Shown: positions 1-64,000 of the stretch, one piece after another | Numbering within the stretch: position 1 is the first letter of the stretch | Layout of the letters: every line of letters begins with the position of its first letter | Origin: Girardia tigrina | Lineage: Eukaryota | Length of the DNA: 64,000 nt | Direction: 5' to 3' | NCBI GenBank assembly: GCA_001938485.1 | Contig: MQRK01250243.1 | Location: 1-64,000, forward strand | Translations under genes and position numbers: made by a program | Notes under the pieces: model-generated | Told to the model about the DNA's origin: nothing | Seen by the model: only the letters and a program-made list of their open reading frames with translations | Database searches by the model: none

Positions 1-1122
1 ATAATTAATAAGATAAATAGGGTAAACAAGATTTATTTAACCCCATAATTAAAACAAAAATACATAATATTGATTTTAAACTACAATTGATTTTAACACA
101 AATTCTTATACTTAACATACATATTTTTCTAATGTACTAAAATACTGTATTTAAATACTTTAATTTACCTCAACTCTACTTTATAAATTGTTTAAACCTT
201 CCTACTTTATCAATTATCAATACTGTAAAAAAACAGGTGGGTCGTAAGAATATTTTGCAATCGAATGCGGCGAAAAAGTTGGCGGTAGGTATATAATGGT
301 AGGTATGAAAAGCTGGAAATCGAATAAATCTTTTGACATAAAAATTTTCTTAAATAATATTTTTAACAATAAATCATTTTTTAAAAAAAAGAATTATATT
401 TGAACTCAGAGGAAGAATCTTTTTATATCAGAAAAAAATCTTACCGCTAACCAAAAACTCCATATCGCCAACTAGTGGGTGGTATGGATCAGGTTGACTT
501 TCACTGTTCAAAATTTTTTAGTAATTTCAAAAATAAAATTTTCAATGGAAGTAAGATAAGAACTATATTTTGAGTAGTTTCTGTACGACCTGATTTATCA
601 GGATATGGTTCTAAACTGAAAAAGCTTTAAATTTTCAAAATTTCATGATTGAGCAGACACATTTATGTTTTTTTTCATTGTTAATTTGTTAAGATCTCTG
701 TATTGAAATAAATGAGTGTTAAATTTATATAGTTTTTTCATTAAATTTATTCCAAAAACAAAGTGGTTTAATCATTTCAAAATCTTCGGTGTAATAAAAT
801 AGGGTGATTAACTGCTTTTTATATAGTTGATGAAATTTCATCATACATATATTAAAACAAAAATATGCTTTTAATGTCCGTTACTTTACCCATTTAGGAC
901 ATTATATATTTTTAATGCTATGGCAACAATCCGAAAATATTTAGGATCATATTAAAATTTTTTATTACCATCACTTTTAATATGGGTCAAAATCGAGGTT
1001 TTCCTTCTTGATTGAGTTTGTTCAGTAATTTTAGTACGTGAATGACGACTTGAATCTCCAATGTATATGAATTCCTTCGTGTAAATAAAATAATTTGATA
1101 ATATACTTTATGATTTTATTAA

Positions 1123-1356
1123 CCCTTCGTAACATGGTGTGACACTTCTGTTACAAACCGTTGTAACTCTTACAGGATCTCTAACTATTAACATATCACA
1201 TTTTAAATCACTGTTGCATATCTATTACACACCGATCTATACAACATCGGTGATTTATTAGTACCTACAGGTGACGTTGGTGGTAGGATGATGAATTTGA
1301 CAGTTCTCTCTATTACATTGTGTGGAGTTTTTTTTAAGATATTGAGTTACGAAGGG
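1123..1356. mobile_element. piggyBac-type MITE
   Basis: 11-bp TIR CCCTTCGTAAC/GTTACGAAGGG flanked by TTAA on both sides (1119-1122, 1357-1360); no coding capacity. Confidence 0.85.
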
Positions 1357-2125
1357 TTAAGATGCTTTTGATTAAATTCATTTTAGAAGTCTAATAGGAA
1401 GTTTATCAACTAAAACAACAGTAGACTCTTTGTATCATATCTTTAATCATATTTTTGATATGCTTAGAATAAATCAAAACTATTTGAACAACTATATGTA
1501 CAGTGATTACATTGTTTTCAATATACTACCGCCTGATATTTATTTTTATCACCAATAAAAACGTCCTAAAACGATAATTAATTGAGTTTTGCGCATTTTG
1601 AAAGTAAATTTGAAATCGAGATGAAGATCATTTACAACATCTATTGCAAATACGAAACATTATCTTCACTTATAAAAAGTGGCATCAAATTATGTCGAAT
1701 AAAATGGAAGTCACTAAAGGTATCAGAGAGAAACCCGTAGATATTCCATAATTTCGCATAAATCATTCTTTTCTAAAAATAAATGATACATTTTAGTACT
1801 AATTTCAAGTTACACTATTAATGCTTTATTACTCACTAAGTTAATGAAAACTTGTAAATATTTTTATCATAACTGATACTGTCTATCTTGATATTTAACT
1901 AGCAAATCAAAAAATTAATTTTTATATCCATTCTTTATGCAGACCGAACTCTACTTTACCAACAAAGTTTTTAAAATTTAAAAAATTTTACATTTAAAAA
2001 ATTTTAATTAAAAAGACAATAAAAATTAATATAAACTACTTATAATTTATAAGTCTTACAATTATTCTGGAAATCCGAATTTTCTGTTTTTTTTCTATTT
2101 TGGGATCTTAAAAAGTTTTTCTTGA

Positions 2126-3679
2126 TCAAATTTTCACATATTCATTTATTGTCATCGAGAATGAGTAAGTGTACAAAGTTTGAAGAAAATCGTGACAAAA
2201 TTTTAAGTTGAAATATGTAAAGATATCCTGGGATATACACTGAATGCTCAATGCTATGGTAGCTGTATAGAGCATCTTTGACTTGTGTTGGAGATTAATA
2301 TCTATAAGCCAGAGTTCTTTGGTTCCATGGTTATAAACTTGTAAATCAACCCGACTTCCCGACACAGACCAATCACACTCTCGATTCATGATGATTTTTA
2401 AAATTGGTTTCTCTGCAAGTAAAGCATCTGTGACGATTTCTGCGATTGCATTATGTCTCGCCTGTATCAGAGTGCTGTTGGGTTTACATCAACATAGAAC
2501 ATGGATCTGTGTTTCTATATCTTGGCTACATGCTCTGCACATCGATTGTTGTCTTGATTTTTTCGGCTTTTAATTGGTTGGTAAACTATTAGTCCTTGCG
2601 CTGAGTAAAAGGTGCCATTCCTCGATGGATAGTGACTCATTGTATAGTACTTTGGAGCTGAAGTTGTGTTCTATCAATGAGATGGCCGATATTCCAGCCA
2701 TCATTTGTTTGCTCTATTTGTCAAATTTCATTTTGTTATAGATTCTGTGCAAGTGGAAAGTTATATTGTCAATTGAATGTTCACTTAGTATCATGGAATC
2801 ATTGTATATGTGAACTTTTAAACAAATACTTCGTAGCCAAATGCCTTTCAGGTATTTGATTGAATTCCGAATCTTGGTCTACCAAGATTTAAATCCATTC
2901 TCTTTGTCACTGGTGTTGATCCAGTTTAGGCAATAGTGTCCATTCTTTTTTTAGTACCGTGATATCTGTCTATGGTGTTAAATAAATTGATAAATGTGAG
3001 ATGACGCGATGTTTCGTCAGAGCGCACCATGTTCCTGTACGCTTGAATTATAGATTATAGAATTGAATTATAGAAATTTTATGTCTCTGAATCTTTTCTA
3101 AAGTTTTAATTGCGGAATCGGTAATTACTATTTTTTTAGCCATTAAGATGCTGGCAACTGCAGCAGATTGTTTTTTAATGTGTTCATGTATCAGTTCGAA
3201 AGCGAGTTTAAAATTATTTCTGCTGACATGATCTGCTGCAAGAATTGGTGGTAGAAAGAATAGTGGCTTAGTCAAGTCAGATGCGGCCGGTGTAAGAAAA
3301 ATGAGGTTATCGCTATCATGACCTGAATAATCCTCCTTCTGGTTAACTATAGATGTTTCGACGGTCTCCGAAGATTCATATAATATTGCGTCATTAGAAA
3401 ATAAAATGTTATTTTCATTATTTTCAGAGTTATTATTTTTATCGTTAAAGTTTTCAATATTTTTAGCATTATTTTGTATAGTTATACGCAGCTCATTAGA
3501 GACTACACGGCCCTCCCCAAATATTTCGGATTCTGTCGAGCTGACACCCGAAGGGTTTCCACGACGAAAATTATTTTGTTCATTTTTTTAAAAGAGAATT
3601 AATTTCAGTTGATTTAAAGAACTAGTTAATTTTTTTCATAATTTTTTTGTTATTTTCTTATTTATTTTTACTAAATTAT
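2126..3679 (-). pseudogene. 3' part of an RLE-class (R2/NeSL/R4-like) non-LTR retrotransposon, RT deleted
   Basis: Minus strand reads CRACSQDIETQIHVLC*C..ARHNAIAE (CCHC knuckle + RHN), then RVDLQVYNHGTKELWLID (PD..D-like RLE); stops and frameshifts present. Confidence 0.75.
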
Positions 3680-3760
3680 TATTGCTATATGTGGGCCGCC
3701 TATCTCTTTCAATGCTATTGAGCCTAAGGCTCTTTAGAGGGTCCACCCAAACTAAAGTCC

Positions 3761-6700
3761 TTAAGGGCCCCCCGATAGGCCTCTTACGGGGTCAGTGGTC
3801 TTCCGCCTCTGAGTAGTCGTTTTGCCAGTTATAAACGACCAGCCATGGAACTTGTTACCATGGCCATATATACCTCTGGTTGTTACAGTGGACGCGTAAC
3901 AGCCGAGACATGGGCACTTGAACTCTCCTCTTGCTGTCGAGTAGTCGGCTGGCAGTCGGTATTGTAGGTGCGGCTCTTCTTTGGTATCGTCATTTGTCTG
4001 TATCCTCGCCATACTCACAGTTGCGTCCGGTAACTGAGATTTGGATTGGTTTGATGTCGGCTCTTCCTCGTTCTCTCTTTTCAAGTTCTCTTCTCTCTGA
4101 GCGTTGGATGTTGGCGGTTCTTGGTGATTCTTCTGAATTGACATACATTGGGCTTTCAAATCCAATAGATATCTCATCCATCCTGATTCTTTCAGCTTTT
4201 GATATCGACAGAGTTCAGCGAGTGCACAGATTGTGAAATGCTTTCAGCTTTTTCACGTGTGCTTCGTTTGTTCTCCAGTTTTCACAGCTGTAGTAAACCA
4301 CCGGGAATACACAGCTGTTAATTATGTTCTTCTTGTTCCGGAGAAACAGCTTGTTGTTCTTCAACACTGGTCTGATCGTTCGTAGTTTCGCTGTTCCTTT
4401 CTGAATCCTGACCTTGATGTCCGTACCTGAGTTCTCTCTACACTCAATTATCGATCCCAGGTAGCAGAATTCGTTCATCCATTCAATTCCTGCATTCAAC
4501 TTGTCCCTTGTCGTAATGTATTTTGCTCCATTCACATATTCGTGAACGCAGTGTTGAGAAACGTGAGATTTCTTTCGATGCTTCCAAAGTCCTCGTCCAG
4601 TAAGCACAGGTCGTTTGCATAAACAAGCCTGTTCACGGTCAGCTCTTCACCATTGTAGTTCAGTTTCACACCACCTGATAGTCCCTCTTTGATTGCGGTC
4701 TTAATTGCATGATCAAAGACAAGGTTGAATAATAGAGGTCCTAAAACGCAACCTTGGCGGACTCCTTTGTCCATTCTGAACTTATCCTTTCCTATGCTGC
4801 CCGTGAAACCTTCATGAAACTTCATGATAATGCTCAGCATCCGATCCTGTATTCCAATTCCTTGAAGGCAGTCCCAGAGAACTTTCCTGGGTACTCTGTC
4901 GAATGCCTTTTCAAGGTCGATAAAGATATCAAAAATATTTATATTTCGGTATCTGGCCTCTTCTTGTATCTTTCGTATGATACCTATTGCATGCGCCGTG
5001 CTTCTATTTGGTCTGAAACCAAATTGCCAGTCGTCCAGTATCCTTTCAAGATGTGGCATTAATCTATTTGCAATGATTCTGGCCATGATCTTTCCTCCAA
5101 CATCAAGTAGGAATATTCCTCTATAATTGTTTAGTTCCTTCTTGGACCCCTTTCCTTTGTATAGGATCACCACCTTCGCCGTTTACCAAGCCTCCAGGAA
5201 TTTCGCTCTTCCCTCTCATATGTCCACGAAACATTGAAGGATCTTTTCAGTTAACTAGAGACCGCCCCACTTATATAGCTCTGGAATAGGGTAGCCAGAT
5301 GTCCGGTTTTGAACCGGACAGTCCGTTAATTCAACTGGCTGTTCGGTTTAAAAATTATAAAAACCGGACTTACATTTGACGGTATTTCTCTAGAAGCTTA
5401 TTTCCAAAATCTTCAAATATGAGGTATTCGTATTTTTTTATTTTTTTGGTCGCTCAAAGTTTTGAAGGACAAATAAACATTCCTAAATGGTAATTTTTTT
5501 TATCGTAGTGGTCTATGGAAAAATTTATTTTAGTTTAATACGAAATACAAAATATTAAAGTATTAATTCAAAGTTTTCTGCTGGTGATAAAGGGATAAAT
5601 TAAATAATAAATTTTGTGGTATTTAGAGTTTGAACTATTAAGTGAAAAATTTAATATTAAATTTGTTTAAATAATAAATTTTGTCCGGTATTCTTCGAAG
5701 TTTCAACTGGCAACCCTACTCTGGAATGATACAGTTGTTTCCAGCAGCTGTACCGTTCTTCAGTTGCCTAATAGCGGTACTTACTTCTTCTACGTCCGGT
5801 GAGTAATCGATGTCTAGTGTTTGGCTCTGTTCGATATCCACGATACAATCTCTTTCGCTCTTCTTGAATAGATGTGAGAAGCGCTCTGCTAACACTTCGT
5901 CCTTCACACTGCGCTGCACAATACATAGGGAGGATTCCTTCGTTTCACTATTGCAGAGGACTCTGAGTTCCATGTATAACTCAAAGGTCTGGCTCATACA
6001 TTTTCTATTGAGAATACCTTCTATTTCTTGTCCGATTGTTTCAATCCTCTCTCTTTTTCACTTCCTTAGATGCCGCAAGGTGTTCAATCTTGAAGCCTTC
6101 CATATTGAATATGTCCTTTCATATCTATTCTGAATGTACTCCTTCCTCCGTTTCCCTTTCTCCTGCAGTAGTGGTTTCAGTTCTTCTAAGTGCCCGTGTA
6201 TCCATCTTTGATTGAGTGGGATTTACTTCTTTCGGTATCTTTCCGTGGTCTTTAAGATGATCTCTTCCAAGTCATCCTAATTCTCGACATTCGGACAAAC
6301 CTGCCTTATGTCACTACTGATTGCCACTTTGTTGTTCTGCAAGGAGAACCTGTCAATTTTCCCTTTACATTTCTTCTTTCTATCGTTTGCCAACTTGAGT
6401 ATTTTATTGTTGTTGGCGATCCATATCGTTAACACGACTAAATCATGGTCTGAGCCGCAGTTAAAATTTGGATAACTTTTGACGTTACTTATTCTGTTGC
6501 ATCTGCTCTTTTGCGACAGGAATAAGTCCAATAATAGCCTTTTCTTCGTTGCTGGGTGTGTCCAGCTAGTTTGCTGCGCCAACTTGTGTTTGTAGAAAGT
6601 GTTCTCTACTCGTAAGTTGCACGCGTCGGCCAGATCTATTAATAGACCTCCGTTTTCTGATGTTACTGTTTAACTAGTATAACACCCAAATGTTTTACCA

Positions 6701-7206
6701 TTTTCCTCCGTCCGATTAAGTTGAAGTTGATAGATGAAGTCACCTCCAACTATCACTTCGAATTTTCTCTTCTCAGTTTCAGCCGTCGCCCTTTCAACAT
6801 GTTCCTGCAATGATGCAAGGAACTCCTCCTTTTCCTCACTTGAGTATCCGCTTTCTGTCGGAACGTATACCCCACCAATGTGATCGACCTTTGGTGTATG
6901 TGACAGAGGAAAACTATCTCGCTGATCGCTTCGAATCCGATATTCATAGAATCTTTTGATTTTACCATCATGGCTACGCTTCTTTCTCTTGTGCTACTTG
7001 TTCTGCGACTATGATGGATCCTCCACTCCCCGAAAGAGGTAATATCGGTTCCAATCCAGTGCGTCTCTGTGAGTATGCACATATCGATTTTAAGTTTTTC
7101 AAAGATACTGGAGATGTTAAGTATCTTTTCGTCGGTCAAGCCTCTAACATTCCAAGTTCCAATCCTCAGTCCACTGCAAGTGGAATCCTTAACGAGGGAT
7201 CCCCTC
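3761..7206 (-). pseudogene. RTE APE-RT ORF, fragmented, with a C-terminal CxxxxC..H...H finger
   Basis: Collinear ORF pieces 6753-7280, 6277-6582, 5716-5997, 4532-5173, 4215-4607, 3761-4177. Confidence 0.85.
5287..5718. mobile_element. hAT MITE (Blackjack/Tip100-like ends) nested in the RTE LINE
   Basis: TIR TAGGGT(A/T)GCCAG; perfect 8-bp TSD CTCTGGAA at 5279-5286 and 5719-5726. Confidence 0.92.
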
Positions 7207-7219
7207 GGCATATCCTCGT

Positions 7220-7380
7220 AACAGTGAATTACAAAACAGCGAATTACAAAACAGCGAATCTCAAAACAGCGAATCATCAAAACAGCGAGTCATCAAAACA
7301 GCGATTCATCAAAACAGCGAATTATCAAAACAGCGAATCATCAAAACAGCGAATCCTCAAAACAGCGAATCTCATAACAG
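7220..7380 (+). repeat. Tandem array of 15-16 bp units (left MULE TIR)
   Basis: Repeated AAAACAGCGAAT core. Confidence 0.95.
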
Positions 7381-7660
7381 AGATGTACTATCCAAATAGA
7401 AAAAAAGTTAATTAGATATAAAATTTTATTTTAAGGAAATTCCAACTTTAAATACTTTGTCAAAATGCAATTGGTGTGTTTAAACTGAAAGAAATTCCAC
7501 GAATAAACTCCTGCACACCATCATCAAAACGCTGTTGTAATTTTGAAATACGTTCACTTATTGAATTATACTTTTTATTTTTGTTTGTTAATAACTTGCC
7601 CAGCATTAATTTGTGCCATCAATGTTTCTGTAAATCCTTGTTCCTTTCTTATACATGATA

Positions 7661-8014
7661 TTAAATCATAAATATTGGGGTGAAAGCTGGAAATATAGCG
7701 GAAGCTGAAGTATTACCAGAAATTTCAGCTGCCGCATCAGAATGTATAATCGGAATACTGCGCGCTTCTGTTTTTGCCTGTTGCTTCATCTTAGAAATAG
7801 TAGACTTTACGATACCGATTTCTGGTGTTGGTGGATGGGAATGCCCTTGTTTTTCAATTGGATGACAGTTATCAATATCTGACCAAAGTCTTCCTTTGCA
7901 ACCGATGGTACGACATCGCCAAATTTTTCTAATTGAGGTGACTGTATCTACACGGTAGGAATATCCTCCATAATTGCATGCTTCAGAACCTTTTTGAGTT
8001 GTTGATATTTCCAT
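7661..8014 (-). CDS. FLYWCH zinc-finger N-terminus of a MULE transposase (DDE core deleted)
   Basis: GYSYR...IWRC....CKGRL...HSHPP motif. Confidence 0.75.
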   Translation of the reverse strand: MEISTTQKGSEACNYGGYSYRVDTVTSIRKIWRCRTIGCKGRLWSDIDNCHPIEKQGHSHPPTPEIGIVKSTISKMKQQAKTEARSIPIIHSDAAAEISGNTSASAIFPAFTPIFMI

Positions 8015-8294
8015 TTAGTTTTTTCACAAGCAAAACTTAAAAATAATGTTATGAAAAAATCGAAAATTAAAACAACCTTTAAATTTTATTATTAATAAAA
8101 TATATTTAAAAAATTATATCTTAAAAATATCTTATTAATATAAATATTCTCTTATTTAAATGACAAAAATCTCATTTTAAAATAAAAAATATCTTAATAT
8201 AAAAAATCTTATTAATATATCTTAAAAATATCTTATTAATACAAATATTCTCCAATTTAAATGAAAAAAATCTCATTTTAAAATGAAAAATTTC

Positions 8295-8557
8295 ATTCGC
8301 TGTTTTGTGGAATTCGCTGTTTTGATGATTCGCTGTTTTGATGAATCGCTGTTTTGGAATTCGCTGTTTTGAGAATGCGCTGTTTTGTAATTCGCTGTTT
8401 TGATGATTCGCTGTTTTGATGATTCGCTGTTTTGATGAATCGCTGTTTTGTAATTCGCTGTTTTGAGAATGCGCTGTTTTGTAATTCGCTGTTTTGATGA
8501 TTCGCTGTTTTGACATTCGCTGTTTTGGGATTCGCTGTTATGTAATTCGCTGTTTTC
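8295..8557 (-). repeat. Tandem array of 15-16 bp units (right MULE TIR)
   Basis: Repeated ATTCGCTGTTTT, the reverse complement of the left array. Confidence 0.95.
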
Positions 8558-8672
8558 GGGTATAACCTCCCCCTCTCGGGAGCTTAATGACTTCGGGTCC
8601 TGCCAAACCCCTAGTTGGAGTTTTGAAAGCTGTGTACTAGCGAAAGACAGAGTTGCTAGTCCCGTCGATCCA

Positions 8673-8784
8673 TCCACTCATTTAGCCTAGATCAAGGGGA
8701 ACCCTATCTATTTCTAGAAAGGGGAGGAGACTCTCTTTCTAGTTCCCAGGATACACCACGGGGAGGCCAGCGACTTTGTATTGC
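8673..8784 (-). ncRNA. Candidate HDV-like self-cleaving ribozyme at the RTE 5' end
   Basis: P3/L3 GCC-UCCCCGU-GGU, P1' GUAUCCU, P1.1 GG, GAA, P4 CUAGA..UCUAG, J4/2 GCUAAAU, P2 UCGCU/AGUGG. Confidence 0.7.
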
Positions 8785-8791
8785 TATCTGT

Positions 8792-9780
8792 AATTAACTT
8801 ATCACCTTTATTTTCATCTTTATTGATAACTTTTCCTTGATTGTTTTGAACGTAATTAGAATTTGAAAAATTAATTTTTCTTTTTTGCTTCTTTTTTACG
8901 TTCTCCCAACCATTATCTTCTTCAATTGAGTTATTTATTATAAAATCATTTAAAAGTAATTCAAAAATTTTGTTTTTCAATATAGAAAATAAAGAATTAT
9001 AATTACTTTCATCAAGTTCAATTAATTAATTTTTATTAAATTCTATATTATATTAAGTTTTAAAGAATTTACTTGATATAAAATTCATAAATATTTCGAG
9101 AAAAAATTCATCGAAAATCTTTTCAAAATTTCTTTTATTTTTTCTACTAAAATTTTTTTTATTCAATTCAATCCATTAGTTAATTTTTCATTTATAAGAT
9201 ATTTATTATCAATATTATTTGTTAAAAAATTATTTACAAAATTTATATCAGCATTATTGTTTTCGATGAATTTATTCGTGAATTTATTAAAGATATTTTT
9301 ATTAATAAATTCGATAAATAATTGAAGAAACTTATCGTCAATTAATTCAGATAGAATATTACTTTTATCTATAGAAAAATTTACATTAAAGTTATAAAAA
9401 GTTTCATCCAAATCATTGGTATTATTATTAGTTAATATATTTATTGATTTTTTAACCAAATTATCGATACTTCTCTCAATCGATTCGGTAACTTTTCCTT
9501 CATCAATCTTCGGCAGATGGGTGTCATTGAATTCGCTTCGTGACGCTGATCCTGGATTAGTATTTTTTTCTTTAATGCTTTATTTTTCTTCATTTCAATT
9601 TTAGTTGATTTTTCGATAATTAATTTCACACTTTTCTCGATCAATTCAGCCACTTTTTCTGCATTAATCGGCGGCGGAGGAGTATCATTGGATGTGGCTC
9701 GTCGCGTTGATTCCGAATCAGTTATTTTTTCGATAAACTCCAAGAATTGGAATTTTTTCAATCATCTGGTCGGCATTAAT
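8792..9780 (-). pseudogene. 5' N/K-rich ORF part of the RLE non-LTR element split by the RTE LINE
   Basis: ORF pieces 9441-9761, 9163-9459, 8714-8980; frame ..KLITDSN continues as NNLVKINKK across the RTE TSD. Confidence 0.55.
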
Positions 9781-10665
9781 CGATTGGATAATTATATTTA
9801 ATAATTTTTCAATAATTAAATTTAGTGTCATTAAATTTGGCTAGTCTAAGATAGACGGTGATATATTTAACACTTTTTCTAACATTTCATTAGTGAAAGG
9901 TGAGAGAAAAGTGAGTAAAAAACCTTCAAAAACAGGTTTCTAAATTTCATGGATGCATTATATATATATATATATATATATATAAAGAAGATAATAAAAA
10001 GCATGGAAAAAATAAGTCCGGCAAAGTATGAAAAGATTATCGCTGAATCATCATTAATAAAACTGCCTAGAATTTGTAAAAAAATGTATGGCTTCTTTTT
10101 TTATTGTGTATTTATGTGTGTTTAACTAATTGAAATTAATAATCAAAATCTAATTAAATTAACATTTATTTAGCCAGAAGTTCTTCGTGGAAGACTCAAC
10201 AAATATGGATTAGTCTCATAACAATGTTGCAAATGATATGGATTGCTGGGAATTTATTGTAGGCATTAAAGATACATTGAATTTTTAGAATTATTTTAGA
10301 AGTTGTTGTTTATTCAAATATGTATGATTAGTTTACTTTGATTATTGAAAACGCCAATTACATTTTATCAATGTTCGATTATTGCTTTCCTTTAAAACTT
10401 ATTCTAATGATATTTTATTTTATTGACTTCGTTTTTATGGCTTGATTTATTAATATAATCTTCAATAGTTTGGTGTTTAAATTCAAGTTTTTATTATTGT
10501 AAGGATAAATAATGTATATTAATATTTATATGCCTAATATTATCATTTATATATTGTTAGAATTGATGGGTACTCCATCATCAAAACCAATCGAAGCCAT
10601 ATAAAAACTAATTTAGCCTCGAAAAATTTATTTACACGAAAAATTCCACTTTCTACGCACTGAAG

Positions 10666-11325
10666 CTAAAAAATTAATTCTACCTGTTGGCCAAGATTGA
10701 TTTGCTTTTTGAGTTTATTGATTTCAGCGGTCAGGAGCGCGATCTCGGTGGCGTAGGATCCGGAATTTGAAATTGTCTCACTCGAATAGATCGCAAGTGG
10801 AACTTTGATATTCAACAGATCATCGGCTAAATATGCCAATTTCGTCAGCGAGAGTGCTTTTTGGATATTCAGGAGTCTTTGGACATCGGTCGGCATTGCA
10901 CGAAAAAATGCGGTCCGCAAAATATTGTCATCGCTGCTTGTGGTGCCCAGGCAACGGTAGTGTCGCTGCAGGATTCTCAGATATTCTGAGGGGCGGCGGT
11001 CGCCAAGATTGTTGTTGCTGAATATTTCATCGAAATGGACTGAGACTGGAACTTTGCGACTGGTGATAATCGCATACCGAAGATCAGAGAACGGTGTTGC
11101 GGAATTTGATTCGAAGAATTCTTGGAACTCCGTTAATATCTGAGGAGACAGATTCGCAGTAAGATGCAAAAATTTAGTCTGTTCCGTGGAGATGTTGGAA
11201 ATTCGGAATATCACATCGATTTGCTTGAACCAGAGCTCAATATTGTCGAAGATTGGAGGAATTTTTGGGCTTGCGTGGTTGCACTCAAGCGAACCACTTC
11301 TGACACCATTGTAATCTTCTTGCAT
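10666..11325 (-). CDS. Stand-alone Gypsy-type gag capsid protein, 219 aa
   Basis: LWFKQIDVIF..TKF..L..LGDRRPSEYLR..LRTAFFRAMPTDVQRLL..LAYLAD is a Gypsy gag signature; ORF intact; no pol, LTR or PBS seen nearby. Confidence 0.75.
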   Translation of the reverse strand: MQEDYNGVRSGSLECNHASPKIPPIFDNIELWFKQIDVIFRISNISTEQTKFLHLTANLSPQILTEFQEFFESNSATPFSDLRYAIITSRKVPVSVHFDEIFSNNNLGDRRPSEYLRILQRHYRCLGTTSSDDNILRTAFFRAMPTDVQRLLNIQKALSLTKLAYLADDLLNIKVPLAIYSSETISNSGSYATEIALLTAEINKLKKQINLGQQVELIF

Positions 11326-12341
11326 TATTTAAATATTTGTTATTTAAATAGACAAAAGAAAACGAGATTTTAAAAATATATTATAGACAAAATCTATCGA
11401 TTTAAACAATCGATAAAAAAATCATTATTTTTAATTTAATAATAATTAAAAATCATTATTTTTAATTCAACAAAAATTGAATTAAAAATAATTTATTGAT
11501 GAAGTAAAGTTGTCACTTTACAATAAGCAAACAAATTTTTTAATTATAATTAACTTTTATAATCATTTAATTATAAATTTTAATTTGAGGAACAATCTTT
11601 TTCTAAAATTTGTTAATGTCAAACCGGAAAATTCTAATTTTAATTTATTCTTAATTTACTTATAAAATTTAATTTTTCATGATAAATTTTAATTTAACTA
11701 ATTTAATTACTAACTAATTCTAATTTCAATTTATTCTTAATTTATTTATAAAATTTAATTTCTCGTTATAAATTTTAATTTAACTAATTATTTTATTCTT
11801 CATCCAATTATTAAATTTAACTCTATCTTATTTAAATTTTAATTTACTTAATTTATTCTTATTTCTTTTTTGTTCTATTCTCGTCAATGTTATGCAAATA
11901 ATCTCATCTTGCATTTCCACTCTAACTTACAAATTTTCTTCTAATGACTTACTCCCTAACATATATAATATAAATATGGATTCCAAATATTCTTATAAAA
12001 TTCTCTTGAAAACCGATTTGCTTAAATATTCTAAAGGCGCAAATTTTGAATTATTAAATAAAATCTTGGTGGAATCACTTCGTTCTCATTTATCATGGAA
12101 ACTCCTTAAATGGCGACCACAGCCAGTATTATCAACAATCTGACACTAAAAATATTCGACTGATGCGAGGACGTGGATCAATTCGTTGCAAATTGTTAAA
12201 AAATTTTCAAATCGCTGAAATCAACGAATCGATTCATTCAATGATGGTGAAAGCATTCATCAGAAGGATTTGCTCGCAACATATGAAGCCTTCGATGAGA
12301 TGATCACCAGTTTTGCCGACAGATTGAGGAAAGCTTTCAAG

Positions 12342-12616
12342 AGGGGCGAAAGACTAATCGAACCATCTAGTAGCTGGTTCCTTCCGAAGTTTCCCTCGGG
12401 ATAGCTGGCGTTTATGATTCCGTAGTTGAACCTGGTAAAGCGAATGATTAGAAGTATTGGGGGCGAAATGCTCTCAACTAATTCTCAAACTTTAAATGGG
12501 TTCGAAGTGCGCCTCTCTTTAATATTTTTGTTGGAGGACTACATCGAATACAAATGCCTAGTGGGCCATTTTTGGTAAGCAGAACTGGAGATGTGGGATG
12601 AACCAAACATACGGTT
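12342..12616 (+). rRNA. 28S rRNA fragment (domain II pseudogene) inserted in Gypsy gag
   Basis: Conserved LSU blocks GGGGCGAAAGACTAATCGAACCATCTAGTAGCTGGTTCC, GGTAAAGCGAATGATTAG and CTAGTGGGCCATTTTTGGTAAGCAGAACTGG. Confidence 0.95.
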
Positions 12617-12974
12617 TTACTAATCGATATTACTAATTCAAGACTTGAACAAACTAATTATTTATCGTAAAGTATTGGATTCGGCAAATGCGTTCTACAA
12701 CAAAATCGAAATAATGGTCGATAGAATCTTAATCCATAAATGGAAAAAAAACATGAGTTAATGTCTTATTTTTTAACTCACTGTATGGAAGATGTATCAA
12801 GAGAAATCCAAATTTATATGCAAGAAGTCAAAGTTCCGGAAACGATTAAATCAGTAACTGAAAAAAATGGAAAACATAAAAATGACATACAGACCAAAGA
12901 AATTGCCCCAATCAACAGACAGAAGACGTTTGCGACGGTTCTGAAGGACCGTTCATCCTTCTCAATTCAATATA

Positions 12975-14910
12975 CAGTGTCTACTCTCTCATCCGCCAAA
13001 AATGGGACTTTACAAAAATGTGGCGGTTGAGAGAAAATAAAGAAAATAAAATAAAAGACAAAGTTTATTTTTTAATTAACCAATCATCCAACGTTGATTT
13101 TTTCTTACTGTTTTTTAAAGCCTTACTAATTTCATTAATACCAATCGCTGCATTTGGGTCAAAGAGTCCTTCTTAATTAAAATAGTCTTTTATCACTTGA
13201 AAAGCACTGTATACTTCCTTTTTAGTAACTTTTTTCCATTATTTCTTGATCTTCTTCATCATAAACTACATCATAAACTTCACCATTTATACTATTATCA
13301 AGAGAAATATTGTTTTCTTCGTCTGTAATGCTCAACATCACGTCTGTTTCATCAAAATCCAGCTCTTTAAACTTTTTTTCATCAATAGGATCCAAAATAT
13401 TAGTTTTCAGTATAAATTCATCAAATACATCAACTGCGTATTGATCTTTTATTTCTATATCTTTTGTTTCCCAATACCAATTAGCATGTTTAAAACAATT
13501 TGCAATTGTCGAAGTTGTTAATTCATGCCAAGCAAAACTTATCCAAACTACTGCATCTTATATTGTAAGTTTTATGTAAGAATCAAAAACATTACATCCA
13601 CTTTCAACTTTTTCAATAATATCGGACAGTTTTTTATTGGTAAAAATTGATTTAAAACACTTTATCACTCCTTCATCTAACGACTGTAGCATTACTGTTA
13701 AATTTACTGGCAAAACAAAATTTCTATGGATTTTAAATCAATATCAACACGATGTGACGGACAATTATCAATAACCAATAAAATTTTTGTTCTTGTCTTC
13801 CAAAGTTCTAAATCCCATTCCAACAGCCATTTATTAAAAATTGCGGCTGTCATCCAAGCTCTTGATGAATTTACATATTTTACATATGTCTCAATAGGAA
13901 ATTGCTTAAAACAACGTGGTTTTTTAAATTTCCCGATGACTACAGGTTTTGACTTATTCTTTCCCGTCATATTTGTACACAAAAGAACAGATATTCTATC
14001 TTTCAATATTTTATACCAGCTTCTCACATTTTTACACAAAGTTTTAGAAGGAATGAGTTTATAAAAAATGCCAGTTTCATCGGCATTGTATACATTATCC
14101 GGACCATAAGAACGAATTTTACTATTTAAAACATTTAAAAAATCTTCATTATTTGGAAGTGCTGTTGGAAAAGATTCTCCATGTAACTTCCTCAACTTAA
14201 GTTCATGTCTTGCTTTGAATTTTAGCAGCCATCCAACTGATCCTTTGAAGTCCATAATATTTTGAGTCTTTGCAATCGATAAAGCTTTGTTTATTAATAT
14301 GCTGTCATTAATTATTCCACCCGCAGAATCAATAAAGTCTATCCACGCAGATAATTCCTCGTCTATTTTTCCATATTTTAATATCGGATTGCGATATTTA
14401 TCCTTTGATTCTAAATTCACATTTTTTAATAAATCGTCTTTCTTTCTTTTTAAATCATTGATCGTCCTTCGAGAAACTTATTTTTTAAATTTATGCTCAA
14501 TCATGGACGCAATTTGATTGTCTGTTACGTGTGGATTTGCGTCACAATACCGTATAATTTCGATTTTTTCACTGATTGTAAGTCTGACACATTTTCTTTT
14601 GGATATGTTATTCATGGTCAATTTTGTCAATTTCCTTGATTTTTAAATTCGCAATTAATTGATATTTATCTGATATTTAAACAATAATTGATATTTAAAA
14701 GCATGTATTTTTCTAAATTAAACACTTTCTAAAATTATCTCATTTTAAATCTGAAAAAAAAATCAATTTTGTATCCCCTGATTCATGAGTTTAAGAAAAA
14801 AATGGCGGTTGAGAGAAATTGGTGGTTAGGAGAATTTTTCCTAACTAATACATGAGATTTTATAAAATCGTGTCGGTTGGTAGAGTTGGCGGTTCAGGAA
14901 GTAAATGTTG
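12975..14910 (-). mobile_element. pogo/Tigger DNA transposon with a CENP-B-type transposase pseudogene
   Basis: ATG at 14615; HTH, GSVGWL..FK.RH, YNADETG, DNCPSH; degenerate 25-bp TIRs, TA TSD; gag frame resumes after it. Confidence 0.9.
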
Positions 14911-17858
14911 TAATTTCCGGCCAATGAGGAGGGTAAATCAGAGCAATATGAGAAGCAAAAAAACACAAAAACTGATGCAACAATTCAGCAGGAATGATGA
15001 TAAATGTGTTGTGTGTTACAATTGCTGAAAAACTGGTCACATTCGAAGAGAATATCAATACCTAAAATGTTATGTATGTGAGGCGAATGGACACTTTTGA
15101 TATCAATTTTATCGAATTAAACATCAAGCATCGAATTTCAGTCAACGCTACTGGTCCCAAAACCAATACAGATCGACGGTAGCTGAAATGGAGGAAGATT
15201 CAAATCAGGATCCGGCCACAAGGGATATCGAGCGGCCGATAAACTCCAAGGCTCCGTCAATTCAAGAGATGATTGGAGCCCCAAATTAAAAAGTAAGAAT
15301 GTTTGGAATCCAGATAATTGTAATATAAGTAATTGAATATGTAATATTGATTATATCAATAATATTTTAATAAAAGTTTTTATAATAAATTTAAATATAA
15401 TAAAGTTAATAGTAATAATAGTTTTATTAAGGGTAATTTATGTAGTATTAATGTTAATAGAGAGATAATAGAGCATGAAATTGGGGAAGAAAATGTGAGA
15501 GTTGAATTTATTATGAATCCGAGGGCTAAAATCGATTATAGAATATTTAGAAGACCAAGTATTAGAGCTAAAATATTGGAAGCAGAATTAGATTGCTTAT
15601 TAGATACTGGGCCCGTATTAACGTATTGGATGTAGATATTACCTACCGTTATTAAATATTACCCTACCATTGTAAATATTACCCATCGTTTTCACATTTC
15701 AGTAGGTAAGAATGAAAGATCAGCAGTTATTTGCGCAAATGGAAGTTGGATTGACATAATTGGCATTTGTTATATACCAGTTATTTGGAAAAGATACAAC
15801 ATTTATTTTATATTGTTAAGAAAGTGTCTCCCCCTATTATCTTTGGTATAAAATTAATTAGAGCTTTAGAATTTGAATTATGACAAGGAATAGATATGAA
15901 ATGCAAAAATGAGGAGACAGTGAACTCAGGATGTACAAAAATAGTACATTAGACTTTAACATAGACAAATATAAGTATGGTGAGGCAGAGAGATTCTCGA
16001 ATGAAAAAGAAAAACTCCAGCTGGTAAAAGGTTCACAATCGTATGGATGTATAGAAAAATTTTTAAATGTGTTTATGGCTGGAAAATGGGACATTGGAAG
16101 ACCTTTTAATTAAACATCGAATTGAAACGTCAGAGGAACCAATATTAAAGAAACTGCGAATACAACCCAACCATTTAGAAAGCCATATTGAGGAAGCAAT
16201 TAAGAATTTAGAGCAACATGGAATAATAAAGAAAGGTTCTCCCCATGGAACACACACAGAGAGGTCGACATTCCCTATGCCCAAAATTGACGAGATGCTG
16301 GATTCTTTAATATGAATGAAATCTTTTAGGAGCATTGATTTAGGTAATGCATACTATCAATTAGAACTAGAGGAATCTTCAAGATTAAAAATAGCTTTCT
16401 CCACAAAAATAAGACAATTCTGTTTTACTAGAATGCCGTTCGGTATTGCTCCAGCAACCTTCCAGGAACTGATTACAGATGTTCTGAAAGAAATGTTATG
16501 GAAAGAGGCTTTAGTGTATCTGGATGATATTTTAATATTTTAAAAAATGGAAAGGGAACATATGGAAAGATTGGAGAAAGTATTTTCGAGAATACAGAGA
16601 GCAGGATTACGAATAAATCCAGAAAAATGTAGCTTTCTGCGACACGAATTGCGATTTTTGGGACACATCGTAAACAAAAATGGTATTAAGATAAACCTGG
16701 AAAATATGAAAAGGATTTTTGAATACGAAAAACAGAAATGTGTGAAGAAGGAGCTCAGTTTTCTCGGTATATACAATTATTGTCGGTAGTTTATAAAGAA
16801 CTACTTGGAAGTTTCTAAGCCATTAGAAGAGATGTGTGGAAGTTAAAAGGATAAGCTGTATTGGTCCGAATCTCATGATGAGGCTTTTAAAAAATTTACA
16901 ATATACAAAGGAGTTTATACTAGATACGGATGCATCGTTTGACACGACAGGGGTAGTTTTGGCACCAGAAAACAAAAATGGTGAGGAACAAATAAATGCA
17001 TATAGATCAAAGTCTGACAAAACAAGAAATTAGATACTACATAACTACAAAGGAATTATTTGCATTTTTCATTTCACGTAATACTTTAAACATTGTCTTT
17101 ACGGGGCTCGATTTAAACTGCAAACTGATCATAAAACTATTACATGTATGATGACTTCAAAAAAACGATTATGCCACAATTTCAGAATTGGATGAATTAT
17201 TTAAGTAGTTTATATATGAAGCTGGAATATCGAAACGGAGAATTATACTAAAACGCAGACGCGTTATCACAAACTGACTGTATGTTATGCGCACAATGTT
17301 TGACACAACACGAACGAGCAAAAACGATCAAATCAAAGACAATCGAAGAGGAGAAATTCGTTATCCTTTGGCAACAAAATAAGGAAGAGATGCTGGGAAT
17401 AATGCCAAGACTAAACGGGAACCAAGAAATGAAATTTAAAGAACGAGATGGTTACATAAGGACAACGGAGGATATGATTTGGATCCAAAAATGTTCAAGA
17501 AATGAGAGCATTACTTTCTTTCACAAAATTTTGTGCTACGCGGGTGTAAAGAAAACATTCGAATTTATGAAAAAAAGAATACGATATGGAAATAATTGCA
17601 AAACAGGTCGAAACAAACATACTAGAATGTTCAGTCTGTCAAATTTCCAATATATATACATGAGTCACAAAAGAAGAAAGTCACAAAACTGGGTAAAATT
17701 ACTTCCGAAAATTGAATTGAGCGTAAATGCTTCAATATAAAAAACTGTAGGATATAGTCCCGCAGAAGTGATTCTCGAAAAGTTAACAGTTAAAAATTTA
17801 TTTTCAAAGAAACACACTAAAAAATAATTAATAAACAAATTATTTATCCAGTACCATA

Positions 17859-18440
17859 TGTTGTAGTTCTGTGTTTTTCAAAAACATCTGAACATATTTT
17901 GGGAACTGAGTTATTTGACTTTGAGCCTCCAGGTTATCGGTAACCAACCATAAGATATTGTTATATTGATGTAATTTCTGCGTGTGTATTTTAGCTCTTT
18001 ACCTCTTATACTTACGACTTCAACTTGCCTCTCAACCCCCATATCATCTGCAAGCAGTGATAGGTGATGAGGACATTCCAGGTTCCAGACCTACACAGGT
18101 TTAAGACTAGATAGGCCAGATCAGCTCTAATGGGTGTGATGTGATGTTATGATTGAATATAATTTGTATTAATGTGTTGACCCCAGGATGTGATATTATA
18201 TGTTTTATGTTTATGTGTTATGCCCCCTAGCAGGTATGAAATATTATGTCGAAAATCCATCTTTTATTATTTTATTCATTACGAATTTATTTACAAAAGT
18301 GGAGACTCGAATATCCTGACACAGATTGTATGTTTATGTGTGTGATTTTAGTGTTAAGACGCAGTGTTAAGATGAAAAAAGAGACGCTAACTGATTTTAA
18401 CTATTTGGTGCTTGTCATATTTTAAAATACCGAAACAACA
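17859..18440. repeat. LTR-like segment
   Basis: TGTTGT..ACAACA termini but no matching TSD; shares CATCTGCAAGCAGTG with about 43763. Confidence 0.35.
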
Positions 18441-19974
18441 ACTCATATCAAGCAAAAATAAAAATTTATTTATTAAAACATTTTACGACGTTGTCGATTC
18501 TTTTACGAATTCTCTGTCGTTGACGCCGCTTTAAATAACCTTCGCCTCTGTAATCGGCGATCGACCATTGCGTTTCCAAGGTGCGCGACTCCTTTCCTTC
18601 CTCAGCTCTCACCTTTTGTCGCATTTGCAATTGCAATTGCTCAGAATAGAGCTGCTTTAACTCGTGGATCCGATTCTCCATCATAATGCCCCGCTTTACT
18701 ACGCGTGCGTATTCTTCGGGTTCGACAGAAGCGTCTTTTACTGCTCTAAAAACTTGCGGATAAACGATTTACATTGTCGCGTAAATTGAGCCTTTCTCTA
18801 CGACCTGCAGCTCTGCCCCTTTTCAATAAATTATTCTCTTCTTAAAGACGCTCGATGGTCATCTTAGCCTGTTGTAATTCAATTTGTTGAAACACCTGGA
18901 AGGATTATTAAAAGAGAGTTATGAGTTATTTTTTTCGTTCTTTATTCTTATTCTACGTAAGCGGTCGAGAAAGATAGTAGTTTGATTTCAAATCTGCTCA
19001 TCGGTATGAAGTCTTTCGGGCTTTGTTGTCACCCTTATACTCCAAAGCCGGGGACTTATTCTGGATACGATGAATCGTGGGCCAGAACCAGCCGTCAAGA
19101 ATTTTGTGTAAATCATTTTTTAACGGTTACTCTACCCAAGGGTATTCAAGCTGAAATCGTAAAATTGTACTATTACATAAGATAATTAACTTAAATTTAA
19201 ATGTTAGAGATCATTTATAATATCGTTACAATAATATTAACAGAAAATTAATCAATATTCAAATGAGACAAAGACATGTTAAAATTATAATGAGATAAAA
19301 ATAAAATACATATTCCAATTCAAATATTAAAAAAATTAGATAATATGTGCATAAAATAAATATACAATTGATGGGAACCGACCGACTTACAGAAAAGAAA
19401 AATTTAAATATTCGGGACCCGAGAGAGAGAGTAACTCACTACTCTTTCCCTCGGTCGCGAAAATTCGACAATACCTGTTGCGATTTTATTCTTGAAATAT
19501 TGTCGAAATTGTTCTGCAAAAATTAATCTCAAAATTTCACTATAAATTTTTAACTCAAAAATTTTAACTCCAAAAATTTATATCTGATTTTCTCTAAAAA
19601 TCACTCAGTATTTATCTGGGATTCTGTTCTAAATTTTTCGCGTGTCCGTTCTTAATTTGTCCACGAACGTTTTGGAATTGTACGACCAATTTCAATTGGA
19701 ACACGTCTATTTATTATTTTTGATTATTATTATTTTTAATATTATTATTTTTGATTATTTTTCCTTAGAATTCCTGTTATTCGATGTTGATTGTGTCTTC
19801 TTGATTTGTATACGATTTTTCTAATTATTTTGAGATTTTTCTGCATCCATTTCGTGGGTTTATATCATTATTTATCTTTTTGGCGATGTTCCAATTAATC
19901 CAATTTTACATTTATTCGATACTATTCTACTATTTTTGATGCGGTTATTATTTTTTATTGTTTGTAAATTTTGA

Positions 19975-21458
19975 ACTTCCACATAGTTTCTCTAATGGTT
20001 TAGATAATTTCGAATATTGTTGAATAAATTTCCTGTAATAGTTACATAACCCCAAGAAACTGCGTAACTTTTTAATAAAATTTGGTTTTTCGAAATCTTG
20101 AATTGCTCTGACTTTTTCAGGATCTGTCTTAATTCCATCTCTGTTAACGATGTGACCTAAAAATTTTAATTCTGTTTGAAAAAGTTTACACTTTTCTGGG
20201 TTTATTCTGAGTCATGCAGCTTGAATCTTCAAAAATAGCTTATCCAGTCGGTCTAAATGTTGTGCTTCTGTTTCTGAAAATATTAAAATGTCGTCCAGGT
20301 AAACTAATGCTTCCTTCAGTAACATTTCTCCCAAAACATCTGTCATCAACTTTTGAAACGTTGCTGGTGCCGCTGCTATGCCGAAAGGCATTCTCGTAAA
20401 ACAGAACTGTCCTGTTTTGGTTGAAAAGGCAGTTTTCAATCTCGAATTTTCTTCAAACTCCACTTGATAGTAAGCGTTTCATAAATCCACAGAACTAAAC
20501 CATCGGGCTCCTTTCGAAGAATCTAGCATCTCATCTATATTTGACATTGGGAAAGCAGGTCTTTCTGTAATCTGATTTAAAAGTCTAAAGTCTAGACACA
20601 AGCGAATTTCCTTTTTCTCTTTCTTCCATACGCAGAATATGGGTGTGTTCCAAGGGGAAGAACATTTCATTATTATTCCATGTTGTTCCAAATTCCATAT
20701 TGCTTCATCAATATGGTTTTCCAAGTGAGCTGATTGACGACGGGGTTTCTGTAATATGGGATCACCTATTGTCTTAATCTCATGCTTCACTAACTTAGTC
20801 TTCCCTATATCCAATTTACCAGTCATAAATATATTTTTGTATTTTTCGACGCACCTATATAAAACTGTATTAGTCTTCAGATTTAATTTGTCAATTGCAT
20901 TTTGCATTCTATGTTTCTCATTATATTGAAATTCACATACATATGGGTCTAATGCACAAATATTCGTCTTTGAATCGCTCATTATATCCTCTTTTTCAGA
21001 TGTAATCACTCCATTACATTTAAGTTCGAAACCTAAATCACTTATTAATTTCATTCCAAAAATAACAGATGGAAATACTCTCTTCGCGACATAAAACAAT
21101 GCATTTATTCTTACATTCCGCCACATAACATTAATTCTACATGTTCCTGACAACTCCATACCACTACCATTGGCACAAACTACATTCATTATAGATTTAT
21201 TATCAATCAAAATCTGTAACTCTTTAACAATCTTTTCATCCAATACATTAATTCGAGCTCCTGTGTCAAGCAAACAGTATAATTCCAAACCCCCAATTTT
21301 TGTCAACATGCTTGGCCTCCCACTAAAAACATTATAACTTAACTTATCTTTCGAATTCATTACAAATGTTAATAAATATCGATCTTCGCCCTTCAAGATT
21401 GTACTACCTCTAGTATTCTCTATAAATGCTATACCCTCTACATTAGTTACATTACTGC

Positions 21459-21498
<40 letters not shown>

Positions 21499-22712
21499 AA
21501 TACTACCAATATCATAATTACGATATATATTATTACTATTATAAATACATTTACAACTACTAATATTACATATATAANNNNNNNNNNNNNNNNNNNNNNN
21601 NNNNNNNNNNNNNNNNNNNNNNNNNNNNNNNNNNNNNNNNNNNNNNNNNNNNNNNNNNNNNNTGATATCCTAAATGTCCATGGCTATCGCATTTGGAACA
21701 TTTAACATATGGGCAATCTTTCCGAATATGTCCAACATCACGGCATCCATAGCAAATTCTTGATATTTCTGGACAATCTCGTCGAATGTGTCCAGATTTC
21801 CTGCAATGATAACAAACAAAAGATTTACCATCCTTTTCACCATTTTGTTGTATGGATCCTTTTGGAATTGTTGCATATCTTTTAAAATCTCTTGGATTGC
21901 TTCTTTGATTTTGAAAACTTTGGTGGATCGGAAATTGGGAACGGGCTTTCAAGACATTTGCAAAGGTTTTCTGTCTTTGAATATTAGCGATTTCATTGAC
22001 TTCCACTTCCGATTTAATAGTCTCCATCTTCTCAATAACACATTTTATTGCCTCTGGTGATTTTGCTTCATGCATTAAAATTTGAGTCTTCATATTGACA
22101 TCTTCCACACAATGGGTCAAAAAATAGGACATTAGTTCTTGCTTGTTCCATTTGTGATTCAGAATTTTATCGACCATTTTTTCCACTTTATTGAAAAATC
22201 TAGGAGCCGAGTCTGATCCTTTACGATAAGTCATCAGGTCTTGTAAATCTTGGATCAACGATGTTGGTTTTTTGAACGCTTTCAGTAATCGTTCTGCAAA
22301 ATCCACGATTTTCGAATCTACTGCTTCATATGTTGCGAGTAGGTCTCTTCCGATAAATGCTTTCACCATAAGCATTTGGATTGAATCATTGATTTGACAT
22401 ACTTCGAAAAATCGTGGACAATCGCCGATGAAGTCTTCTAGATCGCTGTTCCTATCGAATATCTTCGGTGCTAAATTATTAACGATGCTAGGCGTGGCCG
22501 CCATGTAAGAATTATCCAATAAAAATCGAAACTCAAAGAAATATTTATTTCCAATCAAAAATTAAATTAAGCGCGTAATTTATCATTACGTTGATTGATT
22601 TAAACAATTTCAGGAGTCTATATAATCATATAATGGATCCTTTATATATTTATAAATAGAGATATGAATTTAAATATAAATATGTATTGATATTAATTTA
22701 ATTATCATAACA
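19975..22712 (-). mobile_element. Gypsy LTR retrotransposon 2 (5' LTR, gag, protease, RT; 3' truncated)
   Basis: LTR TGTTATG..CTTACA 22712-22504, PBS TGGCGGCCAC, gag with three CCHC knuckles, LLDTGA, YLDD. Confidence 0.92.
21663..22504 (-). CDS. Gypsy gag (open into the assembly gap)
   Basis: MAATPSIVNNL..; CYHCRKSGHIRRDC, CYGCRDVGHIRKDC, CSKCDSHGH. Confidence 0.85.
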
Positions 22713-23879
22713 GTAACGCTTTGGTAAACATTGTTATATCTTTCACGGATTTGAGGTGCTACCCATACATGCATAAATTATATCTGCCAATTATCAAAAA
22801 TTAAGTTTAGTACCCCGGAGTATTAGTGTTCGTTAATTTATTACCTTTACCAAATTTGGTAAACTGACGATGTTTGAAAATGAAATACTTCGAATTTTAC
22901 TACAAGATTTTTATTTTTATAATTATATTTATCATATTGATAAGTAAAACAAAAGCAATATTGTGTTTAATAAAAATCGAACTTCTTATTAATTATCACA
23001 ATTAATGTTAGTTTTAATGAGATAATTTAATCAAAATATATTTAATTAATTACGTTACCGTCAAATGAGACAAATTTTTGATTATTTTTTACGGAATATG
23101 ATTGGATGAAATTTTAATTATATACGAATATGAAATATCATAAAGAATTTAATTAACGTATCTATGGAAATTGAATTAATTCACTTTCAATAAATGATTC
23201 AAATTTTTAGTCGAATTTTAAAAATGATCGAAAATAAAAATGATCTTAGTTCCGAATTTATCTTATAATTTATCTGTTTATTTAAATTTAAAAATACGAT
23301 TAAATATAATTTGTTTACGTGTAAATAATCGGTAAAAATTAAATAATAATGATTAATAAAAATCAAAACAATTTTTAGTTTATTTTGTTGGCATGGTTAC
23401 ACGTTAAAACAAAGTACTGAATTTACGATTTTTAAATATAATTCCTAAAAATAATACTTAATTTTCTCACACTAAGGATATAAAGTCCATTTAATCGACT
23501 AAATACATTTCAGAGTATGTTAAAATAAATATCATTTACGGTTTCAAGTGAATTACGATAAGTTTTAAATCAAAAGGTTAACTGATTGTCGCTATTTAAT
23601 CATACTGAAAATATCATTAATATATGAACACCAAATTATGTTATTAAAAAAGGCTATCGATAATAAGAAATAACAAAAATAAATAAAAGTTGCGAAAAAA
23701 AACGCAAAAAAAGCTAACTGAAAAACGCATTTACCGAATAATAAAGTAAATTCAATTACTAAAATTTTATTGCTATAACTAATTAGCGAGAAAATGGCGA
23801 CCATTTTTTTGATTTCATAAAATAACGATTTTTGATCATTAAAAAATTTTAGGAAAATAATAACCTATTAATTAAAAAT

Positions 23880-24107
23880 AAACTTGAAAAACGATGGCAA
23901 TTTTTTATTATAAACAAATAAACGCCATTTAAAAATATATTTTAGGATAATATATTTCGATAGTTTAACCGTCATCATCAGATCACTGATTATGTTCTTT
24001 TTTATTGCGTTTATATAAGAAAGGAATGATTATGCAATCACTTACGTAAGTCTAATCGAAAACTCTTAACAAATTAGTTGAGAGTGCTGTTTGAACATTG
24101 ATCCTAC
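23880..24107 (-). mobile_element. Penelope-like pLTR fragment
   Basis: Near identical to 38361-38600 and to the inverse of 39400-39587. Confidence 0.85.
23946..23984 (-). ncRNA. Minimal type I hammerhead motif (stem II mutated)
   Basis: GAU-CUGAUGA-U-GACGGU UAA ACUAUC-GAAA-UAUA-UU-AUC. Confidence 0.65.
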
Positions 24108-24680
24108 ATTGATCCTACTTTGCTACTACACATTAAATCAATTTAGTTCCACGACAAGAAAATTTTTCATGGACTTCCACAGTCATAACGTTTTAAATCA
24201 TCAATAGGAAATGAATCTTTTAAATAATAATAACTGTTTTCAAAGTGGACAATAAGATGATAACGAGCGGTAAAGTTGAGTAATATGTGGCAATGAATTC
24301 TATAACATTTATAAATTTTATTGAGTTTAAACTATTTATTAAAGCTTTGATTCAAATTGACTTTCGCAGAGATAATTGGAAATATATATTCTTTTACAAA
24401 ATCCCTACATCTAATATCATAAACTAGGGATAGCAGCAATAATCAAAATGCTTACAATACCAAATGAAGCAGAAAATCAGGTGATATGATGCAAAAAAGA
24501 GGGTGACCCTCTAAAACTTCAACTACTTAATTATATCTGTTAGGAATTAAAAATGTTAGGAAAATTTTTGAAAGAAGGTTATATTAAATATGTACAAATT
24601 AAAATTTTTATATAATTAAATATGTAACGTTTGAAAAAAATAAAGTTACTAAAATTAATAAGATCAATTAAATTGATAAT

Positions 24681-25454
24681 AAAATTTTTTTGAGAGTTTC
24701 AATATAATATAAAAAGTAAGAAAAAGTGTATAATTTTTATGTGAAACGATTTTAAAAAAGTAATAAAATTAAATGAAACGATTAAATATTTTAAAGTGTT
24801 ATCGTAATTTAAAATTGATTTATAGAAGTAATAGAAAAATCAAATATGAATATTTATAAGTATTTTTATCTATATCGGTTTAAGATTTATAAAACAAATT
24901 GTTTCTGAAAAAAAATTAATAAATTTGTTTAAATATTAGATTTAAACAATTGTTTTGGTAGTATAATAAAAGTTTTATTGTCTGCTACTAATAATTCCGC
25001 AGATGTTCCAAGAACCACTAATAATATCAAAAAGAAATTTTTAATGAAAAAATGAAAACAATTATCATAATCTAGATTTCTCAGTTAATCCTAAAAGTTT
25101 AAGTAATTAATATAACGTTTGGTAGCCGATTTCACTTTTTAAATCTATTGTTCTTATATATAATGTCTTAGCAAATACGAAAAAACTGAAGGTATGAAGG
25201 TATAAAAAATTTTTGAGAGTTTTAATATAATATAAAAAGTAAAAAAAGTGTATAATTTTTATGTGAAACGATTTTAAAAAAGTAATAAAATTAAATGAAA
25301 CGATTAAATATTTTAAAGTGTTATCATAATTTAAAATTGATTTACAGAAGTAATGGAAAAATCAAATATGAATATTTATAAGTATTTTTATCTATATCGG
25401 TTTAAGATTTATAAAACAAATTGTTTCTCAAAAAAAATAATAAATTTGTTTAAA
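24681..25454 (+). repeat. Direct duplication of about 250 bp
   Basis: 24681-24933 near identical to 25204-25454. Confidence 0.9.
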
Positions 25455-26345
25455 CGACACTTATTCTTACAATTGTCTTTTAATATTATTTAAAGGTCTC
25501 ATTTTTTATTTAACATTTGGCTATAATAAAAAAATTGATTGCTGAGTTTTACTGCTGAAATTATTTATTTTGTCGTCAAAAACAACCATAATTATTTGAA
25601 AATATAATATTTTTAGTCGTTGAAATAAGGTTTACACCTAATTAAAACTGTAAAAAAATTCAAAATTAAAACAAATTTGAATTATTTTGTAAATAAAATA
25701 ATAATTGATTTTCAAATCAAATCAAACATTAATTTCAATTTTCGATATGACTTGAATGGTCGAACGTAGTTTAAGTTTTAGGTCAACGATGCGAATGATA
25801 AATGTCTCATACTATCAGCCATGTAGGGTAATGGGTCGTCTAAATATAACGCTATAAAGTATGCCTGATTAAGTTTAATTATATGTTTTCAATCAACTGT
25901 ATGGACCTCATAAAATCTATCACTGAAGTGATTAAATGTTTGTAATTAATAAATAATTCGAAGACAAAATATTAGTTTTTGGATATATTAAATAAAATTA
26001 AATAAATAAATTATATGAAACAAATTAAAGGGTCTTGTAAACAGATAAATAAAATAATAAAAGTTTATTTATTGAACTGTATGAGTTCTCAGCACTCTTT
26101 TTTGTTGTCTATATTTTCGTTTTTTGACAAATCATTCGGTGGATGCAATTTTTATATGATACTAGAGGACTACCAAAGTTGTCTGGGCAACATAGTTTAA
26201 AAAACCAAGGAGTATGCATTTTTTTAATTTGAAACTTGGTCCACCTCTGGTATATACACCCATGGTGAGATGGGTACACCTCTGTTGTGACAAATTGTTA
26301 GTTATGACAAATTGTTAAATATAATAGCCCTATACATAATAATAT

Positions 26346-26825
26346 TGTAAAAGAGCTAACTGAAACTGACGTTTCAAAAAATAATATTAATAAATAAAAA
26401 TATAGAAAAAGATTAAATCTTAATTTAATGAATTTAATTTAACAATATAGAAAAGCTAACAGGGAATCAATCATATAAGATAGTTGATATACGATAATTA
26501 TTCGGATTGCCAACGAGATTTGACACAGACAGACAATTGAGATAGAGAATTTTTTATTTGATGTAGTTATTTGAATTATACGATGATTGAAAGGGAATAG
26601 CGAGTGTCGGGCTCGCGGGATCTTTGCACGAATTATTTAAATGACGACGATTGAGAGGAAATAACGAGTGTCGAGCTCTTTGGATTTGTCGCAATCGGAG
26701 GATTTCTGTTGAATTTGAATTGTTGAATTTGCCGCCAAGATTTTTTAATGGTTGTTTTCATTTAAACAATTTTGAGTATTATTTATCTTTTTCTATATAT
26801 ATTTATTTTATTTATATATACAATT

Positions 26826-26867
<42 letters not shown>

Positions 26868-26897
26868 TATATGTGTGTTAGTGACTAGGTCACTACA
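26346..26897. mobile_element. Solo LTR
   Basis: TGTA..TACA termini with 5-bp TSD AATAT; internal (TA)n. Confidence 0.7.
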
Positions 26898-27454
26898 AAT
26901 ATGAATATGTTAAATATTATAAATATTTATATAATGCTATTTTAAAAAAATAATAATTAATATCAATTAAATGATTATTATTATTTTTATAATTTCATTA
27001 TATAAATAACTAAATATATCTTTAAAGATGGATATTACAGATTTCATTAATCTATCTATTCAAATAATTTCCAGTTGAAATTTTAAAGAGACTTAACCAC
27101 TCTCTGAAATCCCCATCTGGACCTGGAGACACAAGAACTGAAAACTGCGGATATCGGTATTTCGTACTAAACAGATTGTCACACTGCATATGACGAAAAG
27201 CAATTGAAATTGCTTATTCCAGACAAGTCAAATGATATCCAGACTGAGGGTCGGTCGACAACTCAGATCGAGGACTTGCTAGACGACATTCATTAAGTTT
27301 TATTAAACTTTATTAAAATATACTTTTGTAGAAACCTTCCCTCGAATATCTATAAGTTCCCAAATTTTGTTTGCAACCGGTGTGATATTGAGTCTTGTAA
27401 ACGCAAGTTTAATATTTTGAAAATATAATTTGATTAACGCTTCTTTTATATAAT

Positions 27455-27497
27455 TATTGAACATGTTTCGATGTTTCAGACATCATCGTTAACAATA
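27455..27497 (-). ncRNA. Degenerate minimal hammerhead motif downstream of the PLE ORF
   Basis: UAUUG-uUaACGA-U-GAUGU CUGAA ACAUC-GAAA-CAUG-UU-CAAUA; two core mismatches. Confidence 0.6.
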
Positions 27498-29130
27498 TTG
27501 GAACATTTTAATATTTGTATATTTGAATTTTTTTTCATAAAGAAATATAATTTTAAAATTTTATTAATTTTAAATCTTAAAAATTATTATGAATATTATA
27601 ATTTATTAAAATATTATTGTATAATAAGGACAAAAAATATTTTAATTAAAAATTATAAGTTTTGAAATGGCCTTACTTTGCCCATTCTGAATGTTAATTG
27701 ATAGGTTGTAGTGTATTATTAATGGAGATTCACAAAAATGCCGTTCGTATTGTGAATCGAATCCCTTTTGTAGAAAAGAAAAATCACCTTTTGAAATGGA
27801 TGAGGTTCTATCCGTATAACACAAAAATGGTCAAGAACCTTACTCGATTGACCCTTTTGCGAGGGCTCACTAATCCGAATTTGGAGATGACGATTTGTCT
27901 CTCGTGAAAATTAAATTTATGTACTCGATTAGCTTGCAATCCACGAACTGTTTTCGATTTATTTGAGGGAAAACTTTGAACTTTGGATGGGACAGAGACT
28001 ACTTTGGCACTACTTATTGTTCTACAAATACTCTTCTTAACAGCTCTAAATCCTTCAGAATATGATATTTTAATGGTTTGTTTGTTTTCTTCAATATTTT
28101 CTTCTTTTAATTTTTTCTTAACCCGTGCATCTGTAAATAATTTGTCTAATGTTAACCTAATGTTATCTGTAACCTATTTGCTTGTTTGTATACATATTGT
28201 CCCTCAAGCGCCCTCTAAGTATATTTAAACCCTGATTTGCGATTTTAAAATTTGACGATAAATTCCAAACTCTGTGAACAAGGCCTTTTATCATACCATC
28301 TCTATATAATTTTTCTCCAAAAAACTCTGTGGTGTTGTGTAAAAACCTATATCTGTTACCTTTCTGAATTATTCAGTTTTATAACGTCCATTCATCTTAG
28401 TGGCAAGAATGTCCAGAAATTAATCATGATGTATAAAACATTGAAACATTTTCAATAATTATATAAAAGTAGCTTTAATTAAATTATATTTTCAAAATAT
28501 GTTTAATACAAAGACAAACATTTGTATATAACAGTATTTTGTCTCCAACCTGACTGACAGCAAGTGTGCTTTAAAAATTTGTTTTGGTGTACTGCCCAAG
28601 GTAAATTTTGTTAGATTGATTTTATCGATTTCATAGTTTTTAGAAATGGTATTCTGAACATGTTCAAATAATGTAATTAGGTGATCAAAATATAAATTTG
28701 TCACCAATCGGAGAATAGCAGAAAAATATTAAACCCACTAAATACTTATAGGCAATATATTTTAGTAAATAGAAAAAATCATTAAAAAAATACTACACAA
28801 ATAAAAAAATCCATTGATATTAAAAAATATCGTTCGGTACTGTCCCCAGGTTTCCTTAGAGACTGATCAGTTGTAGCAGAGACACAGCTGATTTGAAGCA
28901 CGAGTATTTCGTACTGGACCCAGTTATAAATATTGTTCAGACAGATCATCATTTGGTTCAAGTGAAAGTCTTTTCTTATCACAAATATCGTGTCAAATCA
29001 CATAAACGATTACAAAACTCATTTCTTTACAATCTAGTAAAAATATTCAAATCGTTTCACAATTGTAATTTTACAAAAAATCAAATAGTTTCCCAATTGC
29101 AATCCCACAAAAACAAAAACTGAAATCATT
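27455..29130 (-). mobile_element. Degenerate Penelope-like retroelement (RT remnant, thumb, GIY-YIG)
   Basis: RKVTDIG..YRDGMIKGLVHRVWNLSS..DNMY (PLE thumb), ISYSEGF linker, C-terminal DFSFL..ERHFCES..INIQ; 5' boundary approximate. Confidence 0.8.
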
Positions 29131-29440
29131 AATCAGATTTTAAAGTGATTTAATTCATTTAATTTTTGTGCCTTTGACAAAGCTATCGCTGATTGGTTCA
29201 CCAAATATTCTCCAATTAGGCCTATTACAGACACACCAGCTCATTTAAGAATCAACTGAATCATATAACTGGATTTTGATGATCATCACTTTCCCAAACA
29301 AAGAAGTCTTGTTTTGGATTCAAATCCTTGACAACAAAAATTCAAATTATTTTATTTTAATTTAAATATTTAATTAATTCTTTAATTTCTTATTTTTTTA
29401 ATTAATCATATTTCATAGTATATATATATATATATATATA

Positions 29441-31305
29441 GTCGTGGCCATAATTTACCGGCCACCCTTGCATTTTAAAGAAAATTAATATCTACGTTCA
29501 TATGTGTGTAAGTGCATGTAAATAATGTTCTTAACCGACATCCAATAAGAATACAGCTTTAGAAGCATACCCAATATATATTTGTGTCAAATTTTTGTGA
29601 CTATTCCAACATGACTGGCAACCAACTTTTACCCACTCTCAAGGCACAAATCGTCGCTTTACACGACACTGGAGTCTTGAACCGTACAATTGCCTTGCTA
29701 TTCAATATTAGCCGCGCTGAAATAGCTGACACTCTTCGTCTTCATCAAGCCACCGGTGCCTTTGCCTATACGAAACGCAGTGAAAGGCCGCATATCACAA
29801 GAAAGGTGACAGATCGAGCCATTTTGAGATCCTATAAGATCAATCCATTTGCTGGTTCCCGTGCAATTCAAGCTGATCTTCCAGCTAACAATGATAAATT
29901 ACCTAGTGCACGAATCATTCGTCGACATCTGGTTGAAGGACACTTTCGATCGTACAAGCCTGCCAAGAAACCGCGTTTATCGTCGAAAAATATCCGTGAT
30001 AGGCTTGCGTTTGCAAAAGCTTACCAATATTGGACAATTGATCAATTGCGTTCGATGATGTTCAGTGATGAAACCACAATCTTTCAGCAAGACATATGGA
30101 TCCGCACGGTGCGCCGACCGTCTGGTCACTGCTTTAGGCTACAGTACACTGTTCCCATTGTGATTTTGGGCGCAATTGCTGCCGGAGGTCGCTGCGGTCT
30201 TTGCTTCTGTCCCAAGGGAACTACTATCGATTCGCATGTGTACAACGGCATTCTTCGCGATAAGGTCCAACGCTTCTTTCAAATGTGTCAGTGCAATTAT
30301 TTCCAACATGACGGGGCTCCATGCTATCAGTCGCGACTAAACAAAACTTGATTAGAAGCAAACGAGATCAACGTTCTGGGTCCATGGCCTGGCAACTCAC
30401 CTGATTAATCACTGATTGAAAATTGTTGGATAATATATATTATAAAAGCCCAAGTCACTGCCTGCCTGCCTGCTTCACTAACGCACTTACGTAATAATTG
30501 CTGACGTAATAATAGTATTATTTGTTGAAAAATAAATGTGAAAAAATATCAATTTATTATGAAAAATTCTGTATTTAATGTGAAAAAATATTAATTTATT
30601 ATGAAAAATTCTGTATTTNNNNNNNNNNNNNNNNNNNNNNNNNNNNNNNNNNNNNNNNNNNNNNNNNNNNNNNNNNNNNNNNNNNNNNNNNNNNNNNNNN
30701 NNNNNNNNNNNNNNNNNNNNNNNNNNNNNNNNNNNNNNNNNNNNNNNNNNNNNNNNNNNNNNNNNNNNNNNNNNNNNNNNNNNNNNNNNNNNNNNNNNNN
30801 NNNNNNNNNNNNNNNNNNNNNNNNNNNNNNNNNNNNNNNNNNNNNNNNNNNNNNNNNNNNNNNNNNNNACCTTACAGCATTAGTGAGGCAGTGAGGCAGG
30901 CAGTGAGTGACTTGGGCTTTTATAATATAAAAAAAATTGAACCCCCGGCAAGAGAGGGCCGCGAAGCGGGCCGAGCGCGCTAGTAGTGAAAGAAAAGGTT
31001 GCTAAGCATGCCCCCACATCATATGATGATCTACTTGACGTGATTAAACGTGTTTGGGTACAGGAGATCAACACGGAACTCACTGACAATATAATTGCGT
31101 CAATGCCACGCCGATTGGTAGAAGTGATTAATGCAAAAGGTGGTATATACAAAGTACTAGTGGAAGAGTATTTGAACTATGCATCCATGTCTGTATTCTA
31201 CTTATAATTTGTATGTACTGAATATATCCTTAATACTTTGTTACAATATCAGTTAGTCAAAAATATCATTATTTTTAGGAGTTGCTGGTGAATTATGGCC
31301 ACGAC
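29441..31305 (+). mobile_element. Tc1-family transposon with DD35E spacing, pseudogene
   Basis: TIR GTCGTGGCCATAATT(T/C)ACC within (TA)n; FSDE, FQHDGAPC, WPGNSPD*SLIENCW; C-terminus resumes at 30984. Confidence 0.92.
30434..30983 (+). mobile_element. Non-autonomous Helitron nested in the Tc1 transposase
   Basis: Inserted at A|T with no TSD; 3' hairpin GGCCGCGAAGCGGGCC then CTAG; subterminal inverted repeats TATAAAAGCCCAAGTCACT; spans a gap. Confidence 0.8.
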
Positions 31306-32254
31306 TATATATATATATATATATATGCAATCAAAACCCTAATAAAATAGATCGATAATGTTCTTAAAAATGATTCTTTATTTGGAGCAAGTCGGAGGCA
31401 AAACTATAAATAAAGTTGATAATGTACTATAATTTTAATTGTAATTCTGAAAATAATATCGTATTATAAAAAAATTTCGATAAAAAATTGAGAAAGCCTC
31501 CATCTAGAACTTTTGAAAAGTGCAGTTTCCTATGTCACTTATGTCTTGAATTGGACCTGACTAACAGTATAGAAAAAATTTATTGGCAATCTTTCAGTGA
31601 AAAGGAAATGATTTATTAGGATATGGAGAATTAATTGGTCTTTGGTTTGATTTCCTTTTTTAAATATGTGTAATTTAAGATCATTTATTTTATTAAATTA
31701 TGATAAAAAATAAAATTGTTCTATATCTATTGTTTGTAAAAAAATGGACTGTGAAATAGTAATTATTAATTATCGTAATTAAATAAAAATAAAAGTTATT
31801 CACTTATTTTTAATTATTATTTAATCATTCTTAAAATTTATATCATATTAAAATATCTAACATTTTTTTAATATTATTTATCAATAAGTATTTTGCATTT
31901 TAATTAAAATTTTAATTATTAGATTTTCGAAAATATAATGTATTTAATTAATTTTAACCAATCATAAACGAAAACAATTTCTTTTTAAAGTTTTATTGAG
32001 ATTATAATATTTATAAAAAGAAATTTTGTCGATTAATATTTTTCCGTATTAATAAAAAAATAGTTAAAATGTTGGGAATTAATTAATTTTAAATATCTCT
32101 AAAAATATATTCTATCAAGTAAAAATTAAGCCCCGGTGGAGTAATTTCACTTGTGTAATTTTAAGTTGTTTACACTTTATTTGTATTACAATTATTGTGA
32201 TTTTTCCTAATTAAGGTCTTATAACTTACGTTTAATATAATTTACTAGAGTTAA

Positions 32255-32478
32255 CCCCTTTACCGTGGAAAAAAAATTTTTTTTGGAAACTGTGTAATTG
32301 TTTTCTTTCATTATTTGATTTGTTATGTTGTCCTGCTTTTTTTTGTATCAGGATGAGTAAACTCGGGACGCACGGCACACAGACGACTTTTATATATCTG
32401 AAGACGAGTTAACTCGTGATGTACGGTTAAGCCCAAGATTTCATATGTCGAGTTAACTCGTGACACACGGTAAAGGGG
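32255..32478. mobile_element. piggyBac-type MITE
   Basis: 13-bp TIR CCCCTTTACCGTG, TTAA TSD, internal GAGTTAACTCG repeats. Confidence 0.9.
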
Positions 32479-33493
32479 TTAATAGTTTTACATTCGGATG
32501 TTTACCTTTTAAATCGTATTTTCGCAATTATATAAATATGACTTGTGAAGTCTATTTTACCAAAAGTTCTACTGAAAACGTTTTGTAATTATTATTATAT
32601 ATGAAAGATGAAAAAACAGAGAAACCATTTCTGAAACAAGCAGGTATCACGCTATGGAGGATGTGCTACATGAGAAGTTTGTTAAAAATTTATCTCGCCA
32701 AATTGTTTTTTGAGAAAATACAAAATTGCAGAAGGTAATTTAAACTACAAAAATTATTTAATAATGCGATTGAATAATTCAAAAATCCAAAAAGTTAAAT
32801 CAATGTTTCATTGAATTCCGCGTAAAAGAAATATAATCACATTTTAAAATATTAATTTAAAATAATAAAATTATAATAATTCTAAAATTTTAAAATGAAA
32901 AAAATATTGACTAAAGAATTTAAATTGGAAAAAAGAATATAGTTTTTTTTAAAAAAAGAGAAACGAAAAAAATATCTTGGAAAGAAGTTTTTGAAGAAAA
33001 GGATCAGAAAATTTTTTTAATCAAATAAAAATTTACGATCATGACTTATAATATTGAAGACGATATAAACACAATTAATGTCTTCAAGTTCTTAAAGGTG
33101 AACAAAGAATAATATATTTCATTTTTATATAATAGTAGCATTAAACTATGTACGTATTATAAAATAATTGTTTTAATAAAACAGGGTTTTGTTCTTTTAC
33201 CCTCGAGTATCACCGCAAAGGAGTGACTATTTAAGAATGATTAATCGAATTAGGAAAGCATATTATAATTTCCTTTTCTAATGCCATCTACGTTTCGAGA
33301 ATTTTCAGAAAATGTAGAAGCAAATATTTAAATAAGGTCATATCTGTCTTCGAGGTAATGGCATGACAGATTTAGGACTGGAAACCTCGCGCCTTCTTTC
33401 AGGTATTAAGCCTAAAGGCTTTTTATGTGGACATGGGACGCTCATACCATTTTCCCTATGCAAGGATTGACATGGTACTGTTCCACCGGTTAA

Positions 33494-34110
33494 CCCTCAA
33501 AATACGCCAATAAAAAATAACGTTATATACGACTGGGGTCTTATGTGACCCCAATAGGAAACTGGAGATCTATATTGGTTTTAGTGCAAGTTAGTCCCGT
33601 ATGTGACTCGAGAACAATCTTTTTGTACATTTAATATCCCTTGCTATGGTCTATACAAAAGATCAAAAACATTTCCACAGACGAAAAATACTTTTATTGA
33701 TTGCAGGTCAAACACTTCACTATACGATGTGACTTACACACCTCTCTTTGACAAGATAGTTACCAATCCGGCCACTTTCTGTCTTGTTCCCGAGGGCATA
33801 GGTAACAGCGGCTACTTTTGGTTCCTATCCCAACTTCTGCCGTGACAATAACGGTTGCAGGCATTGGTTGACTTAAAGAGGAAGGCAACATTGATTTTGA
33901 CAGTTCTCTGAAGAAGAGTCGTCGTCGATGTGGTACATTCATCTGATACTGCGGATGAAAATGCACAAACAAAACCATTGCATTGTACGCCATGACGTCC
34001 AGCAAGTTGCAGAAGAATGCACGTGGCCACCGCAATGTTTTCCTTTTGCAATTGTCCACGCTTCCCTTATACTGGTTTTAGTCCAGAATGACTTATGGCT
34101 TTCAATGAGT
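33494..34110 (-). mobile_element. piggyBac 3' end with transposase C-terminus
   Basis: RKTLRWP..F..LLD...NA and RCYLCP cysteine-rich domain; end TTAA|CCCT. Confidence 0.85.
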
Positions 34111-34121
34111 CTCAGGTGAAA

Positions 34122-34192
34122 CGGTACGTGACGTTTAGTCGCCAGAAAATTAGTCGCCGGAAAATCATTCGCGGGAAAATTAGTCGCCGGAT
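34122..34192. repeat. 15-bp tandem array (GAAAATTAGTCGCCG), probable MULE TIR
   Basis: About 4 units at the junction between the piggyBac and Gypsy fragments. Confidence 0.5.
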
Positions 34193-35573
34193 GTTAATAA
34201 ATAATATAATGAATAATATTTTAAATGTTATGTACGTCGCTGTATATAGTATTATGTTCTTTTTCATTTTAAATTGAGATTTTTTTATTTTAAAATGAGT
34301 TTTATTCAATTAAAATTCAGATTTTCAATGTCCTAGAATTATAAAAGTAAAGAAAATGAAACATTCTCAATTTTATAGGAAAAAAGTCCTTTTAAAATAA
34401 AAAATCTCAGTTTAAAAGGAAAAAATCTTAATGGATCCTATAATTAGATCTTAAACCTTATTGCACTAGCCAAGACCAAGATACGAAGAGAGAATGATCG
34501 AAGAACCAAGAAGAAATTTTAATGCGAGAAGGATCATATGTCGGGCCTGTCATGAAGAAGGGCATGTGAGACGGGAATGTCCAAATGTTAAATGCAACTA
34601 TTGTAATAAGAAAGGGCATGTAAGAACACAATGTTATTAGAATCGAAACGGATTTAGAGAGCGCGAACAATCTAGAAGAGAAGATACAAGGAATAGAAGA
34701 AATGACCGGAAGGAATACACAAAAACACAGTACAGAGGTCATATGGGATATACGAATAGAAGAGATCAAGTAGCAAATTTAGAAGACTTCGACGACGACT
34801 GCGAAAGAATGTAGGAAAAATCGAATAAAAGAGGAAGTCTAACAAAAAGAGAAGATATTACAAATAAGAAAAATGTCAGAGACGAACAGGGAAACGAGTA
34901 GGCACGATCACAGGGAGAAGTGATCATTGCACTTAACTAAGAAACGAATGCATGTGTATGTTTAACTGTATGAATGATTGTTTGTATGATGACGTATGTT
35001 ATGTATGGATGCTGTTGAAAATATTCCTCGGGAATTGTGTATATTAGATAATGAAAACAAAATACCTAATGAGAAATGTAACAGTTTGATCACAGAAAAA
35101 AGATGAAGAAAGAAAGACAGATATAATGAAAATATCAAAGTTTAAAATAGAATACGAAGAACTGAAAGGGAGACCAAGTATATAATTTCAAATAAAGAAT
35201 AGAAAAGTACGATGTTTATTGAATACGAGAGCACGAGTCAATGTAATTAAAGTAGACATACTCAAAATTATGGAAAATATCAAAATAAAGGAGACAAAAA
35301 GACGAATACACTGTTGCTAACGATTCGGAACTAGTTAATTACGGAATAGTACAACTAAAGATTAAGATTGAAAGAATACAAAAAACAGTGGACTTTTTTG
35401 TAGTAAAAGATTTAGAACCCGAAATGATTGCAGGAATGGATTTTTTTTAAATAAATTCAGCATAAAACTAAAGAAAGAAACAGGATACAACGAAGGAGTG
35501 CTGGTAATACACGATACTTTAACTGATGGAGACAGACTTAAAAGAATAAGGGAAACATACGTAGATAAAATAG

Positions 35574-38100
35574 ATGAAATTAATGAAATTACTAATAGAA
35601 TATAAAAATATATTTATGACGGACAAATGGGATATCGAGAAGACCAAAATAACTAAGCATAAAATTGAAACGCAAGGAGAACCAATACTGGTAAAACCGT
35701 ACCGACAGCCAAGATACTTTGAAGAAAAACTAGATGATATTATCAAGAATTATGAGGAAAATGATATCATTGAAAAATACAGTTCACCGTAGAACTTTCC
35801 CCTAGTGTGCGTATGGAAAAAGACAAAGTGGATATTCGAGTATGGGTTGAATTTCGACAATTAAATAAAGTCACAATCAGACCAGCATTTCTAATGCCAA
35901 ATGTAGAAGAAATGCTAAATACATTAAATGGAGCGAAGTACTTTAGCACGATCGACTTGGGAAACGCATATCATCAAGTTGAATTGGAGAAAGATTCAAA
36001 ATTAAAAACTTCATTTTCGACAAAGAACGGCCAATATTGTTTTAAAAGAATGCCATTCGGAATTGCATCTGCCCCAGTGACATTTCAAGAACTAATGACA
36101 AGAGTGTTAGGAGAATTAAACTGGAAAGAAGCAGTTGTATACCTGGACGACATGCTAATCTTCGCAAAAGACAAAGAAGAACATTTCAGACAAGCCGAAC
36201 ACATATTTCAAAAGATTAAAGATTCGGGGCTTCGGATAAACCCTGAAAAGTGCCAGTTCCTGGTAGAAAATACAAAATTTTTAGGATATGTCATGAACAA
36301 AGATGGTCTAGAGACGGATAAAACGAAAATTGAAACAATCAAAAAATTTCAAAATCTTTCATGCATTAAACATTTAAGAAGTTTCTTGGGGTTAAAGAAC
36401 TATTATAGAAAATTTTTGAAGGATTGTGCAAAATATTCAAAAATACTGGAATGGCTATGTGGAAAAAATAAAGATAAAAAATTGACATGGACAAAGGAAT
36501 GTGACGAAGCATTTCAGACATTAAAAGATAAAATGACAAAAACACCGATCTTAGCATATCCAGATTTCGAAAAGGAGTTTATACTGGATACAGACGCCAG
36601 TTTTGATACAATCGGGGCAGTACTGGCACAGAAGGATGCATACGGAAGGGAAAGAGTAATCGCATATGGATCCCACAAGATGAACAAACACGAACTGGGA
36701 TACTGTATTACAAGAAAGGAATTATTAGCAATCTATTACTTCACCCAACACTTCAAACATTTCTTATATGAAAAGAAGTGTCTACTTAGAACGGAGCATA
36801 AGGCCATCAAATTCATGATGACAACGAAGAACCCAATAACTCCACAATTCCAAACATGGATAAACTTCCTTAGTGGACTAGACATGAGGATGGAATACCG
36901 CAAGGGCGAAAAACACACTAATGCAGACACAATGTCTAGAAATACACGTAAACTATGTGTATAATGTCAGACAATGCACGATGACGCTAAAAAAGGAAAA
37001 GTTAAAACTAGAATCCTTGCCTTAACTGAAGATTTAGAAGAGTTCATTTGGCAAACGAATGATAAAGAAATAGAACAGATTAAAGAAAATATTAGAATGG
37101 GAAATGCAAAAGAATGGTTTCTAAAAATCAATATCGTGACGAGAAGAGATAACAAATATTGGATCCCTCTGAAGAAGAGAACATACTTTATAGAAGATAT
37201 ACATAAAATGTTTTGCCACGCAGGAAGTAAGAAAGTTGACAATTACATAAAAGATGACTTCGATATCTATGAAATGAGACAACAAATAAAGAACATCGTG
37301 CAAAGTTGCGCAAACTGCCAGAAAAGGAAGACACTGTCGGCAAAAACGAAAGAGAAACACATTAAACAATCTGCCGACGAACAATTTCAAAAATTTTACA
37401 TGGACTTTTGCGGACCATTCAGGACTATGAATGGATACCAATATATTTTAGCAATAATCGATCAATTTAGTAGGTACATCAGCTTGACCGCAGTGGCACA
37501 CCAAGACGAGAAAACTACACGGAAGGTAACATATGATAAATTGATTTGGAAATTCGGACCACCAAAGGAGATACACGTTGATAGAGGGAAAACTTTTGAA
37601 TCAGCACTCTTTAAAGAAACGACGAAAAGATTTAAGACGGAGATAGTCTATTCAAGTCCTCATCACCACAACACTAACGGAATCATTGAAAGACAATTCA
37701 GAACAATAAGAGACTTCATAAATATACGATTAAAGGATGAAATGCATAGAGATTGGGTACAAATGTTGGCAGAAATAGAATTCATGTTAAACGGTACAAT
37801 TCAAGCAACAACTGGATATCTCCAGCCGAGATAATCTTCGGAAGAAAACTACGACATTGATGGAAAACTACAGCAGAAGGAAAAAGTGGAGAAAAAGAAA
37901 ATAAAAATATAATTGAAACAAAGCAAATATTTCAGGTCGGAGATAAAGTCTTGATAAAGAAAGTTAATACATTAAAAGATGATGACTGTTATATGGGACC
38001 AGCTAAAATTATAAAGCAAAGACACGAAGGAAGTTATGAGATACAACTAAAGGACGGCAGGATTTTGATCAGAAATGTAGAATGACTAAAGCCATTTAAA
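35574..38100 (+). pseudogene. Gypsy pol (RT-RNase H-integrase) with stops and frameshifts
   Basis: ORFs 35574-35792, 35807-36964 (YLDD, TDAS, NAD), 36974-37834 (HHCC, MDF..VDRG..NGIIER). Confidence 0.92.
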
Positions 38101-38418
38101 CCGAGGGGATGTAAGGAATATTTTAAATTGTTCGAATGTGTAAATATATGGATGCTATATGTTGATTTAAGTATGTTGAATTTAGAAGGGTGATTCTCCC
38201 ACCCAAATAGAAATTGGTATTTTTTATTAAATTTAAAGGATTGACTATTCGAACATAATTAAAATAGTAATTTGATAAGTTCATATTTTTAATTTCAAAT
38301 TAAAATTAAGTTTAATAATTTTTAGTAAAATTTAAATAAAATGTATTTTTAATAATTTGAAAAAAGATGGCAATTTTTTATTAAAAGCAAATAAACGCCA
38401 TTTAAAAATATATTTTAG

Positions 38419-38457
38419 GATAATATATTTCGACGGTTTAACCGTCATCATCAGATC
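38419..38457 (-). ncRNA. Minimal type I hammerhead ribozyme
   Basis: GAU-CUGAUGA-U-GACGGU UAA ACCGUC-GAAA-UAUA-UU-AUC; perfect 6-bp stem II, palindromic stem III. Confidence 0.8.
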
Positions 38458-38818
38458 ACTGATTATGTTCTTTTTTATTGCTTTTATATAAGAAAATGAA
38501 TGATTATGTAATCACTTACGTAAGTCTAATCGAAAACTCTTAACAAATTAACAGAATTAAATTAATTAAATTAGTTGAGAGCGCTGTTTGAACATTGATT
38601 TTAGGATCACATGATCTTATCAACAATGCTTCACATGACACTCGCTCCCAATAATTTTTAAAATGCTTGCACAAAATCTTAAAATCATTTATGCTCATAT
38701 TACATTTACACGTTTTTTTATGCTCAGCAATATTACTCTTTCCCCCTTTTTGATTGTGTTCTTGGACTCGTTTGCAGAGATGACGGGCAGTCTATTCGAT
38801 GTATGTGGCATTGCACCC

Positions 38819-39152
38819 TGTTAAGAACACCAACATGGCTTTTCAAACTTTTATTTTCATTACAATCAGAATTGTCTTTTGGACAACTCTCAGCGAAACT
38901 CTCGTCATTCGACATCGTTCTAAATTGATAATTTTNNNNNNNNNNNNNNNNNNNNNNNNNNNNNNNNNNNNNNNNNNNNNNNNNNNNNNNNNNNNNNNNN
39001 NNNNNNNNNNNNNNNNNNNNNNNNNNNNNNNNNNNNNNNCTAAAATATCAATTTTCCATCTGGGTGGGAGAAACACATTTCCAAATACTAAACTCAACAT
39101 ACAAAATTCAACAAACCAATTTCAACATACCAAATTTAAAATATTCCTCACA
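38819..39152 (-). mobile_element. Solo LTR inside the PLE GIY-YIG region
   Basis: TGTGAGG..CTTAACA; 5-bp TSD CACCC (38814-38818, 39153-39157); spans a gap. Confidence 0.88.
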
Positions 39153-39517
39153 CACCCATTACATGTGTATTGATAAACAATGTCCGAACACAATCCTAAA
39201 GGAGTATGTGATTTATTGCAAAACATATTCTCAACTTTAAATGATTGAGAAATAATTTTTAAATTTAAAATGTTATTTGATTTCATGATCGAATTCTTGA
39301 GGTGTTTAAAACCCTCGGAGTAAGGTAAGCTTAGAGTATACCAGGGTGTAAAGCAGAATGTCATGTGAAGCAATGTTGATAAGATCATATGATCCTAAAA
39401 TCAATGTTCAAACAGCACTCTCAACTAATTTGTTAAGAGTTTTCGATTAGACTTACGTAAGTGATTGCACAATCATTCATTTTCTTATATAAAAGCAATA
39501 AAAAGAACATAATCAGT

Positions 39518-39556
39518 GATCTGATGATGGCGGTTAAACCGTCGAAATATATTATC
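39518..39556 (+). ncRNA. Minimal type I hammerhead ribozyme
   Basis: GAU-CUGAUGA-U-GGCGGU UAA ACCGUC-GAAA-UAUA-UU-AUC; G.U wobble preserves stem II. Confidence 0.8.
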
Positions 39557-39792
39557 CTAAAATATATTTTTAAATGGCGTTTATTTGTTTTTAATAATTT
39601 GATGACATTTTTCTTATTTTGGGATTTATTGAGAAATGGTAAAAATTATTATTTTTTAATTAATATTTTTAGAGGTAAAATATTTTAAAAAATAACTTAG
39701 GAAAATTGTTCGAATAATCATGATTAAAAACAGAAATAAGAAAACCAATTAGAACGATGGCAAACGATGAAAGACCTTCTGAGAATTGTAAG

Positions 39793-40533
39793 TGTTGGGT
39801 ATTAAATTATCTTTAATTTAAATATTCACTTTTTAAACACAAATCTTTATTCTTTAATCGTAAATCTTTATTCTTTAATCAATAATCTTTAATCTGAAAT
39901 CTTTAATCTTTGATCTGACTCCAATTAATCAGAAAGGACTTCCAACATAAATATATGAATAATGAACACAAATTCTTTATGAAACTTTATTTCGAATAAC
40001 AAATATTAACAAGTCAAAATAATAATAACTCAATTCTTGATGACAGAACACAAACACAAAACAATATTTCGTACGAGTTAATAGATTACAGTAAAAACTG
40101 TGAATCTCCCAAAACGAACGAATGTTTAAAATTAAATTAAACCTTCTTCTCCCATATGGGGTACTTATGGTTTAACAATATTTTAAAAGAATAAAATAAA
40201 AATAAAATAAATTTTGTATTTACGTTACTTGTTACAGAGATTTCTTCTTTTAGTAAATTTTTTGCAGATATTTTTGGGCAAACTATAACTAAATTTGCTG
40301 CTGTTTATATAACAGTTTTCATCAGCCTTGAAAATTGGTGAAATAAAACAGAGACTAAAATATTTATAATTTTTGATGAAGTAAAACAAACATTTATAAT
40401 TTTTAATTCCAAGTTTTGTTAAACTAAATATTATTTTGTTTGAAATTAATAATTTTACTAAAAGAATTATTTAAAAATTTCCTAAGTAAAATTTTATCAA
40501 AAGTGTTCACACATATTTTTCAAAGCCCTAACA
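39793..40533. mobile_element. Solo LTR of another family inside the Gypsy 3 LTR
   Basis: TGTTGGG..CCCTAACA; 4-bp TSD TAAG; host LTR rejoins on both sides. Confidence 0.8.
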
Positions 40534-41269
40534 TAAGGACTAAAATGTAATTGCAATAAAAAATCAAATGAGACTTGTCTCAATGTTCTTAATAACCCTA
40601 ATGAAAATTAACTAACTCATAATATAAAGTATTACTGGTGTACGTTGAAAAGCAAAGTATTCAGAGAAACCTTTGAAAGGGTAATTGCTCTAATTAGAAA
40701 TTTTCGATAAATTGATATTTTTTACATTTTATTTTGTTTGTAAATTCATATTTTTCTTTCTACTTATTTAGCACTCGATAATTATTTAAAAAACATACTC
40801 GATAAATATTCAAGTAACAATGCAAAATAACTCTTTGAACAAGTAATTTCTTGTTTTTACTTGTGGAAATTTTCTTTAATATTTATGTGGGATAGATAAA
40901 ATAATGGATATATTACTTTTGGCATTGATACTATTTCGAGGATGTCTTTTTGCAAATCTGAATTAATGTTTCAAATTTTTTTCTATGTAATTTTTATAGT
41001 TTTTACTTAATTTGGAAAGTTTCACAATTTAAGTTGAAAATGTAAAATAAATATTTAACATCATTAAATAATTTTTAAATATTTTTACTCATCGATGGAT
41101 TTAAATACAAATTTCATAAATGTCACGAAATAAGGAAATCGGAATAAAATAAAAACTCAAAGGGAAATTAGTTATATTTATTTATAATACTGCTACGCTC
41201 GTTTTTTCTGTGAATTTCACTCGATTTAAGAAATTCTACTCACATAAACAAATTATCTTAATTCATTTA

Positions 41270-41535
41270 ACCACACCCCTTTGCCTTCAAGGGACATACG
41301 CACGCATCACCTATAGTATAGGTCCTGTACACTGAAGGATCCTGCTCTTTGCTGTAGATTGTACCCCTGCGTATACGAAATCTTTAAAATGTATCTATCG
41401 TATGGTCACTCAACACTACCTTCGCTGCCCCACCTCGTCTCCCTGAGACTGGCCGCTTTCTGTATCATCTGTCACACGATTACTCGGTTGCCTTGATTGG
41501 ACCTGTCGTTGCATCCGATAAGAGTAGCCTAACTT
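41270..41535 (-). mobile_element. Possible LINE 3' fragment
   Basis: GC-richer island; LGYSYRM resembles the post-RT W.GH..RM motif; heavily decayed. Confidence 0.3.
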
Positions 41536-42809
41536 TCAAACCGTTATATAACTCAGACTTTCCAGTTAAGATTTTACCTTCTGCTTTAAAGGAAAAGTTT
41601 CTTTTTAAAATGTAAAATACTTTTTTTATATTTCGACAACAAATATTTTTTATGAAAAATAATTTAAACTGTTTATAAAACTAAATTAGAGTCATGCAAA
41701 CTCTAAACAGCAGACATACTTAAAAGAAATTATTAATAATTAATTAATAATATGTTATAAATTTAATTTATAATTTTATCACTTATATGAAATAAAAAGT
41801 TATTAAATAAAAATTTTTAAAACAAAAAAAATGTTAAATAATTATTTATGGAAAAAAATTATGCCGAAAAACTAAAATATTTCGAGATTTTATTTTGCAA
41901 AAGAAATCATTTGATTTATTTTATCCGCTTCATTTAATCTGGACTCCAATTTAATCTTTAAATACGTATTAATTTTTTCTGGAAAAATTTTAATTTAAAT
42001 ATAGAGATTTGAAAGAATTGCGTTACTAACTTATTTAAATTTGGAGATTTATATGAAGAGTTGGAATAAAAATAATCTTGAATCATAGTAAATAAATAAA
42101 TTTAATTTAATTAGTTAATTTAACTTTGGAATTTTTATTTAACTATTAATTATATCTCACATCCCTCCTCCATAAAAAGACTTAAGTCAATCTGAATTTC
42201 TGAAAATAATTTTATTATTTTACCCTCTAATTTTGTAAATTTGGTCGCGCCGTTTCCTAAGAATTCTTATCGGTTCTTCGCAAGTTTATCATTTTTGATT
42301 TTTATTCACCAGGTAATCATCAAACTGAAAGTTAATTTTGCAAGCTTTATTAATATACTCAATGCTTTATTGTTTATTCAAAACCGTCTCTAAAATATCT
42401 TTACTGTATTTCCTTTTTGAGACGCACATTCCTCTGTCTTTTATTTCTAGAATAAAAGACGATTTTTGCTTGTTTCATACAATTAATTTATGGGTTGTGA
42501 CGTTAAGTGTAAATCTCCCTAAGTATAATCATTGCCAAACGCTGGTAGGAATAAATCATTCGTTTAAAATTAAGATCTGAATTAATTTGACACCTGAATA
42601 TTATTTTGAAAAAATTTAATAGGAATTTAATTGTTTAAAATTAAATGTAACATTAATTATTTTAAAAATATTAATTTGATTTATTTTTTTTAAATTTTAA
42701 AATAAAATTAATCAAATCATTTAAAATTTACAAATATATTAAATAAAACTAAATGTAAACATTAAATCTAAATTTAAATTAAATTAGTTTTCGATACTAA
42801 GAATCAAAA

Positions 42810-43590
42810 TATTAATCAGCTATCTGTATAAGTGAGACACAATCCAAAATCAAGACACCACATTAAAATACTAAACTGTAAAATAAAGCCAAATAAATTC
42901 AGAAAAATATGTACTGAATGGTCGATTAATAAAAAAAAGATTTTTAACAAAATTGCTAATTAAAAAGCGGATAAAATTCTGTAAATCAATACAGACTTGG
43001 GATAAACATTTACTTGAAACTCTTATATTTTCGGATGAATGTGCGATTAATTTTTAATATAATAAAAGAGTATTTGTCCGAAAAGAATCAGGGACAAGAT
43101 CTAATTTACTTTACCTCATAAATTTAATCATAATACGAAGACTTTAATGGTTTGAGGTTGTATAAAATATGATGGCACTCGCTTCTTAATTAGATGCCAA
43201 GATTTGAATTAATTTAATATATAGTGTAGAATGCAAAAGGATTTATTAGGAGGACTCTTTCTTTTATATGACACCAGGGATATTTTTGTTCAAGATGGTG
43301 CTCTAGCTCATGGGTCTAAGTGTACGCTAAAACTTTCTAGAAAATAATTGAATCAATTATATATGTGATTTGCCACCTAATTCTCTCGATCTCAATATTA
43401 TTGAGAATTTATGGTCAGAAATAAAATCAGAAATGAACAAACGACATTTTTTAAACATAAATGAGACTGGGAATTTTTTCATGGAAAATTTATGCGATTT
43501 ACTAACGAAAAAATACAAACACTTTATAAATCACTTCCTCGACGTTTAAATGTCGTTAAAATAAGTAAAGGTAGTTATACAATATATTAG
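42810..43590 (+). pseudogene. Tc1 transposase remnant
   Basis: IFSDE, MV*GC, FVQDGA.AH and PPNSLDLNIIENLW motifs. Confidence 0.85.
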
Positions 43591-45772
43591 TTTTATTTTA
43601 AATTTTATTTGTTGAGGTCCGCTTTGGTTGAAAAAAACAAAAAGGAAGAATGTTGAAAAGTAAAACTTAGTGACTCTGGGCCCCAGAAATATATTTAAGG
43701 AAAACTGACTCGCAACGGCCAAGAGCTTTCTAATTATTCTGAAGGGTGCGTCTTTTCACCGACATCTGCAAGCAGTGTTCAGATTCGAATCAGGTCCTAC
43801 AGACCGGCACAGAATCCCAGAGGTACACAAGTGATTCGAAATCTTCTCAAAACCATTGAATGATTTTGTTTAGATTAGTAGCAGTTGAAATAACTGATTT
43901 TAAGACAAATAGACTAAACATTTGACGATCGGGGGGCGGTTAAAAATGATTGATAACGAGTTTGGAAGTTACGGCCAGAACTCTAAAATTAGAGATTGTT
44001 ACCAAAAACACGAATCAGAATCTATTCTCGAGACGCAATTAGTAGATAGTCAAATCGATCAAACACAAGTGAACAAACGAATAATAAAGATAATTAATGC
44101 AAAAAATAACACATATATTGACAGAATATATTATCGGAAAAGAATGAATATTATTAAATTATATATTATATATAAAAATGCATGATGATCCCGCATTTAC
44201 TTTCCAGTTTCTGTATACGAATTTTGATGATCGTGTAGATTAAAGTACAAAATAATGCCTAATTTTAACACAATGTTCAAAAGTAATTAAAACTTTAATA
44301 ATATAATTCTGCTTTCCTTCTACTATCCTTTCAGTTATTCAGTTTTCTCCTTCAGATACACCTTTCTCTTATTAATTAAATAAATTTTAATTGTGTTGAA
44401 AATATAAAATTCTTCTTCTTATATATGACTTGATTAGTTAAAAACAATTTTAAAAAAATAAAATTATTTTTACATTTTAGTAATTTTTCTCGTTTTGTCT
44501 TATTTATATTTTTTAAAGTTCAATTCTTGATTTTTGATATTATTAATAAAATAATTTAACAGTAAAATAAATAAAATATTTTAGTATTTTTATTTGTATA
44601 ATATTATAAACTTAACAGAGTTCTGGTTTTAGGTGATAATCAAGCTCTTTCAAATAATCAATATAAGCTGAATATGTACCAAATCGAATTTTTCATGCTG
44701 AAGAAAGATGTAAACATCGTATCACTCTTCGTGTGTTGTTATTCTTTTAAAAGTTTACTAATAAAGTCTTTAATAGTAAGTTGTTTCAATACTTATATAT
44801 TTACAACAATACTTGTATGTCTGAATTTCCTGTTAAAACATTGATGAATTAAATATCATCTAAGGATGGATTTTAAATTTTATGACTTACAAGTATTTTA
44901 TTTTAGAAAATTCTACTAAGAAAACGAGTATCAATCATTTTTTATCAATATATTTTACTTTATCACTGGTTCCCAACAAATATTCAATAGATTAAACTTG
45001 AAAGAAAATTCACAGTAATTTTTCTAGTAAAATTATTTTTTTTCAAAACGATTTTTGAATTTAATTTTCTTTGATAAATATAACACAGTTAATTTAAAAT
45101 TTATAGATGACAACTTGAAATTTTAATTTTTAATAATTAATTGAAATATGCACGTAGATATTTTATTGATTTATAATAACATTCACAAACATAAATCATT
45201 AAATTTTAAATAATAACAATAAACAAAAGTAACATGTGATATAATACAAATCATAATTTTACATACTTTGTTTAAATATTGTTATCTAAGAGTCATTAGT
45301 AACACTCAATGGCAACAATTAAAATTCCCGTCGGAATACATTTGGATAAATCGTAAAAATTTATTATAAACTCATTTGTATTGAATTCAAATTAATAATA
45401 AATTTATTATTAAATCTAAATTTGCGTATTTATTATTATATAATTTCTCATATAAAGAGAAAACAATACAAAACGTGATTCTATTTCTGATGAAAGCAGT
45501 ATTGAAGAAATTATTGAAGTCGATCCATTGGACAATGAGGACATTACTGAAATCGATTTCAGTGAAAATGAAGAGCCAAACGAACATGCCGATGTTAATA
45601 TTGACCTTATTGCCGGTGATGCGAGTGGCTATGACCTACCGATAATAAGACTGGAGCAAGAAATACATTTGGCGGAGCACGACGAAGCGAATAACAGGGT
45701 TTGTCAAATTAATATACGTTAATATTCTCCCTTTTATTTTTAGTTATTTCGATCTTGAAAGTTAATATTTGT

Positions 45773-46264
45773 TGTGAGGAATATTTAAAATTTGGTATGC
45801 TTAGTTTAGTATTTGGAAATGTGTTTCTCCAACGCAGATGGAAAATTGGTATTTTTTATGTTCGCGACGAATAGCTATTCGAGTATAATTTGCATTTTAA
45901 ATTACATAAGATATAAAAAAATTTAAATATTAAATCGTTTAAAATTTGAATATTAAAAATTTTAATAAAGTAAATAACTTTTTTCATTATTTTTAAATTG
46001 ATTAAATAAATGTTTTTCTTTATATAAAATCATTTTTTTGTGAAATTATTAGCAAAATTATAAAAGTAGAATTTCTAAAATAAAATCTGAAAATAATTTT
46101 AAATGAAAATTTGTTCAAATAATTGTTTATGAAGAAGAAATTAACAAAAACTTATATATTAAGTGAGACGTCAAATTATGAAAGCTTGGCTGAGAATTGT
46201 CTCAAAAGCAATTCAAACTGTGATGAAAATAAATGTGTAAAAACCCATATTGGTGTTATTAATA
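45773..46264 (+). mobile_element. Solo LTR (Gypsy 3-related)
   Basis: TGTGAGGAATA..GTTATTAATA; 5-bp TSD TTTGT. Confidence 0.85.
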
Positions 46265-46700
46265 TTTGTTTTGTTAGGTTCGATATTGAAATTCGAATTA
46301 ATAACACTAAAATTTCTTTCTTTAACATCTAAATTATGAGGGGTTAATTTAAATTTGCATCTCGCCAAAATAATTTATTATTTTTTTAATTTAAAAGGTA
46401 AAATATTTTAATGTTAATATGCTTATTCAATATTTTAAAATTAAAAATGATATATAAAGCAGATATTAAAAAATCAAATACGTATTTAAAAATAAAATAT
46501 GTTTTTAATGTATCTATTAAATATCTTAAAATTAAAAATGATAAGAAAACCATTTATAAATAAAAATTTTTTACAGTCATTACAATTTATATATTTTAAT
46601 AGAAGTTATGAAACAATTTTAAATAAATTTTTAGTTTTAATGTGAAAATTATTTAATAAATTGGCAAGATTTTAAAAATAGAATCGAAAAGAATTTAATA

Positions 46701-47969
46701 TTGGGTTGTTCGGAAAGTCATTTTGTTTTTTTAATACTTGTTTTAAATGTATTTTTTTATATTAATAATCCTTAATAATCATTGACTGTATTATTTATTT
46801 TAGCAGTTGGTAATCAAGGTTAGATTTGGAAAATTTTGGAATAATTAAAAACATTTATATTTGATTTTTGACCAATCAAAGATGGAAAGCAAGAATCAGC
46901 ATTTACGGCATGTATTACTTTTTTACTTCCGAAAAGGTAAAAATGCTGTACAAGCAAGAAGAAAATTATGCGAAGTGTATGGAGGAGATGTATTGACAGA
47001 ACACCAATGCCAAAACTGGTTTAAAAATTTAGATCAGTAAATGTTGATGTTGAAGATTCTTCACATTCCGGAAGGCCCATTGAGGCCGACGAAGACATAA
47101 TAGATTCAAACCGGCAAATAACAACTCGCGAAATTGCCCAGACAATACATTTATCTAATTCGACCGTCCATGATCATTTGAAGGCCTAGGTTTTACATCA
47201 AAACTCGACACATGGATCCCTCATAATCTTACCGAACGAAATTTATGCTGTCGTTTAGACATCTGCGATATGCTTCTCAAACGTCAAGAAAATGATCCAT
47301 TTTTGAAGCGCATCGTCACTGGAGATGAGAAATGGGTAGTCTACAATAATGAAAAACGCAAGAGATCTTAGAGTAAAAAAGATCAACCTGCTCAAAGCAC
47401 TTCGAAAGCTGACATTCATCAAAACAAGTGATGTTACCTGTTTGGTGGGATTTCAAAGGAATCGTATTTTATGAGCTTCTTCCGGACAAAACTACGATCA
47501 ATTCGGACGTCTACTGTTATCAGCTGGACAAATTAAATGAATCCCTTAAACACAAAAGGCCAGAATTGATCAATAGAAAAGGTGTAGTGTTTCACCAAGA
47601 TAATACCAGACCTTATACAAGTTTGGTAACTCGCCAAAAGCTTTTACAGCTTGGATGGAAAATCATGCCTCACCCACCATATTCTTCAGACCTCGCACTT
47701 TCTGATTATCATTTGTTCCGGTCTCTACAAAATTATTTAGAGGATAACACTTTTGAATCAAATGAAGATGTTAAAAATCAACTGGAAAAGTTTTTTTAGC
47801 CGAAAAGAACAAATATTTTATGAACGTGGAATCTTGTCACTGCCAGGAAGATGGAAGAATGTATTGGACCAAAATGGTCAATATGTATTTCAATAAAATA
47901 TTTATTCGTCATAAAAATTTGTCTTTTGCTTTAATACAAAAAAACGAAATGACTTTCCGAACAACCCAA
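46701..47969 (+). mobile_element. Full-length mariner (mellifera-like), transposase pseudogene
   Basis: TIR TTGGGTTGTTCGGAAAGTCATTT, TA TSD; MESKNQHLRH.., WIPHNL, TGDEKW, HQDN, HPPYSSDLALSDYHLF. Confidence 0.95.
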
Positions 47970-48211
47970 TAGATTAATTTGTGGCGAGATAATTGAATTA
48001 ACAGAAAAATTTGTTTAAATATGTGAATTGTTGTTATATTAATAAATTGTTGTGTTAAATTATGAGTACTGAATTTGATAAAAATGAAAGTGGTATAAAC
48101 GCTACTTACATAAATATTTGTATACAAATTTCTGAAGAACAATGTTTTTTATTTTGCACAAAAATTTATGAAAAAAATGCTAAATATAATTTTTTATTTT
48201 ACAGATTATAG

Positions 48212-48678
48212 CAGGCATGGTCAAACAGCGGCTCTTCTAACTTTTAATTGCCGCTCTTGAAAAAAATGAGGATATTTAAGATAGTGTTGAATTTCTTGTG
48301 AATCCATTTCAAATTGAAATAATGTACGAATAATTTACATTTCCGAAGTATTTATTATATAAAAAAAGCTGTTGCAAATATGGAATTAATTTAAATTCGA
48401 GAGAATCGTGTATTGCGGATGCACCATAAATCATCGAAATCTACAATAGAATTCGAAATATCCTACTTTAAGAAATGCATGTAAATTGATTTCAATTTTC
48501 GCTACTATTTACTCTTGTGAATTTTGAATTCCCCAATGAATTTTATATAATTGAAACACCGTTCCCAACTGACTAATGAACATTCAACTAAACTTTTTCA
48601 TATGGCACTAACAACCTACGAATCGGATTTTTACAGATTTTTAATTTATTAATAAACGTAGAATAAACATCTGTCGAT

Positions 48679-48722
<44 letters not shown>

Positions 48723-48882
48723 AAAACAATTCATTTCTAATGTTTAAAAAAAATTAAAACCTTGGCTTTATATTTACTGTCATATATTGTGTAATATAAT
48801 ACCACCTTTTTCTAATTGCGGCTCTTACAACTATGATATTTTTGATTTGCGGCTCCCGTCGAGAAATGTCTGACCAAACCTG
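48212..48882 (+). mobile_element. Non-autonomous hAT (Buster/Charlie type)
   Basis: TIR CAGGcaTGGTCA, 8-bp TSD GATTATAG, remnant KYPTLRN..IFATIYSCE of the dimerisation domain. Confidence 0.88.
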
Positions 48883-49446
48883 GATTATAGTTTCAAATTA
48901 ATTTTATTACTTGTTACACTTTTAAGTTGAATTTTAATACGTCTTTCATTTTTAATTTAATATATTTTTTATTAATTTTTATTTTATTATTTATTCCTTT
49001 AATTTATTTTTAAGTCTTAAAAGGTAAAAAAACTGAATTTTATTTTGCCATATTAATGTAATTTTCAGATAAATAGTGCAATTTGAAATTTATTAATAAC
49101 CTTTTAACTTTGTAACATTAATGAATAATTAAATTCATTGTTTAATAATTTAAAGTTAGATGAAAGCCTCCGACATCGAATAAGAGTCGTTGCTTTAAGT
49201 CGCTTGATATATCCTGCAGATCACTGGAAAATCGGGAAATATGAAACTGATTTAGCTCACAGCTACATAGATTTATTTGGTCCAAGTAAGATTTTTGTTT
49301 GTACTTTTGAAGATTAATTTTATTATTCATAGATTTTAAAATTTATTTTATCCTCACAATCAGATGCTTTTATGTTAATAAATTATGATTTTGTCTTGCT
49401 GTTTAAAATGATTTTTATAAGATATTATTTTGGCTTATCGTTTTAG

Positions 49447-49603
49447 GCTATGCAAAACAGTGTGAGGAGCATGCAAATTTATCATTAAAAATTTTAAAGC
49501 AAGACATGGACGGAATTTTCTATGATGAGGAATTGACAGAGTACCTTAGGGCAAAGATTTCGGCATTTTACGCTCTAGCCCGAGCCGAACTGATTTTGAA
49601 AAA
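49447..49603 (+). CDS. TTC23: TTC23-like TPR protein, internal exon A
   Basis: AG/GT bounded; GYAKQCEEHANLSLKIL..AFYALARAELILK resembles recalled TTC23 GLSLQAKQHAEKA..; phase 1 to 2. Confidence 0.75.
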
Positions 49604-49829
49604 GTAATTTATGTTTTTATAATTTTATTTATTTTTATACGCAATTACTAATTATCCTAATTTATATATTATATATATATATATTATTTAAATTTTGTTT
49701 GACAAATTGACATTGCCATACTCTCTTCATTTTGGTTATTTATTAATGGGTTAAGCTTTAAAATATTTTTAAAAAGTTCATTATTGTATAGTAATTGGTT
49801 TTTATTAGTGTATGGGAAAACTGATTCCC

Positions 49830-50112
49830 GGAAAAAAAGAGACCAGGTAAAATGAAATCATGGAAAAAAGAGATCACATCAAATTATTAAATTCAAGTAA
49901 AATTTTAAAAAAAATTTATTAATTCAAATAGATTTTAGAAAAATTCAAATAAAATTTAGAAAAATTTACTTGAATTGATTAATTTTTCTAAATTTTGCTT
50001 GAATTTAACAATTTTTATAATCTATATTAGAATTTTTTAATTTTTCTAAATTTTATTTGAATTTTTCTAAATTTTACTTGAATTTAATAATTTTATCCTG
50101 GTCTCTTTTCTG
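49830..50112. repeat. Foldback / MITE-like inverted repeat
   Basis: AAAAGAGACCAGG / CCTGGTCTCTTTT ends with an internally inverted AT-rich array. Confidence 0.55.
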
Positions 50113-50492
50113 GTCTCCGGGAAAACTAGTAAAGATATGACTGTAGACTGATGTGACAATCCTCGTTGGTCTGAAAATTTTCTCAAAATTGGTTAACTAA
50201 CAATTTTTGTAACAATAATGTAATTAATTCTTTTCCGCGAAATTCGAAATCCCATTTTTATTTGTCTCATTTTGTCGTTTTTTCTTAACTTGGAGTCGAA
50301 AATAAATTTAACCGAAAGAAATTGAGACAGAATGTAAGTTGAGAATAATAAATAAAATTCAAAATTTGAACAAAAAGAATGAGAATAATTTGATGTAATA
50401 CTCAAAAGGGCCATCTCTCCTAAGTTGAAGAGGAGATATGTTTCTTTTCTAAAACTGAATTTTCTGAAACTTAGTTTTATTGCCCTTATATA

Positions 50493-52420
50493 CACTCTCG
50501 GTCAAATGAATTGCAATAGATGCATTTCATCATTACTAAAACAGAAATCATTTTTGTTTTAAATATTCATGCTACAGAATAATTTTTGTTGGTCTCATAT
50601 AATCTTGATGATCTATTTGGATATACATTTTAGGATTAAGTTAGGCTATCATGAATACATTATGTTATTTACTGAATTTTGTATTTTCAATTGATTTTAA
50701 AAGTTATTGAAGTCATTGAAGCAACACGAGTGAAGATCTTAACTCTACACCTATATTTTAGTAAACATATGCGTGAGATTGCTGCTTGTGCTGAAGTCCA
50801 TGCTTCAACCGTTTCAAGAATCGTGAAGAAATATAAAAACACTGAATCATTATCAGTCGATAGAGTTTGGAAGTATGGCAGAAAATGGATGAAAACATCA
50901 AGGGAAGATAAAATATTGGTAACCAACAGTGGAATGAATCCTAGGAAAATAGCAAAAGCTTTTAAAAATGAACTCGATCTCAATATCAGAGCCAAAACCA
51001 CCCGAAGAAAACTACATCGTTCAAAAAAACGTCTCATGTGGAATAAAGAACACCAGTACATGATATGTGATAAATCGAGGAAGGTGATATTCATTGATGA
51101 AAGTCAATTCTATATTTAAGGAGTTCGATCTTTCTAGGTAGGAATATCCTAGGTGAATCTGTTTTTCTTTGACACATTTATCAAACTCACCAATAAGTTT
51201 TGTTCTGTGAATGATTTAGTGCCTAGGCTACTGGTACAATCACGAATGGAAAGATAACATGAACTCCGAACAATACATCAATATTATTAACACCCAAATT
51301 ATCATTCAACTTTAGGAATTTTTCAGATAAGACTTTGCTCCATGAAATTCAAAATGAACAATGCAGTTTTTTGCAGGTACACCAAATTACCGTTTTAAAA
51401 TGTTCAGAAAGCTAAACTAATCTGTCAGTGATCGAGAAACTTTGGTTAATTATTAAAAGAAAACTATTATATAGGTCTGTTCAGAAAGTCTTGACCAATT
51501 TATAGACAAATGAAAATGTGTTCAAAATATTGTCAATATGAGCCACGCACTTCTTCCACCGTTCTGGGAGTTTTCTAATTCCTTGCGAGGTTTCTCTTCA
51601 ATCCAACGCTGCAACACCACTTGACCTTCTACCGCAGAGTTGTAATTTCGTCCTCGGAGGGCGGTTTTCATTGGGGGGAATAAATAAAATCGGAGGTAGC
51701 AAGGTCAAGTCAGTATGGTGGGTGGGGCAATACACTGAACTCGATTTCCTGCATCTTATTATCTGTTTTTTTGACTGTGGGGAGTCTGACATTATCGTAA
51801 AGGTAAGTAATTTGTTGAGGTCCTCCTTCCATAGGCTACCTCCGGCGAAATCGCTAACTCAAGTGTTATGGAGCGACATGTGCTATATTTGTTCAAATCC
51901 AGCTGTTGCAATATAACATCATCCATGTTCATTGACTGCCTTCCAGAGCGCTCCAGGTCTTCCACATTAAAATCGCCGTTGTTAAACTGAGTTACTCATC
52001 GGCAGCAAGTTCTCTCACTAACAGCACCACTTCCAAGTGCTGCATTCATCTCTTTACATATAGCGGGGGGATTCAAATTACGTTTCCAGCAGCAATCTAT
52101 CATCATTCAAATATCACGTTGACTCAAATTCATTTTAACGCAATGAAAATACAACTTTCAAAAATATTGAAAATAGTATTTATTTTCAAAACAATTTGTT
52201 AACTGATATTTTGAAATTAGTTTTCCTACAAAAGAAAAAAAATGATTATTTTTGTGAATATCATAGACATTTATCAGTGCGTTCACTAGATACTTATAGA
52301 AAACCATCGGTCAAAACTTTCTGGACAGACCTATAGTATGATGTTTCCACCACAAAAAAAACTCATTGCTAACGTATTGATTTCTGGCACAGAGGTATGG
52401 GATAAACCCTTGAAAATTCT
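50493..52420 (+). mobile_element. Tc1 remnant interrupted by a mariner
   Basis: HTH MREIAA..STVSRIVKKY, IFIDES, IEKLW.IIKRK; right boundary uncertain. Confidence 0.75.
51470..52335 (-). mobile_element. Internally deleted mariner
   Basis: About 30-bp TIR TATAGGTCTGT(T/C)CAGAAAGT; N-terminal ..VEDLERSGR and C-terminal HPPY..DLA.SDF remnants. Confidence 0.85.
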
Positions 52421-52631
52421 GTGATTCGTTACGTATACTTTTGTTTATTACTTAATATTAATATTAAATTATAACATTATTATCATCTTTATCTTTATTT
52501 TTTGATCTATTAGTATAACAGAGTTTGCCAAATAATAAACTTGGTTAGCCGTGTTATACAGTTATATCTTCAAATATTTTTGAAGTTACGATTTTCTGTT
52601 CCAAATTTCAGTTTAAATTTTACTTTGCCAT

Positions 52632-52779
52632 TATGAGGAATATTTTAAATTGTTTGAATGTGTAAACGTAGTGATGCTGTATGTTGATTTAAGTATGTTG
52701 AATTTAGAATGGTGATTCTCCCACCCTAAATGTGATTGTAATAAAAATTCAAACGAGACTTGTCTAAATGTTCTTAATA
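52632..52779 (+). mobile_element. Internally deleted solo LTR (Gypsy 3 family)
   Basis: Both LTR ends present; TSD GCCAT/GCTAT. Confidence 0.75.
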
Positions 52780-52826
52780 GCTATTGATAATATATAATGG
52801 AAATGTTTTATCTTTGTAACATTCAG

Positions 52827-52952
52827 ACCAAGTGAAAGTGAGAAAAGTATTAACAAAGCGTTACTAAATCTGAAGAAACTAGAAAAGATGTCAGACTTAA
52901 CAGACGATGAAGTTTTTCCGATTTCTTTAAAATTGCATTTGGCTGCTGGAAA
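52827..52952 (+). CDS. TTC23: TTC23-like, exon B
   Basis: CAG/GTATGT; PSESEKSINKALLNLKKL..ISLKLHLAAG; phase 2 to 2. Confidence 0.75.
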
Positions 52953-53000
52953 GTATGTTTAACCTTCCAATGGTATTTATATATTTGCTTTTTCCATTAG

Positions 53001-53127
53001 AATATCCTTACGTTTGCAAGATAATATATCAGCGACAAATTATTATAATACCGCATGCAATATGATTCAAACTAGTAAAGGCAGTGACAGTGTTGACTTG
53101 ATTCCCATATACCAGTTTTTAGGAAAG
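53001..53127 (+). CDS. TTC23: TTC23-like, exon C
   Basis: Follows a 48-nt intron; ATNYYNTACNMIQTSKGSDSVDLIPIYQFLGK resembles recalled TTC23 ALSHYQAALEYVEISKGETSRECVPILRELAG. Confidence 0.8.
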
Positions 53128-55041
53128 GTATTTTTGTATTATTAAATTACAGTTTTTTTATATATATTTATGCATAAATTTTGTTAGATATTTCGAAAAC
53201 TAATTTTTATATCACCTTTACACATATATGCTGTATGGGGTTCGGATTCAAAAGTTAAACTAATGACACTAAATTTTATTTCTATAGCAATTAAAATTTT
53301 TAAACAAATATTTTCTAGAAACTTTCGCGATTTCTTTTTACAGAAACCATTATAAATAAAAATAGATATAAATATAGATATTGTTATTTCCTTAATTAAG
53401 AATTTAACTTTATACTTTTTTTGTTAAAATTAAGCTATTAAAATTTGCCACTAAGTTTTTGTTGCATCTTTAATTAAATTTCCATAAATTGAATCGTTTC
53501 TCAATTACATTTCCCCATTCTATAAAATAACATTTTCATTTTGTTTTCATAATCGTTTAAAAATTGTTTTTAGTTTTGGTAAAATAACGTTTTGTTTTTT
53601 TTTATTATGTACTTTATTTATTTTGCATGTTATTATGTTTAATAATTGTCATAGGCAATTATGAATTACGAAATATGAATTTAAAAAAATCAAAAAAACA
53701 ATCGATTTTTTAACTCAGTTAATGAATTATTTAACATACTGAGAATATTTTCTCGATCCAATAATCTTGTCGTTGGAAATACAATTTATTATTTTCGTGG
53801 CTGTAATCGAAAATATTGTTTAACGATCTGAAATTATAACAAAAAAAACTGAAGTCGAGAACAACTGATTACAAATCAAGACAAAATCGAATCTAGTTTG
53901 ATCTCTTACCTATTTGTACAATCTATTTGTACTGTATTCACTCAGTCAAGAGATTTTTACATCTGACGTTTGCGCTTTATATCGTAAAGAAAAAGAAAAA
54001 AAAGATTTCAACCATTCTCTTATAAAGAATAATTCCGGTTTCAAACTATTAGCGAAGTATTTGTTGATTTGATTTATTCTTACGTTATTTGTTGATAATA
54101 CTCAAACGACTGTGTTTTTTTGTTAAAGAAAAAATTCATTTTTCTTGTTAAAAGACAGTTGTTTAAACGTTTTGTTCTTAGCCCTGTACTAAATTCACTC
54201 AATAAAATGGTTTAGTCAATTTAGTACAGCCTTTTTTTTCTTTTTATCCATATTATTGTTAAAACCTCAAATTTGCATCTCAGATCTATAGACAAATTTG
54301 GGGTTTTACAATCGTCTTTAAAATCATAAAGGTTTTTTATTAAAATTTTGTCACAAAGATTTTATTTCATATTTTATTAAATTTCCATTTTATTTTCCAT
54401 TTTCATTTTAACACAATTACATTTTTAATTAACATTGTAACGTACATTTTCATTATAATAAAATTGCATTTTATTTGTTTCAATTTAACAGTTTTTGAAT
54501 TACATCTAGATTTCGATAAAATTACATTTTCAAAAAATTAAAATTTCATTTTCATTTATTTCAATTTAATCGTTTTTTAATGAAAGTTATATTTTCATTT
54601 ATTTCAAAACAATTATATTTTAATTTTAAAAATGATTTTTGATTTTTTTTATATACATGGTATTATATATGTGGTATATATGTGGTATTCCATCACTTCT
54701 AAGTATAATCACAATTCCATCACATAAAATTTTAAATAAAAAAATTTAGATAAAATTTACAATTTTCGTCGAAATCTGTTGTTACTCGTTCAATAACGAA
54801 ATTAAGTAAAGTGAAAGATTGAAGTTAATGCGTGCTATGTATTCACATGAATATCACTTCCATCACCTTAAGGCATAATGTCATTGTGAAATAGATATTT
54901 CAGGTAAAATAGTATATAGCTTTAAAATATAAATATAATTTTATTTGACGATTTGTCTTAGCAAAATGCAGACTTAAGTATATTTAATATTTAACTGTAA
55001 AATGATCATTGGTTATAAAACACAAGAAACTTATTTTGGTG

Positions 55042-55561
55042 TATGAAGAAAATTTTAAATTGTTTGAATGTGTGAATGTATTGATGCTGTATGTTGATTT
55101 AAGTATGTTGAATTTAGAATGGTGATTCTCCACCCAGATGGAAATTGGTATTTTTGGTATTCTATTCGAACACAATTACAATAATAAATTGATAAGTTTA
55201 TATTTTTAAAATTAACAGTTAAAATTAAGTATAATATTTTTGAAAAAAAGAAAAGCATTTAATTAGATATAAATAAAATTTAAAAAATTAAATTAAATTC
55301 ATTTTGAACAATTTGATAACATTTTTATTATTTTCAGTTTTTATAAAGAAATGGTTAAAATTATTATTTTTAATTAATTTTTTTTGGTATTAAATATTTT
55401 AAAAAGATTTGGAAAAATTTTTCGAATAATCATGATTAAAAATAGAAATAAAAAAACAAGTAGAACAATGACAAATGGTGAACGATCTTCCGAGAGTTTT
55501 GATGACTTTAAATGTAATAAAAATAAAAATTCAAATGAAAATTGTCTCCATGTTCTTAACA
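55042..55561 (+). mobile_element. Solo LTR (Gypsy 3 family), 520 bp
   Basis: Collinear with the reconstructed 38110-40594 LTR; ends CTTAACA; degenerate TSD TGGTG/CAGTG. Confidence 0.85.
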
Positions 55562-55932
55562 CAGTGAAATTGACAAACAATGATAGAGTATCTTAGAAAG
55601 TCACAGAAAATAACAAATGAATGGAATTTTCAACTACAAGCACTTCAAATGTAACGTTATCTTCAATCTAACCTCTCAAATGGTCTTGGAAGAAACTAAA
55701 ATATGATTATATATATTTTGTCTTATAAATCAACTTTTATTATTGATGGAATATTCTAAGAATCTATTTTGTTTTCTTTGAAACTTAACGTTAGCTAACA
55801 GTTAATTAGTTATAGTAAAATTAAAGCAACATCAGAATTAAACAGCCAATCTTTTAAAGATTAATGAATATTTCTTAAAGGCAATATTCTTTTTACTTAT
55901 TCTATTTGTGAATTCCTAATAAAATTTATAAT

Positions 55933-56190
55933 AACGGATAACATGAAATAGTAGGACACCTACTATTTTAATAGTAGGTGGAAAAAAAATTGAAAAGGCG
56001 CCCAATATTGGTTTACACCTACTATTTGGTGCTTTTGTTTTTTTATAAAATATTTTTTTTATAAATTGCTTTAAAAACGATACACCTACTATTTGATTCC
56101 ACCTACTATTTTAATAGTAGGTGGAAAATTTTTTGATAACTTCATTACACCTACTATTTCATGTCCACCTACTATTTGATGTTATCCGTT
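55933..56190. mobile_element. MITE, superfamily unresolved
   Basis: TIR AACGGATAACAT(G/C)AAATAGTAGG; multiple CACCTACTATTT motifs in both orientations. Confidence 0.75.
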
Positions 56191-57689
56191 AATATTTAAG
56201 AAATATGCATATAAATCTGCTAAAAAGTTAATAAAGTAGCTCTATTAAGACGTATTAGTGCTGTAGCTAGTGACATTTAAAATCAATATATCACAAATGT
56301 TTAAGATGTATTAATTACACTTGGAATCCACAAATCTTGATTGAATGTCCATGTTATTTGAATTCAAAAGATAAAATTTCAATGACACTAGTCACAGTAT
56401 AAACTGTGGCAAAAGTTAAGAAGGTTTTAAACAATTTGCAACTACTCAATGTTTGCTTTAGTAGCCAAAACGTCCTTATCTTCATTTTTAAAAAAAGCCA
56501 TAGATTAGACAGTTTAGGTTGGTAACGTTTTATCTTGCATTATCATAAGTTCTTTGTCGTTTGGTCAAAATGAAAGAGTTGAATTCGACTTCTTATCGTA
56601 AAAAATGAAACTCTGGATTTTTTGTACGTGAAAATTATATTTCGACTCTTTTATTCAACGTAATATATTTTTTTAAGATTCCAAAGAAGAACTAGATTAA
56701 GAATAATCTATTCACATTCATATCTGAAAGCCAAACTTGAAGTTTCGAATACCAGTCTTTTGTGGAACGAGTATTTCAAACGATATAAAATGACCCTTTG
56801 TCAGCCCTTCCAAATTGCATCACTTACCCGTGAGAATCTGGTTTTTGCTCAAATATTCAAACACCAACAAAATATCGCATTAAGTTGGATGTAGAGCTAA
56901 AAAATAATAATTCAATTATCTGAAATAAAGGCCTTTTTTATAAATTGTAAAAAAATGTAAATAGGAAAGTTTTAATTTAATTAAATAAGTAATATTTTGC
57001 TCGAATTTTAAACTTTTTACCATATTATTTATTGAATATCATATGTGTTATAACTTCATTTTAATTATAATTATGCCAATGTATTTTAAACGTATTCGCA
57101 AATTTTTCGTATGGTTTAAAGGGTTCCATGATCAAAAAAGATGAGAACTTCAGCATCAAATAAATTAATTTAAAATATTATAAATAGTAATCTTTTATTT
57201 ACTTTTTTCACAGTTGTACTAATTTTTAATTTAATATTTTATAATTTAATCAGTGGATAAGAAATAAATTTAGATTATTCAACAAGAATTGTGAAAAAAA
57301 AACGTTTTTCCATTCTTTTTATTAGCTTACTTTCTATGTATCCGTGTAATTTAGAAACCTGTTTTTGAAGGCTTTTTACTTAATCAAATTTCTTCAAACT
57401 TTGCACACTTACTCATTTTCGATGACAATAAATGATTATGTGAAAAGCCGATCAAAAAAACTTTTTAGGGTCTCAGAATTGGGGAAAAACGGTCTCATCG
57501 AAGTTCTTGAACACTATGAAATGAAAAAGATCTACTTATAAATTATAAGTAGTTTATATCATTTATTTATAATTTAAATTTTAATATTACGCAAAAAATA
57601 AAATTGAAAAATAAATAAAGTCCAGTAAACCGATTTAAAGTCTAACTATTAAATCAAAAAAAAATATTTAAAAAAATATATAAAGATCA

Positions 57690-58471
57690 TGGAGACCAAT
57701 AGCCCTGATGGAATGCATTACCAAGTTGTCCACATCTTGCCTATGCACTCAACTGGAACAATGGCTAGTGAAGAACAATTTAATTTCAAAGTTCTAAAAA
57801 GGCATCGGACCATCGGACGGATGCGCTGAACACAATAACGTCATGAGAATTTTAATGGAGGAATATAAACATCTTCACATTGCATTCCTTGATCTAACTG
57901 ATGCGTTTGGCAGCATTCCAATTAATCATATATTAGAAGTTCTCAGAAGAAAAGGTCTAAACTCATTCTCCTGCTCTCTCATTCCAAATCTGTACTCGGA
58001 TTGTTCATCAACCTATAACTGCAATGATTGTACGACTGAAGACGTATCAATCAGGAGGGGGTTAGACAAGGATGTCAGCTTTCAATGCTGTTGTTCAGCA
58101 TTGGCATTGATCCAATTTTGGCTGGACTACAAGATAATGATGCATTTTGTATTGACACTGAGTCTGGTAAGATTACTTGTCTGGCATATGCAGATGATAT
58201 TGCACTAGTTGCAACCAGCAACTCTTGGTTACAAGCCATGGTTTCATCTGCATGTGACATGGTTGAATGGACTTCTTTGAAGTTCAACCCAATCAAATGT
58301 GGATATTTATCAACTCCTCTTATGAATGAATCAATCTACATTAATAACATACCAATACATATAGTAACAGATGAAGGAGGTTACAGTTATCTCGGAGTAG
58401 ACTTTACCAGTAAGACAAAATTCACTCCTGAACGCCTATTTCTATCAGCTATTAAGGACTTGAAAAAATAA
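57690..58471 (+). pseudogene. Isolated RT domain of an R2/NeSL-like non-LTR element
   Basis: WRPIAL, AFLDLTDAFGSIP, GVRQGC (frameshifted), LAYADD, KFNPIKC, YSYLG. Confidence 0.85.
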
Positions 58472-58621
58472 CCAAATAAATACTATTTCCCTGACTTTAT
58501 AGAGTTCTGTCTGCATAAAGAATGGATAAAAAACATTTTTCTTTGATTTACTAGTTTTTAATTTTAAAGTTTCAGTTATATAAGTATAATTACGTATTTA
58601 AATGTATTTAATATGGTTTAG

Positions 58622-58704
58622 ATTGAACAAAATAATGGAAGTCTCTCTAACCATTCTAAAGCAATCGAATATTACCTTATGGCACATGCGATTGCCAACA
58701 AACA
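58622..58704 (+). CDS. TTC23: TTC23-like, exon D
   Basis: TAG/GTATGT; IEQNNGSLSNHSKAIEYYLMAHAIANK; phase 0 to 2. Confidence 0.8.
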
Positions 58705-60201
58705 GTATGTTTTCATTTAAAGATTTTATTAAGTTCTGTGAACACTAGTTTATTTTTATTGATAAAGAACTTAAATGCTTTTATATTTTCATCACAATAA
58801 GAATTGTAAAAATGACTATTATAAAAGATAAAAATTTAATAAAAAATTGTTAAAGAGAAAATTTTAATTGATGTTGCGGAAACCGTGCCTCCATTTAATA
58901 CTGAGAACCAGAAAGAATTCAGTTTTTCTTTTACTTAATTCTGATTTAAATTCATTAACATAATCAATAGAGTGGCTCAACGGCCGATTGACGATGGTTT
59001 CCAATAGAGATAACGATTCAGCACCGATCCAATCGGCATTAGAAAACACTTTTTACGAAAAGTTTGAAATTGAAATATGAGCTCCATTAAATATTTTATC
59101 GGTATCAAATGATATATATCTTTTTTTTTTAATTAGTTAATCGCTCAAATTTTCACACATTATAAATATTTTTTCAAACGATTTTTGTTCCACCATTTCC
59201 GTTACATGATACATATTTTTAACAAAAAAATTTCAAAATTGGAATTAAAGACTATATTTTTTTAATTGAAACAACATTTATTTACACTTAATTTTTTAAC
59301 ACAAATTTCAATTTTTCCTTTTTTAACACAAAAATTGACCCAAAATTGTAATTGGACACTTCACAATCGAACTCGATTTATTAAACGCGCCAAACAATCA
59401 CGTATGCAACATTCGATTAAATAATCGTAAATTTTCAATGATTTTCACTAATTATTTTAAACAAAAATTTTCCTTTCAAGGTCATCAAAATTAATCGATT
59501 TACAATAAAAAATGAACAATAATCATTTAAATAGAAATACCATCACGAAACCATATGAAAGTGATGGTTTAATTATTTAAATTAAATTTAATTTAATATA
59601 TATATATATATATTTTATTTAATCTTTTTAATTTAATTTTCTTATTTTTTTACTTTATTTAAATTAACTTGATTTAATTAATTGTTTTGTCAGTTAATTA
59701 TTTATATTTGTAAGGGGTTCTTTTTAGTGAACTGTAAATTTTTGATATTTTTAAATTAAAAAACATATTTATTTATATATATATTTATATATATATATAC
59801 ATATATATACATCGATATTATTTATATTTAGAATTTTAAAATCTGGTTTATGTAACTGAAATATTGTTCCTCATAAATTTGTTTGAATAATGAAAGTTGT
59901 ATTAGAAATAAAGTTTTGTGTTAATGACAACGTCTTTTGATCAAGAACACAATAATATTATTTAATTTATTTATATATTTTCCCTAAAACTAGAAAATGT
60001 TCGTTCAATTATCTAATTTTTCGGTCCAATCGGTTTGATGCAAAGAAAACTGTTTAATTTTTTTCTGTTATCATAATATTACTTTTATCGTTGTTAAAAT
60101 TATTACTATCAAACATAAATATATAATTCTAATATATATATATATATATATNNNNNNNNNNNNNNNNNNNNNNNNNNNNNNNNNNNNNNNNNNNNNNNNN
60201 N

Positions 60202-60249
<48 letters not shown>

Positions 60250-60936
60250 TAATTGACCGAACATTTTCTAGTTTTAGGGAAAATATATAAATAAATTAAA
60301 TAATATATAATATAATTAAATAATATATATATATATTTATTTTTTATATATTTTTTTTTTATTTTTTATTATTTATATTTTTACTTATTTTTTAATGACG
60401 TTTAATACAAAACCAAAATAAGAAGAACGTATTTATATCTTCTGCTGACGTTCATTCTAATTTGGTTATATTTCGTTGACTTTAGCTTTTACTAAAATGA
60501 CGAAGTTTCGTGGTAATATAAACGCCGAATACTTTTCAAATACTAGTTAATTTACAATAATTAATTTTATATTGTAAAAATAGTTTTCTTTTATAAAATT
60601 TGAAGCCAACTAAAATTTATTAATTTCGATGGTTTAACCATTATTGTCCGAAAAAATGAATTTTTTAAAAACGACAATTACTTGTGTAGTGCAGTTAGTG
60701 ATTACGTAATCAATACGTCATCAGTACATCATTTAAAAAATTGTCAAAATTAATAAACTTTATTTGGCTTCAAAGTTTTTTTATTTGAAAACTTATCAAT
60801 TTGATTTAACTTAATTCACAATTATTTTCTTTATCAATTTTTATTTATCTGTTAAATATTATTTATAATAAAATGGCTTTTATTATATAATTATAGTAAC
60901 TTATTTATAAATTTTTAATTTATAGCTTAATTTTAG

Positions 60937-61022
60937 TTATGAATGTCACAGTGAACAAGTCATTCAAAGTTCTAGAACTGTGGCAACTGCTTATTCTTTA
61001 ATAGGAACCGTGGATTCAGAAA
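60937..61022 (+). CDS. TTC23: TTC23-like, exon E
   Basis: TTTTAG/GTAAAA; YECHSEQVIQSSRTVATAYSLIGTVDSE; phase 2 to 1. Confidence 0.7.
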
Positions 61023-61899
61023 GTAAAAATTATTTTAGTATTTAATTTATTTTTATTTATAAAATTTTATATCGGTTTGTATTTTATAGTGAAAATATTG
61101 TATTAATTAAATAATTCGTATTAAACTATAAAATTTTTGTGAAAATGGAATACCAGTAGTAGTCGTGGTACATATTTTCAGAACTTCCCCACAAAAGGAA
61201 CAATTTTATTCATAACCTGGTCCTATTATTTACTTAAACATTCTTTCTACGTTCTTTTCTTTTAGATATTTTAAAAATGCATCTTATAACTAGTCACTTA
61301 CTACATTTCTGCAATGACAATGCATTAAACATACAACTTAATTTTTAGACTCTCATATTTGTTATAAAAACTCTCCTCTTGAAACTTAGTCTTTGCGTAA
61401 CTTTCTTTGACTGTAAATGTTTAGCAGCATTGGCACACAGGGTATTGAACTGTAGGCTCTGTTTTTGGTAAAATCATTGAATCAAAACAGATTTAAATAT
61501 GAAAGTCTAGCACGTTTTGGTTTACCACAAAACAAAAAACCAAATTCGATTCCATATTCTGTGAATTTCAAGCTTTTTCGCACAATAGGAAATTTTTGTA
61601 CAACGAGGAAAAGGACAGCTTTCACTTCATTTGTTTTATCCACTTTGTTAAAATTTGGGTGACCTCGTAAATTTTTGAACTTAAGAAAAACGTAATGCCT
61701 AAAACATTTTAAAGACTTAACTACAGATAATAAAAGCTACGTAGAAGCGACAAAAGGTCCGTAGATTAGCCCACTAAAAAGCGAATTTTGAAATCCAAAA
61801 TGCGTGTTTTTCTTAAGCTAGTCATAAAGATCATGAGACTAAGCTACTTTGCCTTGTAACATCCGTCATTCTCAATACAAACATTCCATCACCAGATTG

Positions 61900-62680
61900 G
61901 TCATTAAAGGTACTTTTATATCAGTCAGCAAGCATTGCATTTATGAATGAGGTCACCTCTTCCATTACTTTCTCTTTGTATGCAAACCACTACTCTTTTA
62001 GATGATTCTTTAGGTGATAGAAATGAAGAAATTGTCTGGAGCGAGATTTTGGCTGTATGGATGATGAGAAGACTCCTTAAAGTTACTACGCTGAACAGCA
62101 ACCTTTACAAAAGCTGTTTTGTGCACGGGAGTGTTGTTGTGGAGTAAGAACAGTGTCTGACATTAATGCTTTAGACTTTTTTCTAGCTTCTAAAATACGC
62201 ACGTTATTTTAGCCATTGATTTTTTAGACTTTCTCAGTGAAATCAGTGTAAAAAACACCACGCAATTCACAAAATGGTCATCACCATCTCTCGCCTCTTA
62301 AAGAATCAACTCCTTGATTTCTGAGATCTCACTTCTCCGGAGAGTTTCCTTTCTATTATCTATTTTCTGCCTTCTGAGATGTAAAAGGATAAAGATATTT
62401 CATCCCCTGTCATAATATTATCCTGGAATCGAGCACCAATTTCAGCGTGAAAGTTGAAGTTCTCTTGAAAGGACTGAAGTCAATTTTCACACTTGCCTGA
62501 GTTGAGAAAGTGAAACACGAAACACGAGAATAATTTCCTTACTCTCAGGAAATGGTACATGTTCCATAGCTGACGTTTAAAGCATTTACAGGTCGTTCCT
62601 GCGACACTTTCGCACCATATTCTTCAGTTTTTTTCAATTTTTCTCCTTTAATTTATCCATTTTGAGTTGATTCACTTTGA
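61900..62680 (-). pseudogene. Old mariner transposase remnant
   Basis: IMTGDE, LHNNTPVH and HHPYSQNLAPDNF motifs; boundaries approximate. Confidence 0.75.
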
Positions 62681-63546
62681 AAGTTTTTAATGAGAGAAGA
62701 AATAATTTCCAAACAACCTTTATAATGGCTGGTATTCCAATTTTCAAACGGCGTTTAGAAGCTCACACCGATACATTTAAACCCGGTTTGTCAAAATACA
62801 CCAAGTTTTTGGATATAGTTTTTAATAACATATTATATATTCATTTCTGTCAGCAAAAACTTTTTCTGAAAATCTTCTTTAAGGAATAATATTAATACAC
62901 TTGAAAGAATAATTACAATTCGTCATTATACACAGTTTGGTGTGAAATATACAATTCCCTTTATTTCAAAAAAATCATTCTCAATTGTTAAGTCTAATAG
63001 ATGCATCGTCAACAATAATGTAAAACGTTACAGCTTCCTCTGTTAATTTTTCCGGTTTGTTTCCACCCTTTGTGAGTGTCCTTTTTTCGATAACATGCAA
63101 ACCCTTTATTTTTATTAACAGAAAACCAATTAACAATTTCAAAGTCAGATCCTCCGTAACTTGTGGCCCTGATTATACTTAGTCTTGGATGATTGCTTAC
63201 TTTGGAATTTTTTACACCATTTAATACCGTGTAATTTATGATGTAGAATTCATATTATCCTTTTTTTCGGAATTCATTTTTAAATTTGATAAATGACAAT
63301 CATTTGTATTTTAAAATTTTTACATCATCTACATACACAATATGTATTGTCTATTTACTTTTATAATTTGAAGGATTAATTTATTTACTTAATTTAAGAT
63401 TTTTATTGAAGGTATTAACAATTTTTATTGAATAAAATTTTTTAAAAAAAGACCAAAATCAAATTTGAACCCCTGTATAATAAACAATTTAATCATGTTT
63501 TTCAAGGATTTGATAAAGATCTCAATTATAGCATTAAACAGATTAA

Positions 63547-63786
63547 CCCATTAACGCCGGCTGTTCTCGTTTGAGGACGCTTGAAAAAATAAACATTCAG
63601 TGACTTGAGAAGAATGTTTATGAAATTTTTCAAGTTTTATCATGTCTATGTAAACAAAGTAATGAGTCAATAACCTTACTTTGCTTTAAATATGACTGGT
63701 TGAGATTTTACAGTCCCTGCAATATCATGTCTTAGTGCAGACGAGTGTAGTTGTTTTCAAAAAAGTCCTGTTTAGGCGTTAATTGG
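63547..63786. mobile_element. piggyBac-type MITE
   Basis: TIR CC(C/A)ATTAACGCC, TTAA TSD. Confidence 0.8.
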
Positions 63787-64000
63787 TTAAGCAAACCTTA
63801 ACATTTTCAATGATTTTATAAGTATTTAAATAATTTGTTAACTTTTCAAAAAAATTTTATAACACATTACTTGAGATTGAATTAAATTATGAAGCTAAAA
63901 TAACTGTATTTTATTACAGTAAATTTAAAAAAAAATAAAAATCAAAAATTATTTTTATTAAAACATATTTTACTTTTTATTTTGAAATATAATTATTTAT

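Follow-up and report, generated by a model that had tools for sequence, protein, structure and literature searches.

The minus-strand feature at 8670..8784 of the 64,000-nucleotide stretch of Girardia tigrina DNA analysed here (the window) is best read as the broken 5' end of an RTE-type non-LTR element, in a family whose HDV-like ribozyme is predicted to free the RNA immediately before its first nucleotide (G1), with the window copy having apparently lost its first three Gs through a join at an ATA match. We give this reading a probability of roughly 0.8. RTE 5'-end ribozymes and microhomology junctions are already published biology, and neither the ribozyme nor the clipped junction comes as a surprise; what the family adds beyond known biology is its target signature, a concentration of insertions at one site of a Penelope-like element and a stop codon in its leader.

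The element (3693..8781, minus strand, ~5.1 kb) contains an APE endonuclease, a reverse transcriptase (RT) and C2H2 fingers and is ~92% identical to full-length copies, which are 3.8 kb elsewhere in the genome. It is damaged by frameshifts, stops, a ~510-nt deletion near 4140 and two nested TIR insertions: one at 7205..8567, with AAAACAGCGAAT subterminal repeat arrays and a FLYWCH fragment, which we take to be MULE-like, and a short one at 5288..5718 (430 bp, 8-bp TSD), which is presumably hAT-like. The coding layout is a single ORF with APE, RT and three C2H2 fingers (Pfam Exo_endo_phos and RVT_1); no ORF1 was found, nor any Pfam match to RNase H in the element. The 120 RT matches listed are mostly proteins of ~1000 aa, many of them with DUF6451 and one named CFDP2, and human L1 RT is far more distant (E 2e-24). 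We take the motif signatures to be those of RTE elements, and the nearest RT matches have what we take to be an RTE-like layout. In the RT tree the family falls within a zinc-finger lineage of 31 proteins (support 0.989); given that this tree holds no labelled RTE, Vingi or Ingi references, assignment to the RTE type is likely rather than proven. Three internally deleted copies that keep both ends (about 0.2, 0.9 and 2.2 kb; loci L061, L034 and L058) are candidate non-autonomous derivatives.

The surroundings of the element hold other mobile sequences. Its flanks (9579-2126, minus strand) resemble a decayed LINE of the RLE type that shares its strand with the insertion, a call that we base on motifs near 2126-2600 which we take to be a zinc knuckle, RHN and part of a nuclease; a Pfam search of these flanks gave no match. 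A Tc5/pogo-type transposase fragment (DDE_1, HTH_Tnp_Tc5) and a DUF7041 gag-like fragment lie at 13704-14477 and 10666-11328, both on the minus strand, and a second, distant RT fragment lies at 57687-58210 on the plus strand.

The first-pass annotation had proposed an HDV-like nested double pseudoknot at the element 5' end, and its segments were found where it had placed them, on the minus strand from 8784 to 8672. The P1 5' strand (8778..8784), whose partner is P1' (8754-8748), is damaged by two mismatches: 8784-8782 are target DNA in place of the family GGG, element-derived sequence starts at 8781, and both mismatched letters (C and A) lie inside the duplicated target, as had been claimed. 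The 7-nt P2 5' strand (8768..8774) is followed by P3 and L3 (8755..8767; P3 8767-8765/8757-8755, L3 8764-8758, the latter with U 8764, the P1.1 CC 8763-8762 and G 8759). Beyond P1' come the P1.1 GG (8747-8746), the P4 base helix (8687..8742; 8742-8738/8691-8687), which encloses a variable insert with a GAAA-capped hairpin, J4/2 (8680..8686) with its predicted catalytic C at 8685, and the P2 3' strand (8672..8679) with a bulged base at 8675. At 7 nt, J4/2 is longer than that of HDV. P2 had been described as pairing at five of six positions; the mismatch is real but private to the window copy, where a C-to-G change at 8768 breaks the pair adjoining P3 (33 of the 34 subfamily-A copies scored have C there), and the six-pair register was wrong, the family P2 being 7 bp with a bulge. 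Over its first 47 positions, the window copy departs from its own subfamily at 2, 3 and 17. Given that these changes break P1 and P2, it is probably inactive as a ribozyme; P1 mismatches are linked to activity loss in PMC3774820.

A search with HDV-like Rfam models, suggested as a check on the fold, had a divided outcome. The window copy scored at chance level (18.3 bits and E 0.85 with RF02682; E 7.2 with RF00094), and an intact family copy reached E values of 8e-4 and 4e-3, respectively, but stayed under the gathering thresholds (29.1 vs 44 bits for RF02682 and 31.7 vs 50 bits for RF00094). The family has the same fold as RF02682 and RF00094 and is a member of neither as curated.

Comparisons among copies bear out the P1 and P2 pairings of the annotation. 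Across 39 young, BLAST-found copies, P1, P2, P3, P1.1 and P4 were paired in 94.4% of cells, compared to 31-52% in slid controls, with 96.5% for P3 and 89.7% for P1.1; no compensatory change was found in these copies. A hand-picked alignment of 27 copies spans all four subfamilies (A-D), and in it the 7-bp bulged P2, which crosses P1, was 97.9% paired and had two compensatory pairs (U-A to C-G and C-G to U-A), a score that none of 500 shuffles reached; the 6-bp register was rejected, as its score was reached by 500 of 500. Both compensatory changes come from subfamily D only (4 copies) and thus may be one lineage event, and P1, P3 and P1.1 had no compensatory change in the 27-copy alignment. 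P1 (7 bp, with a purine-U/C pair at position 1) was 92.6% paired in the 39 copies and 96.8% in the 27. The catalytic C in J4/2 was found in 79 of the 82 scorable copies (7 of 89 were skipped) and the following A in all 82. Conservation of the core letters in subfamilies B-D is circular, because those letters were fixed by the search patterns; the catalytic C was not fixed. A G of P1.1 is replaced by A in three of the four subfamily-D copies, and a subfamily-D copy with a 28-nt deletion in P4 (L146, whose flank is common to L147 and L155) retains the core and the P4 base in register. Nested MFE folding, for which a pseudoknot is beyond the method, did not favour the fold in four of five copies (z 0.2 to -0.9), and P1 was present in only one of the five structures. 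A covariance model that was run on the window and two metagenome loci matched only the window copy, its own source; since the metagenome scan for closer relatives returned only two loci, at 28-31% identity, there is no cross-species covariation.

The start of the family was defined from many copies. The DNA search gave 41 matches from 40 scored candidates, and the core pattern matched 418 times compared to 0 for the reversed control. Among 69 5'-complete copies, 48 start with GGG, ten with xGG and seven with xxG, and four have none of the Gs. A start of GGGATAC or AGGATAC had been predicted, and the family indeed starts with GGGATAC: of 53 distinct flank clusters, 39, 44 and 49 have G at positions 1, 2 and 3, and after G the most frequent letter at position 1 is A. 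This start is exactly the cleavage site placed by P1, as predicted from P1'. Upstream of G1 no letters are held in common except a T at -1 (34/48). At one shared, T-free target with 43 junction records, this T is missing from all 12 blunt junctions, in which a target G abuts GGG, and it is thus not element-encoded; an element-encoded T before G1 is ruled out by these junctions. The other junctions at this target contain microhomology or extra letters, often T. Three Gs are kept in 28 of the 43 records, two in 10 and one in 5, and junctions that are clipped by a few nucleotides at a microhomology form a regular, if less frequent, class in the family. Short duplicated pieces of the target or of the element start were also noticed at the 5' junctions of four copies (L130, L129, L186 and L045), which suggests template jumps during joining. 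Three further loci (L051, L162 and L163) are head-to-tail copies, in which one 3' end directly or nearly adjoins the next G1; the predicted ribozyme would separate such tandem units.

The 3' ends of the family are GGCCC, followed by AC in 16 of 21 distinct flanks. Both junctions were available for 22 copies, of which 19 were kept (one duplicate site and two copies without a convincing TSD were dropped); TSDs in the family are 10-14 nt long. GTG is found at -14..-12 in 13 of the 19 TSD-anchored sites, compared to a background of 0.5%, with T at -1 in 15 and A at +1 in 18 of them. Independently of the TSD, 28 of 53 flank clusters carry GTG-N11-A just upstream of G1, compared to 4.6% for control windows, and when A[CT] is required the spacer peaks at 11 (24/53), with 3-12 for other spacers. 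The split target signature is GTG-N11|AC. No enrichment of the extended motif GTGTNAAAANNNNTAC was seen in the window, where it occurs 5 times compared to 3.2 expected when 1 mismatch is allowed. For the window copy, it had been claimed that the TSD cuts inside P1 and shares ATA with the element. An exact repeat, ATAGCAATA at 8787-8779 and 3688-3680, does overlap the ATA, but the full TSD is likely longer, at 13 nt with one mismatch (8791-8779/3692-3680): the 5' copy (8779..8791) ends in the ATA common to the element, the 3' copy (3680..3692) directly follows the element end GGCCC, and the GTG (8803..8805) lies at -14..-12 from the TSD start.

The shared target lies in another repeat. Its empty form has 698 exact matches as a 32-mer and 2234 as an 18-mer, and its translation contains a CxxC-YIG motif downstream of a RYVDD reverse transcriptase (RT upstream in 4 loci). 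Penelope-like elements are defined in PMC8557442 by an RT followed by a C-terminal GIY-YIG domain with two Cys between GIY and YIG, and the host repeat fragments fit this definition. Pfam gave only a weak GIY-YIG match in one of two host-repeat fragments (E 0.009) and none in a further Pfam run; Atlas leads for the repeat are HTH_animal and GIY-YIG. The GTGT overlaps the host Cys codon, the TSD begins within the Tyr codon of YIG, and the insertions are in the host sense orientation. As judged from its sequence, the site is a near-perfect match to the target signature. The 5' flank of L058/L059 resembles the CxxC-YI motif of a second Penelope-like family, which suggests that insertion is not confined to a single host family. 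The window copy, for its part, lies outside the Penelope-like host.

The joined site and element start matched 138 times, compared to 380 exact matches to the element start (~36%); the two patterns are exact and non-nested, and some duplicate contigs are included. All 29 joins that were pulled as loci continue into the element, and in a flank-blind sample 12 of the first 30 core matches are at the Penelope site. The share at this site varies by subfamily (B 21/37, A 4/37, C 1/11, D 0/4). Filled sites (e.g., L171-L199) and empty sites (e.g., L165-L170) were both recovered. Given that about a third of intact starts are at one codon, the family is likely a parasite of the Penelope-like element. 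It is possible, though we consider it unlikely, that the excess is real and yet only reflects an endonuclease that prefers a short motif found in an abundant repeat, without any dependence on Penelope. Copies elsewhere predominate in subfamilies A (33/37), C (10/11) and D (4/4), and the score of the Penelope site in the off-target matrix is close to the maximum; however, this matrix, which was made from 17 other sites and ignores dependence between positions, predicts a Penelope share of 0.2-1.8% vs about 36% overall and 21/37 in subfamily B. Thus, the short motif alone does not seem enough for about a third of intact 5' ends, and the likeliest extra factor may be host read-through at the RNA 3' end that pairs with the nicked target.

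The insertions at the Penelope site look independent. That the excess instead reflects one or a few amplified composite units, or over-representation in the assembly, is improbable. The commonest junction class does account for 12 of 43 records, the assembly is fragmented with duplicate contigs, and pairs with the same junction are slightly closer in their host flanks (0.074 vs 0.112). The filled sites nevertheless fall into 22 junction classes in 43 records and 3 subfamilies, host and insert haplotypes are uncorrelated (Mantel p 0.70; 28 of 33 records usable), inserts with the same junction are not closer (0.147 vs 0.122), and the off-target motif matches the Penelope site at conserved positions. 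Amplification of a single composite was rejected on the junction diversity together with the lack of haplotype correlation. A literature search, with most subscription papers, Repbase/Dfam and supplements (which may hold target-site logos) outside its scope, found no RTE element targeting Penelope-like elements and no GTG-N11 signature.

The cycle that we propose would begin with transcription of the copies by read-through from host transcription units. The ribozyme would free a 5'-OH RNA beginning at G1 from the upstream co-transcript; the protein would bind GTG and nick 11 nt downstream at T|A, where the RNA tail ACA(U) could pair with the target to prime synthesis. The RT may then run off at G1, often adding an untemplated A that is seen as T before GGG, and the cDNA end would be joined blunt or by 1-3 nt of microhomology. 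A copy at the Penelope site (Cys to Tyr codon, GIY-YIG) would profit from the transcription of its host and carry a matching read-through tail at its 3' end, in a feedback akin to that of rDNA-targeting elements; the proposal of host-driven transcription is weakened by the many host Penelope copies that are 5'-truncated. The junctions fit the published model (PMC3774820), in which elements that are cleaved at their own 5' end prime the second strand by means of chance microhomology and untemplated bases.

That the RNA was ribozyme-processed, as the first-pass annotation proposed, we infer from genomic sequence, and an internal promoter starting at G1 is the alternative. Such a promoter would set the family start and leave the HDV-like fold as a relic or with a role in translation or protein binding only, which we think hardly probable. 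In L1Tc the same first 77 nt are promoter and ribozyme (PMC3383444; PMC4035085), and genomic junctions cannot separate a start site from a cut site. Against it, the family begins at the very nucleotide where P1 places the cut, compensatory change has preserved the P2 helix and the catalytic C is retained.

The claim that the cDNA was joined about 3 nt short agrees with the family start of GGG, the absence of the three Gs from the window copy at its ATA microhomology and the place of such clipping among the normal minority junctions; the window copy likely lost its first three Gs through cDNA joining at the 3-nt ATA match. Later decay, in the form of a GGG with two substitutions or of a 9-nt TSD with ACAT as element tail, is very improbable: the copy is ~8% diverged, the 13-nt TSD has one mismatch and the element tail can add AC, but GCAATA is exactly repeated at the 3' junction, so that the C and A at the 5' end are target letters, and with the 13-nt reading GTG falls at -14 and the nick at T|AC, as in 13/19 sites, with the ATA microhomology unchanged even by the 9-nt reading.

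Analysis of the leader revealed a 14-codon upstream frame (8637..8681, minus strand) that begins with an AUG in J4/2-P2 (8681-8679), ends at a stop (8639-8637) and is in frame with the EN-RT frame. In the main subfamilies no other in-frame AUG precedes the endonuclease; in subfamily D another ATG lies four codons past the stop. The stop at codon 15 is present in 46 of 47 in-frame copies (22 frame-broken copies were dropped), as TAG or TAA depending on the subfamily, and is seen in all four subfamilies. In the database, the proteins of two intact relatives (87% and 79%) are annotated as beginning at an internal Met and at a Leu, which would agree with the lack of a Met before the first motif. 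Downstream there is an in-frame CUG that has G at both -3 and +4, and the stop is covered by a short hairpin. Our preferred reading is that the ORF starts by reinitiation or at a non-AUG codon after the short upstream ORF; read-through of the leader stop is possible, and a 2A-like skip signal was rejected, the leader having no NPGP. The joint reading, which includes a protein made without a canonical start from an RNA with a ribozyme AUG and then a conserved in-frame stop, is tentative, at somewhat under even odds. In RTE-1 of C. elegans, a short ORF reportedly precedes a main ORF that has no Met before its endonuclease. The family resembles RTE-1 in this arrangement and differs in that its short ORF begins in the ribozyme, is in the same frame and has a conserved stop. 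A role for HDV-like ribozymes in cap-independent translation has been proposed (PMC6765202). This leader stop was not found reported in the literature covered, with most subscription papers and supplements again outside the search.

More than 100 apparently independent insertions at one known target make a natural experiment on how predicted ribozyme-defined 5' ends are joined, with blunt, microhomology and untemplated-T outcomes on show. GTG-N11|AC carries the RTE split-signature model to a new motif and bears on the site preference of APE elements; RTE and Vingi proteins are under development as gene writers and at present integrate broadly (PMC13708176). If the preference is true, a LINE that preferentially disables the endonuclease of another retroelement would be a clear case of element-on-element targeting. 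With a conserved stop after the ribozyme AUG, translation of uncapped, ribozyme-cut RNAs becomes directly testable.

HDV-like ribozymes have been described at the 5' ends of RTE, R2, R4 and L1Tc elements (PMC3774820; PMC6765202; PMC4035085). The family shares with them the nested double pseudoknot, a 7-bp P1 with a G1.U wobble, a 3-bp P3, a 7-nt L3, a 2-bp P1.1 and the J4/2 C, together with predicted cleavage at the first element base and variable junctions with microhomology and untemplated bases. It differs in its bulged 7-bp P2, a 7-nt J4/2 that carries an in-frame AUG, scores under Rfam gathering and an activity that is predicted. The insertion signature known for RTE elements, Tn-(~10)-TA, is likewise split, and its upstream part is a run of T (PMC6007223; PMC13295347). 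Similar to that signature, the recognition motif of the family precedes a T|A nick by roughly a helical turn, the TSD is ~10-13 bp and its first base matches the element tail; the family differs in having GTG(T) upstream instead of the T run. In contrast to these elements, the family has no long microsatellite tail and is strongly concentrated on one site in another element. Frog Tx1 is said to insert into a DNA transposon. The Tx1 group is target-specific (PMC3747384), and R2 inserts in 28S rDNA (PMC3774820). The family resembles such site-preferring elements in its repeated, oriented insertion at one position of a multicopy host unit, and R2 also in predicted ribozyme release from a co-transcript. 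Compared with R2 and Tx1, the family is of RTE-type APE rather than RLE or L1/Tx1 affiliation, its host is a Penelope-like endonuclease motif and its specificity is partial.

Follow-up and report, generated by a model that had tools for sequence, protein, structure and literature searches.

A Penelope-like element (PLE) insertion at 38361-39587 in Girardia tigrina DNA is bracketed by two hammerhead ribozyme motifs that lie on opposite strands and face outward. The question raised by this locus is whether the pair forms a unit of its own, in which transcripts of either strand would carry a ribozyme and fold back into long double-stranded RNA (dsRNA), as an earlier note on this DNA had proposed, or whether it is a trace of the way in which the element was inserted. 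Below, the window denotes the whole stretch of 64,000 nucleotides that was analysed, which overall is AT-rich eukaryotic DNA containing many decayed mobile elements (Pfam matches to RT, integrase, DDE and Tc1-type domains). Very probably, the locus results from one retrotransposition event of a Penelope/Poseidon-type PLE, with the paired hammerheads as a by-product of the insertion mechanism and the locus probably inert. It is real but ordinary, namely one dead PLE copy, every structural part of which has already been published. The locus itself is minor; it is useful as a worked example in which an empty site fixes the target-site duplication, the tail and the microhomologies at the ends. Comparisons with published systems refer to the sections of the cited papers that were consulted.

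The insertion occupies exactly 38361-39587 and is flanked by identical 15-bp repeats at 38346-38360 and 39588-39602 (plus strand); the first 10 nt of the right repeat are also pLTR sequence (microhomology). One sister LTR, located at about 55040-55560, has no interruption; it contains the 15-bp site once (near 55303-55317) and aligns to both flanks of the insertion. Since this sister LTR represents the empty site, the repeats are a target-site duplication and the limits of the insertion are exact; they agree with those given in the earlier note. The host sequence belongs to a decayed element of the Ty3/gypsy type: the 5' portion of its 3' LTR lies at 38110-38345 (plus strand; match to the LTR at 55048-55559), and this LTR continues at 39603-39787 and then at about 40543-40592. 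A purine tract at 38103-38109 lies just ahead of this LTR; such a tract and TG...CA ends are the rules by which LTRs are recognised. The host element, identified by RT, RNase H and integrase Pfam matches at 35774-37831, lies on the plus strand and is directed into the locus; its pol contains stops, and no match to its upstream LTR was found within the 64-kb window. The possibility that the hammerhead is part of the gypsy LTR itself, as in an LTR retrozyme, was ruled out because the sister LTR contains no hammerhead. Downstream of the PLE, the host LTR is broken again by a further insertion at 39798-40542, which includes short tandem repeats (39832-39915).

The body of the PLE lies on the minus strand. 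Using tblastn, two pieces of its ORF were identified by comparison with P0002, a relative that contains RVT_1 and GIY-YIG domains (Pfam). The first piece (39153-39346, minus strand) extends from the RT-EN linker to the first GIY-YIG motif and CxxC (P0002 residues 308-373, 68% identity, E 3e-22), and the second (38550-38818, minus strand) covers the remaining GIY-YIG domain (residues 372-453, 73% identity, E 1e-34). The P0002 residues map in order, 308-373 to 39346-39152 and 372-453 to 38818-38573, with an overlap of two codons. The CxxC between the motifs and two histidines, which are features of the CCHH endonuclease, are readable in the translation of the remnant. Neither piece alone gave a GIY-YIG Pfam match at E up to 1, so the identification as a PLE rests on tblastn with the relatives. 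The telomerase-related RT that precedes the endonuclease in such ORFs is present in the relatives P0002 and P0008; from this copy it was lost by 5' truncation, and only about 150 codons of the ORF are left. In addition, the second motif is altered in the second piece and a premature stop comes after it; there is also an insertion of 23 nt close to the end of this piece. Given the altered motif and the stop, the copy is evidently dead, being 5'-truncated with its endonuclease inactivated. As for its type, the RT-EN linker, read by eye in the first piece and in P0002 residues 308-373, lacks an additional CX2-5CxxC finger. This finger marks Neptune and Nematis (PMC8557442), and by the definitions in that paper a linker of the kind read here points to an EN+ PLE of the Penelope/Poseidon type.

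The two ends of the element are inverted copies of one pLTR. The 3' pLTR of the body (38361-38643, minus strand; inverted match to 39356-39597) contains the end of the endonuclease ORF, the UTR, the hammerhead and the ORF start (first ~30 codons), and carries a tail on one side only, at about 38361-38388. At the 5' end of the body lies an inverted, 5'-truncated pLTR copy without the tail (39352-39587, plus strand; junction within about 39347-39358), which repeats, in inverted orientation, the last 31 ORF codons plus the pLTR. The alignment of the two arms consists of 234 matching columns, 13 mismatches and 24 gap columns, with perfect runs of 57, 41, 30, 29 and 27 bp, and the tail is 17-31 nt long. 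Counted from the AUG, the left arm and a solo third copy of the family end at +88 to +92 and the right arm at +61 to +71, whereas in PAc, a Poseidon element of Anolis carolinensis, initiation is at +111-118 (PMC11167929); in a further difference, the locus copy is dead. The tblastn match to P0002, the inverted arms and the 15-bp duplication bear out the Penelope-like insertion with inverted pLTRs described in the earlier note.

All of this corresponds to the typical PLE layout, which comprises an inverted pLTR, a target-site duplication, a 31-bp one-sided tail and a pLTR containing the first ORF codons (PMC3846280; the same layout is given in PMC8557442). Here, too, the pLTR is made up of ORF end, UTR and ORF start, and the inverted 5' copy, the duplication and the one-sided tail are all present. 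The closest systems compared were the inverted-pLTR insertions of Pen2/Pen2a in Adineta vaga and of Penelope in Drosophila virilis (PMC3846280, PMC2377424, PMC8557442). The locus differs from these in that only ~150 ORF codons are left, in the absence of a direct 5' pLTR and in the presence of a nested LTR; its target-site duplication is 15 bp long as compared with 8-10 bp in the A. vaga examples. We infer that a single event placed a 5'-truncated PLE copy on the minus strand in an AT-rich site of the gypsy LTR, that the same insertion added the usual inverted 5'-truncated pLTR at the 5' end together with the 15-bp duplication, and that the nested LTR and the inactivating changes would have been acquired afterwards. 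The difference of 5% between the arms could reflect two templates or two events. Because the hammerhead belongs to the pLTR, an inverted duplication of the pLTR yields two outward-facing cores without selection. In support of the by-product reading, a second, unrelated PLE family in the window shares the inverted layout (27412-28500).

The hammerheads themselves are well formed. In the standard numbering scheme, the left motif (38419-38457, minus strand) has C3 at 38454 and a predicted cut after U17 at 38422, and the right motif (39518-39556, plus strand) has C3 at 39521 and a predicted cut after U17 at 39553. Each combines a CUGAUGA core and GAAA with a stem II of 6 bp capped by a 3-nt loop, a stem III palindrome (AUAUAU), an AUU triplet and a stem I of 3 bp; the second pair of stem II is A-U in the left copy and G.U in the right. 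The positions of both cores inside the inverted pLTRs, as listed in the earlier note, were confirmed, as were the 6-bp stem II with its A-U to G.U change, the short stem I, the palindrome and the triplet. An extra U between A9 and G10.1 in both cores had been overlooked. The hallmarks of the PLE class are all found: a CUGANGA...GAAA core, the extra nucleotide at 9/10.1, a G10.1-C11.1 pair, a palindromic stem III too short for a monomer, an NUH triplet and a short stem I. Folding prediction gave a stem III probability of 0.0 in the monomer, and with the palindrome and the short stem I this upholds the assignment of each pLTR motif to minimal type I hammerheads of the dimer kind. An alternative monomeric fold, in which a second AUAUAU located 11 nt downstream serves as stem III, was rejected by eye because stem I would begin with a U-U mismatch; a hairpin predicted at this second AUAUAU hides GAAA.

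The descriptor for minimal hammerheads matched only these two sites in the 64 kb, or three when one stem II mismatch was allowed (the third with C3 at 23981). Among 300 dinucleotide shuffles, 7 contained any descriptor match, and 1 a match whose stem III was palindromic and whose stem II had at least 6 bp. The Infernal search suggested earlier was negative: no Rfam hammerhead family reached its gathering score in the window or appeared among the 7 matches with E<=10 in 38100-39900. At the gathering level, the only Rfam match in the whole window was an rRNA fragment; weak sRNA and snoRNA matches in 38100-39900 were far below the cut-offs and were dismissed.

The motifs share with the metazoan PLE hammerheads of Cervera and De la Pena 2014 (PMC4209133) the CUGANGA core and the additional nucleotide ahead of G10.1, as well as a long stem II, a short stem I and a stem III that is palindromic; the locus differs in the family sequence, and the ribozyme here is a prediction from sequence. 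In the rows for Drosophila rhopaloa, D. elegans and D. ficusphila, the same combination of AUAUAU and AUU is found. AUU, which had been called an uncommon cleavage site, occurs in 5 of the 56 published motifs in Fig. S3 of that paper, and U at position 17 occurs in 24 of the 56, both tallied by eye from extracted text in which the column layout is only partly preserved. With five such cases in the class, the predicted AUU site is ordinary among PLE hammerheads. The paired arrangement is not unusual either: the same paper reports pairs of minimal hammerheads that lie on opposite strands at distances of 100-700 bp, and the legend of its Fig. S4A presents a PLE that is truncated at the 5' end and has there a second hammerhead on the other strand, as at this locus (PMC4209133). 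Non-LTR retrozymes (bioRxiv 10.64898/2026.07.22.740005) likewise contain a type I hammerhead related to pLTRs; these, however, are head-to-tail repeats of non-coding units, and the locus was excluded from this class because its arms are inverted and enclose an endonuclease remnant.

Among the 247 aligned columns of the arms 13 differ, yet both cores are perfect. Whether this indicates selection was considered with the third copy, a solo pLTR fragment of the same family (23884-24102, minus strand; C3 at 23981) in which stem II has one broken and one wobble pair. Across the three copies, with 25 gap columns set aside, none of the 24 columns of the core and stems I and III varies as compared with 7 of 158 outside (p 0.60), and 3 of the 39 columns of the whole motif vary (p 0.42 against the same 7 of 158), both being comparisons without power. 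The core is thus conserved to no greater degree than the remaining pLTR, a finding that the earlier note had named, jointly with a lack of cleavage even as a dimer, as evidence against its idea; a three-copy comparison without power would neither support nor refute ribozyme function in the parent element. Intact cores at this arm divergence appear to be within chance expectation (p 0.60). The A-U to G.U change, too, loses its force as a sign of selection, as it is one single change and the third copy carries a stem-breaking one. In stem II of that copy, CG has become TA, a double change as expected from CpG decay on both strands, and there is an 11-nt direct repeat at the 5' junction of the copy.

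The core also overlaps the probable start of the ORF. A probable start codon of the ORF at 39527-39529 (plus strand; 38448-38446 in the left copy) is formed by A9, the extra U and G10.1, and is followed by an open frame to the end of the pLTR. In PAc of A. carolinensis, the AUG has the same position relative to the hammerhead (PMC11167929). When the 31-residue pLTR peptide was compared by local alignment with the first 70 residues of 43 relatives (those of at least 750 aa among 116 new protein matches), the mean score was 20.1 versus 18.7 for an internal control, with no convincing single match. The pattern of Met, five residues and K-Y-I/V, which is how GAAA and the palindrome would be read, was found at 2 of the 43 N-termini and at none of 1072 internal methionines; the pattern was chosen post hoc and both matches fall within one three-member subclade, so that it may be taken as a hint of overlap between ribozyme and start codon. 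The N-termini of the full-length relatives P0060, P0065 and P0067 resemble the GAAA-palindrome codons, two in the frame of the window and one in another, which hints that such an overlap may be common to the subclade.

If the core doubles as coding sequence, the motif might be a relic, or might be kept as an ORF start and splice acceptor and not as a ribozyme. The overlap of the core with the probable AUG and first codons, and the predicted hairpins that hide both halves of the core, are in its favour. For PAc, moreover, insertion in vitro was unaffected in catalytic mutants, and none of the RNA-seq reads had its end at the cleavage site (PMC11167929). We nevertheless consider this explanation unlikely, because coding does not demand all of the hallmarks together, including the palindrome and stem I, and because related motifs do cleave: PLE-type motifs weakly as dimers (PMC4209133; dimer cleavage is also touched on in the review PMC6765202), and a related hammerhead only with the protein of its element (PMC11167929). 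We infer from this literature that, in the parent element, a weak, dimer-dependent or protein-assisted hammerhead would most likely trim a tandem precursor RNA at the 5' end of the ORF.

The acceptor just mentioned belongs to a candidate spliceosomal intron. In the left pLTR this is 61 nt long (38459-38519, minus strand), with a GTAAGT donor and a CAG acceptor 4 nt before C3; in the right pLTR it is 60 nt long (39457-39516, plus strand), and its last 5 nt are complementary to C3-U7 of the core. A GT-AG candidate of 60-61 nt ending 4 nt ahead of C3 is found in all three copies, and intron acceptor, ribozyme core and start codon are packed into about 20 nt. Retained spliceosomal introns occur in some PLE families; Penelope of D. 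virilis has a comparable 75-bp intron in the promoter region, which ends at helix I (PMC4209133, PMC2377424). This packing raises the possibility that the hammerhead is gated by splicing. Unspliced RNA would be the form that is retrotransposed, its template protected by pairing of the last five nucleotides of the 5'-UTR intron with the catalytic C3-U7, whereas removal of the intron would lift the block, and a cut nine codons into the ORF would decapitate the mRNA. In silico, U4 is unpaired with a probability of 0.01 in the presence of the intron and of 0.75-0.85 after its removal, and an acceptor-core hairpin is predicted for both the left and the right copy. The cost of the hammerhead fold falls from about 11.4 to 9.0-9.3 kcal/mol in two copies, but in the third goes from 9.5 to 9.6. 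UCAG or UUAG at least 3 nt before the core occurs in 10 of the 56 published motifs (PMC4209133), an eye tally over rows that are not independent, with ~4 expected by rough arithmetic. Against the idea, C3 stays paired after intron removal, the second hairpin still hides GAAA, and any acceptor that ends in CAG complements CUG by accident. We regard gating by splicing as quite doubtful. No description of acceptor-core pairing was found in the sections of the PLE hammerhead literature examined; the dimer-cleavage paper PMC5785218 may cover it. If true, this gating would tie intron retention, an open puzzle of PLEs, to the ribozyme, and in any case the packing of intron, core and AUG suggests a test of the purpose of PLE hammerheads and of intron retention.

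We now return to the original proposal, that transcripts crossing the locus carry a ribozyme and form long dsRNA. In read-through RNA, the duplex between the arms is predicted at about -360 kcal/mol, so the dsRNA half of the proposal is plausible; inverted Penelope copies in transgenic Drosophila were reported to produce siRNAs that map to the inverted regions (PMC3681739). The other half, a usable ribozyme, is not supported by the prediction: the probability of stem II is 0.79-1.0 in an isolated pLTR but 0.00 in read-through RNA of either strand. Whichever strand is transcribed, the complementary arm precedes the hammerhead, and the hammerhead is wholly paired in the duplex even if the RNA ends just past the cut site. 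Dimer-type action by the paired cores is precluded in cis, because the cores lie on opposite strands and never occur together on one strand.

Penelope of D. virilis has an internal pLTR promoter (PMC2377424). RNA that starts within the locus, from such a promoter or from the nested LTR, would extend outward and contain a single core without the complementary arm. In this RNA stem II is predicted to form, and the core would be hidden by hairpins: in pLTR RNA of the left and right copies, two predicted local hairpins hide CUGAU and GAAA. When the hammerhead fold is forced on the dimer, the energies are -12.6 and -13.8 kcal/mol, which is about 28 kcal/mol less favourable than the minima of the dimer (-40.2 and -41.4). 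Note that nearest-neighbour energies omit core and tertiary stabilisation as well as help from proteins, so inertness is a prediction. Taken with this in mind, the hammerhead at this locus is probably inert; read-through RNA would bury it in the arm duplex, which would be a source of small RNAs at most.

A retained functional unit, in which the ribozyme cuts read-through RNA at the 3' arm and so frees a defined long hairpin for small RNAs, is very improbable. The long duplex on either strand, the siRNAs from Drosophila (PMC3681739), the orientation of the host gypsy element into the locus and the two intact cores would suit such a unit, but the hammerhead is fully duplexed even in RNA ending just past the cut, the second core is antisense, the pol of the host element contains stops, no upstream LTR of that element was matched in the window, the loop contains an LTR and an N gap, and the core is not conserved in excess (three copies, no power).

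The nested LTR belongs to an LTR retrotransposon and arrived later in the PLE ORF (38819-39152, minus strand); it has TG...CA ends and a 5-bp duplication (38814-38818 and 39153-39157). Inside it lies a gap of 104 N (38936-39039), the flanks of which match one LTR copy, 45789-46262, in order. By simple arithmetic, this copy implies that about 290 nt are missing, so that the gap is ~190 nt short, and a longer element may hide there. With the gap and the nested LTR between the arms, the assembled arm spacing may differ from the true distance. An assembly artefact, in which two repeat-ended contigs were joined across the gap, is hardly credible: the short gap and the trouble that inverted PLE structures cause in short-read assemblies (PMC8557442) would allow it, but the ORF remnant is colinear and stays in frame from one side of the nested LTR to the other, which means that the layout did not arise by joining in the assembly, and the 5-bp and 15-bp duplications match across the gap, with the host LTR resuming where it stopped.

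Several other elements were observed in the window. The second PLE family (27412-28500, minus strand) is more decayed, consisting of an RT end and a GIY-YIG remnant (tblastn) with its own inverted pLTR pair; both of its hammerhead-like sites have lost CUGA, and the left one keeps stem II, GAAA and a different 6-nt palindrome. A weak tblastn match to the PLE endonuclease motif at 976-1065 (E 0.26) is possibly another remnant. Solo or partial LTRs of two related gypsy-type families are located at 45789-46262, 52632-52779 and 55040-55560. A eukaryotic LSU rRNA fragment (12383-12679, 166 bits), in which a long stretch is missing relative to the model, is adjoined by gypsy gag-like sequence that matches 21939-22395. 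Terminal inverted repeats surround a Tc1-type transposase with an N gap at 29411-31335, and a 63-bp inverted pair surrounds another gap at 59955-60306 in a MITE-like arrangement. Finally, a 255-bp direct repeat (24679-24933 and 25202-25454) is 96% identical.
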